DNA of 58,806 bases, filler included, from Dirinaria sp. TL-2023a (Eukaryota): assembly GCA_051941275.1 (NCBI GenBank). It is 8 parts of 8 records of this genome, joined end to end, with 100 filler letters (N's around TTAATTAATTAA, not from the genome) between each part and the next. Parts side by side here need not be neighbours in the genome. Positions count along the whole stretch, not along the records: positions 7,385 to 14,665 come from JAVEBF010001331.1; 7 more parts are not named here. One strand, written 5' to 3'. A program made the position numbers and the translations under genes. The notes under the pieces were generated by a model. That model saw only the letters and a program-made list of their open reading frames with translations, had not been told where the DNA came from and searched no databases. Positions 1-58,806 of the stretch are shown piece after piece. Within the stretch, counting starts at the first letter, position 1, and each line of letters opens with the position of its first letter.

Positions 1-1397
1 ACTTTAAGCAGCGGGCGGTTACGGCGGAACATGCCCGGATCCCGATTGGCCGATCCCATCTCACTCTTATAGACTTGCTGCATCTCGACTCTCGATCGAC
101 TTGCTAATCTTGCCGTCACTACTTTCCTTAGCCTGAAAAACATCCCCTGTTAGGCTGTTGAACACCCCACTAAGCCGAAGCGGCCGAGGAGAGCTACTTG
201 AGGCAAACGGTCAAACCGCCATTCCGTCGTTTCAGTCACTGCCTAAACTCTGCCACAGCCACACGGGAGTCCAGTAAAGCAAGAGCTAAGGTACCTTGGG
301 TAGTCGCGACTACCTTATGTACATCTACCTTGGGAGTGAGTAATCGGAAACGTTACGCTAAAGCAACGTGATCGTGGTCATTGGCACTGGGGATGCCGGT
401 ATGGACCCTGGAAGCCTCCGCCACACGGCTTTCGGAAGTGGTGGTCGTGGATGGTTGGATGAGAAAACTGTATCTCACACATGATCTATCCGAACCGCGG
501 ATCTACATAAGTCTGTGCACCTCGCCATAAATAAAGTACATGATTGTACATGATTTCCATCAGCCACACACGCACTCGCCCCCTCCGCCATTTCCTGGAC
601 CGGGTAAGCTTTCTAGATTGCATGCTGGAACAAGGATAGTTCCCGATCCTCTCTGTCGCTCGACACTCCAGTTGGCCAATGCAGCCGGGTCGACCAGCTC
701 CTACGGTCTTTATAACCCTGGGCCAAGTCGCCTTATTCACTTTTTGAATTACCCTAATGGCCAAGAGATGAACCAATAAGGCAACCATCGCGCTAATCGT
801 CTCGATCCGTACTCTTTCCGAGTGCTACCAGGATCAAAATCGAAGAAATACACGTCTCTTCTGATGGATAGCAGCGTATTTTGTCAAATCATGTTATTTC
901 CGATGAGTGCTACCGACCCTGATTCCAATGACTAGCCAGGCATTGAGGCCGATAATCGCAAGCTGCCGTGCCAGACAACCTGTTATTAACCAGTCCTTCC
1001 GGATTGCGGTCCGCCATGGTGCTCAGCTCTTATAGTCTAGCAATCCTCCAATAGCTCTGGAATGGTTTGTCCAAACCATGGCCGGCAGATCATCCGACAT
1101 GGATCTTTATTCGTCCAGAGGCATAGTACTCGAGTACTCTCTACTGCGGCTATCTTACATGAAGCAATGACAATATATGCCGTTCAGAAATACCGGTCTC
1201 GGTGATAACACTCCAACGTATACATTGTCAACGGCGGGAAACTAGATGGGAGCTGTTGTACCCATTTTTGGTCATACATAGACTGGAATAGAGATATCTC
1301 ATGTTAGCCGATAAAGCGGAGGAGCATGTACGATTTGCAAAAGATGAGATCGACTTATATTTATGAAGATTATGGCTTTCTATGGGCAGCAATCTTT

Positions 1398-2639
1398 TTA
1401 CAGCTCACTATGGTCAGATTTACCTGCGTGACTGATGGAGTTCCTTTTATCCTCCAATACCTCTGGACGGGCCGAAAAGTACCGAGCTACAAAAGCAGCA
1501 CCCACCGCTCCAACGTAAGGAGGATTGATACTATCGCGAATTTCGCTTTCTTGTCTAGGAAACGCTTCAATGAGAGCGGTGTGTATCTGTGCCACAGACG
1601 GCTGTGATACTTCACTACTCACAACGATCGCTCTTAAGAATTCAAAATGGCTAAGATGAGGGTCTTTTGGGATGAAAACAGAGGATTGTGCGAATTTCGC
1701 GAGGGCGTGGCGAATCTCAACAAAAGCGTTCTTCCCATCGTCCCACAACGACACACGTCTATGATGCTCAGGAAAAGCACCGTATTCCGTGATGGGAGCT
1801 ACCTTGAGCTCTAAAAAGTTTGATTGATAATCCACATAAACGATTTGGTGAGGCCCATCATCGATGTTACAGCCCTTCTGGGTCAAGCGAAATGCTTGGC
1901 AAGAATTGAGGCCGTAAGCTAAACGGGCTGCGTTCAGCCACCGAATGACCTGCCCTGGTTGATGGATTGGCAACCCAATTTCTTCGACTGCGTCGAAAAC
2001 GCTTCCGATTAATGTAACGTTGGAGTAATTTGGGATGCGTAGCACGTTGATGAGTATTTCTTCGCCAAGAGCACTCGAGGCTGCATATTGGACGCTGTGA
2101 AAGGCTTTAACCAAAATCTGCTTCGTTTGGTCTTTATCGTGCGCTTCTGGAGGTGCTGGATTCAGTGCGCCTTTTTCGTCTTCGATCATCCCCTTCCCCC
2201 CTGGCTGCCTGATCGGGGTTGCTGTCGGAAAGGAATATGGCACTAAACGCTGGCTATCACAGGACTTAAACTCACTTTCGCTTCCCTTCATTGGCAAGTA
2301 CGTTAGCCATGTATGATTGGCACGCAGGATTTCCGAGCACTCTGGCAACGAGGACTGGCTGAGATTTGTTGTGCTCGGTGAAGCGTGCTACCGTATTAAG
2401 GTTGCGCATTAGTTCCATATCTCGTAGGATTGTCTCTGGCTCCTACATATGTCGTTGCCCAGTTTCAATGCCCAGCGCTGTCATTCCGTCAAGTCAGCCT
2501 TATAATGTTATTTGTTATTACCCTCTTGTATTGGAATAACTCACGGAAATTTCCGTGCGGTATTCTGATCTCGTTGGCTTGCGGTGGCCAAAGGGCACAT
2601 AGATCCAATCCAGATGCACGTGTGCAGTGATAGCATCAT
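1398..2639 (-). CDS. Divergent Hsp70/actin-fold NBD-only protein, possibly secreted or ER-resident (multi-exon; 5' splicing unresolved)
   Basis: The last exon (within ORF 1398-2348) carries degenerate Hsp70 motifs in order: NAARLAYGL (cf. TAAALAYGL), IVYVDY (phosphate-2 position), AIVVSSE (cf. IVLVGGS), SINPPYVGAVGAA (cf. INPDEAVAYGAA). The protein ends in HSEL. Upstream segments read LGIETGQRH (phosphate-1-like) and a hydrophobic MMLSLHTCIWIGSMCPLATA from ATG 2639. I could not join all of these in frame. Confidence 0.55.
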
Positions 2640-3269
2640 CGACCAACAGAAGGACTGCATCCTATCTCAGGAAAACCTGATATGAATTATGGAGAAAGAA
2701 AACAAAGGGGTCATGTCTCGTGGACGAATTCATGTACAACTCGATTCCTACCTTATGACATTTTCAGACCGCAAAGTGTCATAGGATGCGCCGAGCTTTG
2801 CCTTTCATTAACATGCGGCGAGGCGGCTGACAGCGTTTCAGAAACGACAACATGATATTGGATGGCGGTGGCTTGGTTGCTGCTCCTTATCTCCATTCTT
2901 CTTTGACGCTCCTTAATACTCGCAACTGCCTATCAGATCAGCGAGGCCACAATGATAAGAACACAGCGCCTGGTGTCTCCTGAATCATTGCATTGATCTG
3001 ACATGATTGGCGCATCTTTAAGCGCTGCACGGCGAGGGCGTGCGGCGTAGTGCTGATAGTTTGATTCCTTCTAGAAATTCTAAAATGGCTTGATGCGGTG
3101 GAAGGAAATGATGCGTATGTGCCGCCTGCATTCTCGGGTGGCCATGTTCTATATGCCTGAACTACTCCCACAGGATTTCAAACTATGTGTACGGCATGCA
3201 TCGTTTCCCAGCCCTTTTACCTTTTTCTAGGGTCCAATCAAGGACAAACTTGGTGCACGCATTAACACA

Positions 3270-4653
3270 ATGCCTCTCATGAATCTAGCTGCTTTCCATG
3301 CGCTCCTTGCTTTGTCATTGACTTTCGCCCTTGTGAAACCGCTGTCCATGGAAGAACCCCTATCAGGTAGAGAGAACCTTGAATCAATCAGACAGCAATG
3401 GAGAGGCATCTATTGGGACGCTGCGAAGATAAAATGCGAACCAGCTGACTTCGAAATCCTTGCTGAAGCAACGCGCATGGCGGTTGTGATAACTAATTAC
3501 CAGACCGACATGGCCAATGAGCCCTTTTATAACACTCCATGGCATCGCTTCTTTGTTGATGACAATGCGTTCAGTAATTCAGGTGTGAAAGGCACTTGGC
3601 ATGGCGTAAGTCTTTCGAGCATTCATCGTACCGTCATACTGAAGTCATATTAGACTGGGAAAAGCCTACATATTTTCTCAGGCATGATGAGTGAGTCTGA
3701 CTAGCATCATGTGACCCAACGTTCTTTGCTGCTGATAGCAATGCAGATGTCTTCGAGCAAGTGAAGCCGTTTCCGATATGGGGTAAAAAGAACAGGATGG
3801 GTCAATGGGTCTGCGAAAGACAAATGTCCTACAGGTGCAAGGAGCATGGTCTTTTCAGCAAATGAGCCCACTCACCAAATATGTACGACCGATGGAGCGG
3901 ACCAACAACACATACTACAGAACCGTCGCTTGCCCATGATCAAGGCTGGACATTTACATTTTGCCCGAAGTTCTTCTCTGATGGACGATACAGATATATC
4001 AACCGCATAACCGGTGGTCCTAAACTTGGTCCCTCGGCAATTTCCAACGCCAATAATTACGAAGGAGTTATTATACACGAGTGAGTTCACAATGATATTA
4101 GCACAGGTTTCTATGACCACATCGTCGACGTAAGCGGAGACTGGCAATGTAGCCCAAAGAGCGTACAAAAATTCTATTGGAATACCGCAATCTATGGGCG
4201 TGCAAATGGACTGATATCGGATCCAAATACGTGAACACCAAGACGGCGTGGAATGCTGACAGTTACGCCTAGTTCTACATCTATAATTGGCTCAACCGAT
4301 ACTGGCGCTGGGCCACCGACGGCGCTCAGCCGATCAAGCGCTCCCTGCTTCCTGAACGACAGATCGTCCCTGCCAAGGTTGCAGTGGATGATAAAAACAC
4401 GGTAACGAACGAAAATGACATTAACGCCTCCAACGCTCCTCATTCTACAAAATGCGGTGACCCAGGCCGGCCTTGGACAGATGTTCTCCAGCTGTTTGAG
4501 TGTAGCCGCATGGGCGAAGGTTACAATACATACATTAGCGATATGGCAAAAGAATTTTATGAAAGGATGTGTGGAGATAGTCTTGCGTGTCCTCCTTGGG
4601 TATGGCGTAGGTGCCTTCAGGAGGGAAACCTTGATTATGTTCACGGGTTTTAG
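3270..4653 (+). pseudogene. Secreted M35/deuterolysin-like (aspzincin) zinc metalloprotease pseudogene
   Basis: Signal peptide at 3270 and GT-AG introns from ~3606. Motifs FCPKFF, IIHE*VH (HExxH at 4076-4090, TGA at 4082-4084), AIYG and NADSYA* (4252-4272, TAG). There is another in-frame TGA at 3863-3865 and a frameshift between the HExxH and NADSY blocks. Confidence 0.75.
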
Positions 4654-5312
4654 CTACACATTTGCTCCTACGTCACCCACGCCGCCGACAACTATCGATA
4701 GAGATCAGATTCGTCCAATAACAAATACATGCGTACTACTCTTCTATTCCTAATGTAATTCTCCACAACGAAAGTACGTCTGTTGTTTCCTAACGCGGAT
4801 TTTCGTTGTTATTTTTTTTATCATAGACTTCCTATCATCCATACCGTCCTTGAAACTCGATTCAACTGCTGATTTAATTTAGAAAGCGAGTGACAGAAGA
4901 AACCTTTGTATACAGACTTGACAATTTTACGTGCATGTAACTATTCTGAAATGTGGTACTCGTCGAGAGATGTATTTTTTACCCGAATCGGTTTAGCGCT
5001 TCTTCCCGAGGCGTCCTTTCCGATTTTTTTTCCCTTTCATGATTTAACTCGCTGGACGGGTGTGATCTTTTGATATGCCAAGGCCCAAAAGACACGTTCT
5101 ACTCTCTTGGACGCAACTACAAGACAAACGCTAAAACTCCAGCTTACCTATCTTCAATAGCGTGATCAGCGCTAGCGATAAGACGGGGCTGACAGCTGTT
5201 CCTAAAGTAGGTGCCGAAGGACTTTAGGAAGCACAGGGTGCGCACTTGGATAAAGTAGCCACTTCTGTTTACTAAGTAGCCATTGGCCAATCGGCTTACG
5301 TACGGAAACAAT

Positions 5313-6317
5313 CTTTGGGTCTGATCTCGCGGGAGATCTTCAAATAGTGGCGCTGATCGCACTCCTCGCGTTTGCCTCCATGGGTATTAAACCGTAGGTA
5401 TTGGATTGCTCGACCCCGGAGAACCCCATGCATAACCCAAAGCGTCCAAGTTCGCGATAAGAGCTGCTGATACTGGATCTACGAAACTGAGTGCGAATAT
5501 GGAATCGGTTGCCGGCGGTTCGCACACTCTCAGTTCCGGTAACGCTTCAATCCCAATTGTTCGACGAGTACACTAATGATTCCTCATCTCTTTGGATTTC
5601 GAGAAATCTCAAACTATTGAGCGGACGCACCGACTGCGCTTTGACATCTGATGGCGCACGCATGGACTAGGACTCTTTCAGTTCCTTTCTCTCTACAGAG
5701 ACTTTGAGAAGGGCACTAGCTGATAGTGCCCGCCTCATTTCCATTAATCCCAAAGTCTATTAGTAAGGGCCCTTTGGCCTGCACCACCTGGTATTCTCTG
5801 ATACGTACATTAGCTTGCATGACCAGATATGAATACTTCGAGGATCGAGTGTCATCAACAATCAGCGTACTTTACAAATTAGAAAATACAGGGAATTTCA
5901 TGCGCTGGAACCTCGTTCTACTATTTGAAACTATCCTCTTGCAACTAGTCATCGGCATGACTCAGAATCAGCGATAAACAGATACAGGGAAATTTTCGAG
6001 ACGATTGATTTATATGAGTTTTCCGATTTCAAAATCGCCAACTTCGTAAAAGTTGGACGACGTAAAATTAGACAAGAGGTCGCAGCACTCGGGGTGCGAG
6101 AACAAAGAGCACAAAAAGAGACCTTCTCACTTCATTGACAAATTGTGTAGGGTCAAGATCATGCACAGCGTCCCCAGTAGATTTGAAAAGAAAAAGTTGC
6201 GAGCAAGGTCCAGATCACTAGTCAGCCTCTCTAGCTCAGGATCTTTGGGTCCGATCTCCCGAGAGATCTCCGTTTAGTAGCGCTGATCGCGCTGATCGCG
6301 CTCCTGGCGTTTGCCTC
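5313..6317. repeat. Two diverged ~65-75 bp direct repeats within degraded, unidentified coding-like sequence
   Basis: ctttgggtctgatctcgcgggagatct...gcgctgatcgcactcctcgcgtttgcctc (~5313-5377) vs ctttgggtccgatctcccgagagatct...gcgctgatcgcgctcctggcgtttgcctc (~6243-6317). Confidence 0.6.
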
Positions 6318-7284
6318 GGTATCTCATGATGATCGATTTTACCTACTCAGGTGAATTTGGGGATAATCGATCTAAAAAGATCATGATGAGAATTTCCAAG
6401 TCCCTGATACCGGGTCCGAACTTACTTGCTGCTTGCAGTTCTCGGATCCAAGGATGCTTGTCATCAACATCAATTCCTAAGGGAGGAAATGATCTTCGAT
6501 CTGCCTTTCTAACACCTTACAACAGATAACACGGAGCAACTACTCTACGTCGTACACTAGCGACTGTGCTTGCTCATCAAAGATTGAAGCTATGCGAAAC
6601 TCAATAGCACAGACCGCTATCTCTATACGTTTTCCTTCCCTCGTCGCTTTCTAACAGTGTGCTCTCGATTTTCCCCAAGTTTTGAAATCTTATTTCGCTT
6701 CCTACCATGGAAAAATTCATCTCACGACAAATACCACTGTAGAGAGTGATGGTTTAAACCCGAGCCCGTCGGTGGCATTTATCAGGACATAATAGACGGC
6801 TAGGCGTTTGACATATTCTCTCTATTCCAGCTTTCCTTTTTGAAGACGCAAGGCTCAAGAACACCACTCAAAAAGCGCTCTCTCTCGTATCGTACATAGG
6901 TGTATAGTAGGCATCATGCCCACCTAGCATCCCTTAGCAAAAGGAAGCCCCGGACACCGCCACCTCCCCCATTATTTGAATACCACGTATTCGGCAGGCC
7001 CAACAGACTTGTATGTTACCAAAACCGTACAGGTTCTGCTCTGATAATAGCGTTGGAAAAACCGCATAAAAATTCATCTTTCTGCTTCTTCCCCTTCCTT
7101 TTGGCCCCTCCTCCTTCCACCCCAACTTAACCTATTAGTAGCAAATCCAAGACACTTTAACGTACAATACGTTCTGTCCTAGCAAAACCCGAGATTCGAT
7201 AGCTTTTTTAATCTTTTCGCTCTCAGAGGAAGGAGAGATATGAAGCGCGGTTTATGGGAGGGGTTGGGAGAAGGGGAGGGAAGG

Positions 7285-7384
7285 NNNNNNNNNNNNNNNN
7301 NNNNNNNNNNNNNNNNNNNNNNNNNNNNTTAATTAATTAANNNNNNNNNNNNNNNNNNNNNNNNNNNNNNNNNNNNNNNNNNNN
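7285..7384. other. Artificial contig spacer (44N-TTAATTAATTAA-44N); identical spacers at 14666-14765, 22039-22138, 29411-29510, 36763-36862, 44114-44213, 51464-51563
   Basis: Seven identical 100-bp spacers whose palindromic core puts TAA in all six frames. The intervening contigs decrease monotonically in length. Confidence 0.98.
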
Positions 7385-7644
7385 CTCGAAATTTTCGAAA
7401 CGAAAGCACGAACTGATTCACTTCTCGAGAACTCTCAAAAGATTCAATATGAGCGTCAGCATCAAATTAAATGAAAACGAGATGAAAATCAAGTTCGACA
7501 TCAGAGTGTTTGAAGTGCAGCTGAACTCAAAACTGCGATGAAGATCACATCTGCGTGAGATTGAGACGAAACTCGTCGTGAGATACAAAGTCACACAGAT
7601 AATTATCGACTTCACATGAGGTTCGACAATGGCAGCAAGCAAGC
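7385..7644 (+). mobile_element. Hypermutated Tad1-like LINE fragment (RT C-terminal region)
   Basis: Translates as KHELIHFSRTLKRFNMSVSIKL...DIRVFEVQLNSKLR*RSHLREIE...FT*GS, matching the fungal LINE pattern KYELIHF...IRVLGVQLDSKLRWGPH...STWG with Gly/Trp/Pro mutated. Confidence 0.8.
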
Positions 7645-7940
7645 TGTCATGATACTTTGACCCTTACGGCCTAGTGACTTATTACGTGAGATGGGTGGAA
7701 GCTTTCCCAAGGTTCTCTGGGGTCAGTAGAACCCAAGCGGATACTCGAAAACTTCTAGATGGTTTGATGTCATCGCTCTATAAGCGCTGCGTAGGCTTCA
7801 GTACAATATATCCGCAATACTGCCAAGTGATTGCGAGGTCGTATAGAATAAAGAGGCCATTCCCATCCCGAGGACTTGAGTTCCTCAGTAATTAGTCTTG
7901 ATAATCATAGACTTCTTGTTTCTCATACTGTTGCACATTG
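7645..7940 (+). repeat. Putative 5' LTR (3' boundary uncertain)
   Basis: Begins with TG at the LINE junction and contains TATAAG (~7780) and AATAAA (~7847). A candidate ...CA end lies near 7937. There is no second copy to confirm the boundaries. Confidence 0.45.
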
Positions 7941-8038
7941 CCACATAACCTAGCTAGTACTTGATTTCCATAAGGAACTTCTTACTAGCATAACAATTCT
8001 AATTACTCTCCTCCTAAGGGTGGTGATCCGTATACAGT

Positions 8039-9361
8039 ATGGTAGAAACAACCCGACAAGGACGTGTCGCGTCGCGGTCTGCAAGTGTGCGTGATTTGAG
8101 CGAGCAGCTAGGCGAGAATCAGCAACATGAAGATGTTCTAGGCGAGGTGATAAATACATCGCATGAAGATGCACCACCCCGCGACCCTGCCTCTAATGGT
8201 CGATCCCCTGCCACCTTGACGGCTTTGGACGCACAATTGGCACAAGTCATACGCGAACGCGATGAGCTTCGGACGAAGAAGATGGAACTTCAAAGGATCC
8301 AGGTAGAAATTAAATCTCTAAAACAAGCCGCGACAAATCTGCAAGCCGCTGTTGACACGACGTCGGGCCGAGGTGAAGGCGACGACGTTGAGGTCGTCCC
8401 CGAATCCGAAGTTGGGGCGAGAATTGCCCGAGGGATAAAACGTACCCACGATGATGCTTATGTGACCACGGCCCGATGTATAAAACCAAAGGATTTGGAA
8501 TTGTACAAGGGCAAGAGCATCAAGGAATTTACGAATTGGGCCGACAGCGCAGAGACTGCGTTTCGTTTATCCCCTGCTTATTTTCCCACCAGGCAAGATA
8601 AGGTGTTGTGGACCATGCAGTTTTTGGATGGCGAACCTCGTGATCTTTGGTATCGCTATGAAAAAGAACACTCCGATGCGTTAGATAGCTGGGAGTTCTT
8701 TAAAACCTTTCTTTTAAATCTGGTTGAGGACCCTGTCAACCGAAATTTGCATTATATACAATCGTATAATGATGCAAAGCAGGGTGCTAATCAAACCGCT
8801 CAGAGCTTCGATTCTTATTTGAAAGGATTAGAAGCACATATCCCGGAACCGACCCAGGAACAGTTGTGTTCGAATTACTTTGCGAAATTGCGACCGGAAT
8901 TAAGGACCAGTATTGGGAATTATGAAGTAATTCCTGATACTCGAGCAAGGATGGTCGCTTTGGCCGCCCGGCTAGAACGGAATAATCATCCTAAGATTGG
9001 AACGTCGTTCAATCGCAAGGAGAGAGACGACTCCTCACGAGGTTCTAACCAGGGCCAGTCAAAATTTAGGTCGTCCGGCAAAGGCAAAGAAAAGAGGGGT
9101 CAGGGTTCTGAGAATGGTTCTGGCGGGAGACAGTCGAATAAGTGGCAAAAGACCACTTCTTCCGATTTCAGGGGCTCGGGTGCTAGTCGGCATTCCAATG
9201 TGGAATGTTACGAATGCCATAAGAGAGGGCATATAGCACCTAATTGCCCGGAGAGAAAAAATCCCAACAAAACACCTGTGGGTTCCGTGGAAACGACAAA
9301 AAACGACAAGGCCGTGTCGAAGAGTCGCCGACGAAACGACGGCCCGAAGTCGACTCGATGA
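8039..9361 (+). CDS. gag: Retrotransposon Gag (capsid-like domain plus CCHC zinc knuckle)
   Basis: 440-aa ORF with a coiled-coil N-terminus, a retrotransposon-gag-like core (QDKVLWTMQFLDGEPRDLW) and CYECHKRGHIAPNC. Confidence 0.92.
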   Translation: MVETTRQGRVASRSASVRDLSEQLGENQQHEDVLGEVINTSHEDAPPRDPASNGRSPATLTALDAQLAQVIRERDELRTKKMELQRIQVEIKSLKQAATNLQAAVDTTSGRGEGDDVEVVPESEVGARIARGIKRTHDDAYVTTARCIKPKDLELYKGKSIKEFTNWADSAETAFRLSPAYFPTRQDKVLWTMQFLDGEPRDLWYRYEKEHSDALDSWEFFKTFLLNLVEDPVNRNLHYIQSYNDAKQGANQTAQSFDSYLKGLEAHIPEPTQEQLCSNYFAKLRPELRTSIGNYEVIPDTRARMVALAARLERNNHPKIGTSFNRKERDDSSRGSNQGQSKFRSSGKGKEKRGQGSENGSGGRQSNKWQKTTSSDFRGSGASRHSNVECYECHKRGHIAPNCPERKNPNKTPVGSVETTKNDKAVSKSRRRNDGPKSTR

Positions 9362-12300
9362 AAGCTCCGACCCAAACGGGTGAAGTGCTTCTGAAGGAAG
9401 ATGTTATCTTCACTGAAGTTACTTTTGATACAGGAGCTGAAATCAACGTTGTAAGCCAGCATTTCGCTTTGGAGCATAATCTGACGGAGGTGAACGTTGA
9501 ACTTCCCCAACCAAAATGGATGGATGGCGACAATACGCATTGTTATGGCGCCTATTCGGTTCATTATCGGCTCACCGATGACTGGGGAGTGACTCGTGAT
9601 AGTGAGAGAATTTTCTATGCACTAAACAAGGAGGGTCCTCCATTAGTATTAGGAAGACCAGGTCTTCATGCAGAAGGCATCAAAATTGATAATGGAAACC
9701 TTGTTTGGCGTTTTGGTATTAATCGAAACGCTTTTGAAGTCCAGACCCCGGAGCAATTTGCAATGTCATTGCAAGCGCAGGATTATGTTTATGCCCTTCT
9801 AATTGTTGATGTGGCCCAGGAGAAACCCCGTGTTGGTGCTGTTCGAAATGATAGCGAAAGCGCAACGTCTGCTCTCAGTACAGTGTTATCCGACTTTGCG
9901 GATGTATTCTCGGAGCAGGAGGCTGGAAGATTACCCGAACACAAGGCTACTGATCATGCCATTGAAACTGAGGGTCCTCCGCCTCATGGTCCTCTCTACA
10001 ATCTGTCGACCAACGAGTTGGCAGCGCTGAGAAGCTATTTAGACGACGGGTTGGCGAAAGGATGGATTCGACACTCTACAAGTCCAGCTGGGGCTCCAAT
10101 CCTCTTTGTGCCTAAGAAGGATGGTGGATTGCGCCTATGCGTGGACTATAGAGGTTTAAATAAAGTCACCATCAAAAATCGTCACCCTCTTCCTTTGATC
10201 ACTGAAACTCTGGATCGCCTCTGCGGGTCTAAATGTTTTTCTAAGATTGACCTCAGAGATGCTTACCATCGAATTCGAATTAGGAGAGGCGACGAGTGGA
10301 AAACGGCTTTTCGTACACGTTACGGTCACTTTGAGTATTTGGTTATGCCATTTGGTTTGGCCAATGCCCCGGCAACCTTTCAATCCTATATCAATAAGGC
10401 TTTAGCCGGGCTAGTGGATCGTTTCTGTGTTGTATATCTGGATGATATTCTTATATTTTCTGAATCCCGCGAGCAGAACGTTCTGCACGTTCGTGAGATC
10501 CTGTCCAGATTGCGTCAATTCCAACTCTTCGCGAAACTTTCAAAATGTCAGTTTTTCACTACTAAAGTTGAATTTCTTGGATTTATTATTTCAATCGATG
10601 GTATAGCGATGGATCCGAGTCGGGTAACAATGATCAAGGAGTGGCCCGTCCCTAAAAGCTTTAGAGATGTCCAAGTTTTCCTAGGCTTTGCAAATTTTTA
10701 TCGAAGGTTCATACATGAATACAGCCGTATTGCTTCTCCCTTAACAGGATTACTTCAAGGTAGTCAGAGTGGAGTTAAGCATGAACCATTCGAATGGCCA
10801 GTCGAGGCAGAACGAGCGTTCATACACTTGCGCGACGCCTTTACGACAGCCCCTATCCTTCTCCACTTCGACCCTAATTTAAAGAGCCGTATGGAGACGG
10901 ATTCTTCTAATTTTGCTCTTGCTGGAATTCTTTCTCAATTGCAGGAATCCGGCAGATGGCATCCTATTGCCTTTTGGTCTCGGAAAATGACGCCCGCAGA
11001 GCGTAGATACGAGACCTATGATCAAGAATTATTAGCCATCGTCATGGCTTTTAAACAATGGAGACATTACGTCGAGGGTAGTGTTTTTCCAGTTGAGGTC
11101 TTAACAGATCATAATAATCTTCGCGGATTTATGAATGTTAAAGAACTGAACCCTCGACAAGCCCGTTGGGCAATGAAGTTGGCGTCTTATGACTTTGTTA
11201 TACAGCATCGATCGAGGAAAACCAATTCTGCAGATGCGCCGTCTAGGCGATCGGACTATGAAGAGTCCAAGGCAGAGATGAAACCTCTGCTGCCAACTTT
11301 ACAGAGCAAGCTCTCTATGCTAGGGATGCTGCTAGAGAAGGGGACGCCCTTGCTGCGGAAGGCATGCTTGAATGCATCTCCGCAATTGAGACTTGGGAAA
11401 TCTCAATCAAGAGCCGCAACTCTTGAAAGTAGTAGCAGTGAAATGCCTACTTATACCCACTGCGGCAGCGTGTTGCTAAGTAAGTCCGCTGGAACTATTG
11501 GTTGCAAACAATTCGTTCCACGCGTTGTAGTTGCAGAGTTAACTACACGCGAAACGGTATATGACCCTACGTCAAACTCAATTGTTGAAGTGATTAAGGC
11601 GCTGCAACAAGACGATTCTCTTGTCCAGCGCTATAAAAATCCCAACAGTCGACAAAGACGAAGTGGCCACACCGGAAAGGCGCAAGGTTGGCGCTTTGAC
11701 AGCGATGATGTCTTGCGACATAAGGAAGCTGTCTATGTCCCAAACGAGTCTTCTATTAGAGAAGAACTCCTAAAGAGGTATCATGATGATCCTCTGGCGG
11801 GGCATTTTGGGGTGCAGAAGACTTACGAGTTACTTGGTCGTAAATTCTTCTGGCACGGTATGATTAATGATGTTAAGGCATATGTAAATACGTGTGACAT
11901 ATGCCAGCACATTAAGGTCCCTCGGCATAAACCTTATGGCGAATTAACATCATTACCGCAACCCAAAGGTCCATGGCAGGAAATCACGATGGATTTCATC
12001 ACCGGCTTACCGCCAAGTAAGCACCATGGACAAATTTATGATGCGTGTCTTGTGGTCGTGGACAGATATACGAAAATGTCAATGTATATCCCCACAACAA
12101 AGAAGGTCACTGCAGTACAACTAGCGGAAATCTTTTGGGAGAAAATTATTCCTCGTTATGGAACTCCCAAAGGTATTGTTTCAGACCGTGGCTCTGTATT
12201 TACGAGTGCGTTTTGGTCAGAAATATGCTATTATTCGAATATTAAACGCCGACTCAGCACTGCTTTTCATCCTCAAACGGACGGTCAAACCGAGCGGCAA

Positions 12301-13185
12301 AATCAGACTCTGGAACATTACTTACGAGCTTTTTGTAATGACCGACAAAGGGATTGGGCCATGCTATTGCCTCTGGCCGAATTTTCCTATAATAACAGTA
12401 TTCATGCTTCGCTGGGTTGTAGCCCTTTCTTTGCTATGTACGGGTACAATCCTCAAATCCAATATGACGCCGAGGACGACGCCAAAGAAGGAGAGGTACC
12501 CGCAGCAAAAGAAAGAATTAAAAGCATTCAAGAAATTCGCGAAGCACTGTCTACTCGTTGGGCTAACGTTGTGAAGACGCAAGTCAAATATTATAATCAG
12601 CATCATGAACCTCGACAATTTAAGGTTGGAGACTTGGTGAAACTTTCTACCAAGAATCTTAAATTGAAAAATCCAAGTAAGAAATTGTCGCCCAAATTTG
12701 CAGGGCCTTTTAGAATAAAGGAGCCTTTGGGAACGCAAGCCTACAAACTTCATTTACCTGCTGTCTATAGCCGATTACATCCTGTTTTCCATGTTTCCTA
12801 TCTGGAGCCATATCATCGTCGAGAAGGTGATGACTCTATTCCCGAATTAACTCTACCTGAATTGGTAGACGACGAGGAAGAGTATGAAGTGGAACAGATA
12901 TTGGGGAGGCAACAACGTGGGCAGGAAATCTGGTATAAGGTTAAATGGAAAGGCTGGCCCAAAGAATATGACGAGTGGATCCCTGAATCAAATATGGGAA
13001 ATACATCGGACCTAATCCGAATATACGAAGGGTCTGCGAACACTAAACGCCGACGAATCGCCAAAAGAAAGTCGGATGGTTTCTCTTCTTTCGAAAAGCA
13101 AAGCGCGTCAGCAACAAGACGTCCTAAAGAAAGAAGAGCGACAAGTGCACTGCGACGTAGCACTAGGAATAAACCAGTGAGATGA
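9244..13185 (+). CDS. pol: Pol polyprotein (protease, RT, RNase H, integrase, chromodomain), in the -1 frame relative to gag
   Basis: Motifs: FDTGAEINVVS (protease); LRLCVDYRGLN, MPFGLANAPATFQ, YLDDIL (RT); ETDSSNFALAGILSQ, TDHNNL (RNase H); HDDPLAGH...CDIC, MDFITGLP, SDRG, DGQTERQNQ (integrase); EYEVEQIL...YKVKWKGWPKEYDEW (chromodomain). Uninterrupted 1313 codons. Confidence 0.97.
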   Translation: MPGEKKSQQNTCGFRGNDKKRQGRVEESPTKRRPEVDSMKAPTQTGEVLLKEDVIFTEVTFDTGAEINVVSQHFALEHNLTEVNVELPQPKWMDGDNTHCYGAYSVHYRLTDDWGVTRDSERIFYALNKEGPPLVLGRPGLHAEGIKIDNGNLVWRFGINRNAFEVQTPEQFAMSLQAQDYVYALLIVDVAQEKPRVGAVRNDSESATSALSTVLSDFADVFSEQEAGRLPEHKATDHAIETEGPPPHGPLYNLSTNELAALRSYLDDGLAKGWIRHSTSPAGAPILFVPKKDGGLRLCVDYRGLNKVTIKNRHPLPLITETLDRLCGSKCFSKIDLRDAYHRIRIRRGDEWKTAFRTRYGHFEYLVMPFGLANAPATFQSYINKALAGLVDRFCVVYLDDILIFSESREQNVLHVREILSRLRQFQLFAKLSKCQFFTTKVEFLGFIISIDGIAMDPSRVTMIKEWPVPKSFRDVQVFLGFANFYRRFIHEYSRIASPLTGLLQGSQSGVKHEPFEWPVEAERAFIHLRDAFTTAPILLHFDPNLKSRMETDSSNFALAGILSQLQESGRWHPIAFWSRKMTPAERRYETYDQELLAIVMAFKQWRHYVEGSVFPVEVLTDHNNLRGFMNVKELNPRQARWAMKLASYDFVIQHRSRKTNSADAPSRRSDYEESKAEMKPLLPTLQSKLSMLGMLLEKGTPLLRKACLNASPQLRLGKSQSRAATLESSSSEMPTYTHCGSVLLSKSAGTIGCKQFVPRVVVAELTTRETVYDPTSNSIVEVIKALQQDDSLVQRYKNPNSRQRRSGHTGKAQGWRFDSDDVLRHKEAVYVPNESSIREELLKRYHDDPLAGHFGVQKTYELLGRKFFWHGMINDVKAYVNTCDICQHIKVPRHKPYGELTSLPQPKGPWQEITMDFITGLPPSKHHGQIYDACLVVVDRYTKMSMYIPTTKKVTAVQLAEIFWEKIIPRYGTPKGIVSDRGSVFTSAFWSEICYYSNIKRRLSTAFHPQTDGQTERQNQTLEHYLRAFCNDRQRDWAMLLPLAEFSYNNSIHASLGCSPFFAMYGYNPQIQYDAEDDAKEGEVPAAKERIKSIQEIREALSTRWANVVKTQVKYYNQHHEPRQFKVGDLVKLSTKNLKLKNPSKKLSPKFAGPFRIKEPLGTQAYKLHLPAVYSRLHPVFHVSYLEPYHRREGDDSIPELTLPELVDDEEEYEVEQILGRQQRGQEIWYKVKWKGWPKEYDEWIPESNMGNTSDLIRIYEGSANTKRRRIAKRKSDGFSSFEKQSASATRRPKERRATSALRRSTRNKPVR
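9298..9356 (+). promoter_or_regulatory. -1 programmed ribosomal frameshift signal (slippery heptamer plus predicted pseudoknot)
   Basis: A_AAA_AAC at 9298-9304 is in the gag frame, followed by a 5-nt spacer. GGCCGT (9310-9315) pairs with ACGGCC (9339-9344), and loop GAGTCG (9322-9327) pairs with CGACTC (9351-9356). Confidence 0.8.
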
Positions 13186-13225
13186 TCATGGATTACCTAC
13201 TATCCGAACTACCCTTGCTAGGAGC

Positions 13226-14665
13226 CTAATTCTCGCCGGAATAATAAGGCGAGGTCGACTTGGTGGATTCCGAAGAGATATCAATAGTAGGAGAGCGTAC
13301 CTTTACCTTTTTAACCGGTACTTTGGTCCTCTTACGAGGAGGTATTTCCTCCTCGTCCTCGTCCTCTTTCTCTTCATCGCCCCGGTTCACATCGCTAGTC
13401 CCATTAGCTCCCTCGTCACCAATTCCATTATCATCATCCTGGCTATCCTCATCAATATCATCTGACCCATCTTCGCCATCCCCGCGATTTCCATCAGCGG
13501 CACGCTGGCGATCTAATTTCGCCTTTATAGCTGCACGCTTTATTGAAGCCCGTAGGCTTAGCTTCGTAGGGGTTAATGGATAATCCGGGCGTTTCAGGTC
13601 GTCTTCAGTTAAAAGAGACTAAACAAAACGTTCCGATAAACAGTATTAGCGACGAAGCGGCGACGGGAAGTAGCCGAAGGGAAGACAACACTTACGTTGA
13701 TCCTACTAATAGTGGCAACCCCCTCTACCGCGTTTGCTACACGACGAATCTCCTCCAGCAACAATAACCCTATGTCCAGTGTAGTCTTTGGCTGAGACTT
13801 TGGGGCTTTTACCTTGTGACCTTTTTTCGACTCAGAGATCATGAAAAGGGTCAATTCCTTGTTTGTAAGGAGCGATAGCTCCTTTAGCTCTTCGTATTCG
13901 CCTCTCTTGGTAAACTTCGGGAGCTCCTCAGTCTCTTCAAAATACCCCAACTTACGCATCCCTGCCAATAAAACATTGGCTTTGTCAAAGAATTCTACAG
14001 GTACCTATGGCCCAAGAGTCAGTATGTCGCAAACATGTCGCATAGCTGGCGAGCAATGGGGTAGTCCTTACCTTCTCGCAAGGTTTATTCAAGCTGCTAC
14101 ATAGAGAGCAACGCTTGCCTGATACATCACAGGGCGTGGGCAAATCGGGAATACGTTTCAAGCATTTGATACAGATAGGCTCGTCCAGTGTAAGCCATGG
14201 CTTATATGGCTGTTTAGCCGTCTGTTTAGCGCCAAGTTAGCGACAACTTGTCGAAGGGGCTGAGACTTCTTACATCCATCGGGGTATCTGCGATTTCTTG
14301 ACCCTGGTCACCTTCACCTAATCCTCCGGTCATCTGTGGGATAGTTGAAGAGGGATCTGCTCTATCCTGGCGACCATTCGTCTCCTGGGTGCCTCTGCCC
14401 TGTCCAACTGATGTCTTTGGAGTAGCTATGGTATCCTTGGATACTGATTTTGTAGGAGCCGAAGAGGCGAGGGTACGACGATTGCTAGGAGTCGGGGTAG
14501 ACTTGGTTGAGTCTTCTGGAAGTTGTTCTTTGGACACTTTGTCCCTAGTACGTCCTTCCTTCAGCGCAGCATGAAGCTGCTCCCCAAAGGTAAGAACCGG
14601 TCCTGAATTCTCTCCGGCGCCGTCATGTATCTCATCGTTCGCTGCTCCATCTCCTTTACCACCTG
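13226..14665 (-). CDS. Spliced antisense gene: Cys6 zinc-cluster-like, acidic, NLS-bearing protein (5' end off contig)
   Basis: Exons >14665-14274, 14221-14072, 14004-13696 and 13618-13226 join in frame through three phase-0 GT-AG introns (52, 67, 77 nt) with CTAAC/CTGAC/CTAAT branch points. Exon 2 encodes CIKCLKRIPDLPTPCDVSGKRCSLCSSLNKPC. Exon 4 has a D/E-rich tract and PPRKRTKV. Confidence 0.82.
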
Positions 14666-15556
14666 NNNNNNNNNNNNNNNNNNNNNNNNNNNNNNNNNNN
14701 NNNNNNNNNTTAATTAATTAANNNNNNNNNNNNNNNNNNNNNNNNNNNNNNNNNNNNNNNNNNNNTGGGCCTTTGGTGCAGACCCAGCGTTAGATTAACT
14801 CTCTCCATAGTTTAAATACGATTTCGAAAAGGTCCCCCGTGCACTCATGAATGATGAAATCAGGATCTCAGACGATTAGAACGCTAGAAATGAAGCTAGA
14901 GAGTGGGGATGGTCAATGATAAGAGCCTAGCGGCGTCATATCGAAGTAGAATCATCATATGAGAATAACTTAACGATGCCGTGCCTAATCATGGCTTACT
15001 AGTGAGGCTCGCCCGGGAAGGGAGTAACCGTGGGTGGCCGACTAGAGGTCGATCTTGGTAGATGGCACATCCTACCTAGAAGTCAACCTTAGATGGCTTA
15101 AATCGACATGTCTGAAGTTGGCTTCTACTGGACGAACTCACCCGTGCCTATCGCAAAGTCCCTGCGTAAGCCAACCACCAACCGACGCGCCCTCTTTACC
15201 CACGTTCAGTAAAACAAAGCTCCCATTGGCGCCTAGGAAAGGCAGAATGTCCATGAACGCCCGGTTTGTGTGCAGCCCACCTACAGGGTAGCGCAGTTGG
15301 TCGATATTGTCGATATTGGAAGCGATTCGCACAACCCCATTGCTGCACTGGATCAGCCCAGTCTTCCCATCATTCAAAGTCCTGGGCAATGCAAAGCCAT
15401 TGATCCATGGAGGGCTCCCTCAAAGTTTCAGCAATAGAGCTGGCGATAGACGCGTAGGATCCAAAAATCGTCTCGACAGCCACGTTCACAGAACTTTCCG
15501 ATTAGAGATGGTTTCAGATCACTGTTGTAAGATGGGAGCCACTGGCGTCACACCAC

Positions 15557-15829
15557 CCTGTTCTGCTGACACCCCACCCACACCACCCCCCCCACACTAC
15601 TCGATTTCTCACAATGTCTCTCATCACTTTTTGCTAACATCTTTACCTCTGAACGATTCGTTTTTTCGACGACAGCTTTTTCGTGCATGATGAGTGAGTT
15701 CGTCGTCACTTCGTGAACAGTCAATGCTTGAAGCTTGCAGCTTATCAGAGCAGAGAAAATGGACCTTGACTGCGGCATCAAAGTTGTCGAATGCCGTGCT
15801 GGGAATGGTGGCGTGTCAGTAGAGCAAGG
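15557..15829. mobile_element. Small non-coding element with imperfect ~22-bp terminal inverted repeats (MITE-like)
   Basis: Left end cctgttctgctgacaccccacc vs reverse complement of right end cttgctctactgacacgccacc; the interior is partly CC/GG-poor. Confidence 0.4.
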
Positions 15830-15975
15830 CAAGGCAGAGCGATATGGCGCTTGTAGAATCCTTTAAGATACAGGCATACAGTAGTAGTGTAGATGGCGGA
15901 TTCAGATCGTTTGAGCGACGATTTCAGATGGCGAACTTATCTAAGAGGATCATCTCAGATTGGCGCACTGTTTTC

Positions 15976-16100
15976 ACCTACCTAATTTGTTGTCAGGGTT
16001 AGGGTTTACCCCCATCAAAATTCTTCCAACACTACCTTACTTGACCCCTAAAAGTTTTTGGTGGTAGTAACCCTAACCTTGACAACAAAGTAAGGTAGGT
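15976..16100. repeat. ~125-bp foldback element with ~50-bp imperfect inverted arms
   Basis: acctacctaatttgttgtcagggttagggtttacccccatcaaaa vs reverse complement of tttttggtggtagtaaccctaaccttgacaacaaagtaaggtaggt. The sequence tgacaacaaagtaaggta is also directly repeated at 16106-16123. Confidence 0.65.
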
Positions 16101-16829
16101 AGATCTGACAACAAAGTAAGGTACCTTAGGTAAGAACGAGTGACAACTTAAAAGACGTGAGCGCACACGTGATTTTCGAAGAGACGAACTCCATGATCCA
16201 GCTACCATAGGCCCATGTTTCGTATCGCAAGGTACCGCACAGTTCTACTCTTTCCCCCCAAAAATAGTACAATACAGAAAAAAAATTTTTCCCCCTTACC
16301 TTAATTTTTACCATCCCATTACCCTCAGGTAGATACCTAACATGAGGTAGGATTGACAAGTCAGTAATTCGAGCTTCAGTATCGGGTTCGCCGAACTCAA
16401 GATAGGGAGACGTTGTTCATTTTCGATCCCCTATATGCATGTATGACTTTTTGTGGATGACATACCGGGAAATGATAGATGGCAGATCGTAGCGAGGAAA
16501 AAAGGCAGTGGATGTTAAGGAAATGAGATCTTACCCATGTTCGTAGTTTTTAGTTGAATACAGAAGGCAAGTTACCTAAGGTAGGTGTGGTGGAGGGTCC
16601 TCCATCCTTAGAAAATCGGGGTTTAGTTGGGTCTTAGTGAGAGGGCGTATACGGAAAGTGGACCTTATGTAGGCGTGTTGGATTAAAATTGAGAGTGTAA
16701 AGGAGTAATTACCAGGAACTACCGTGACTTTGATTGTATGGAATATGACGCCGAAAGCAATGCTAAGACTGGTTCCAATCTATCAAATACTGATGACAAA
16801 GTGAGAACGTTTTCACCCTCGTTTCCCCC

Positions 16830-17699
16830 TTACCCAAAAACCAATGCCCGCACCTCAATGCTTTCCCTTGGCTTCGCTCCCTCCCCGCTCCTCGGGTCCA
16901 CGAATGCGCTGTGCGGCACTCTGCCCTTGGGATTCTCGCTGTCGTAACACTCGAGCAGGATTCTCTCGCTGTCATCGATTCCACTCCAATAGCACCACCG
17001 TTGGCCGTCCGTATGCTTCACCGCGGCCGTCTCGCCCGTTCGGTCGGGATACCTGTGCTCGATGCCCACAAGCGCCTCATCGGGCACGGTGGCGCTGTCG
17101 GCGAAGCCTAGCGGGAAAGACTCAACAGCACCGTTGATCGGACGCCAGACGTTGATGATGCGGTAGCGCGACCGAAGCAGCTCGTCGGCTTCGGCGGGAA
17201 GGTGGTGCCGGATGCGAGCCGCGGCCGAAGAGGGGGTTTGGTCGATGTGCGCGCGGGTCACAGGAGCGCGGTGAGCATTGGGGCTGGCACGACGGACAGT
17301 ATGGTCGAAGAGGAAGATGCGCTTGGCGCCGGGGACGTGGTCGAGAAGCAGCTGCTCGACTTCTGGGTAGTAGTTTTGCTTGACGCTGGCATCGTCCGTG
17401 AAATCCTTCTCGGCGGACGGAGGGATGTTGGTCAGCGCTGCGAAGGCGCTGCGATCGAGATTGTACTCGGTTTCGTGACCACGGATGTCGTTGACTGTGA
17501 CTTCGATACTCGTGTCCGAAAAGTTACGCTGAGGCTGGCCTTCGGGGGGTTTCTCAACGTAGTTGAAAGGTTTCGAGCCGTCTTCAGGAGGTGTGTAGAA
17601 GTTGAATGTGGCGGGCACTGGGCCGCGGTGAACACCATCGGATGATGTAACGGTGATAGTAGATGCCGTGTTAGTGGCTGTTTGGGTGTTTGTCGTCAT
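16830..17699 (-). CDS. CmcJ/NvfI/AsaB-like (GA4-desaturase-like) oxidoreductase, often annotated as a methyltransferase-like protein
   Basis: Motifs YYPEVEQLL, FDHTVRR, HIDQT, RIINVWRPI, PHSAF and RESIEVRALVF. ATG 17699 (MTTNTQ) is a more likely start than the upstream TTG. Confidence 0.85.
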   Translation of the reverse strand: MTTNTQTATNTASTITVTSSDGVHRGPVPATFNFYTPPEDGSKPFNYVEKPPEGQPQRNFSDTSIEVTVNDIRGHETEYNLDRSAFAALTNIPPSAEKDFTDDASVKQNYYPEVEQLLLDHVPGAKRIFLFDHTVRRASPNAHRAPVTRAHIDQTPSSAAARIRHHLPAEADELLRSRYRIINVWRPINGAVESFPLGFADSATVPDEALVGIEHRYPDRTGETAAVKHTDGQRWCYWSGIDDSERILLECYDSENPKGRVPHSAFVDPRSGEGAKPRESIEVRALVFG

Positions 17700-18466
17700 G
17701 GTGAGATTTGCAGTCTCAATTAAAGGTATTCTTGATAACCGTGCGTGATCGGCTTTGATTATTGTGAAAGAGTCCCGGTGTCTTAATGACGAAGATGCAG
17801 GTGCTTGTATATATTCTGGCTCTGTAAGGTTGAGAGCCAATTGACAGTGGTGTACAGAAACTGAAGAAACAGATTGAGGTCTACAAAGAGATGGGTGGTT
17901 CTATTAAATATTCACAGAAAGAGAACTCGTGAACGTTACCCATTTCTAATCGCATCTCGCACGTCATCCAGTGCTTACATACGGTACATACAGCGGTTAC
18001 ATGATAGTCTGGCCCGCCAAAGACCTTAGACCACTCATGCGAACCGTTAAGCCGCGCTAACCGAGGATGGCGTGTTCTCGGGAATAGGGTACAGCCAGTG
18101 GGAATAAGGAAACTAATCATAAGGTACGTGAAGTAAAGTAAAAAGTAGCTGCATTATTAAAGTATCGATATGAGTAATCAAAGCCCCAGATGCGTCGCTT
18201 TAGTAATCTGATGAGTAATTGACCAATGAGGAAAACGGCTACTCCGCGATTCGGATCGGGGTAAAAGCTATCTTAGGGTGAACGACGATAGATGGATTCG
18301 AATAATAATGAACCGGAAGCTTGTCTAAGGTATTATTTTCCGATGGACTACCTACGCAAACGCCAGACTTGGGGTATCTCGAGCAAGAATTACAGCAAGA
18401 ACGCTCCCACTTCGCTCCCACTTCGCTCCCTGTCCGTCGTGTCTCGTATAAAGGTTCTAGAAACGC

Positions 18467-20347
18467 TCACTCTTGCTCCTCATGGTCCTCGTCCTCGGTC
18501 AAGGCGAGGCCGAATGAGTTCGTCGTTTTGACACTGCCTTCTTCCTTGCCCCATTTCCCCTTTCCATCCCCGAAAACCTCGTCCTCTGTTTTCTTGCACA
18601 CCTCGCCCCAGCTCATCCACGTCTCATGGTCTGTCCATACTCCACCCCGTCCCCCGCGCATATCCCACCATGCCTGCCCACCTTCGGCTGCGGCTTGGGC
18701 TGCCACTGATCCCTCCGGTGACCGTATGAAGCGCCGGAGAAGGGCGCGGGCGTGAGGATGGAACCACATCAACGGCCACCAGGTGTCGAGTGGGGACTTA
18801 TCGCCATTGATGTGTAGCAAAGTTGGAATTGACGATGCAAACAGGTTTGTTGCGAGAGGTACCTCTTCCCAGGACGGCTCTGTGCCGAGAGTATCAAGCC
18901 TAGGAGAGAACGGGAGTAGAATACTGTCCACAGGACCATTGGTGGGACTCCCGGGAGAAGCATACCAGAACGGATCCTCTGCCCGCTGTAAATCCGGTGG
19001 TAGTGAGAACGGTATGGAATGTAGTGATGGATGTTTCTCTTGGATACCTGCAAGCGTGCTGCTGTTGTTGTATGTCACGAAAGCGATATCATCCCAGGAG
19101 TGGGTCACCGTCTGGAATAGCTCAGATCTGTAATCAAGACCCAGGGAGTATTCGTAAATCCGTCCAGGCACTGCGGTCATATTGTGTATGGTGTGGTTGC
19201 TCGCCAATGGCGAATCCGAAGCCCCTAGAGCATTCGAAATCCAGTCTAGCCAGCGACCACCCGTACCCTGAGCAGCTTGCCGACGGGTCTCGCGTTGAAA
19301 TTCTTGCTCACCAAAAATTTCAGCAAAGACGAATTGATCGCCAATGGCGCCTCGACCTTCCTCTTCAACCTTCTTGACTGCATTTTCGTAAATGGCGCGA
19401 ACGTCTTTGACCGGCCCGATTATCGTGCCAGAGTTGAGGAACCTAGGACGTTGTAAAAACGAAGCTGGATCTTTATCGGTTTCCGGCCCATAAATGTCCT
19501 TCGGCAGTGTCGAGTACGGCACAGCCGCACATGCCGGATCTTCGGCTGCATTTGGCCAACATATTTTGTCCGCGGCGAATATCACTGACTGAGTGTACTT
19601 CTGTACTCGCTCTTTGGGCAGTGAGCCATCGGGCTTATCCTTCATTACCATACCGTACCTCCGGCGTAGGCGGTCATTAGCCTCTTCAACCACACTGTGA
19701 TATCTCTCGAGCATGATAGCTGGAGGAAGCTGGAACCACACATCATACCCGTCAATGATCAGGACTATATCGTCGTCGTTGACTTTCGCTCCACCTCTAA
19801 GGTAATCGTATACACCACGAATCTTCCCAGCATGTGTCCCATTATCCCATCCTGAGCCTTCAAAGACCTTCCCATAATTGATGAGTGTGGGCGATGGGTA
19901 GCCGAGCACAAATGAGGACAGAAGAGTTTTGCAAAGCTTAGGATTACTTCGGGACGCAGGTATGAGTAGGTGGAATGACGGTCTGGTCTTCGGAATGGCG
20001 CTTGCCGCCGTGATGTTTAAAATCTCCTGCGCATGCTGATCACGTACTGGCGCTTCGCCAATTTGCTGCGGCGCGTATGAGAGAGCCGTTTGAGGCCTTG
20101 ATTGATACGCAGCAGTGTTGAATTCAGCTGAAGCCTGCACAATTCTTAGAAAAGAGTATAGCAAGCATGGAGAGAATATGCTTACTCCCGCAGAAGTCCT
20201 CCAAGTCAAGAGCAGAACGAGTGATGCAGCTACCACGGCAAGGAAAGTGGTTCTTGTACGACGAGCTCGAGTAACGCGTAAGAACAGAGGGAGAGACTGC
20301 TTTCGCCTGGGTTCGGTAATGCTGTCGAAGGCATCGTACAAGGCCAT
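18467..20347 (-). CDS. Type II membrane glycosyltransferase-like protein (PLOD-GT-like), conserved fungal family
   Basis: N-terminal TM (FLAVVAASLVLLLTW), a probable in-frame intron after it (gtaagc...tgcag), and motifs DDDIVLIIDGYDVWFQLP, IFAADKICWPN, RFLNSGTIIGP, DQFVFAEIFGEQE, LLHING. Confidence 0.7.
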   Translation of the reverse strand: MALYDAFDSITEPRRKQSLPLFLRVTRARRTRTTFLAVVAASLVLLLTWRTSAGVSIFSPCLLYSFLRIVQASAEFNTAAYQSRPQTALSYAPQQIGEAPVRDQHAQEILNITAASAIPKTRPSFHLLIPASRSNPKLCKTLLSSFVLGYPSPTLINYGKVFEGSGWDNGTHAGKIRGVYDYLRGGAKVNDDDIVLIIDGYDVWFQLPPAIMLERYHSVVEEANDRLRRRYGMVMKDKPDGSLPKERVQKYTQSVIFAADKICWPNAAEDPACAAVPYSTLPKDIYGPETDKDPASFLQRPRFLNSGTIIGPVKDVRAIYENAVKKVEEEGRGAIGDQFVFAEIFGEQEFQRETRRQAAQGTGGRWLDWISNALGASDSPLASNHTIHNMTAVPGRIYEYSLGLDYRSELFQTVTHSWDDIAFVTYNNSSTLAGIQEKHPSLHSIPFSLPPDLQRAEDPFWYASPGSPTNGPVDSILLPFSPRLDTLGTEPSWEEVPLATNLFASSIPTLLHINGDKSPLDTWWPLMWFHPHARALLRRFIRSPEGSVAAQAAAEGGQAWWDMRGGRGGVWTDHETWMSWGEVCKKTEDEVFGDGKGKWGKEEGSVKTTNSFGLALTEDEDHEEQE

Positions 20348-21327
20348 AGTCAATCAGCAGCCAGATAGTGTCTGATGCTTGGCCCAGTACGAACGCCTTG
20401 GATCGAGCGGCGGAAATAGCGACGCAAGGGGTCGTTGAGCGAGAGGATTGCTGGAGGAAGAGGTTGGGACGGCTACGTCATTCCCTGCATTGCACGGCGT
20501 GTTAGGGAATGTTGATGTTGTCGCAGGATCCGAAACCTGGGAAAAAAGAAAAGTCCACGAGGGAATTACATGTAAATAATGAGCGACGGTTGAGAAGAGA
20601 AAACGAATGACAGAAAGACGGGTGAGGTATCCGACTTTGCAGAGGCTTTAGGCTTTTTGCATGTGCGCCGGTGAAGTCCAACTCTTTACAAGTAACTAGT
20701 AAGAGGACTTAGAAATCAAATGCTTGACGCGGGCCGTCAGACCCGGCAATACGATCCTTCCTTACCTTAGCGACTGACCGAAAGCTTACCTACTGGAAAT
20801 AGGTGTACTCTGACTTTACCTTGGTTAGGTAAGGTAAGATAAAGTAGGGTAGGATGCCCTCCTAGGATAAATGCTCTACCGAACCGCTACAACCGCGTAT
20901 CGCCGACCCCTCGGACCTCGGACCAGACACGACTGGTACTCAGGTCCACGATATGGAATAGCTCCATACTTTTACCATACCTTACTCCTTGCGTCCCTAG
21001 CAGCAGCATTCAGACACCCACTCAATGTCATCATTCACGAGCTTGAGCCGAAGTAAGTCATGGCCAAATCTTTGAAATATCTTATGCTCTGGATAAGGTA
21101 CCAGTCTACATATGTACTACATTATTAATCGTCCCGGGCCTGGTTCAGAAATGACAGAACTCCAGCGCTTATGCTACCCTGCGTGCTTCCTTCGTGAATG
21201 CTCGAGCTGGTGACCTTTTCTTAGGTACCTTACCATATGCTGGAATGTTATGCAGTCATAAGGTCAATCAGATGCCAAGAATGGCGCCCCGCTGCGTCCT
21301 CGACGTGCTCCTGCATGTGCAAGCGGA

Positions 21328-22038
21328 TTACAACCAGACAATGAAGCCAAGCATGACGCCAATGAGCCCTAACCCCATTCCAGCAACCTCTTTGCCTCCC
21401 GTCACGGTGCCGCCTCCGGTTGCTGAGGCCGAAGCCGAGGCCGTCGCCGTCGAACTGCCCTTCGAGGATGCGGTAGCGGCAGGAGCCAGTGTCTGCCCAA
21501 GGCTCGGTAGCTTCGCGTTACCATTGACCAGCCACCCGCTCGCGGTGGACGTAGGACATGCTGGTGGCGAAAGCTTGCCCGTCGACGCAGTGTATGCCGA
21601 TAGCTTGACGCCGGTGGGGGTCAATGTAGACCAGTGGTTCTGCAGATTGGTGTAGTCTGGCGAGACTGGGGACGGTGTGCCTGAGCGAGGGTACCCACCC
21701 ACAGCGGCCGTGTCTGACGCAGCGACCTTGGGACCGTAACTGATAAGACCGTAGTTGTTGGCCTCTTCAATCCACTCGTATACTATCGCACCAGACCATG
21801 TATTGGCCATGTCTGATCCGAAGATTGAAGCTTGGTCGTCGAAGCTCCTGGGCATTGGCTTATTACAGCCAGTCTCTGAAATGAAGATGGGAATGTTATA
21901 GCCCGTCGCGTTCTGCTCAAGCATGGAGTAGCCAGAGCCCTCGTAGCTCGATGCTCCGCACCACTCGTACACATTGAGGGAGTAGAAATCAGCATTGATA
22001 CTTGGGTCGTCGCCGCAGGCCAGATAGTTTTGGAGCAT
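21328..22038 (-). CDS. GH72 1,3-beta-glucanosyltransferase (Gel/Gas family), GPI-anchored, C-terminal part (5' truncated by contig end)
   Basis: Motifs DFYSLNVYEWCG, PIFISETGCN, WSGAIVYEWIEEANNYGL, then a Ser/Thr/Ala-rich stalk and hydrophobic GPI signal. No X8 domain. Confidence 0.92.
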   Translation of the reverse strand: MLQNYLACGDDPSINADFYSLNVYEWCGASSYEGSGYSMLEQNATGYNIPIFISETGCNKPMPRSFDDQASIFGSDMANTWSGAIVYEWIEEANNYGLISYGPKVAASDTAAVGGYPRSGTPSPVSPDYTNLQNHWSTLTPTGVKLSAYTASTGKLSPPACPTSTASGWLVNGNAKLPSLGQTLAPAATASSKGSSTATASASASATGGGTVTGGKEVAGMGLGLIGVMLGFIVWL

Positions 22039-22384
22039 NNNNNNNNNNNNNNNNNNNNNNNNNNNNNNNNNNNNNNNNNNNNTTAATTAATTAANNNNNN
22101 NNNNNNNNNNNNNNNNNNNNNNNNNNNNNNNNNNNNNNTAGATCTCCTCTACGAAATAGCTAACGTCTATACATTCAAGGCAAAAAGCTCATAGAAGTGT
22201 CATACTCAATGGTACGGTCACATTAGGCAATGTTTTATTACTCGAGGATACGGCCTACTGGGGAATGTTCGGGGACTGAAGATGCGCTTATTTTACGATA
22301 TGGTTCCCTAGGAGCTATCCTTGACTGTTACTTTATAGACATGCTACGTTGGACTACCTGAGCCCGATCAACAAGCTGCGAGCA

Positions 22385-24629
22385 TCATGGACTACTGCCA
22401 ACATCAATGTCGAGCTCCTCATCACTCTCCTGGCTCCAAAACAGTTTTCTCAGCTTCCTCTCCTTTTCATCTTCCAGAAAGCGCTCGAAATTCGCTTGTA
22501 CGGGATCAAATACCTTTCCTTGATACACTTCATGTGGTAGAAACGGACACTTCTCCTCAGAACCGGCAAGGTACCTGCAAACGTGCATGTGCAAGAAGAT
22601 GGCGACTCGTTGATTGCCCTGCTCCGTCAACCTCCATTTAGGCGGTGACACGGTGTCGTCAAGGAACATGTCCCCAACACGCGTGCCTTCGCTGTACGCG
22701 TCAAGCCAACCAGAAGTATCGAGCCAGAAGACGCTCTTGTCGCCGTCTCCTCGGATGCGGTTTACAACATTCTGTGTGGCGTGCTCTAGCTGACCACGCA
22801 AAGGCCGCATAACGAAGATAGGTACTGCTGCTGGTGTTGAGCTTGTGACCAAGCCAGGATAGCCGACTCTTTCACTATGCACCACAGTGGGGTGTTTGGG
22901 GTAGGCCAAGTTTCGGATAGCTTTAATAAGAGAGACATAAGTCTGCTCGAAGCGTTCTGCTAGATCCCATGCAGTTTTATTATACTCGGCCGCATGCTTT
23001 TCGAAAGAGATTTGGTCGGAGCCGCCAATGTTGATAATCTCCTCAGCAGTTAGTGGTTTTCCGCGTGTGTTACCGTCAATCAACTTACTATGACATCGGG
23101 AATATAGGCATCGAACATCCAAGGGTGTTCAAAGTAGTGGGAGGCAAAAGGACCGCTGAAAGCCGTCAGCTAACTTCCTATTATCAAAAATACTGTGTAG
23201 ATGTCTAACCTTCGGAAGAAGACATCTCCAATGCCAGCTGGTGTGCCAACTCCGCCGATGCAGTCTTGAGTTAAGCACATCCCATCTACGCCAATGCTAA
23301 CATGATCAGCGCCGAACATCTCTCCAAGGAGGGATTCCCAGCCCATAATGCCAGCCAGTAAATTGTCGGATTCGCCTGCACCGACATTGGTATGCCTCGA
23401 TCTGAAAGAGCCAGGTGAGTCCGTGATGACCTCAACTATTTTCCTGCGCTCCTGGAGTATTTTCGGAAGATCTGCCTCCAGGCTAGGCTTGTGGACTCGT
23501 CCAATTTCACTGTTGCCCTTGACGATTTCGCTAAGCCCAGTGCGGTGCTTCTCACCCACTTGATCGTTTTGAGCGCTCAATGTGTCTTCGTCCACGTATT
23601 CTTCCCTTAACAGGGACCCTTCAACGCGCAAGAGCTGTCCCCCTTTGCTAAGCCACAATCCATCAAGTTCAATTATTCCATTGCCATTGTCGGTCATGGG
23701 CGCTCGAATACGGACATGATGCTCTTCATCTTTGGCCAGATCATTAGGGCAGACAATGACCAGGTTGGAGGAGTTTGCTAGCAGAACGTATTCTGCTGAA
23801 TCTACTTGAGCCAGCAGTGAGATCGGCGAAGCTGGCTTTTCGTTGGCAGGCAGTGGGCGGAAGGAGAGACGGCCTGGGTTTGTTGGCGAAAGCTGTACGG
23901 ATGCTTTTGATGGAGCGTGATTGCTGGCGGCCTTGTGTCGGTCTGGAGAATTGTGTAGTGAGAGATAGAGAGTCGTGGTGTTTTTGATAGTCACGTCAAA
24001 ATAAACCCCTAGAGTCTAATGAGCACTATTGCCATTCTCAACGGGGCACCGGAGCAGCCATACCAGGAAAAGAGCCGTCCTTGCGCAACCTGTTTGGAGT
24101 AGCTGACCAACGACCCACATACTGAGGGCTAGATGTAAGCTCATCAATGCTAATCAGCGCTTAATCGACTCACATGGATCTTCGGGTTGGTGGCGGGGAA
24201 GAATTGCAAGCCTTTCGTCCGTCCTTCTGATGCCAGCTCCATAGCCAGCCAATTCTCGTCCAATCTGACAATGCCCCGGCTTCGGCGACCTCCTTGCAGC
24301 CACCAAAAGGTCAAGAGGGCTAATACCAGCAGCAGCCACAAGGGCCTGCTACTAAGCATACGCCTCAATCGGAATCTCGTGTGACCGTCAAGAAATGGCA
24401 CTTTGCCGCGCTTCGAAGTCGAATTGGCCGAGCGGTCATAGGGGGTCGGTTGCCTTAGGCTCGCAGATCGAAAGGGCGAGTACGCCGTCGTGGCCAACGG
24501 CGTGCCATTGGGCGTCGTGGCAGTGCTGGACGCTGGCGTAACGTAGCTTGAATGTCGCGGTGAGCCGGTGGTACGGGAGAGGGCGATGTGTAGGTTAGGG
24601 CGATTGCGGAAGGGAGGCGTTTGTGCCAT
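22385..24629 (-). CDS. Membrane-anchored SGNH/carbohydrate-esterase-2-like protein (multi-exon)
   Basis: ORFs 24150-24629, 23170-23994 and 22385-23122 plus small exons form one gene. It has a TM (LWLLLVLALLTFWWL), PKIH/YVGRW...GSFPG/VYFD (CE2 N-domain-like), RKIVEVITDSPG (GDS block), GADHVSIGVDGMCL and IIINIGGSD (block III-like). Confidence 0.65.
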
Positions 24630-25720
24630 TCTGCGCTATCGATAGTCCTTCTGATGGATTAGGAGGCTACCACGAGGTAAGTCGAATGTCGTGTTTAGTG
24701 TTGGTAGCTGAGAATAGGGAGAAATGTTGGTACTACCCACCGTGGCAAGCACGTTCTGAGCCGTTCTCACCGTATCGCTCTTTCTCTTGTAAGCTCTTGA
24801 CTATAGGAGTCAATTGAGGGCAAAACAGCAGATCCCATTAGAGACTGACAGAAGATTCGCGAAGATCAAGGATAGTAGAGACCGAGGCATATGAAGAGGG
24901 GGTCAAGAAGGAGACTAGGAAGGAAGAGAAGAACAGTGTGTACAACTTGGAGGCGTTCAGAGATACGCTATGCTTGGCTGGTAATTTTGTTACGCACTGT
25001 TTAAGCGAATAAACAAATTGTTGATGCAACACTGCAAAAAACACCCCGCCTTCCATTACATCGAGATGTGACGGATTAGGCTAAGGTAAGGTAAGGTAAG
25101 ATCACACAGCAATCCGTAATCAAACAAAAGCATTACGGCCCATTGCTTTTATGACGATAATCAAGAGAGAATACTCGCATGCCAATGGCTCCATCACATA
25201 TCCTATATAAGAATGGACAGAGCCTCTAATGTCTGTCTTTGAAACTCGGCAAATAAATTCATTCGTCTCAATATTGCAATCGATACGCACAAAAACATTG
25301 GCTAACATGCGAGGCTTAAGCCTTGAGAGTATATAGACACTCGAACGACAAGAGCGGATGGACTTAAATATACATCTCTGCCCTATGCATGGGGTCGAAT
25401 AGCAAGTTCCCGTGATCGCGGCTGAACGAGAGATTGATAAGTGAATTGCGTCGTTGGACACTTATTGAGAACGCTTACCTAAATATCTCGTCTTCTTATC
25501 TTTTCTAAGATCCCCGTTCTCCTAGAGAATCCTTCGTAGAATCGCTCACAGAGATTTGTCTACTCTGCTGAATGCTATTCTATGCTGATAGTAGGCAGTT
25601 CCGTCTTTGGGTGGTGAAGGGACTTGACGAAGGCGCAAGTTCCCGCTGCGCAGACGGACGCGACTGATATATGCTGGAATGTATTCACTCGTAAGTTCAA
25701 CGTGCTGGTACTCCGTGAAC

Positions 25721-26327
25721 CTATGTCGAAGCTTTAATAGCTAGAAAAATATTCCATCCAAACCCGACTAGGCTTCCAACCAGGGTCCTTTGCTCCACCG
25801 GAATGACAGTAAGGTTGAGAAGGCTGACCATTGGCCAAAGCTTGTAACCAGAAATCATAAGAGGCCACAGTTGCTGGACATGTGTGTAAGCTCAAACCCA
25901 TGAGATACAGCCCCTACCAGATCGCCGCGCAGGAAGTGCAGTCACCTACCTCCCTTATGACTTGTATACATCCCTCAACCGGCATCCCTTGGAACCACTT
26001 CGTGAAGCCGAGGAATGCCCCCACATTGATCGCGGCAATAATTGTCTGTTCCAGCAAAAGCTTCACCATTGTATTCCAGATATTCAGCTTCTTCTCTACC
26101 TCGACACCCTTGCCACCATCATCCACCTCAATCTTATTGGTGGTATACGCAGGTAGCTTGTGCTCGATGAATTGCTGCCACAGGTAGTTTGGCGGTGTGC
26201 AGAGGAAAGAGAAGGTCACCAAGGCAGAGATAGGCGGGTCGTGAACGGTGAAGTATTTGGTGACAAGAGAGGAACATAGTGAGAGGAAAGCCGACTGGAG
26301 GGTGGCAAGGTATATGTGGGGGATCAT
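25721..26327 (-). CDS. Mpv17/PMP22 family membrane protein (2 exons)
   Basis: Exon 1 has TPPNYLWQQFIE and KLLLEQT. Exon 2 reads QLWPLMISGYKLWPMVSLLNLTVIPVEQRTLVGSLVGFGWNIFL, with TAG at 25721-25723. Confidence 0.88.
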
Positions 26328-26775
26328 TTTCAGGGGCTTCCAATCGACTATGAGAGAGACCCGGCGGCTGCAGTGGAAGGAAGAAGTCTGGAAAGCTGAT
26401 TCAGGAGTACATTTAGAACTTGCAGAATACGGCAGTGGAGGATACTTTAGTTTGTAGATTCACGTCGCGTCCGAATCTCCCGAAGTTCAGCCGAAATCAC
26501 AGAAATTTCAACGCGCAATAATAGCTTGATCGATTTCCAAGTTATAATCAGTGTCCATGATTCGCTACAGGGCTTTGCAACAGTCAATTACTCTGATCTA
26601 AGTTACCTATGCAGTGCGTTCAGCCACGCAAGTCTGTCCATCGAGTGTCTCCTGCTAGATGAATTACGAATCTGACTATATGTATTGGCTCTTTATTTCT
26701 GGCGGAACTCTTAATTCATATTCCTTCATTCTCTCTAAAAGTCCTGTACCATCGTGACGGTGGGTGCGGTATGTT

Positions 26776-27851
26776 AAAGCAAGTTACGTCGAGCTTCAGC
26801 GCTCGCCGGCGAAAGCCTTCGGATATCCTTCAATTCGACTTGGAGCTTCTTTTCTTGTCCTGAACATCAGACAGCCATCAGGATAAGTTCTCGAAGCAGA
26901 GTGCTCAGAGGTTGGTACTCTTGGCAAAATATCACACTTACCAAGATCATATGCCTTTCCATCTCTCCCTTTCAGCGTACACATAAAATCTATGGCATTT
27001 ACCGCGGCGAAAATCTTGTACCAATCAGAAGTATCTTTCACTTTCTCTGCTGGGCCCTGGCCGCTAAGTAACAGACTACATCGTTGTGATGGTGCCAATA
27101 CAAAAGGTATGGGCACTGTTGTCTCAGGATCATCTTTTGGTCCGAAAACGTTCTTTTTCCCGTCAGCAGGCATCTCGTCAACAATATCCCGACATGATAC
27201 AAATGGAGCACCAGAACCAGGAGCACCGCACACGACCGTCGGCTTGTAAGGTACGACACGCACAGCAAGGTTCCCATGCACGCCGATATTAGATGCGATC
27301 CCCCCTTGGTTCGGCGTGCCTCTGACGCAGACATCGATCAGCACGCGGACAATGTTCTTCAGATCGCCGGGTCGCATCTGATCGTGGGTGGCACGTGTCG
27401 AGTGAGAAATATCGATGGCGCAAAGTCCATCACTGCTGACATAGCGGAACGGTAATTTTGCCCTCCAGTTGCCTGAGCCTCGTTGGCCGTAGGTTTCCAT
27501 GGCACCGTCGGAAGACATTATCCTCCATACTTGATAGCAGCTAGCCAAGTTGAGATTGCGGCCATAAATCGCTCCATTGCAGGAGTATTTGGGGTCGCTG
27601 ACAGCGAAATTTCCATTGGACGTCATATTTGGAGACGGATGAGCAACTGCTATGGGTAAGTCGATTGGCCAGTCAACATCTGAAAAGGTGGATAGTCCAG
27701 AAGTCTTGTTGTATCTACTAGCCTCGATGATGCTATTGGTTGTGAGTGCCAATTTCTCCGAGCTTGTACGGATAGCAATAGTGGCGACATCGCTGCTAAG
27801 GATGCTCAAAACTACGACAGCAATTATGGCAGGAACAGATTGGAGCAGCAT
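26776..27851 (-). CDS. Secreted cysteine-rich protein with two tandem ~110-aa domains (KP4/Ecp2-like effector fold suspected)
   Basis: Signal peptide followed by two repeats of C...SC...(L/I)PF...C...C...G. There is a probable final intron after DLG (gtaagt), so the true 3' end is approximate. Confidence 0.65.
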
Positions 27852-28401
27852 GAGTTTCGAGCGAACGTCTCAGACCTCGAATTCAATTTCGGTGCAGAGG
27901 GCAAGATAGGATTAAGCTGTATCGAGATCGCATGCGTAGACACCTTTTGAGATCGAAATAGTGACCTCATACCAAAAGTCGTGAGCCAAGCAGATACCTC
28001 CATTGAAGCGTCGACAATTTGATGGATCGTCAGTGAGCTGGATGCGGCAAAGCTCTTGCGGATTAGAGGCGCCGTCCGCTCCTCATACAAATATACTCAG
28101 CACCTCCATCGAGCCCACACAGCAATATAAGACAGGCTATTCAACCGCGTGATATCATCACTGCATTGATAAATACAAATACCGGACTTAGTTACTAATT
28201 GCCTAAAGTTCGATTATATACAGAGATTCTTGCGCTAACCGCATTAGGTCCGATGACCCGCATGAAACACACGACGGCATCTTTAATTCTCAACACAGAC
28301 TGTAACTCACTTTGATAACCACAAAGACCCAAATCCAATGAAACCGCCATAGTCCCAACTTGTAAAAATCCCATCACTCTGATTCTCTCCATCCCTTCTT
28401 G

Positions 28402-28870
28402 ATGACTATTAAGATGGCGGCAGCAATCCCTCCCTTAGCGCGCCGCTTCAAGCTCATATTCTTCGTCCCCACCCCCTCCGTCGAAGCATGCAAAATCGCC
28501 ATTTTCGCCGCCGGTGCAGGTCGCTACCCGGGCGCGGGTGGCTACACAGAGTGCTGCTGGGCCACAGTAGGGATCGGGCAATTCCGCCCCGGGGACAGTG
28601 CGAACCCACATATTGGAAGCTTGGGGGTGCTGGAAAAAGTGGAGGAGGTGAGGGTCGAGACGCTTTGTGTTGGGGAGGATGTTGTTAGAAGGGCTGTTGA
28701 TGCGTTGAAGGGGTGAGTTGATGTTATGTCTGTTCTCTTTTTAATTTTGTGGAAATTATTTTGGTCTGGGCAGGCTCTCGTATCCTCTTTCGCTGGTCTA
28801 ACGAGTTTTTATTAGTGCTCATCCGTATGAAGAGCCTGCGTATGAGGTGTACAGGATAGAGGATCTTTGA
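28402..28870 (+). CDS. Small NIF3/YqfO PII-like-domain protein (2 exons)
   Basis: FKLIFFVP...AIFAAGAG..Y.ECC...G.GQFRP...ANPHIG...EEVRVE, then after a gtgagt...tag intron AHPYEEPAYEVYRIEDL*. Confidence 0.88.
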
Positions 28871-29510
28871 TTGATGAGGTTCTGATATTCCTCGACTGGA
28901 TAACTAGCTTTCTTTTGAAAAAAAAAAAAAAAAAAAAAAAAAAACCCCCATTCTCCGCATTAAACTACCTTAGCCTTCAAACAAACGTAGCCATCAACAA
29001 ACCCTACCTTATCCTAAACTTCATAGCCTTTTACACGAGCATATGTTTAGCATAGATGACTTTTAGTGTCATGCCGTTTATGATATACCTCTTCCCCCTG
29101 TATGCAGGAGGTATATTATAAATTGCACTATCTACGCCACGTCACCTTGCAAAATATCCTACCCTCCCTGCTGCTCACCACCTCATCGCCGTCATCCCGA
29201 TCTATCTGTCTATCTATCTAATCTCACCGTCGCACCTCGTTGTCGCGATCAATACGATAAACCTCTTCAAGTGCCATACGCTGAAAGCATACATTACCTT
29301 AACGAGTTGATTCTAGACCCACCTTGCTTCATTGCCTCTCAGTAGCGCGGCCATCAGCGCAATAGTATGTTTGTGCTTCCATCGACGCTTCATCAGAGCT
29401 AGGATCGATGNNNNNNNNNNNNNNNNNNNNNNNNNNNNNNNNNNNNNNNNNNNNTTAATTAATTAANNNNNNNNNNNNNNNNNNNNNNNNNNNNNNNNNN
29501 NNNNNNNNNN

Positions 29511-29552
<42 letters not shown>

Positions 29553-29601
29553 AAATCACAAATACTATTGCCCATTCCCATTTTAATCTCGGGCCCGACT
29601 C

Positions 29602-31192
29602 TTAGACGTACCAACGAAGTGGGTAGTGAGTGGTTAGGCTCGTGGGCGAAGGTGTCATATTCCAAGCTGCAACTGTGACCAAGTGCTGCATCGTAATAGC
29701 CACCACGAACACTAGACTGGCGGTGTCTGACTCGAAGGACAGTTGTATGATTCTGAGCTTCTGAGCGGCTAAGGCCAGGTGCTGATTCAACGAAGATCGT
29801 GTCAGCAAGTCATTCATGAACGACAACATTGATGAAAACTGATTGTCTAGCTGTCGAAGATTATCAGCGTCGTTCTGTGTCGACGGCAAAGAGAGAGGTG
29901 TAATCGACCGGGGTACCGCCCAACCAGGGCTGCCGAAGCCGTAGTTCAAAAGATTTATGCCAGCAGCGGTGGGTCCGTTGTACCAGAAGCTGACTGGGAA
30001 ATCGACCTGATGGAGACTGATAGCGCACTCTGCACCACTGAAACCTACCGCCGCATTTGGTCCAAAAGAAATGTTCATGGCCAAGCTCGTGGTCGAGTCG
30101 CTGAATCCGCCGGCATTCAAAACGTCGGGCTTGGGAGCAGTCGATTTGTTGACCAGAGAGCATGTTGTCGTAATTTGTGACAAAGTGAGATCTGCAGTAC
30201 CCATTAGACCACTTGACAATTTGGCAAATTTCGGCTCATCTCTTTGCAGACTGTTGTATAAGTCGATGATGAAGGAGGCCTGGATCGAGAGTGATTCCAC
30301 CGTGGAACCCGAGACCGAGTTGTTGAACGCCGTGACAGCATTTCCTGGCTCAGAGAATCCGCACCAACCAAGCTTTTGATTTGGCGTGTATATGCCATCC
30401 AAAGTGCCCAGAACACTGTACGTCGATGCAGACGCTAAGGCAACGGCAGAGACCCATGATTGCGGGCCGCTTCCAACAACGTCCCATCCAACATTCCAAA
30501 TGTTCATCCAGTCAAGGCTTGCAAGGCCCATTTGAGGTGTTTTGATCGTCAACAAAGCTTCGTTTGCTTTGGATTTCGGGAAGAGGTCGGGATATCAGCG
30601 TCCTTTCGAGATGTCTTTGGTGTTCATAGCCGCGCCCAAGAGCAGAACGCATATCGAAGAGGCCAATGTGAGGACGAATCGAGCAGTGCCTCTCCAGCCT
30701 AGACCCGTCCAACCAAACAGACGCCACCTCTCGATAGTGTTTGTCATGGCAACCCACGGCTTGACAAGCTCTTCTTTCATCTCGTAGTCGATTGCATGCG
30801 CACCCAGCTTTTGAGTCATCCAAAGGGTGAGCGTCTGGAGGCTTACGTGCCCAAGAGCAGTGTCCACAAGGTAGTCCAGCAATTTATTAAACACTCCGAG
30901 GATGGCTAACAAGGTGTCCGGCGTGACTTGCGTGCCTCAGATCGTGACATTGCTAACAGTGAAATATTGACGTCAGGGTCCGAATAACAGAGCTCTACGA
31001 GCACCGTCAGTGAAACTGGAAATAGAATTGTCTCACAACTACCAACACGAGCAAAAGCCCGATAGTGAAAAGTCTGAACGAAAGTGGATACAAAAGCTGG
31101 GTCCAGCTTGCGCCTGAACAATACAGCACAGGTCGCTCTCGCGCATCTTTAGCCTGCTTCGTTTCTGCCTTCAGAGCCGGCGCCATAGTCAT
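29602..31192 (-). pseudogene. Disrupted uncharacterised fungal membrane protein gene (3' part cut by contig end)
   Basis: ORFs 30595-30912 and 29602-30555 are in the same frame, separated by a single TGA (GR*YPD, a probable TGG Trp). Several hydrophobic segments; upstream exon near 31007-31192. Confidence 0.55.
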
Positions 31193-33022
31193 AGACTGGA
31201 TGCTTGACGACAAAGCAGTCGTGACTTTGGATACAATGAAAAATGCCTGTAGGAACGCCGAGAAGCATGTTGGGCACAAGGAGACTGACTTTACTGTAAA
31301 GGGAGCAGTAGTAGTAATGGAAGGTGGTGGCAGAGGGGAATGTAGCTAAGATTGGGCAAATTTAAGAGAATCGCTTCTGGTGTTCGCATGCCGGATTTCT
31401 TGCACTAAAAATACATACCTTACTTTATCTCTCGTGGCGTGTTGTGAGGTGGTTGTCGATCGTCGAATCAGCTCTTCTATCCGGTTTAAGATGTGTACCG
31501 GAAACGGCTCTGATTGACGCTGGAATCCCGATAGTGACAGGAAATTTCATATGTACCTTACCTAGGTGTGTGTCCAAGATCGATCTACCTTTTACATCTG
31601 CGAGACAAGGATCGAAATGTAGGAGGGAGCGGTTTGGCAATGAAACAAGGATTACATGGAGTTAGCATCAATGGCAAAACCTGCCAATCTCAGGGGGTTC
31701 ATTTTCGGTTCCTCACGCGTATCCCGTAGTGCTCGGATTTCGACTTTTCGATGGGGAGCCAACAACGTAAAACATGCCCCTCCTCAGGTTTATATAGTTG
31801 ATCGCTCGCTGTATCTCAAGTCGTTCAAGAAGCATATCAAGGTTATGAAGATCTTGTTCAAGCAATCATAACTTGTTTCTGAGAGGTCAGAATGTGCATT
31901 TCTATTGTACGAGGGTGCTTCAACCACTTTGAAAGAATCTTGGAAAAAGACGTTTAGCCTTGAATAAAATCTTAGTCGAGAGTCGAGGCGACTTGGAATT
32001 TTCAAAGTCGACTAAGATACTTTTTCATACCTCTGTTGCATACATCATATTATTCTTTGAATCCTACAGGTGTTGAAGTGATGCATGCTCTTCCACAAGT
32101 GAATGATTGGAGAAATATGAAACGATAAATCTTGCAAATCTGAGAAGGGAAGGGAAGGGAAGAGAGTAGGGATCGCGTGCAGCCCGAAAAAGGGGGTGTG
32201 TCCTTAGCGGGGGCCGAAAACATTCAGACGACGGGAGGGAGTATTATCAAGATGACTAAGAAATGTCTTAATGTACAGGAAATAGGTAGTCGAGATAGTC
32301 AAGCAACTTACTGTAGATACTTAATGTACGCACCTTGGACGTTATGCCGCCGCCAAACTCCTCTACGCCGAGTAGCGAGTAACCAGAGGGCAGAGCTCAG
32401 GATCATGTGCGCCTTGTAAATAATTTGGTCGGGTTCGCATTATTTGCTTTATTTCTGGGCCGATGGAAAGGGCGGGCCTGTTGTGTTTGAAGTGCGAGTC
32501 TCCCGGAGGACCGTGTCACAATTAACCCAGAATGCTTTTTGGGGAATTAGAACTTCTTTTCTTCTATCTCAAGCGTCTGGATGTGAACAAGCTTGCAGAT
32601 TTTGAAGGCAATCACATGATCACCGTTGTCTTTTCTATGTGATCGCTTCGATTCAGCATCCCGACGTTCATGACAGAGAATTCTGAGAAGATACTCACTC
32701 GACATATAAGTTAAGGTACCTTATCTAAAGTGTTCTTCACCTCGGTAAGATAATAGCGAGTTTAGATGCACAGCATCTAAACTCTAGCCCTCGTGCAGCC
32801 CTAGAGTTGAACGGTTGCGACGCCCCAAACGCGCGGCGCCGGACGGGAAGTTTCCGCAGATGCCAAGAGGCAACATTGCTCGATCGTTGCCTCTTCATCA
32901 ATGAAATATTTTACGTTGCGCTCTATTGAAGCCCAGCATTAGTTGCTCATATATTTGGTCCGTCAGATAAGGCTTTGCATCCTCTACTGGTGACTCCAGC
33001 CTGAAAATTGTCCCAATGCATC

Positions 33023-35480
33023 ATGGACGTCTCGGCTGCGCTGGACACCGTTTCGAATGACAGCGACCCGGACGCCCCGACGGATAGCACACACCCGGCC
33101 CAAGTTCTGTCTTCGTTACCAAGCAGTAACGGCGCTTCCCAGCCTTCAGATGAGGAAAACAAATTCCAGAGTGCTATCTCGGCCTGGAGAAGTAGGATCT
33201 GCACGCTTCTTGCAAGAGCTCTCCTGACCCCTTACAGATATCAACCTGACGAAACTCGTACCTGAGCTGGATAATACTGCCTCCGATATCGTCACGAACC
33301 AGCGCGATGCGTTAATATCGAGGAAGGACTTGGCTCAAAAGACGAAGGACTTCCGAAAGTTGGACGACGCCTCAAAGCTCGTTGAATATAAGGGCTTGCT
33401 AAAGGGTACTGTTTCACAAGGCGGAATCAAATCTCCGAAGTGCTCAAGGGCTGACTTGGAACAGCCTATCAAACCTTCATCGATCTTCTCACCAGCCATG
33501 GCAAGACTACATCTTCCGCGTTTCTCCAACTCTACTCGTCCGTTTCTGAAGCCCCGGATCCATACCCTCTCCTCGAAGCCTCCGTGGACGCTCTCCTAAC
33601 ATCAGAAGAAACCTTACCCAAATTGACCTCCGAAAATGAACATCTCCAGCAGAATGTTGCTTCCTTGACTAGCCAGCTGGAAGATGCGGAGAGGCAGCTG
33701 GAGGAAGAGCGGGCGGCTCGGAAAGAGATAGAGTCCTCAAGGGATTCTCGGATTAAAGAGGTGGAGACCTCCTGGAAAGCGGTTGTCGATGAGAAGAAAG
33801 ACAATTGGGAAGCGAAAGAACGCAGCTTGGAGGAAAAAGCTGAGAGTCAGGAAAGGCTGCTGAACGAGCTTAAGGCGAGCTACGAAGTCAGTCAACGCTT
33901 GGGTCAGAATGCCGATAACGAGGCGGAGGGCCGTCAAGCATCAGCGAGCGCCGCCGAACTCGAGATCATGAGCTCAGACCTTGATCGAACCAATCAGCGG
34001 CTTGCTGAGGTTGAGGCACGGAACGAGCAGCTGCGCGTTGAGCTTGCCGAAACTACTTCAAACACCCATCGCAGGCCAGCAATTGAAGAAGACCCGGCTG
34101 TTACAAGGCTGAGATCCGAAAATAGTTCCCTGTTAAGGAAATTGGACAGCATGAAGCTAGAGAAGGACTCTGAAGCCCGGAGACATAACACTCGGTTTCG
34201 TACCCTCGAAAGGGACATGCAATCTTTGCAGGGTGATTGGGAAAGCCTTCGAGAACGGGTACATGCTCAACGGGACTACACAGACATCAAGCGTGAGCTG
34301 GAGATCTTCAAGGTAAGTGGGTTCAATTACCTAGCTCGGGTGCTTCACTAAGATGCCTGTGCAGTCTATTGAGTTTGCCACGCTTGACGATGACGAGAAC
34401 GATCCTCGCAGCTTTGAGCGAGAAGTGACGGAAAATGGCGCACCCAAGGGCGACCAGGAATCGCTTGAACAGATGTTGTTGGCGAAGAATAAGAGGTTGG
34501 GCAACGAGATGGCCGTACTCCGTGTATCTCATCAGGACTTGCAACAGCAGCTCGACACTCTGCAGGAAACCCTGTCGAGTACAAATGCCGAGCTGGAGCG
34601 CGCCCAGAACCTCAATGTGACCCTTGAGTCGGACCTCGCGAATGTTCAGCAAGAAGTTTCGAACGCTTTGCCTTCTTCGGGAATGTCTATGGCCGGGACG
34701 TATGCTTCTCGTTACCCGTCGAGTTCCTTCGGTGGCCGCCGAGGTAGGGCATCTCCCACCTCTTCCATCATTTCCGGCATGGATCCCACAAGTACGTCGC
34801 GGACAATGGAGGCCATCCGGGCTGGAGAGCCCGTGGGCGGGGGGTCTGGCATCATGCCGATGATTCAAGCGCAGAGGGATCGGTTCAAGCAGAAGAACGC
34901 CGAACTCGAAAAGGAGCTATCCAAACAGTACAGCACCGTCTCATCCTTGCGCCAGGAAATCTCTTCCCTGCAGAAGGACAACCTCAATCTATATGAGAAA
35001 TCCCGGTACGTGTCGACGTACAATCGCAATCAGCCTGCATCGTCGCCATCGCAATACGTCTCGACCGCGCCGGGCACGTTGATCCAGGTGGACCCCAGCA
35101 CATCTTCCGGCCTCTCCGTCGACCGATATCGTTCGGCGTACGAGGCCAACCTCTCGCCCTTTGCCGCCTTCCGAGGGCGCGAGTCGGCACGAGCATACCG
35201 GAAGATGAGCCTGCCGGAGCGGATCATCTTCTCGATCACACGGATGGTGCTGGCGAACCGGACGAGCCGGAACCTGTTCGCGGGATACTGCCTGGCGTTG
35301 CACGTGCTGATCTTTGTGATGCTGTATTGGATGCAGACGACGGACATTGAGAAGCACGCGAGCAATTTGGGAGAAGCAGCGAATGCCGCGGTGGTGGGTG
35401 GCGCGGCGCTTGGTGGCGAGGCAGCTGGGGGAGGCCATGGAGAGTGGCAGCCGGAGGGCTTTCATGCGGACTCTACGTAA
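33023..35480 (+). CDS. COY1: Golgi coiled-coil membrane protein CASP/Coy1 (multi-exon)
   Basis: N-terminal CUT/CASP region (FQSAISAWR, RKDLAQKTKDFRK, EAPDPYPLL), long coiled coil, CASP C-terminal motifs AQRDRFKQKNAELE and LQKDNLNLYEKSRY, and a C-terminal TM with conserved Tyr/His (YCLALH). Confidence 0.93.
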
Positions 35481-36690
35481 CGCTTCCTGATCTGTGCTGT
35501 TGACGTCGTTACCGACAGCCGAATCGTGAGCATTGATGCAGTCGGTTGTCTGTCCAGTGTCCACGGACCACGCCAAGAAGCTTGCGCTCGATCTGTTGCT
35601 CCCGATTGGCCATTGTTCGGCCACCGTCCACGACCAGTCGACCACCCACCACCACATCCGCCGAGCCTCACACACCACCCTCAACTGATCGTCCCGTTGA
35701 TGGTTCGTGGGGCGGCTGGAAGGGCGAGCAGATGGCCACCAGCCGGGCGCTGTCCATCATTGGCTACGGGGTGCACTCGAGTCATGGGAGGTTCTGGGAT
35801 CTCTTGGCTGGGGGTGCAGTGGGGGATGATTCGAAATCGTCTGATATTCCTCAAGCGCCAGGGTTGGATGGCTGGCCATTCTGGCAAATCAGAGGCTGGT
35901 CGAGGCTGGTCAAGCCTGCATCGATCCTCAGTGCCAAGGATGAATCGATTGGCCCTCGCTTTCCCAACAGTGCGAGGCGCTAGGAAAGAACCTTGTTTTT
36001 CCTGTCCTAGCAAATTATGTACTAGCCTCTGGGCCAAAAACTCCCACCTCCTAAATTAAATAAGGGGTTTAACGGTTGGCTTGGGGAGAGCAAAAAGCCA
36101 AAAATACAGCGAGGGAGTAACCGAATGAATGCCTCGCTTAATAATCTACTGCTTGTAACACTGAAGAAGCAGTCTTTGGCTCGCTGGGAACGGAGCCATC
36201 AAACGAAGGCATCTATTTCCTTTTGCTGCACCTTTTTCCCACTGAAAAAAGAAATTACAGCAAATTCCCTTTTCTCTGGGTGAGGCACGTGCCAATCAAC
36301 CAGCCATTATAGTCGCATCTGCATTTTCTTAGTCGCGAAGAAAGAAAAATAGAAGTACGCTATGATCTACCTCTAGGCTGGGGACAGACTAGCTGCCGCT
36401 GTAAGTTAACCGCCGGGGCTATTTTAAATGTACGAGTACATGATGGATCTGTACCTAAGGTGGAGGTACTGTAGATCCTGTCATCTTCCTCATCTTCCCA
36501 ACCTCACGCGTCTAAAACCAAACCGACCGAAATAGAAATATTCCCCATAGTTGATTCCAGGTAGGGAAAAAAAAAAGTGGATAATCTACTACCGTACATA
36601 AGAAACATCCCCCATCCCCATCTCTCTCTCTCACCATGTCTGCCTTATTTCCTTTACTACTCCCACTCTGTCACACACAGGACTGGAAAC

Positions 36691-36735
<45 letters not shown>
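36691..36735 (+). repeat. (CAT)15 microsatellite
   Basis: 15 perfect CAT units near the contig end. Confidence 0.95.
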
Positions 36736-36738
<3 letters not shown>

Positions 36739-36902
36739 CCTCCACTTCATAATCGCCCTTCCNNNNNNNNNNNNNNNNNNNNNNNNNNNNNNNNNNNNNN
36801 NNNNNNTTAATTAATTAANNNNNNNNNNNNNNNNNNNNNNNNNNNNNNNNNNNNNNNNNNNNCTATCCCACCCTTTCCCCACCCCATGATGAATTAATAC
36901 AT

Positions 36903-39719
36903 CTAATGATCACTCTCGAAAAAATCCATAACCGCCTTACTCCCTCTCGCCCCGAGCCCATGCGGCGGATAGCAAATAAAAACCGGATCCTCCTCCGCAC
37001 CGAGCTTCTGCCTGAACTCGCTCTTCTGCGTCAGTTTGAACTCGGCCGCGAGGGTCTGGTACATGCGCTGCAGCGTCTTGACCCGGATCCCGCCCATGTT
37101 GTGCACGGCGTGCAGCTTGTTCGTGGCCGCGGCCCCGAACGTCATGTTCCGCGTCCCCGCCGCCGCGGCGGCTTTGATGGCGTGCAGGGTGATGTACTCG
37201 ATCGTCCCCGACGGGGCTTGTGCGAAATCGAGTGAGTACTTGACTTGGTAGCCGTGGCTGAGGGAGAGCTGCGTGAGCACGACGATTGCACAGATGGTGC
37301 CGTGAACGTCTTGGGCGTAGTAATATCGGCGATGTTGGTAATCTCGCCATGGATTAATCTCCGAGATATGCACTTGGGGACCTTTCCGGCCGGCGAGCCA
37401 TTCGGCAATGCGCTTGTCGACCTTGTCGCGGATTTCCTGAGGTGGCTCTTCGCCTTCGGGCAAGTCATGGATTTTCACGCCTTCTTTTTCGGCGTGGCGG
37501 ACTTTCCGCCCGACATCGTGATCAGTCTCCGCAGGGTTTTGCTCAGGGTGCACGCGCTGCTCTGCCGCGCAGGTGAACGTTTTCCAGCCAAATTGGGCGC
37601 CGAGGACTTCTTCCAATTCGTGACCACCTAGCACGTGGATAGGATGCAGATGGGTCTCCTTCTTGAGCCATTTCAGAAACGCGGTCATGATCTTGGTGTA
37701 CTGGCTCGGATCGCATAGAGGGTTCCCGGGTATGATGGCGTAGTCCTTGTTCGTCGGTACATAGGCAACCGCTGCTCCAGTCTCGGGATGTCGCCAAATC
37801 AAGTATCTGTCGTCGGTCCATGAGGTATTTGTGGCATCGCCGTAATTGGCAATGAGATTCTCCAAAGGCTGCATCTGCTCTTCGGTAACCTTTTGGTGAA
37901 CAACCCAAGGCGGCGTAAGGGTGCTATCCGCTGGATGGCGCAGGTTCGAGGATGGCTTCGCCGGTAGCGATTTCGGGTCTCGGTGAAACAGGGAGGCCAG
38001 ACGTACATTCTCCAACTTAAGCATAAGCATTAGCATCCTTTCGAGCCCTATTCCAGCTCCTGCGTGCGGCGGCGCTCCTAGACGGAAGCCCTCCATATAA
38101 TCGTCCATACTCTCGGGGTCTACACCTTGCGCTTTCATTTGGTCAATCAGCATTTTGTGGTCGTGAATACGTTGCCCACCGGTCAAGATCTCTTGACCCC
38201 GAAGGAACATATCAAATGAGTTTGTCTTGGTGTTGTCCTTCGGATCCGGCATTGTGTAAAAAGGACGTGCGGAGGCGGGAAACTTGTCAAGGACATAGAA
38301 GTCGGTTTTATATTTCTCTTTGACAAGCTGGCCTAGGCGTATCTCATCCCTTGTGTGCAGATCTTCATTGGGGGAGGGAGGATTGCCATCTTCGTCAGTC
38401 CAGCCAGAATCATGCAGCATTTGAACACCCTCAGCAAAAGGTATTACTGGGGTCTCGTCTAGCCAGACTAGATCCTCGTGCGGGAAATGCTGCTTGATGA
38501 CCGCTAGCTCTTTACCGTATCGCTCGTAGACGCCCTTGAATATGTATTTCAACGTCTCCAGTATCATATGCATAGCTTCGTGATAGTGCTCTTCAATGGC
38601 CATCTCAATATCCAGCCCTGTGTACTCGGTCAAATGTCGATGTGTATTACTATTTTCGGCACGGAAAACAGGTCCAATCTCGTAAACTCGCTCAAAATCC
38701 GCGGCAATCGCCATCTGCTTCGCGAGTTGGGGGCTCTGGGCAAGGAACGCTGGCCGGCCGAAGTAGTCGAGTTGGAACACACTGGATCCGGACTCGGTTG
38801 CACCGCCTTGCAACTTGGGCGTATGGATTTCGATGAAGCGTTGTGAATCGAGGAAAGTACGAAATAGGTTGGAGACACCCGAATTAATGCGGAAAAGGGC
38901 CTGCGAACTGGTAGTACGCAGATCGAGGATACGATGGGTCAGACGCAGCCGGTCTGTGATGTTCGAAGCATGTGCGCCTTCTGCAACCTCGCGCTCCTTG
39001 GACACTTCATCTTCGTAGACGGTAAATGGAATTGCCTGGGCTCTGCGAGCAACGACATGGAATTCGCGAATCGCGATTTCGAAGTGGTGAACTGTGCAGC
39101 CTTTGATGGGTTCTTTTGGCCTCTGCAGATGGCCCTTCACCAATATAATCGAACCCGGCACGATGCCTTCAGCCCATTGCACCATGTGCTGTGAAACAAG
39201 ACCCTCCTGCTCTGCCAGCACGCCTTGAATCGTTACCAGCTGTTGACGCAGGACGATGAATGCCAACTTAGGGCTCATCTTCCGGACCGTGTGGATGCGC
39301 GCGCGGAACATGACTTGGTCATTTTCGCTGTGCGAGCTAATTCTGGAGATGTCGCAGCGGTGCTCATGCTTCCATACGGTCGATTGGACCAGTGGCAGAT
39401 CGCCATACCGCTCATTGATGCCATTGGGTTCGTTTTGCCAAGCCCTCTTACGCTCTTGCTCCTTCCGATGACGGATGTCTTCCTCTTTCTCGCGGTTGGC
39501 CTCAACACGAGCCTCATGGCTCCGTCGTTTTTCCTGCTTCCTTTTTTGGTGTTGGGTGAATGGGGTGCCATCGGCGTTGAGGAGATCGTCGCTGTCGGAG
39601 GTGGACGATCGAGATTTCTGGTTAAATGTTTCTGCCAAGGCAAGTCGATGCTTAGCGGCTTGGGAATCCTCACTAAATTTATGGCCGCCCCTTTTGAAGA
39701 TACTCAATGTTTTCTTCAT
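36903..39719 (-). CDS. erdS: Ergosteryl-3beta-O-L-aspartate synthase (AspRS-DUF2156 fusion)
   Basis: 938-aa single ORF. OB-fold (FRARIH...FIVLRQ), AspRS motifs LAQSPQLAKQ, FRAENSNTHRHLTE and GAGIGLER, then a ~350-aa DUF2156/aminoacyl-tRNA-transferase domain (GNPLCDP, APSGTIE, MTFGA, KSEFRQKLG). Confidence 0.93.
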   Translation of the reverse strand: MKKTLSIFKRGGHKFSEDSQAAKHRLALAETFNQKSRSSTSDSDDLLNADGTPFTQHQKRKQEKRRSHEARVEANREKEEDIRHRKEQERKRAWQNEPNGINERYGDLPLVQSTVWKHEHRCDISRISSHSENDQVMFRARIHTVRKMSPKLAFIVLRQQLVTIQGVLAEQEGLVSQHMVQWAEGIVPGSIILVKGHLQRPKEPIKGCTVHHFEIAIREFHVVARRAQAIPFTVYEDEVSKEREVAEGAHASNITDRLRLTHRILDLRTTSSQALFRINSGVSNLFRTFLDSQRFIEIHTPKLQGGATESGSSVFQLDYFGRPAFLAQSPQLAKQMAIAADFERVYEIGPVFRAENSNTHRHLTEYTGLDIEMAIEEHYHEAMHMILETLKYIFKGVYERYGKELAVIKQHFPHEDLVWLDETPVIPFAEGVQMLHDSGWTDEDGNPPSPNEDLHTRDEIRLGQLVKEKYKTDFYVLDKFPASARPFYTMPDPKDNTKTNSFDMFLRGQEILTGGQRIHDHKMLIDQMKAQGVDPESMDDYMEGFRLGAPPHAGAGIGLERMLMLMLKLENVRLASLFHRDPKSLPAKPSSNLRHPADSTLTPPWVVHQKVTEEQMQPLENLIANYGDATNTSWTDDRYLIWRHPETGAAVAYVPTNKDYAIIPGNPLCDPSQYTKIMTAFLKWLKKETHLHPIHVLGGHELEEVLGAQFGWKTFTCAAEQRVHPEQNPAETDHDVGRKVRHAEKEGVKIHDLPEGEEPPQEIRDKVDKRIAEWLAGRKGPQVHISEINPWRDYQHRRYYYAQDVHGTICAIVVLTQLSLSHGYQVKYSLDFAQAPSGTIEYITLHAIKAAAAAGTRNMTFGAAATNKLHAVHNMGGIRVKTLQRMYQTLAAEFKLTQKSEFRQKLGAEEDPVFICYPPHGLGARGSKAVMDFFESDH

Positions 39720-40230
39720 AGCGATCCGATGAATTCTGGCAAGGGAGCTTTTTGCCAGAGGCCAATGGAGACTACCTTACTACAAATATTGACCGTACAC
39801 AATCGGTCCTGCTAATTTATCCTCTGCGTGAACTTCGGAAAGAGCAGGACAACCAACGTCAGAGTGACGTCGGATGCCAATTCTACACACGGAGTTCGTA
39901 CCCGCGGCTTCCGAGTAAAATCCATGTTGCTCAGTAATCCGGGCTTACATACTTTACTGTACCCTACCTACCTCTCATTACACCGAACAGTTCATATTTT
40001 CTACCTTAATAATTCACGCATCGCAACTTCGGACCGTCGGAACCCTAATGCCGAAAGACCGTGTCGAGTCAAAAGGATTCACGTGACGATGTACAAGCTT
40101 GAGGGATATGTCACCGTGTACGGCGTTCATATGCTTATGTAGCTTACATGTACTCGTGATGTCTGGTGATCAGTGAGAGCAGTCTCTACTTCAAGGCACC
40201 ATCCGGACTCGGACCATACAGAGATCCAGT

Positions 40231-41274
40231 ATGCCCGAGGATCGAGGGAGGCTCCGTCTGCGAGCAGCCTGGTGGCGTTTCCTGGCCAAGATTGGGGCAT
40301 ATATCCATGACTTTCCAGCCCCTAAACCTGCTATACCACAATTTATACACCAAATCACCACCACTACCGCCTCGGATTCGGGCCCGGGTACCATCGAACT
40401 GAAGTTCTATGTGCGGGATGATTACCGACAGCGGATGGAGGGAAAGAGGTTCCCCGTCATCGTCAATTTCCACGGTGGTGGGTTTACCTTGGGCACTGCG
40501 ACGGATGATGGACGATGGGCCTCGGCGATCCTCGAAGAAGTTCAAGCCGTGTTCGTGAGCGTCGAATACAGGCTTGCTCCCGAACACGCTTTTCCTATCG
40601 CCATTGAGGACGGTGTAGAGGCGCTATTGTATCTGGCTAGCAACTCTGAAATGTTCGGTATCGATAACACAAGGATGGTACTTTCTGGCTTCTCAGCCGG
40701 GGGTAACATGACATTTACGGTGCCTCTGAAGTTGCAAACTTACCTCAACTCTTCAGGTACGGAAGCCAGCAGCCAGGATCTCCCGGACCTTGCACCAGAC
40801 AACGTTCCCAAAATCGTTGCTATTGTATCCTGGTACCCTATTGTAGATTACGGAATCCCGCGCGCCGAGAAGCGTGCTGCCTCCCTCCGACCCGAGAAGT
40901 GCATGCCTGCTTTCTTCACAGACCTTTTCGATGAGGCCTATTTACCGAACGAAAAAGACAAGGACTCGCCCTTTGTGTCTCCTGCCAATGCATCGGATGA
41001 AATGCTGATCGAAGCATTACCAGATACTGTCGCTTTCTATTTGTGCGAATGGGACATGCTCCTTGACGAAGGCCGGAAGTTCGCAGAACGCTTGGAGAAG
41101 CTAGGCAAAACAGTCAGTCTAACCGTCATCAAGGAAGTGCAGCACGGCTTTGACAAGATGCCGTCTATTTCTGTGGACGCGAGGGTCAGATTGCATTATT
41201 TGAGTGCTTGTGCTTTCATCAACGAAGCTTTAGGCAACGCCAGCATGTCAATCTCCAGCGACGAACACCTGTAG
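40231..41274 (+). CDS. erdH: HSL-family alpha/beta hydrolase, probable ergosteryl-aspartate hydrolase
   Basis: Motifs NFHGGGFTLG, VEYRLAPEH, GFSAGG nucleophile elbow, CEWDML and HGFDK; transcribed divergently 511 bp from erdS, as in the known erdS/erdH locus. Confidence 0.85.
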   Translation: MPEDRGRLRLRAAWWRFLAKIGAYIHDFPAPKPAIPQFIHQITTTTASDSGPGTIELKFYVRDDYRQRMEGKRFPVIVNFHGGGFTLGTATDDGRWASAILEEVQAVFVSVEYRLAPEHAFPIAIEDGVEALLYLASNSEMFGIDNTRMVLSGFSAGGNMTFTVPLKLQTYLNSSGTEASSQDLPDLAPDNVPKIVAIVSWYPIVDYGIPRAEKRAASLRPEKCMPAFFTDLFDEAYLPNEKDKDSPFVSPANASDEMLIEALPDTVAFYLCEWDMLLDEGRKFAERLEKLGKTVSLTVIKEVQHGFDKMPSISVDARVRLHYLSACAFINEALGNASMSISSDEHL

Positions 41275-42423
41275 CTTGTCCCTGTGAAACCACGCGTGGT
41301 TCATCGGTTCCAGCGAGTTCGAGGTTTGGCCAACTTATAACTACAGGGTCAAAGTCCGCATATAAATTTACCCCTAAGACATCCTCCAAAATACCTACGA
41401 TGTCTGTGATCTATAGCATTGGGGCTATCGAAGCATCGCATATGCCGCTTGAGACTACGGTCTATTGTGAGGTGCGTAAGTGGATTTCCTAAGCAACCGC
41501 ATACAGTTATCGAAATCGAGTGTCATGAAAAGTCACCTTCGATAGAACAATTGCCTTTTCCTCATCCATTCTCCGGAAAAAACTTTGACATAGCCAAGGC
41601 TCCTTCCAACAACAGCCTGCCTTGATCGGTAACGTACGCTCGATTCTACAATTGGCCACACTTGTGGGTTTGAATAATAAGGTACCGTTCGCCTCTTCGT
41701 CTATTTACTGAGCAGGCTTGTAAGGTCTGCCAGTTGCCCGTCATGTGGCTTTGCAACTAAAGCTGATATTGGCACGCATATACTCCAGATACTTTTGAAC
41801 TTGGGAGTAAAAAGAATGGTAACGCTGCAAGTATTGGACTCATTGCAACACATCCCTATAAAGTAAGCTTCTCAATTGGCATTGAGGCGCTCAGCGGAAC
41901 ACGACGCACCAGACTTCGGTTCAACTCGCTAAATCGAGGTCTCTTTTACCATCGATAATTTACCAAATTCCTGTGAGAACGTCTACAGAGTGCATCAGCT
42001 TAAAACTCTGATGATAGTCTTTTCACAGGTAAATACTTTTCATATGAGGTTTTCAAGGTCCAACACTTTGTCCCTGACTCCAAAAAACTTTGGGGGCGTA
42101 ATTTTTGGTCTGCCTCGTTCTCCTTACCCCGCGGACGGGCGCTTGCTGCACTATCAAGGGGCTCGTACACACCGGGCTTACCTTCAGTGCAGGATAATTC
42201 TGTAGCATAGCTTCGCTGCCTAGTATTGAGGAAACCGTGGCACTACTCTTCTCACAGTTGCAAGCGCTCATCGACCGTTATCGCTGCCGGCTTTCGGTAC
42301 AATATGGCTACCACAGACGGTCAAGCGCCCTTTGTTAAAGCCTCACTTGACACGTTTTCTGTCACGAGACTGCCTCGTAGGTGGCACTCAGACAAGCAAT
42401 ATGAATTTGATTACTAAAATGTT

Positions 42424-43347
42424 GTGACAGAAACACTCGATTGTGGCGGGTGCGAACTGAACATCGAATGTACATATTTCGCTGCCAATTCAGCGATTAC
42501 AGCGCTAGGCTCACAAGGCCTTCTCGGATTGGATGGAACTAGCCCTAGACCTCCCTACATCGAATACCGTTCATACTCCATAATTACGGAAATTATCTCT
42601 ACTGGGTCATGCCAAACCACCACCGGGTCATATGTTCCCCTTGAACCACCTATACTTGCAACGGTCAGTAATAGCAAAGAGCTAGGCCTAAGCCTTTTTG
42701 CGGGAAATTTTTTGGTTTCCCATCTAGGTTTTACAGAGTGTTTTCCGAACGTAGATATGATTACACGTCTGCCGACTTCGCAGGCTCGTGTTACGACTTC
42801 CGGTGCTTCGCGAAGCTCAAAAGTCCCGGGTTTAATACCGACTGTAGCGTCTAGAACAGATCCGGCCTTTCCCTCAGCATCGACGTCGAACATTTCCAGA
42901 GATACTCCCGTTGCCCCGGTCAAGGTCATCTTAGGTCTCGTGGCCACTGCTATACTTATATCTGCTCTCGTTCTTTCATTTTGCATCTGGCGCAGACGTC
43001 GCAAATCGAACTTCAAGAAAGATACGGTTATCGAAGAAACGCATGCCAGCAACCTGCAGCCATTCTTTCAGCAGAAACCAGAATTACATTCAGAACAAGC
43101 GAGACACGAAATGCCAGGAGATGACATCCGCCATGAGCTGGACGAGGGTTGCAGCAGGAATGAGCTCGTTGCAATCTCGGCCCCGAATGAGATAGCGGCA
43201 GATCGTAATGGCCAGGAGAACGCGACAGCTTGGGGAATCACCACTTTACAGGAACTACGAGGACTTGAATGCAGTCACGAACTTGCTGATGATCGGGTGG
43301 GGGGCGCTATGCCAATGGATGACTCGCGGAATACAGGACCAGCGTGA
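42424..43347 (+). CDS. Single-pass membrane protein with Ser/Thr-rich ectodomain (5' exons likely upstream)
   Basis: Cys- and S/T-rich region, TM (VILGLVATAILISALVLSFCIW), basic stop-transfer RRRRK, and a cytosolic QQKPEL...HEM/HEL repeat tail typical of fungal surface-sensor-like proteins. Confidence 0.6.
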   Translation: MTETLDCGGCELNIECTYFAANSAITALGSQGLLGLDGTSPRPPYIEYRSYSIITEIISTGSCQTTTGSYVPLEPPILATVSNSKELGLSLFAGNFLVSHLGFTECFPNVDMITRLPTSQARVTTSGASRSSKVPGLIPTVASRTDPAFPSASTSNISRDTPVAPVKVILGLVATAILISALVLSFCIWRRRRKSNFKKDTVIEETHASNLQPFFQQKPELHSEQARHEMPGDDIRHELDEGCSRNELVAISAPNEIAADRNGQENATAWGITTLQELRGLECSHELADDRVGGAMPMDDSRNTGPA

Positions 43348-44213
43348 GGAATTTAACAAATTTTGATAATCTACCAGAAGAGTTTCGTGTGGATTTCATG
43401 GACTCATCCGCTGCAGCGCTACTAATCGGGGACATGATGAAGAAGGGTCTTTGAAAAGGACACGCGAAGCCTGGAAAACATCTATCATAAATCCAAAAAT
43501 GACTACTGGCCAATGCTTCCGCAGCATGGCCACAGCCATTACGCTTTCGGCGCCGATTTTTTAGCTGTTTCTCCTGAGCATCTACTCCCTCCCCTTCCTC
43601 TATCAATGACGTCGATGCTGTTCATCCCGGCATCCGTCCTCCATGTGATGTTATACTGCACTATAACAAATCCTGCTTAAGTTCGAATACCAGAAGTACC
43701 AGGATAGCTCCCAAAGCGTATCAACTATAAACCGGAGCTTGTCTGCCGCTCCCCATAAGGCCCCCGCCTGTATACCACTTGCAGTATTTGCATTCTGTTT
43801 AATTAGCTAGTATCGAGCCCATCTCACGAATTATAAAAATTCTCATGATACGCAAGAATGACTTTGAAACGAAAAAAGGAGAGGGCCTAGATATTTTATT
43901 CTTGGCGGGATCAATGATTCCTAAAGGTACCCTTGACAAAAAGCAGCAATAAATAGGTATTAAATCCCTTTAAGCATAAATATTATTAGATAAGGTGACT
44001 CGATACTTTTTTACTGAAAAAATCCTACGTAGATAAAAGGCGCCCATCACACCACCAAAAAAACAGAAGAAAAGAAAGAAAAAGAAAGAAAAGTGCTCTA
44101 AAATGTTGTACTGNNNNNNNNNNNNNNNNNNNNNNNNNNNNNNNNNNNNNNNNNNNNTTAATTAATTAANNNNNNNNNNNNNNNNNNNNNNNNNNNNNNN
44201 NNNNNNNNNNNNN

Positions 44214-44659
44214 CGCAGCAAGCGACGCATCACGGATTCTTCTAGGCCGCAAGTTCTTGCTACTTCGGAGAAAGGTCTTTCCTCTTGAACCGGAAAGCTA
44301 TTTGCGATTCGAAAGCTTGTAAGAGCCTGCATACTGAGAAGCTCATCATGCTACATTCATATTTGATAAGAATTGATTTGATTAGTTCAGACGACAATAA
44401 CGTGAGGAGAGCGCACCGTGAAACTCTGCAAATAGTCTCGTGACCCCAACATCAGATCTCGCAGTTTTCGAGTATCATTTATAACTTTTGCTCGTGCATT
44501 CCGAATCTCAACGGCTTCTGCAGGAATCACGGATTCATTTGGTGCATCTAGATCAAACGATGGAAAAGGTAGACCCTCGGAGCGCAGAAAGTCGGCAACT
44601 TTTCGGGTATTGTGTGCTATTGCCTCGGACAGGCTTTCGATGCTCTGACCATGCGACAT
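44214..44659 (-). CDS. Class II SAM-dependent O-methyltransferase (fungal secondary-metabolite type), N-terminal part, cut by contig end
   Basis: MSHGQSIESLSEAIAHNTRKVADFLRSEGLPFPSFD...LRDLMLG, then an intron, then HDELLSMQAL..FRIANSFP...FSEVARTCGLEESVMRRLL (dimerisation winged helix). Confidence 0.8.
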
Positions 44660-46179
44660 TACGATTCTTAGACTGGGTTCATAAAGCGGAGGTGGGAGGC
44701 CTAAAGCAGTGCTTCAAGGTCTACTGAGATCATGAAGACGTTTCTTAAATTTATCAGACCTGAATGAAAGTGTCAGTACAAAAGACTCAACCATAATAGT
44801 GTGCAAGAGTCAGACCCTACTTAAAAGCGATGTGTTGCAGTGTAGGGGTAGCCACTTGTGAAGTTAGACTTGGTGAGGGTGTCTCAGAACGCACACCAAC
44901 GTCACTGAGGCACAGTGAAGGAATATCTACCTTGCAATTGCTGCAGAGTTGCGTCACTCTTGTCGCACAAGGCGCCTAGACCACTGTGTTTGAATGAGAA
45001 TGATGTGCGCGCAAGATCTACCATCCAATATTCAAGATATTAAGTACTACGTCGGAAATATCGAGACTCAGAGTGTGACCACCAGGTGATGTACCACGAT
45101 CTACTTCTTACCCGAAAAATGATCGCTACGAACTATTGTATTGGTTCAATGTGAGATGAAATGATTATGTGAATGGCATTGGCTTCTAGCCTAGCGAATC
45201 GGCTCACGTCAAGATGGTTCATTCTGAAATCGTCAATGTAGATGCGCTTTCTGGAATCACGGCCGAGTTTTGCGAGCCTACTTTGCGAAGAATTTGGAAA
45301 ATGGCGGACGAGCGATGGCACTGTGGAGTTCAAGTGAACTTCGTCTTTCAGAGTGCTGTTCAAGGACACCTTCATTATATCATTTAGCGATGCGCTAGGC
45401 TTTTAGAAAGCTATCATACCAATGATATTTGTCCCGCCCAAAGACAACCATAGAAGCCTTACTACCGTATGCAGTCAACCTCTTTCGAAATAATGAAAAA
45501 GATGTCCTAGTATTACGATTATGTATCAGAATTGGGACCAAATAGAGCGCGCTAAATCTTCGAGCCTTGAATCGGAGCTCGACCGCCTCAAGAGAGAAAA
45601 TATGACGGAGGTGATAGCAAAGGTTTCCTGCGCTTTCTTATATGATGCCAAAAGGTCTCAAAAAGGTTAGATAGTTTCTACTCTGAGAATTTTGATTGAA
45701 GTTTTCCAAACTTCATTGCCAAACGACAGGTAGCAAGAGGTAATAGAATTCGGTAAGGAGATACTGGGTTAGGTTCTACGAGCGCGCCGTTCGGAACGGT
45801 GCCGCTTTGAAAAAAAAAAAAGGAAAAGAAGTCAGACACTTATATTACTTGGTAATTGCGTGATTGCATGGAGACATTGCAAGGTCAAAGCCCGTAAGTT
45901 GGAAAATACTGGCATTTGGACGCTGCTAGCTGCGGAGCGACTTCACCCGCGCCGTTGCCTGATGTGGGGAATATCAAAATCGCTGCGTAGTGCCCTAGAC
46001 CTTGTAAAGTGAGATAGACGGTCGATCGTCGTGGCCAGTTATGACCGAAATTGTGGGAATCAAAAGGATGGAGGATCCAGGATTCGAGCTTCTGCAACCA
46101 AGTGGCATCGGGGATAGTAGCCGACCGGCTGAGCTAAGCGATGCGTGCTGGGCCGCCCCCATCGGTACGATGAGCTGAA

Positions 46180-48198
46180 TGTGGCAAAACGACGGCTGCT
46201 GCATATTCTGCGTCAGAAAAGCATAGACGAGAAGATGGTGGGGTGGATAGAGGCCTTTTTGAGTGACCGCACGACTATATTGAAAACGTGTGAACACGTG
46301 ACAGAGAAAATAGATATATCGGTAGGCATATTGCAGGGGTCGTCGTTATCATCTATACTCTTTCTGTTCTTTATCGCAACACTGCTTGAGAAGCTGAAAA
46401 GCAGAGAGGTATTTACATGCGGCTTCGTCGATGACACAGACATTCTGACATCAGGCAGATAATGCACGCGATATTGCTACCGCAATTGTCATATGGATGC
46501 TCTGCATGGCATAGACCGCAAGGCAAAAAAAACGAGCTCACAAAAGCAGAAATGAAGTGGCTGAAAGATATACAATATAAAGCTGAGAGGGCAATAACGA
46601 AAGCGTTTAAAGCTACGTCAAAGTTAGTTTTACACATAGAAACGCACACGTCATCGATCAAAACAATACTCGACAAAACGGCATACACGATGACAATTCG
46701 AATAGCAACTAGCTCTGTCTATGATCTCATAGTACTACTCAGATCGAAGAAAAAGAACAGAAAAACTAGCTCACTAAAAAAACTGACTCTAGAACTACGA
46801 AAAGAAATGAATATGAAGCTCGATCGAGTCGAGAAGATAGTTCCGTTCGTTGCGACGTCATGATGACGATCGTCGAATGTGAATATACAACAATCAAAAG
46901 AGAAGACGAAGAAGAAACACGAGAATCTGATGAAAGAGATGCAGAATATGATGATATACACAGACGATAACGACATCAATGACAAAATAGAAACCGCTGC
47001 GATAGCGTCAGAGACGACGCGCAGAATTTATCTAAACAAGAAAGAACACTAGACGATGTACTCTGCAGAGCTTTATGAAATCATTCTGATCCTAGCAATG
47101 ACGACGGGGCACATCGACGAAAGAGTCATTATATGCGTGAATAATCAGACCGTCATTAGAGTCATAACAAATCTCAAAACAAAATCAGAGCAGCGATATG
47201 TCGCGTACGCGATATGATTAATAGAGCATCTTCGAAAGCTGGGAATAAAAATAGAACTACACTGAGTATTCGCGCACAAGAGTATTGTCGGCAACGAAGC
47301 AGCAGATATCGCAGTCAAAGAGACAACGAGGTGGAGACGCAAAAGGCAGCGTCGCGGAAAATATATTGAGAAGAACACAAACAACATCGCGAAGCAGGCG
47401 ATAATCTCAGACATATTGAGCAGTTCTTTATGCACTCACATCAAGAAGGTGTTGGAGAAGATGTGAAGCATGCAGTGACAAAAGAGCTGCATAGGAAAAG
47501 CGCTGCGCGATATAGAGTCACGACCAAGAAAGGGAATTTTGAAGCTACACGAAAATCTGACGAAAGCACAGAGCGCAATGACGATGTAGATGAGAACAGA
47601 CAAGATAGATCTTCGTCAATTTCTACATCGCAGAAAGATGTCAGACTTCGATAGCCTCGCATGCGAATGCGGAGAAGAACATCAGATCGTCAAACACGTA
47701 TTGTTTGAATGCAGAAAGTATAGCACGATAAGAAGAGAATACTGAGATATGAAGAAAAAGGAGGCAGCATGGAGGGTACTGAATCTGAAGATACTAACAC
47801 AAACAGTTAGTCTCAAGAAGGTAATTATCTTCATGAAAAATACAGAGCCCCCAGATCAATTTGGGGAGTCAATTATAGAAGAAAACGATATAGAGCATGG
47901 TGCATAGACATCGAGTGCATTGAATCGGCAACTTCTTGCCGCAGGATGAAATAAGAGGTAGGTTCAGAGACGATGATGTCGGATGAAACCGCCTCAAAAG
48001 AAAAACAACAAATTATAGATAAACAAATCGCCAGAAGGACTGCGCGTTTGCAGATTATACGGCTTCATTTTTGAAGCAGATATAAGGAGGCAAAGGTGGG
48101 GTGCTTTTATTGGTTAGATAGTATGACTCATGGCCGCATAGCTAGTCTTGATAGGACGGGCTCCGAGTGCCTAATGACGTAATCAATCAATCAATCAA
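46180..48198 (+). mobile_element. 5'-truncated, internally deleted, hypermutated Tad1-like LINE with RNase H, (AATC)n tail and 14-bp TSD
   Basis: TACGATGAGCTGAA at 46166-46179 and 48199-48212; (AATC)n tail at 48181-48198. RT remnants (GILQGSSLSSILFLFF, GFVDD), RNase H remnants (IYTDD, H*VFAHKSIVGNEAAD) and a zinc knuckle (CECGEEHQIVKHVLFEC). Confidence 0.93.

Positions 48199-58806: not shown

Follow-up and report, generated by a model that had tools for sequence, protein, structure and literature searches.

The window, by which we mean the whole stretch of 58,806 nt that was analyzed, is made up of eight contigs of 7243-7284 nt, arranged in descending length and joined by identical 100-nt linkers, so that contigs adjoining in the window are not genomic neighbors. 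Its features are as follows.

7285-7384, 14666-14765, 22039-22138, 29411-29510, 36763-36862, 44114-44213, 51464-51563 (no strand): assembly linkers, each 44 N + TTAATTAATTAA + 44 N
7385-7620 (+): tract free of CC and GG, probably hypermutated, in a fragment (RT tail) of a presumed Tad1-like LINE; reading frame from 7386
7386-7643 (+): full detectable extent of the LINE homology around this tract (P0015 residues 725-810, E 1.9e-8)
8027-13185 (+): apparently intact Ty3/gypsy element; gag 8027-9361, pol 9244-13185, with Pfam matches to RT, RNase H, integrase, and chromodomain
46175-46447 (+): second LINE relic, RT part (P0001 residues 601-691, tblastn)
46450-47889 (+): second LINE relic, C-terminal part with RNase H and Cys/His motif (P0001 residues 806-1286, placed by tblastn on 46450-47883)
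46314-47813 (+): depleted core of the second relic (CC 8 versus 52.6 expected; GG 37 versus 77.1 expected)

The mutated element is a non-LTR retrotransposon, which we take to be Tad1-like: its ORF2 homology extends over RT and RNase H and includes the Cys/His motif at the C terminus. The initial annotation had identified the tract in contig 2 as a piece of a LINE, and the homology at 7386-7643 agrees with this: besides P0015, the segment matched P0007 (E 1.8e-7) and residues 722-798 of P0001 (E 3.5e-6), all three E values being those of a search of the short subject only. The fragment is also 65-82% identical to LINE DNA in public contigs (best E 1.5e-11). Pfam gave a weak RVT_1 match (5.6e-6) that falls below the cut-off. 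The linker at 7285-7384 immediately precedes the tract, whose 5' edge is therefore artificial and whose true 5' extent may exceed 236 nt. At the other end, the final ~25 nt of the LINE homology (7620-7643) retain GG, and the mutated tract thus ends slightly inside the end of the homology.

The second relic is truncated at its 5' end and has lost residues 692-805 to an internal deletion at the 46447/46450 junction. Read-through translation of 46447-47850 matched LINE ORF2 proteins, the best being P0001 (E 1.2e-90, 40% identity). The two LINE pieces showed no similarity to each other in a self-BLAST of the window, a null result that says nothing, since the pieces correspond to different stretches of the element with no overlap (approximately residues 722-810 versus 601-691 plus 806-1286). 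The LINE homology in contig 2 ends at about residue 806-810, and the copy in contig 7 resumes at nearly the same point after the deletion of 692-805; this common end point may be a coincidence or a shared breakpoint.

The Ty3/gypsy element lies directly downstream of the tract and is an unmutated internal control. Its gag product (444 aa) has a weak zinc knuckle, and its pol product (1313 aa; Gly 5.6%, Pro 5.7%, Trp 1.7%) has RT, RNase H, integrase, SH3, and chromodomain regions. An LTR pair was looked for in this contig and none was found. Elsewhere in the window, positions 36903-39776 (-) hold a single open reading frame of 957 aa in which an aspartyl/lysyl-type class II tRNA synthetase is fused to LPG_synthase_C (DUF2156), and its look-alikes are ascomycete aspartate-tRNA ligases with the identical fusion. 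The window also encodes a TRI12-like MFS transporter, and such genes place the window in the Ascomycota. Long poly(A) runs, which could be retroelement tails or assembly break sites, occur at 28918-28947, 29511-29550 (start of contig 5), and 51386-51463 (end of contig 7).

Depletion of CC and GG in the LINE relics

Both CC and GG have been lost in the window, in the direction CC>TC and GG>GA and on both strands, and the loss is confined to transposon relics. It coincides with the two LINE pieces, whereas the observed/expected ratio (O/E) of CC/GG, for which the initial annotation had proposed a comparison, is 1.01 in the gypsy element (8027-13185) and normal in the six remaining contigs (0.88-0.99). 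The tract at 7385-7620 (236 nt; A 89, T 54, G 47, C 46) contains 0 CC and 0 GG where about 18 would be expected, and its first GG stands at 7620-7621, in agreement with the absence of both dinucleotides that had been noted for 7385-7619. Shuffled versions of the tract had a mean CC+GG count of 17.9 (sd 3.5, minimum 5), and zero was reached in 0 of 20,000 shuffles. Under an i.i.d. model that takes its composition from the tract, P was 5.2e-8, or 0.003 once multiplied by all window positions, and a first-order Markov model of the window gave P = 3.6e-11. No other CC/GG-free run in the window is as long. The three that follow it in length, of 163, 151, and 122 nt, are all found within the second LINE relic at 46.6-47.7 kb, and elsewhere the maximum is 115 nt.

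The dinucleotides gained in the tract are TC (21 observed versus 10.5 expected) and GA (30 versus 17.7); neither CT (12 versus 10.5) nor AG (18 versus 17.7) is raised. CA (20 versus 17.3), TG (15 versus 10.8), and CG (14 versus 9.2) stand at or above expectation, and the initial statement that they remain abundant was correct. Combined over both strands, the O/E values are 1.81 for TC/GA, 1.06 for CT/AG, 1.25 for CA/TG, and 1.53 for CG. As a separate observation, the tract has far fewer TpA dinucleotides than its composition predicts (5 versus 20.4 expected), and conversion of CC to TC is no explanation for this shortage.

Depletion in the second relic is partial and strand asymmetric (CC O/E ~0.15, GG ~0.48), with O/E values of 1.31 for CG, 1.31 for TC/GA, and 1.06 for CT/AG. 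When the whole window was scanned in 500-nt windows at a 250-nt step, only six had a CC/GG O/E below 0.6, with starts at 46251-47501, and the four starting at 46501-47251 had values of 0.23-0.34. The RT part (46175-46447) is lightly affected and retains GGC, GGG, and TGG codons. The part at 46450-47889 has in-frame TGA at conserved Trp positions (46861, 47263, 47464, and 47476), together with Gly>GAN and Pro>TCN changes. The CC and GG sites that survive in the second relic were examined for extra sequence context, and none was obvious.

In the frame of the first tract, GAA stands at a conserved Gly (7512) and TGA at two conserved Trp positions (7539 and 7617). Of the residue changes described in the initial annotation, Gly>Glu and Trp>TGA are thus present in the tract; Pro>Ser is absent from it and was found in the second relic instead. 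To place such changes against a reference, normal relatives that reach 1050 aa or more and contain over 3% Gly and over 3% Pro were chosen from 156 proteins, 56 in all, and aligned; the window frames were then mapped by HMM onto the columns that are at least 50% conserved in these 56. The window codons are GGN 7, GAN 9, AAN 2, and AGN 1 at the 19 conserved Gly columns, the single AGN being preceded by G; CCN 4, TCN 7, TTN 2, CTC 2, and other or uninterpretable 4 at the 19 conserved Pro columns; and TGG 2, TGA 6, and TAG 0 at the 8 conserved Trp columns. If the 5' C of CpC is mutated, GAN, TCN, and TGA should result, with AGN limited to sites after G and CTN limited to CTC; under the opposite, APOBEC3G-like rule, the outcomes should be AGN, CTN, and TAG. 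In the window, 22 outcomes are specific to the 5'-C rule (GAN 9, TCN 7, TGA 6) and 0 to the opposite one. With no TAG, CTN solely as CTC, and the sole AGN after G, the target is the 5' C of CpC, as had been proposed. CpA and CpG are spared in the window relics, and CGN is kept in 4 of 8 conserved Arg columns of the window.

Dipyrimidine damage of the UV type is expected to target the 3' pyrimidine and to deplete TC. It was rejected as a source of the pattern, since TC is enriched in the relics.

Related public loci and Gly/Pro-free database proteins

Metagenome contigs were scanned with an alignment of the LINE proteins, which gave 601 pattern matches and 307 confirmed relatives, of which the best 80 were kept. 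The signature seen in the window is present in these related public contigs at kilobase scale and at saturation, gypsy sequences included. Among the best 80 of the 307, 74 loci have a whole-locus CC/GG O/E of 0.40 or less (67 of the 74 at 0.07 or less), and the other 6 are normal (0.81-1.02). Pooled over these 74 loci from the best 80 of 307 (474,449 bp), the O/E values are 0.04 for CC, 0.04 for GG, 1.43 for TC, 1.41 for GA, 1.05 for CT, 1.11 for AG, 0.66 for CG, and 0.56 for TA. The longest frames in the same 74 loci are two- to four-fold longer when TGA is read as sense, and in 71 of the 74 TGG, Gly, and Pro codons are all missing from such a frame. Four sources of independent public assemblies carry the signature: ENA, Logan, JGI/IMG, and metagenome contigs.

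At the conserved columns of the public loci (best 80 of 307), where the counts come from related copies and the cells are not independent events, the Trp columns hold TGA 358, TAA 60, and TAG 1 (n = 535), and the Pro columns hold 776 TCN in total. At the Gly columns of these loci, GAN is preceded by A 221, T 118, C 9, and G 0 times, and AGN by G 186, A 51, C 0, and T 0 times; CTN at the Pro columns has C 56, T 50, A 2, and G 5 times as its third base. Alternative end states occur at one and the same column (TTC and CTC, AGA and AAA), which indicates that the copies were mutated separately. Where CC is residual in one copy (128 sites), the majority in the other copies is TC at 74, CC at 23, CT at 17, and TT at 6; the corresponding figures for residual GG (248 sites) are GA 136, GG 42, AG 32, and AA 22.

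Secondary changes were found at CpG and CpA in the public loci (best 80 of 307), with TTG 261 versus TCG 46 and TTA 161 versus TCA 562 at the Pro columns, His>Tyr in 47 of 485, and Gln>stop in 16 of 242. They are absent from the window relics, and the history of the public loci is therefore perhaps related to that of the window relics without being identical to it.

The public tracts have sharp edges, passing from 0 to 37-40 CC+GG per 200 nt. Edges of CC/GG-free, AT-rich blocks (GC 17-35%) lie at ~6400 in L027, ~4800 in L006, ~6400 in L031, and ~4000-4600 in L045; beyond them the sequence is 43-58% GC with normal CC/GG, the switch falling within 200 nt, and L045 has a normal island of ~600 nt within its depleted block. 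At the ends of L059 and L040, where composition is normal, the open reading frames did not look like coding sequence. Inside the CC/GG-free loci there are 30 HSPs to gypsy pol or gag, in both orientations, and the 243 kb of loci unmatched by LINE proteins are themselves depleted (CC O/E 0.06, GG 0.08), so the process is not LINE specific in those organisms.

Several public ORF2-like proteins lack glycine and proline altogether. P0001 (1287 aa), P0003 (1289 aa), and P0004 (880 aa) have 0 Gly, 0 Pro, and 1.6-2.2% Trp, and of the best 150 representatives retrieved with P0004, 10 are Gly/Pro-free and the others are normal in both residues. The best explanation for such proteins is that dead LINE copies, hypermutated at CpC, were annotated as genes with TGA read as Trp, because the long frames in the 74 loci open only on that reading. 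The Trp residues of P0001, which is known as a protein alone, would then correspond to TGA codons, to judge from the loci. The Gly/Pro-free database proteins were sought in the fetched public loci, and none was encoded there at high identity (best 58%).

A comparison of P0006, which is normal in composition (Gly 4.3%, Pro 4.7%), with the Gly/Pro-free P0001 resembles a view of one element before and after the process. The two align without gaps over 1113 aa at 81% identity, with 213 differences, of which 191 are reachable from P0006 to P0001 by C>T or G>A changes and 7 in the reverse direction. The changes include P>S 44, G>E 22, G>D 19, A>V 18, T>I 14, S>F 13, and A>T 13, followed by E>K 9, V>I 8, A>I 7, P>F 6, D>N 5, and G>R 4, a list that agrees with the prediction for CpC targeting. 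A tally of the substitution table puts C>T (~97) and G>A (~86) at about equal numbers. H>Y occurs 1 time and His is kept 38 times, and 41 Gln and 79 Arg are unchanged; with His, Gln, and Arg essentially untouched, this pair shows none of the marks that targeting of CpA or CpG would leave. All 100 of the 100 aligned Gly and Pro residues have been replaced, against 22 non-transition differences, with no indel and no TAA or TAG. Loss on this scale suggests a burst of enzyme-driven hypermutation and not slow decay.

A proposed RIP-type process and its alternatives

We read the tract at 7385-7620 as the relic of a presumed Tad1-like LINE that underwent C>T hypermutation at CC on both strands (CC>TC, GG>GA) through a RIP-type defense, and we place the probability of this reading at roughly 0.7. 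The process converted to T, on either strand, a C that is followed by another C, the change on the other strand being read as GG>GA. It went to saturation in the tract at 7385-7620 and part of the way in the second relic (46175-47889), and it killed the element by turning Gly codons into Asp or Glu codons, Pro codons into Ser, Phe, or Leu codons, and Trp codons into TGA stops. We infer that it acted as a genome defense on duplex, chromosomal, repeated DNA. The enzyme may well have been similar to a C5-cytosine methyltransferase of the RID/Masc1 or DIM-2 type, which is likelier than a deaminase of the AID/APOBEC or DddA kind because the 3' neighbor sets the specificity, as it does in DNA methyltransferases and in RIP; the specificity of AID/APOBEC and DddA deaminases is set by the 5' neighbor.

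RIP is a textbook genome defense of fungi, found in Neurospora crassa and other Pezizomycotina and dependent on RID and DIM-2. The pattern described here resembles it in its dense C:G>T:A transitions on both strands of transposon copies, its sharp edges and AT-enriched blocks, the inactivation of elements by stops and missense changes, and a context set by the 3' neighbor of the mutated C. It differs from RIP of the Neurospora type in that the target is CpC instead of CpA and in the saturation reached in the public loci (CC/GG O/E 0.04 over 474 kb in 74 of the best 80 of 307). The CpA>TpA preference of RIP is seen neither in the tract nor in the core of the second relic, where TpA is not raised and CpA is not lowered. 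By its signature, the process is thus supported as a RIP-like hypermutation and a variant of RIP, lacking the CpA/TpA hallmark, with a trigger and enzyme that may be as proposed above. In basidiomycetes, the RIP-like hypermutation of Microbotryum (Pucciniomycotina) and Rhizoctonia is likewise a non-CpA, context-specific C>T change in fungal transposons. It reportedly targets CpG-containing contexts (TpCpG in Microbotryum and Pucciniomycotina, CpG in Rhizoctonia), unlike the process considered here, since the window relics keep CpG (O/E 1.31-1.53) and Arg is untouched between P0006 and P0001.

The available text of the RIPCAL paper (PMC2621366) describes CpA>TpA as dominant in S. nodorum, N. 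crassa, and P. anserina and CpC>TpC as formally one of four possible RIP types, and genome surveys, according to the available text of PMC7882544, score RIP by TpA/ApT and (CpA+TpG)/(ApC+GpT). The values of these two indices and of the RIPCAL index for the CpC class are given below.

Tract 7385-7620: TpA/ApT 0.25; (CpA+TpG)/(ApC+GpT) 1.35; (CpC+GpG)/(TpC+GpA) 0.00
Core of the second relic: TpA/ApT 0.67; (CpA+TpG)/(ApC+GpT) 1.27; (CpC+GpG)/(TpC+GpA) 0.18
Other contigs: TpA/ApT 0.74; (CpA+TpG)/(ApC+GpT) 1.22; (CpC+GpG)/(TpC+GpA) 0.82

With TpA not raised and CpA not lowered, the classical indices score the relics as unaffected, that is, as "no RIP," and the initial expectation that standard indices would miss the signature is confirmed. 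The RIPCAL ratio (CpC+GpG)/(TpC+GpA) does capture the class found here. In the available passages of PMC2621366, PMC7882544, PMC12774611, and PMC5381539, CpC is mentioned merely as a formal class or as over-represented. A search of the full-text literature for CpC-dominant RIP or hypermutation in fungi found no report; surveys in subscription journals lay outside that search, and a prior description is possible.

A known parallel is editing of retroviral cDNA by APOBEC3G, which shares the CC dinucleotide context and the conversion of retroelement Trp codons to stops. APOBEC3G acts solely on minus-strand cDNA, and there on the 3' C of the pair, so that GG>AG and TGG>TAG result. The changes here are GG>GA and TGG>TGA (TGA:TAG 6:0 at the 8 Trp columns of the window and 358:1 at the 535 of the public loci, best 80 of 307), both strands are affected, and CC on the coding strand is as depleted as GG or more so, all of which bears out the initial distinction from APOBEC3G. 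A broader form of the same idea, in which an AID/APOBEC-like enzyme that deaminates single-stranded DNA acts on the cDNA of retroelements while reverse transcription is under way and the process is retroelement specific and not repeat induced, has in its favor that all affected sequences that could be identified are retroelements (LINEs in the window, LINEs and gypsy in the public loci) and that the second window relic is strand asymmetric. We regard it as improbable nonetheless. The 5' C of CC is mutated under a 3'-neighbor specificity; the tract has lost CC and GG alike, and C>T and G>A are about balanced between P0006 and P0001; the asymmetry of the second relic, where the coding strand is the more depleted (CC 8 of 52.6, GG 37 of 77.1), is the opposite of that left by minus-strand cDNA editing; and whole 7-kb loci are CC/GG-free, including the half without a LINE protein match. 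An equally improbable account dispenses with a dedicated mutator and supposes CpC methylation of heterochromatic repeats followed by slow, spontaneous deamination of 5-methylcytosine. The saturated public loci do lose CpG as well (CG O/E 0.66; TTG 261 versus TCG 46), as decay through methylation predicts, but the window tracts retain it (O/E 1.31-1.53), and the replacement of every aligned Gly and Pro between P0006 and P0001 against 22 non-transition differences in 1113 residues, with no indel, points to a CpC rate that would be hundreds of times the background.

It is very unlikely that the LINE belongs to a naturally CC/GG-poor, active lineage with genuine Gly/Pro-free proteins, even though full-length public "ORF2" entries with 0 Gly, 0 Pro, and normal Trp exist in P0001 and P0003. 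The long frames of the 74 CC/GG-free loci open only if TGA is Trp, and the normal P0006 is 81% identical to P0001 with differences that run in one direction. Nor does the family have an unmutated consensus that is itself free of CC and GG, a case that the initial annotation had raised: conserved Trp positions in the window are in-frame TGA stops, Gly and Pro codons have been replaced, and normal relatives exist. Chance, or an artifact of sequencing or assembly at a contig end, is hardly credible as a source of the tract. The tract does start at the very first base of its contig, but the probability under chance is ~5e-8 (0.003 corrected for all window positions), a like signature lies in mid-contig at 46314-47813 and in the independent public assemblies, and the changes are in-frame substitutions and not homopolymer indels.

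If the RIP-type reading of the LINE relics is right, it need not describe a process at work in this genome now. The adjoining gypsy element is intact with normal CC/GG, so that a general, currently active repeat-induced system is not evident here, and the partial, strand-asymmetric state of the second relic also counts against one. The gypsy element may be young or single copy, or the process may be extinct or sporadic.

The window and the public loci together suggest a wider proposition, which we advance tentatively as falling a little short of an even bet. Some ascomycetes may possess a mutator that turns the 5' C to T wherever CpC occurs in repeated DNA; it would be near absolute in its specificity, would run to saturation, and would leave CC/GG-free blocks of kilobase to multi-kilobase length. 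It would be a natural cytosine deaminase, or a deaminating methyltransferase, and in either case would work on chromosomal repeats and be guided by the +1 base. Being invisible to current RIP indices, it would mean that the spread of "RIP" has been underestimated, and pseudo-proteins free of Gly and Pro would arise as its side effect. A CpC-specific form, if true, would extend the known range of contexts (CpA, CpG, and TpCpG) and would be a repeat mutator able to erase one dinucleotide completely; its enzyme, with a target set by the 3' C, would bear on target choice by RID-type proteins and might have possible use as a base-editing activity. Hypermutation at CpC would also explain a database oddity, the full-length LINE "proteins" without glycine or proline, as an annotation artifact that marks such genomes. 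Those that are Gly/Pro-free or nearly so are P0001, P0003, P0004, P0005, P0037, P0076, P0112, P0127, P0137, and P0144; P0002, P0042, P0130, and P0139 were also counted with the Gly/Pro-free or near-free proteins, whose lengths reach 1289 aa.

Follow-up and report, generated by a model that had tools for sequence, protein, structure and literature searches.

Downstream of the pol gene of a retrotransposon in the fungus Dirinaria, a second gene runs on the opposite strand and is interrupted by introns. The question raised by this locus is whether that gene belongs to the retrotransposon or to the host genome beside it, and what its product could do. The window analysed was a 58,806-nt stretch of DNA from Dirinaria sp. 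TL-2023a (assembly GCA_051941275.1), which consisted of eight contigs of about 7.28 kb each, with 100-nt linkers between them. The linkers were artificial and were all built as 44 N, TTAATTAATTAA and 44 N. One of the eight contigs carries both the element and the antisense gene, and the features of this contig are listed in Table 1.

Host Retrotransposon

Analysis of the pol domains showed that the host element is an intact Ty3/Gypsy chromovirus (Metaviridae). The pol product contained reverse transcriptase, RNase H, integrase, SH3_Tf2-1 and chromodomain regions. The Pfam matches to RVT_1 (E 1.2e-37), RT_RNaseH (E 9.1e-35), Integrase_H2C2 (E 1.7e-21), rve (E 8.4e-10) and Chromo (E 3.6e-11) were all over the Pfam cutoffs, and they followed one another in chromovirus order along the pol ORF. 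The zinc knuckle of gag gave a zf-CCHC match of 15.1 bits, which was below the threshold.

The element was preceded by a decayed reverse-transcriptase remnant, which we take to be LINE-like by its motif and into which the element was presumably inserted. A repeat search revealed no second copy of the candidate 5' LTR in the contig, so the limits of this LTR are unconfirmed by a partner; repeats longer than 31 nt were absent within the contig as a whole. The Dirinaria contig thus shows the candidate 5' LTR only, and an LTR pair, a PPT and target-site duplications (TSDs) were seen in relatives. Because the contig stops at 14665, where it truncates the antisense gene, neither the 5' end of this gene nor a possible 3' LTR falls within the window; the DNA past this position is unrelated.

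Structure of the Antisense Gene

The initial annotation had proposed a convergent gene of at least four exons, located 40 bp past the pol stop and joined through three phase-0 introns. This model was confirmed. Four exons on the minus strand were joined by three canonical phase-0 introns, whose branch sites were of the CTAAC, CTGAC or CTAAT type, and the distance from the pol stop to this convergent gene was 40 bp. The spliced product was identical to the database protein P0001, with all three junctions matching exactly (tblastn). The record of P0001 lists it as a hypothetical protein, partial, from a Dirinaria MAG, and its CDS is flagged as partial with a start at 14543. The sole candidate start codon on the contig was the ATG at 14333-14331 (MTGGLGEG...).

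Leave-one-out HMMs, built from seven relatives with the window excluded, matched two exons, the Cys exon with an E of 1.4e-6 and the helical exon with an E of 1.5e-5, and these were the sole significant matches among the 1,810 ORFs of the window. A chance chain of ORFs was ruled out by these matches.

Table 1. Coordinates of the retrotransposon, the antisense gene and the adjoining sequences in the window.
Feature	Position	Strand	Description
Contig of interest	7385..14665		Carries the element and the antisense gene
Flank, decayed reverse-transcriptase remnant	7385..7644	+	Contig start; ORF fragments (...KHELIHFSR...), in-frame stops
Candidate 5' LTR	7645..7940	+	Limits from the initial annotation; plausible start TGTCATG
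gag ORF	8027..9361	+	444 aa, open; first ATG 8040; CCHC zinc knuckle
pol ORF	9244..13185	+	1313 aa, no interruption
Exon 4 (last)	13618..13229	-	130 aa; stop TAG at 13228..13226
Basic PPRKRTKVPVKKVK stretch in exon 4	about 13319-13342	-	
Acidic tract in exon 4	about 13346-13495	-	
Intron 3	13695..13619	-	77 nt, GTAAGT...TAG, phase 0
Exon 3 (helical domain)	14004..13696	-	103 aa
Intron 2	14071..14005	-	67 nt, GTAAGG...TAG, phase 0; two codons past the last Cys
Exon 2 (Cys6)	14221..14072	-	50 aa; Cys motif 14173-14078
Intron 1	14273..14222	-	52 nt, GTAAGA...CAG, phase 0
Exon 1 (5')	14665..14274	-	130 codons without a stop; open to the contig end; frame open upstream to 14663
Linker after the contig of interest	14666..14765		Outside the locus

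Related Loci and Position of the Gene in the Element

Thirty-five related chromovirus loci, all of them metagenome contigs, were fetched solely by similarity to the pol C-terminus. At 19 of the 35 loci, a homologue of the antisense gene (Cys and/or helical domain) followed just after pol and was encoded on the other strand. The gene was missing from four loci with sufficient flanking sequence, and the remaining 12 were too short to judge. A regular expression for the Cys motif gave 13 matches in 342,749 bases, 11 of which stood at the antisense position downstream of pol.

Five full-length copies (L004, L012, L016, L017 and L019) showed the gene enclosed by a pair of LTRs of 199-204 nt (91-99% identity, TGTTAGG...CCTAACA). 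The PPT AAGAAGGGGGGGGCAAT directly adjoined the 3' LTR in each of these copies. The 5-bp target-site duplications, which were scored by eye, were perfect in four of the five copies and had one mismatch in L004. A sixth LTR pair was observed in L014; the tally of PPTs and TSDs covers the other five copies only.

In the initial annotation, the gene was taken to be part of the element, with pol on one side and the 3' LTR on the other. This position is beyond the reach of the Dirinaria contig and was seen in the relatives, in the five copies bounded by LTRs and TSDs. In the related copies, the 3' LTR did not come right after pol, and the gene lay within the LTRs and TSDs and was not a single-copy syntenic host gene. 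The presence of the same gene at the same site across a clade of related elements indicates a real accessory gene, and we are confident that it is a real protein-coding gene borne by the element. Its location between pol and the 3' LTR (in the relatives), on the strand opposite to gag-pol, and its conservation among families, which is much like that of other element proteins, are the characters of the aORF-3R/brtn type.

A phmmer search of exon 3 against 1.84 billion representative proteins returned only P0001 itself, and so did word-index searches in which exon 2 (4 candidates) or P0001 (5,406 candidates) served as the query. The protein search with profile A1 revealed at least five metagenome ORFs (P0002-P0006) among the best 8,000 candidates by word sharing, a ranking in which acidic words may have displaced others. 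P0002, P0003, P0004 and P0006 were the same ORFs as those of lineages already fetched (L001, L025, L022 and L009, respectively). No relative of P0001 was found in metagenome_contigs, and no relative of the pol C-terminus was found in viral_contigs.

Conservation, Selection and Phylogeny

Alignment of nine sequences of only 20-32% identity showed that six Cys and one Lys were invariant (C17, C20, K22, C31, C38, C41 and C48). The gene structure was conserved as well. The donor GT was located two codons past the last Cys in all ten sequences compared, and the next exon began with [VI]P. A counterpart of intron 3 was found after ..L[RY]xQ/S in L002, L003, L006, L024 and L025. The L002 family had an intron at a place similar to that of intron 1, 20 codons before the first Cys, versus 16 in Dirinaria.

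The dN/dS of the antisense gene was 0.15-0.41 in five comparisons (56-153 codons each), which indicated constraint at the protein level. The dN/dS of pol was 0.25-0.33 in two of the pairs compared for the antisense gene. Two pol pairs were left out of this analysis: L009 and L010 were saturated, and L001 and L022 had a pS of 0.588 in pol, versus 0.15-0.19 in the antisense gene, a mismatch that points to a fault of frame when the codons were aligned.

In the phylogenetic tree based on the integrase region of pol, all 18 carriers of the gene and six rows without data formed one group (SH-aLRT 94), and the four gene-less loci with enough flanking sequence were all outside the carrier group.

Protein Architecture

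The protein features listed in the initial annotation were all found in P0001, namely the motif C-x2-C-x10-C-x6-C-x2-C-x6-C followed by EK|VPVEF, the helical segment LLLLEEIRRVANAVE, the acidic tract and the NLS-like stretch PPRKRTKV. The protein had three parts, a Cys6 domain and a helical domain, both of them basic, followed by a tail that is acidic. Across six lineages, the pI was 8.8-10.5 for the Cys exon, 8.1-11.7 for the helical exon and 4.1-4.5 for the tail; the last exon had a pI of 4.5 in the Dirinaria gene and 4.1 in the relatives. The NLS-like stretch was limited to Dirinaria and the L001/L022 lineages. Judging from the sequence, the Cys6 module is probably zinc-binding and the antisense product is probably nuclear, and we infer that it may bind DNA.

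AF2 predicted helices at residues 143-158, 174-202 and 215-245 (pLDDT 70-89). In the Cys region the pLDDT was poor (52-79 in one model and 60.7 in another), and Foldseek analysis with both AF2 models returned nothing at E ≤ 0.001; the predicted folds were uninformative. A profile search of the PDB sequences had a best E of 0.18, to a LIM domain and Bud20. With the homologue P0003, the ESM Atlas gave scores of 0.78 or lower, and the structural rows were unrelated. Complex prediction for two copies of residues 91-250 of P0001 gave a score of 0.01, which is uninformative either way.

The gene product had been described as Zn(II)2Cys6-like, and this description stood in part. The six Cys were invariant, but their spacing across the nine sequences was C-x2-C-x10-15-C-x6-9-C-x2-C-x6-C, with a first loop longer than the x6 of Zn2Cys6 in all nine. 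Pfam Zn_clus (PF00172) matched one of the nine members with 10.3 bits, below the cutoff of 21 (E 0.81), and the other eight were unmatched. The canonical Zn2Cys6 motif was found nowhere in the window or the related loci. Zn(II)2Cys6 is a likeness only, both the spacing and the Pfam score being outside those of the class.

The likeness to Gal4-type factors comprises the six Cys, a second half that is precisely C-x2-C-x6-C, basic residues after the first C-x2-C (here an invariant Lys), and a helical region and acidic C-terminus after the cluster. In Gal4 the order is cluster, coiled coil and acidic activation region. However, the first loop is an invariant x6 in the Gal4-type factors and x10-15 here, the profile search of the PDB sequences matched no Gal4-type chain, the antisense protein is without the middle homology region, and the proteins of the relatives are only about 190-230 aa long.

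Comparison with Known Antisense Genes

The nearest precedent is brtn of Boty, an antisense gene reported by Zhao et al. (2011, Virology 417:248), as described in papers citing that work. Passages in three papers describe brtn as part of Boty-like elements whose two LTRs are identical (PMC4227169, PMC8365987, PMC7264820), and in the last of these passages its function is stated as unknown. A transcript of Monilinia resembling truncated Pol and BRTN is mentioned in part of PMC5987419. The likeness of the Dirinaria gene to brtn is one in kind, drawn from these descriptions and without sequence comparison. To call the accessory system little-described, as the initial annotation did, was fair in view of these accounts, brtn having already been published. 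Protein-database searches with exon 2, P0001 and A1 (A1 among its best 8,000 candidates) returned no named Botrytis or Sclerotinia proteins. The name brtn is missing from the supplements of PMC8365987, and neither 'antisense' nor 'additional ORF' occurs in the paper on fungal LTR retrotransposons PMC3248453. The host of brtn is Botrytis, whereas the hosts here are a lichen-forming Lecanoromycete and environmental fungi.

HBZ of the retrovirus HTLV-1 is spliced, runs antisense close to the 3' LTR and encodes a nuclear regulator with a bZIP domain. It shares with the present gene the antisense orientation, the splicing, the location towards the 3' end of its retroelement and a small product acting as a nuclear regulator (predicted here). 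It differs in having a bZIP domain in place of a Cys6 module and in being carried by a retrovirus of vertebrates; the two are not homologous, and the analogy concerns possible function only.

The additional ORFs (aORFs) of plant elements are also comparable. According to sections of PMC7264820, the aORFs of maize Grande, rice RIRE2, Silene Retand and Phaseolus PvRetro13 lie between pol and the 3' LTR in antisense orientation, are conserved within families and are suspected of a nuclear or regulatory role. They belong to other element lineages, Retand being a non-chromovirus lineage according to PMC11963269. In the same sections of PMC7264820, Retand shows a hint of a transposase_28 domain, and introns are unmentioned. 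These sections also compare aORFs generally with antisense accessory genes of retroviruses and state that a complete survey of where antisense additional ORFs occur has yet to be made.

Proposed Function and Alternative Explanations

On balance, we favour the explanation that this is an accessory spliced antisense gene of a chromovirus clade, of the same kind as brtn, with a product that may be an element-specific nuclear regulator. The gene is inherited with an entire clade of fungal Ty3/Gypsy chromoviruses, and its introns outlast retrotransposition, since the genomic RNA carries them in antisense. Transcription would begin in the 3' portion of an integrated copy, and splicing would be done by the host. 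The product would enter the nucleus, where the Cys6/basic part may bind nucleic acid or chromatin and the acidic tail may then regulate how the element is transcribed or the state of its chromatin. Such a plan resembles that of a DNA-binding module joined to helices and an acidic region for activation, and in its role the protein would parallel the antisense-encoded regulators of retroviruses.

Within this explanation, the proposal that the product regulates the transcription or chromatin of the element from the nucleus is tentative, and we rate it a little below even. It is unlikely that the protein is a miniature transcription factor in the full sense, in which a divergent binuclear zinc cluster, dimerising helices and an acidic activation tail would together bind the LTR and activate or shield the element, the protein being made from a spliced mRNA under an internal promoter of its own. 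If it were, retrotransposons would have a counterpart of the transactivators of retroviruses, and the repertoire of fungal zinc-cluster factors might be linked in evolution to mobile elements.

Three other explanations were weighed against the accessory regulator. The first is that the gene belongs to the host, or to some other mobile element, and abuts a 3'-truncated insertion in Dirinaria. This would be in keeping with a contig without a 3' LTR and with repeat-rich surroundings in which a LINE-like remnant adjoins the element. However, the gene had the same place and orientation in independently fetched relatives (19 of 35), was enclosed by LTRs and TSDs in five copies and co-clustered with pol, and no free-standing homologue was found in the 1.84 billion representatives or the word-index searches; this explanation is scarcely credible. 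We consider it somewhat improbable, though worth attention, that the product acts after transcription, as a cofactor of PIC nuclear import or chromatin tethering beside the chromodomain integrase, or as an acidic histone-binding anti-silencing factor. The chromodomain on the integrase, the NLS-like stretch in two lineages and an acidic tail weakly like prothymosin and nucleolar proteins (Prothymosin E 0.0035, below the cutoff) point in this direction, and nuclear or PIC roles are suggested for antisense aORFs in part of the review PMC7264820. The Pfam matches, however, were compositional and below the cutoff, and a separate NLS-like stretch was missing in most lineages.

The gene could also limit its own element, either through a protein repressor of copy number or through an antisense transcript that gives rise to dsRNA or small RNAs tuning the element, the protein being secondary. 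The convergence with gag-pol, with stops only 40 bp apart, is consistent with such a role; a dsRNA-mediated role of antisense transcription is proposed in part of PMC7264820, and LTR elements of Botrytis are major sources of small RNAs according to passages of PMC8365987. In the same passages, however, the small RNAs are said not to come from LTR regions, and none were mapped to brtn. Moreover, the invariant Cys and Lys, the dN/dS values, and the phase-0 introns and frames kept at 20-32% identity amount to protein-level constraint, which argues against a purely RNA role, and we regard self-limitation in either form as distinctly unlikely.

LTR retrotransposons rarely carry accessory genes, and those that exist are nearly uncharacterised. 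The antisense gene is a stable, selected part of a whole chromovirus clade and no peculiarity of Botrytis, with a conserved three-part architecture, an invariant Cys6-Lys signature, spliceosomal introns at fixed positions and, probably, an internal promoter. A vague 'extra ORF' thereby becomes a testable hypothesis, that of an element-made, zinc-binding nuclear regulator. Such genes are often overlooked or mislabelled as orphan host genes, as in the record of P0001, and the profile alignments A1 and A2 can be used to screen fungal genomes for them.

Putative Promoter and Condition of the Related Copies

The initial annotation had the antisense gene driven from the 3' end. In the L002 family, the best-sampled one, a TATA-like box was conserved 106 nt upstream of the ATG in all four copies whose ATG could be recognised; it was internal to the element, about 165 bp from the LTR. 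Given this position, an LTR promoter is no likelier than a putative internal one.

Several of the related copies were decayed: L004, L014 and L016-L019 had stops and replacements of Cys by Tyr.

Structure of the antisense gene and its host element in Dirinaria

The 58.8-kb window consisted of eight contigs of about 7.25-7.28 kb and seven artificial 100-nt linkers (44 N, TTAATTAATTAA and 44 N) rather than continuous genome, and features are not to be read across the joints. The contig bearing the antisense gene was 7385..14665, and the DNA past 14665 was unrelated. Since the contig stopped at this position, the 5' end of the gene and any 3' LTR lay outside the window.

The element was an intact Ty3/Gypsy chromovirus, and its pol contained RT, RNase H, integrase, SH3_Tf2-1 and chromodomain regions. 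Within the contig, no repeat exceeded 31 nt; therefore, the 5' LTR named by the initial annotation (7645-7940) was considered a candidate only. The segment upstream of it contained ...KHELIHFSR..., which we take to be a LINE-type RT motif, and the chromovirus appeared to be nested in older repeat DNA.

Features of the Dirinaria contig, the linkers and the promoter-like sites of related loci
Feature	Position	Strand	Remark
LINE-type RT remnant, putative	7385-7644		decayed, in-frame stops; directly upstream of candidate 5' LTR
gag	8027-9361	plus	uninterrupted ORF
pol	9244-13185	plus	1313 aa, uninterrupted
Exon 1	14665..14274	minus	runs to contig end
Intron 1		minus	52 nt, GTAAGA..CAG, phase 0
Exon 2	14221..14072	minus
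Intron 2		minus	67 nt, GTAAGG..TAG, phase 0
Exon 3	14004..13696	minus
Intron 3		minus	77 nt, GTAAGT..TAG, phase 0
Exon 4	13618..13229	minus
Stop TAG	13228..13226	minus	antisense gene
Linkers	7285-7384, 14666-14765, 22039-22138, 29411-29510, 36763-36862, 44114-44213, 51464-51563
TATA-like box/ATG, L004	11470/11364
TATA-like box/ATG, L012	12347/12241
TATA-like box/ATG, L016	12377/12271
TATA-like box/ATG, L017	7716/7610

The antisense gene lay 40 bp from the pol stop, and all three introns had fungal branch-site motifs. The spliced product was identical to P0001, a 373-aa database protein named 'MAG: hypothetical protein Q9191_006920, partial [Dirinaria sp. TL-2023a]' (the genus Dirinaria belongs to the Lecanoromycetes). 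The junctions and this identity confirmed the model of four exons and three phase-0 introns first read from the DNA, and every protein motif proposed with it was found in P0001.

The exon-1 frame contained no stop in the 130 codons that led to the contig end. Its sole ATG on the contig (14333-14331), a candidate start only, would give a protein of 303 aa; the length would exceed 413 aa if the open frame were coding. Counted from this ATG, 36 residues preceded the first Cys, the same number as in the L002 family of related elements. The P0001 CDS begins at 14543, yet the frame remained open to the contig end (14543-14663, minus strand); the annotator may have assumed an extra intron acceptor near 14546, and the gene may therefore have more than four exons.

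Distribution of the gene in related chromoviruses

No Pfam domain passed the cutoff in P0001 or in any of its four exons, Zn_clus reaching 10.3 bits on the Cys exon (cutoff 21, E 0.81). A phmmer search with exon 3, run on 1.84 billion representatives, and two word-index protein searches returned only the self-match, and P0001 found no relative among metagenome contigs. Relatives were fetched by element rather than by gene: the pol C-terminus (window 11701-13182) retrieved 35 metagenome loci (L001-L035) with 36-58% identity.

In tblastn, P0001 gave weak matches to these loci in the Cys region, always antisense to pol and for the most part 0.5-0.9 kb beyond the pol match. A regular expression for the Cys spacing, run in six frames on the window and all loci (342,749 bases), had 13 matches, 11 of them downstream of and antisense to pol (10 loci and the window) and two elsewhere. 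With local HMMs for the Cys domain and the helical domain, the gene was detected in 19 of the 35 loci (L001-L006, L009, L010, L012, L014, L016-L019, L022, L024, L025, L030, and L035); 12 loci had 516 bp or less past pol, too short for judgment, and the gene was absent from four with 1.4-4.2 kb of flank (L028, L031, L033, and L034). HMMs built without the window sequence had just two significant matches among 1,810 window ORFs, the Cys exon at E 1.4e-6 and the helical exon at E 1.5e-5. L031 contained a 4-kb direct repeat (1-4063 vs 5678-9725, 99.6% identity) beginning about 120 bp past the pol stop, which suggests tandem or LTR-sharing copies.

Position of the gene within LTR boundaries

In one family, six loci (L004, L012, L014, L016, L017, and L019) had paired LTRs of 199-204 nt that were 91-99% identical and separated by about 6.4 kb. 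In the five loci where LTR, PPT and target-site duplications were read, the last by eye (all except L014), the LTR ends were TGTTAGG...CCTAACA and the PPT AAGAAGGGGGGGGCAAT adjoined the 3' LTR. Four 5-bp target-site duplications were perfect (GTCCT, AACTC, CTAGT, and GTTAG), and the fifth (ATTGG/ATTGA) had one mismatch. Each of these five copies carried the antisense gene downstream of the pol stop and ahead of the PPT; thus, at least five retrotransposition events had moved it together with the element. These bounded relatives supported, by comparison, the earlier proposal that the gene lies inside the element, between pol and the 3' LTR.

L001 (7487 nt) had a 155-nt terminal overlap with 99% identity and contained gag-pol and the antisense gene. 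The contig is an LTR-element unit that was assembled as a circle, and the gene therefore appears split between both contig ends. L003 fitted the layout of pol, gene and 3' LTR, its LTR start not being defined.

In older L002-family copies (L016, L017, L018, L019, L014, and L004; LTR identity 91-94%), the antisense gene and pol were decayed, with many Cys-to-Tyr and similar G-to-A/C-to-T changes plus stops; by an unquantified look, this decay resembles the RIP type. L016 and L019 showed deviant amino-acid composition on the pol tree.

Conservation of introns and of a putative promoter

GT stood exactly two codons past the last Cys in 10 of 10 sequences, with good donors in nine and GTCCGC in L001, and the following exon started with [VI]P. 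A second phase-0 intron after the helical domain was present in the window, L002, L003, L006, L024, and L025. The L001/L022 lineage had no second intron, its ORF continuing into a basic stretch (KKPPRKRTAG...) and then the acidic tail. The first intron of L001 (331-283) was 48 nt, in-frame, with the weak donor; this lineage may be losing or retaining introns. An extra short 5' exon was common to Dirinaria and the L002 family (MNRKR...EPS|GTAAGT in the latter), and the proteins of the relatives were about 190-230 aa.

All four L002-family copies with a recognisable ATG had a TATA-like box 106 nt upstream of it, inside the element and about 165 bp from the inner 3' LTR edge. This position suggests that the accessory gene has its own promoter. 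No such box was found on the Dirinaria contig, which ends at 14665.

Selection and phylogenetic analysis

By the Nei-Gojobori method, dN/dS of the antisense gene was 0.41 (153 codons) and 0.15 (84 codons) for L001-L022, 0.41 (72 codons) for L009-L010, 0.22 (56 codons) for L002-L012 and 0.20 (76 codons) for L002-L004. For pol-IN, L002-L012 gave 0.33 and L002-L004 gave 0.25, two other pol comparisons being unusable.

For the pol C-terminus, a quick maximum-likelihood tree was constructed with 32 rows, without L020, L027, L030, and L035 (each <250 of 494 columns). All 18 carriers and six unjudgeable rows fell in one group (SH-aLRT 94), with the four loci lacking the gene outside it. Lineage-specific features of the Cys loops tracked the pol clades. 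The antisense gene is element-borne, selected and intron-bearing.

Architecture of the protein

Nine Cys exons, 20-32% identical, had only C17, C20, K22, C31, C38, C41, and C48 in common, with the spacing C-x2-C-x10-15-C-x6-9-C-x2-C-x6-C. The second half of this motif was Gal4-like, while the first loop was too long. Pfam Zn_clus matched one of the nine members, below threshold; a profile search of PDB sequences gave a best E of 0.18 (LIM domain and Bud20). In the AF2 model from a 14-row alignment, the confident parts were all helices (residues 143-158, 174-202, 215-245, and 262-286), and the Cys region was poor. A second model, of the isolated Cys exon, had pLDDT 60.7, and Foldseek found no match for either model. 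Membership of the Zn2Cys6 family, to which the initial annotation had likened the protein, was therefore not supported. The charge layout was conserved, with basic Cys and helical exons and an acidic tail, and the Cys exon encodes a six-cysteine, probably zinc-binding, basic module.

Possible function and relationship to brtn

Introns on the antisense strand stay in the sense genomic RNA of retroelements, and because they are not removed there they are copied in retrotransposition. The product would be nuclear, would bind zinc and nucleic acid, and might regulate the element's own transcription or chromatin. That it acts instead as a PIC or chromatin cofactor seems rather unlikely, and a self-repressor or an RNA-level (dsRNA) role is less probable still.

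Three articles (PMC8365987, PMC4227169, and PMC7264820) cite Zhao et al. (2011) for an 'additional antisense gene brtn' that Boty-like retrotransposons carry in Botrytis cinerea. The review PMC7264820 locates brtn downstream of pol and ahead of the 3' LTR, in Sclerotinia as well, and describes the function of such additional ORFs as unknown. The literature searched contained no account of a Cys6 or acidic-tail architecture, nor any survey of this gene across its clade, though subscription journals and supplements may hold one. Judging from published descriptions of brtn, the gene most likely belongs to the brtn type of antisense accessory gene carried by fungal chromoviruses and possibly represents the wider family. 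A Monilinia transcript is described in PMC5987419 as similar to truncated Pol and BRTN, the brtn product.
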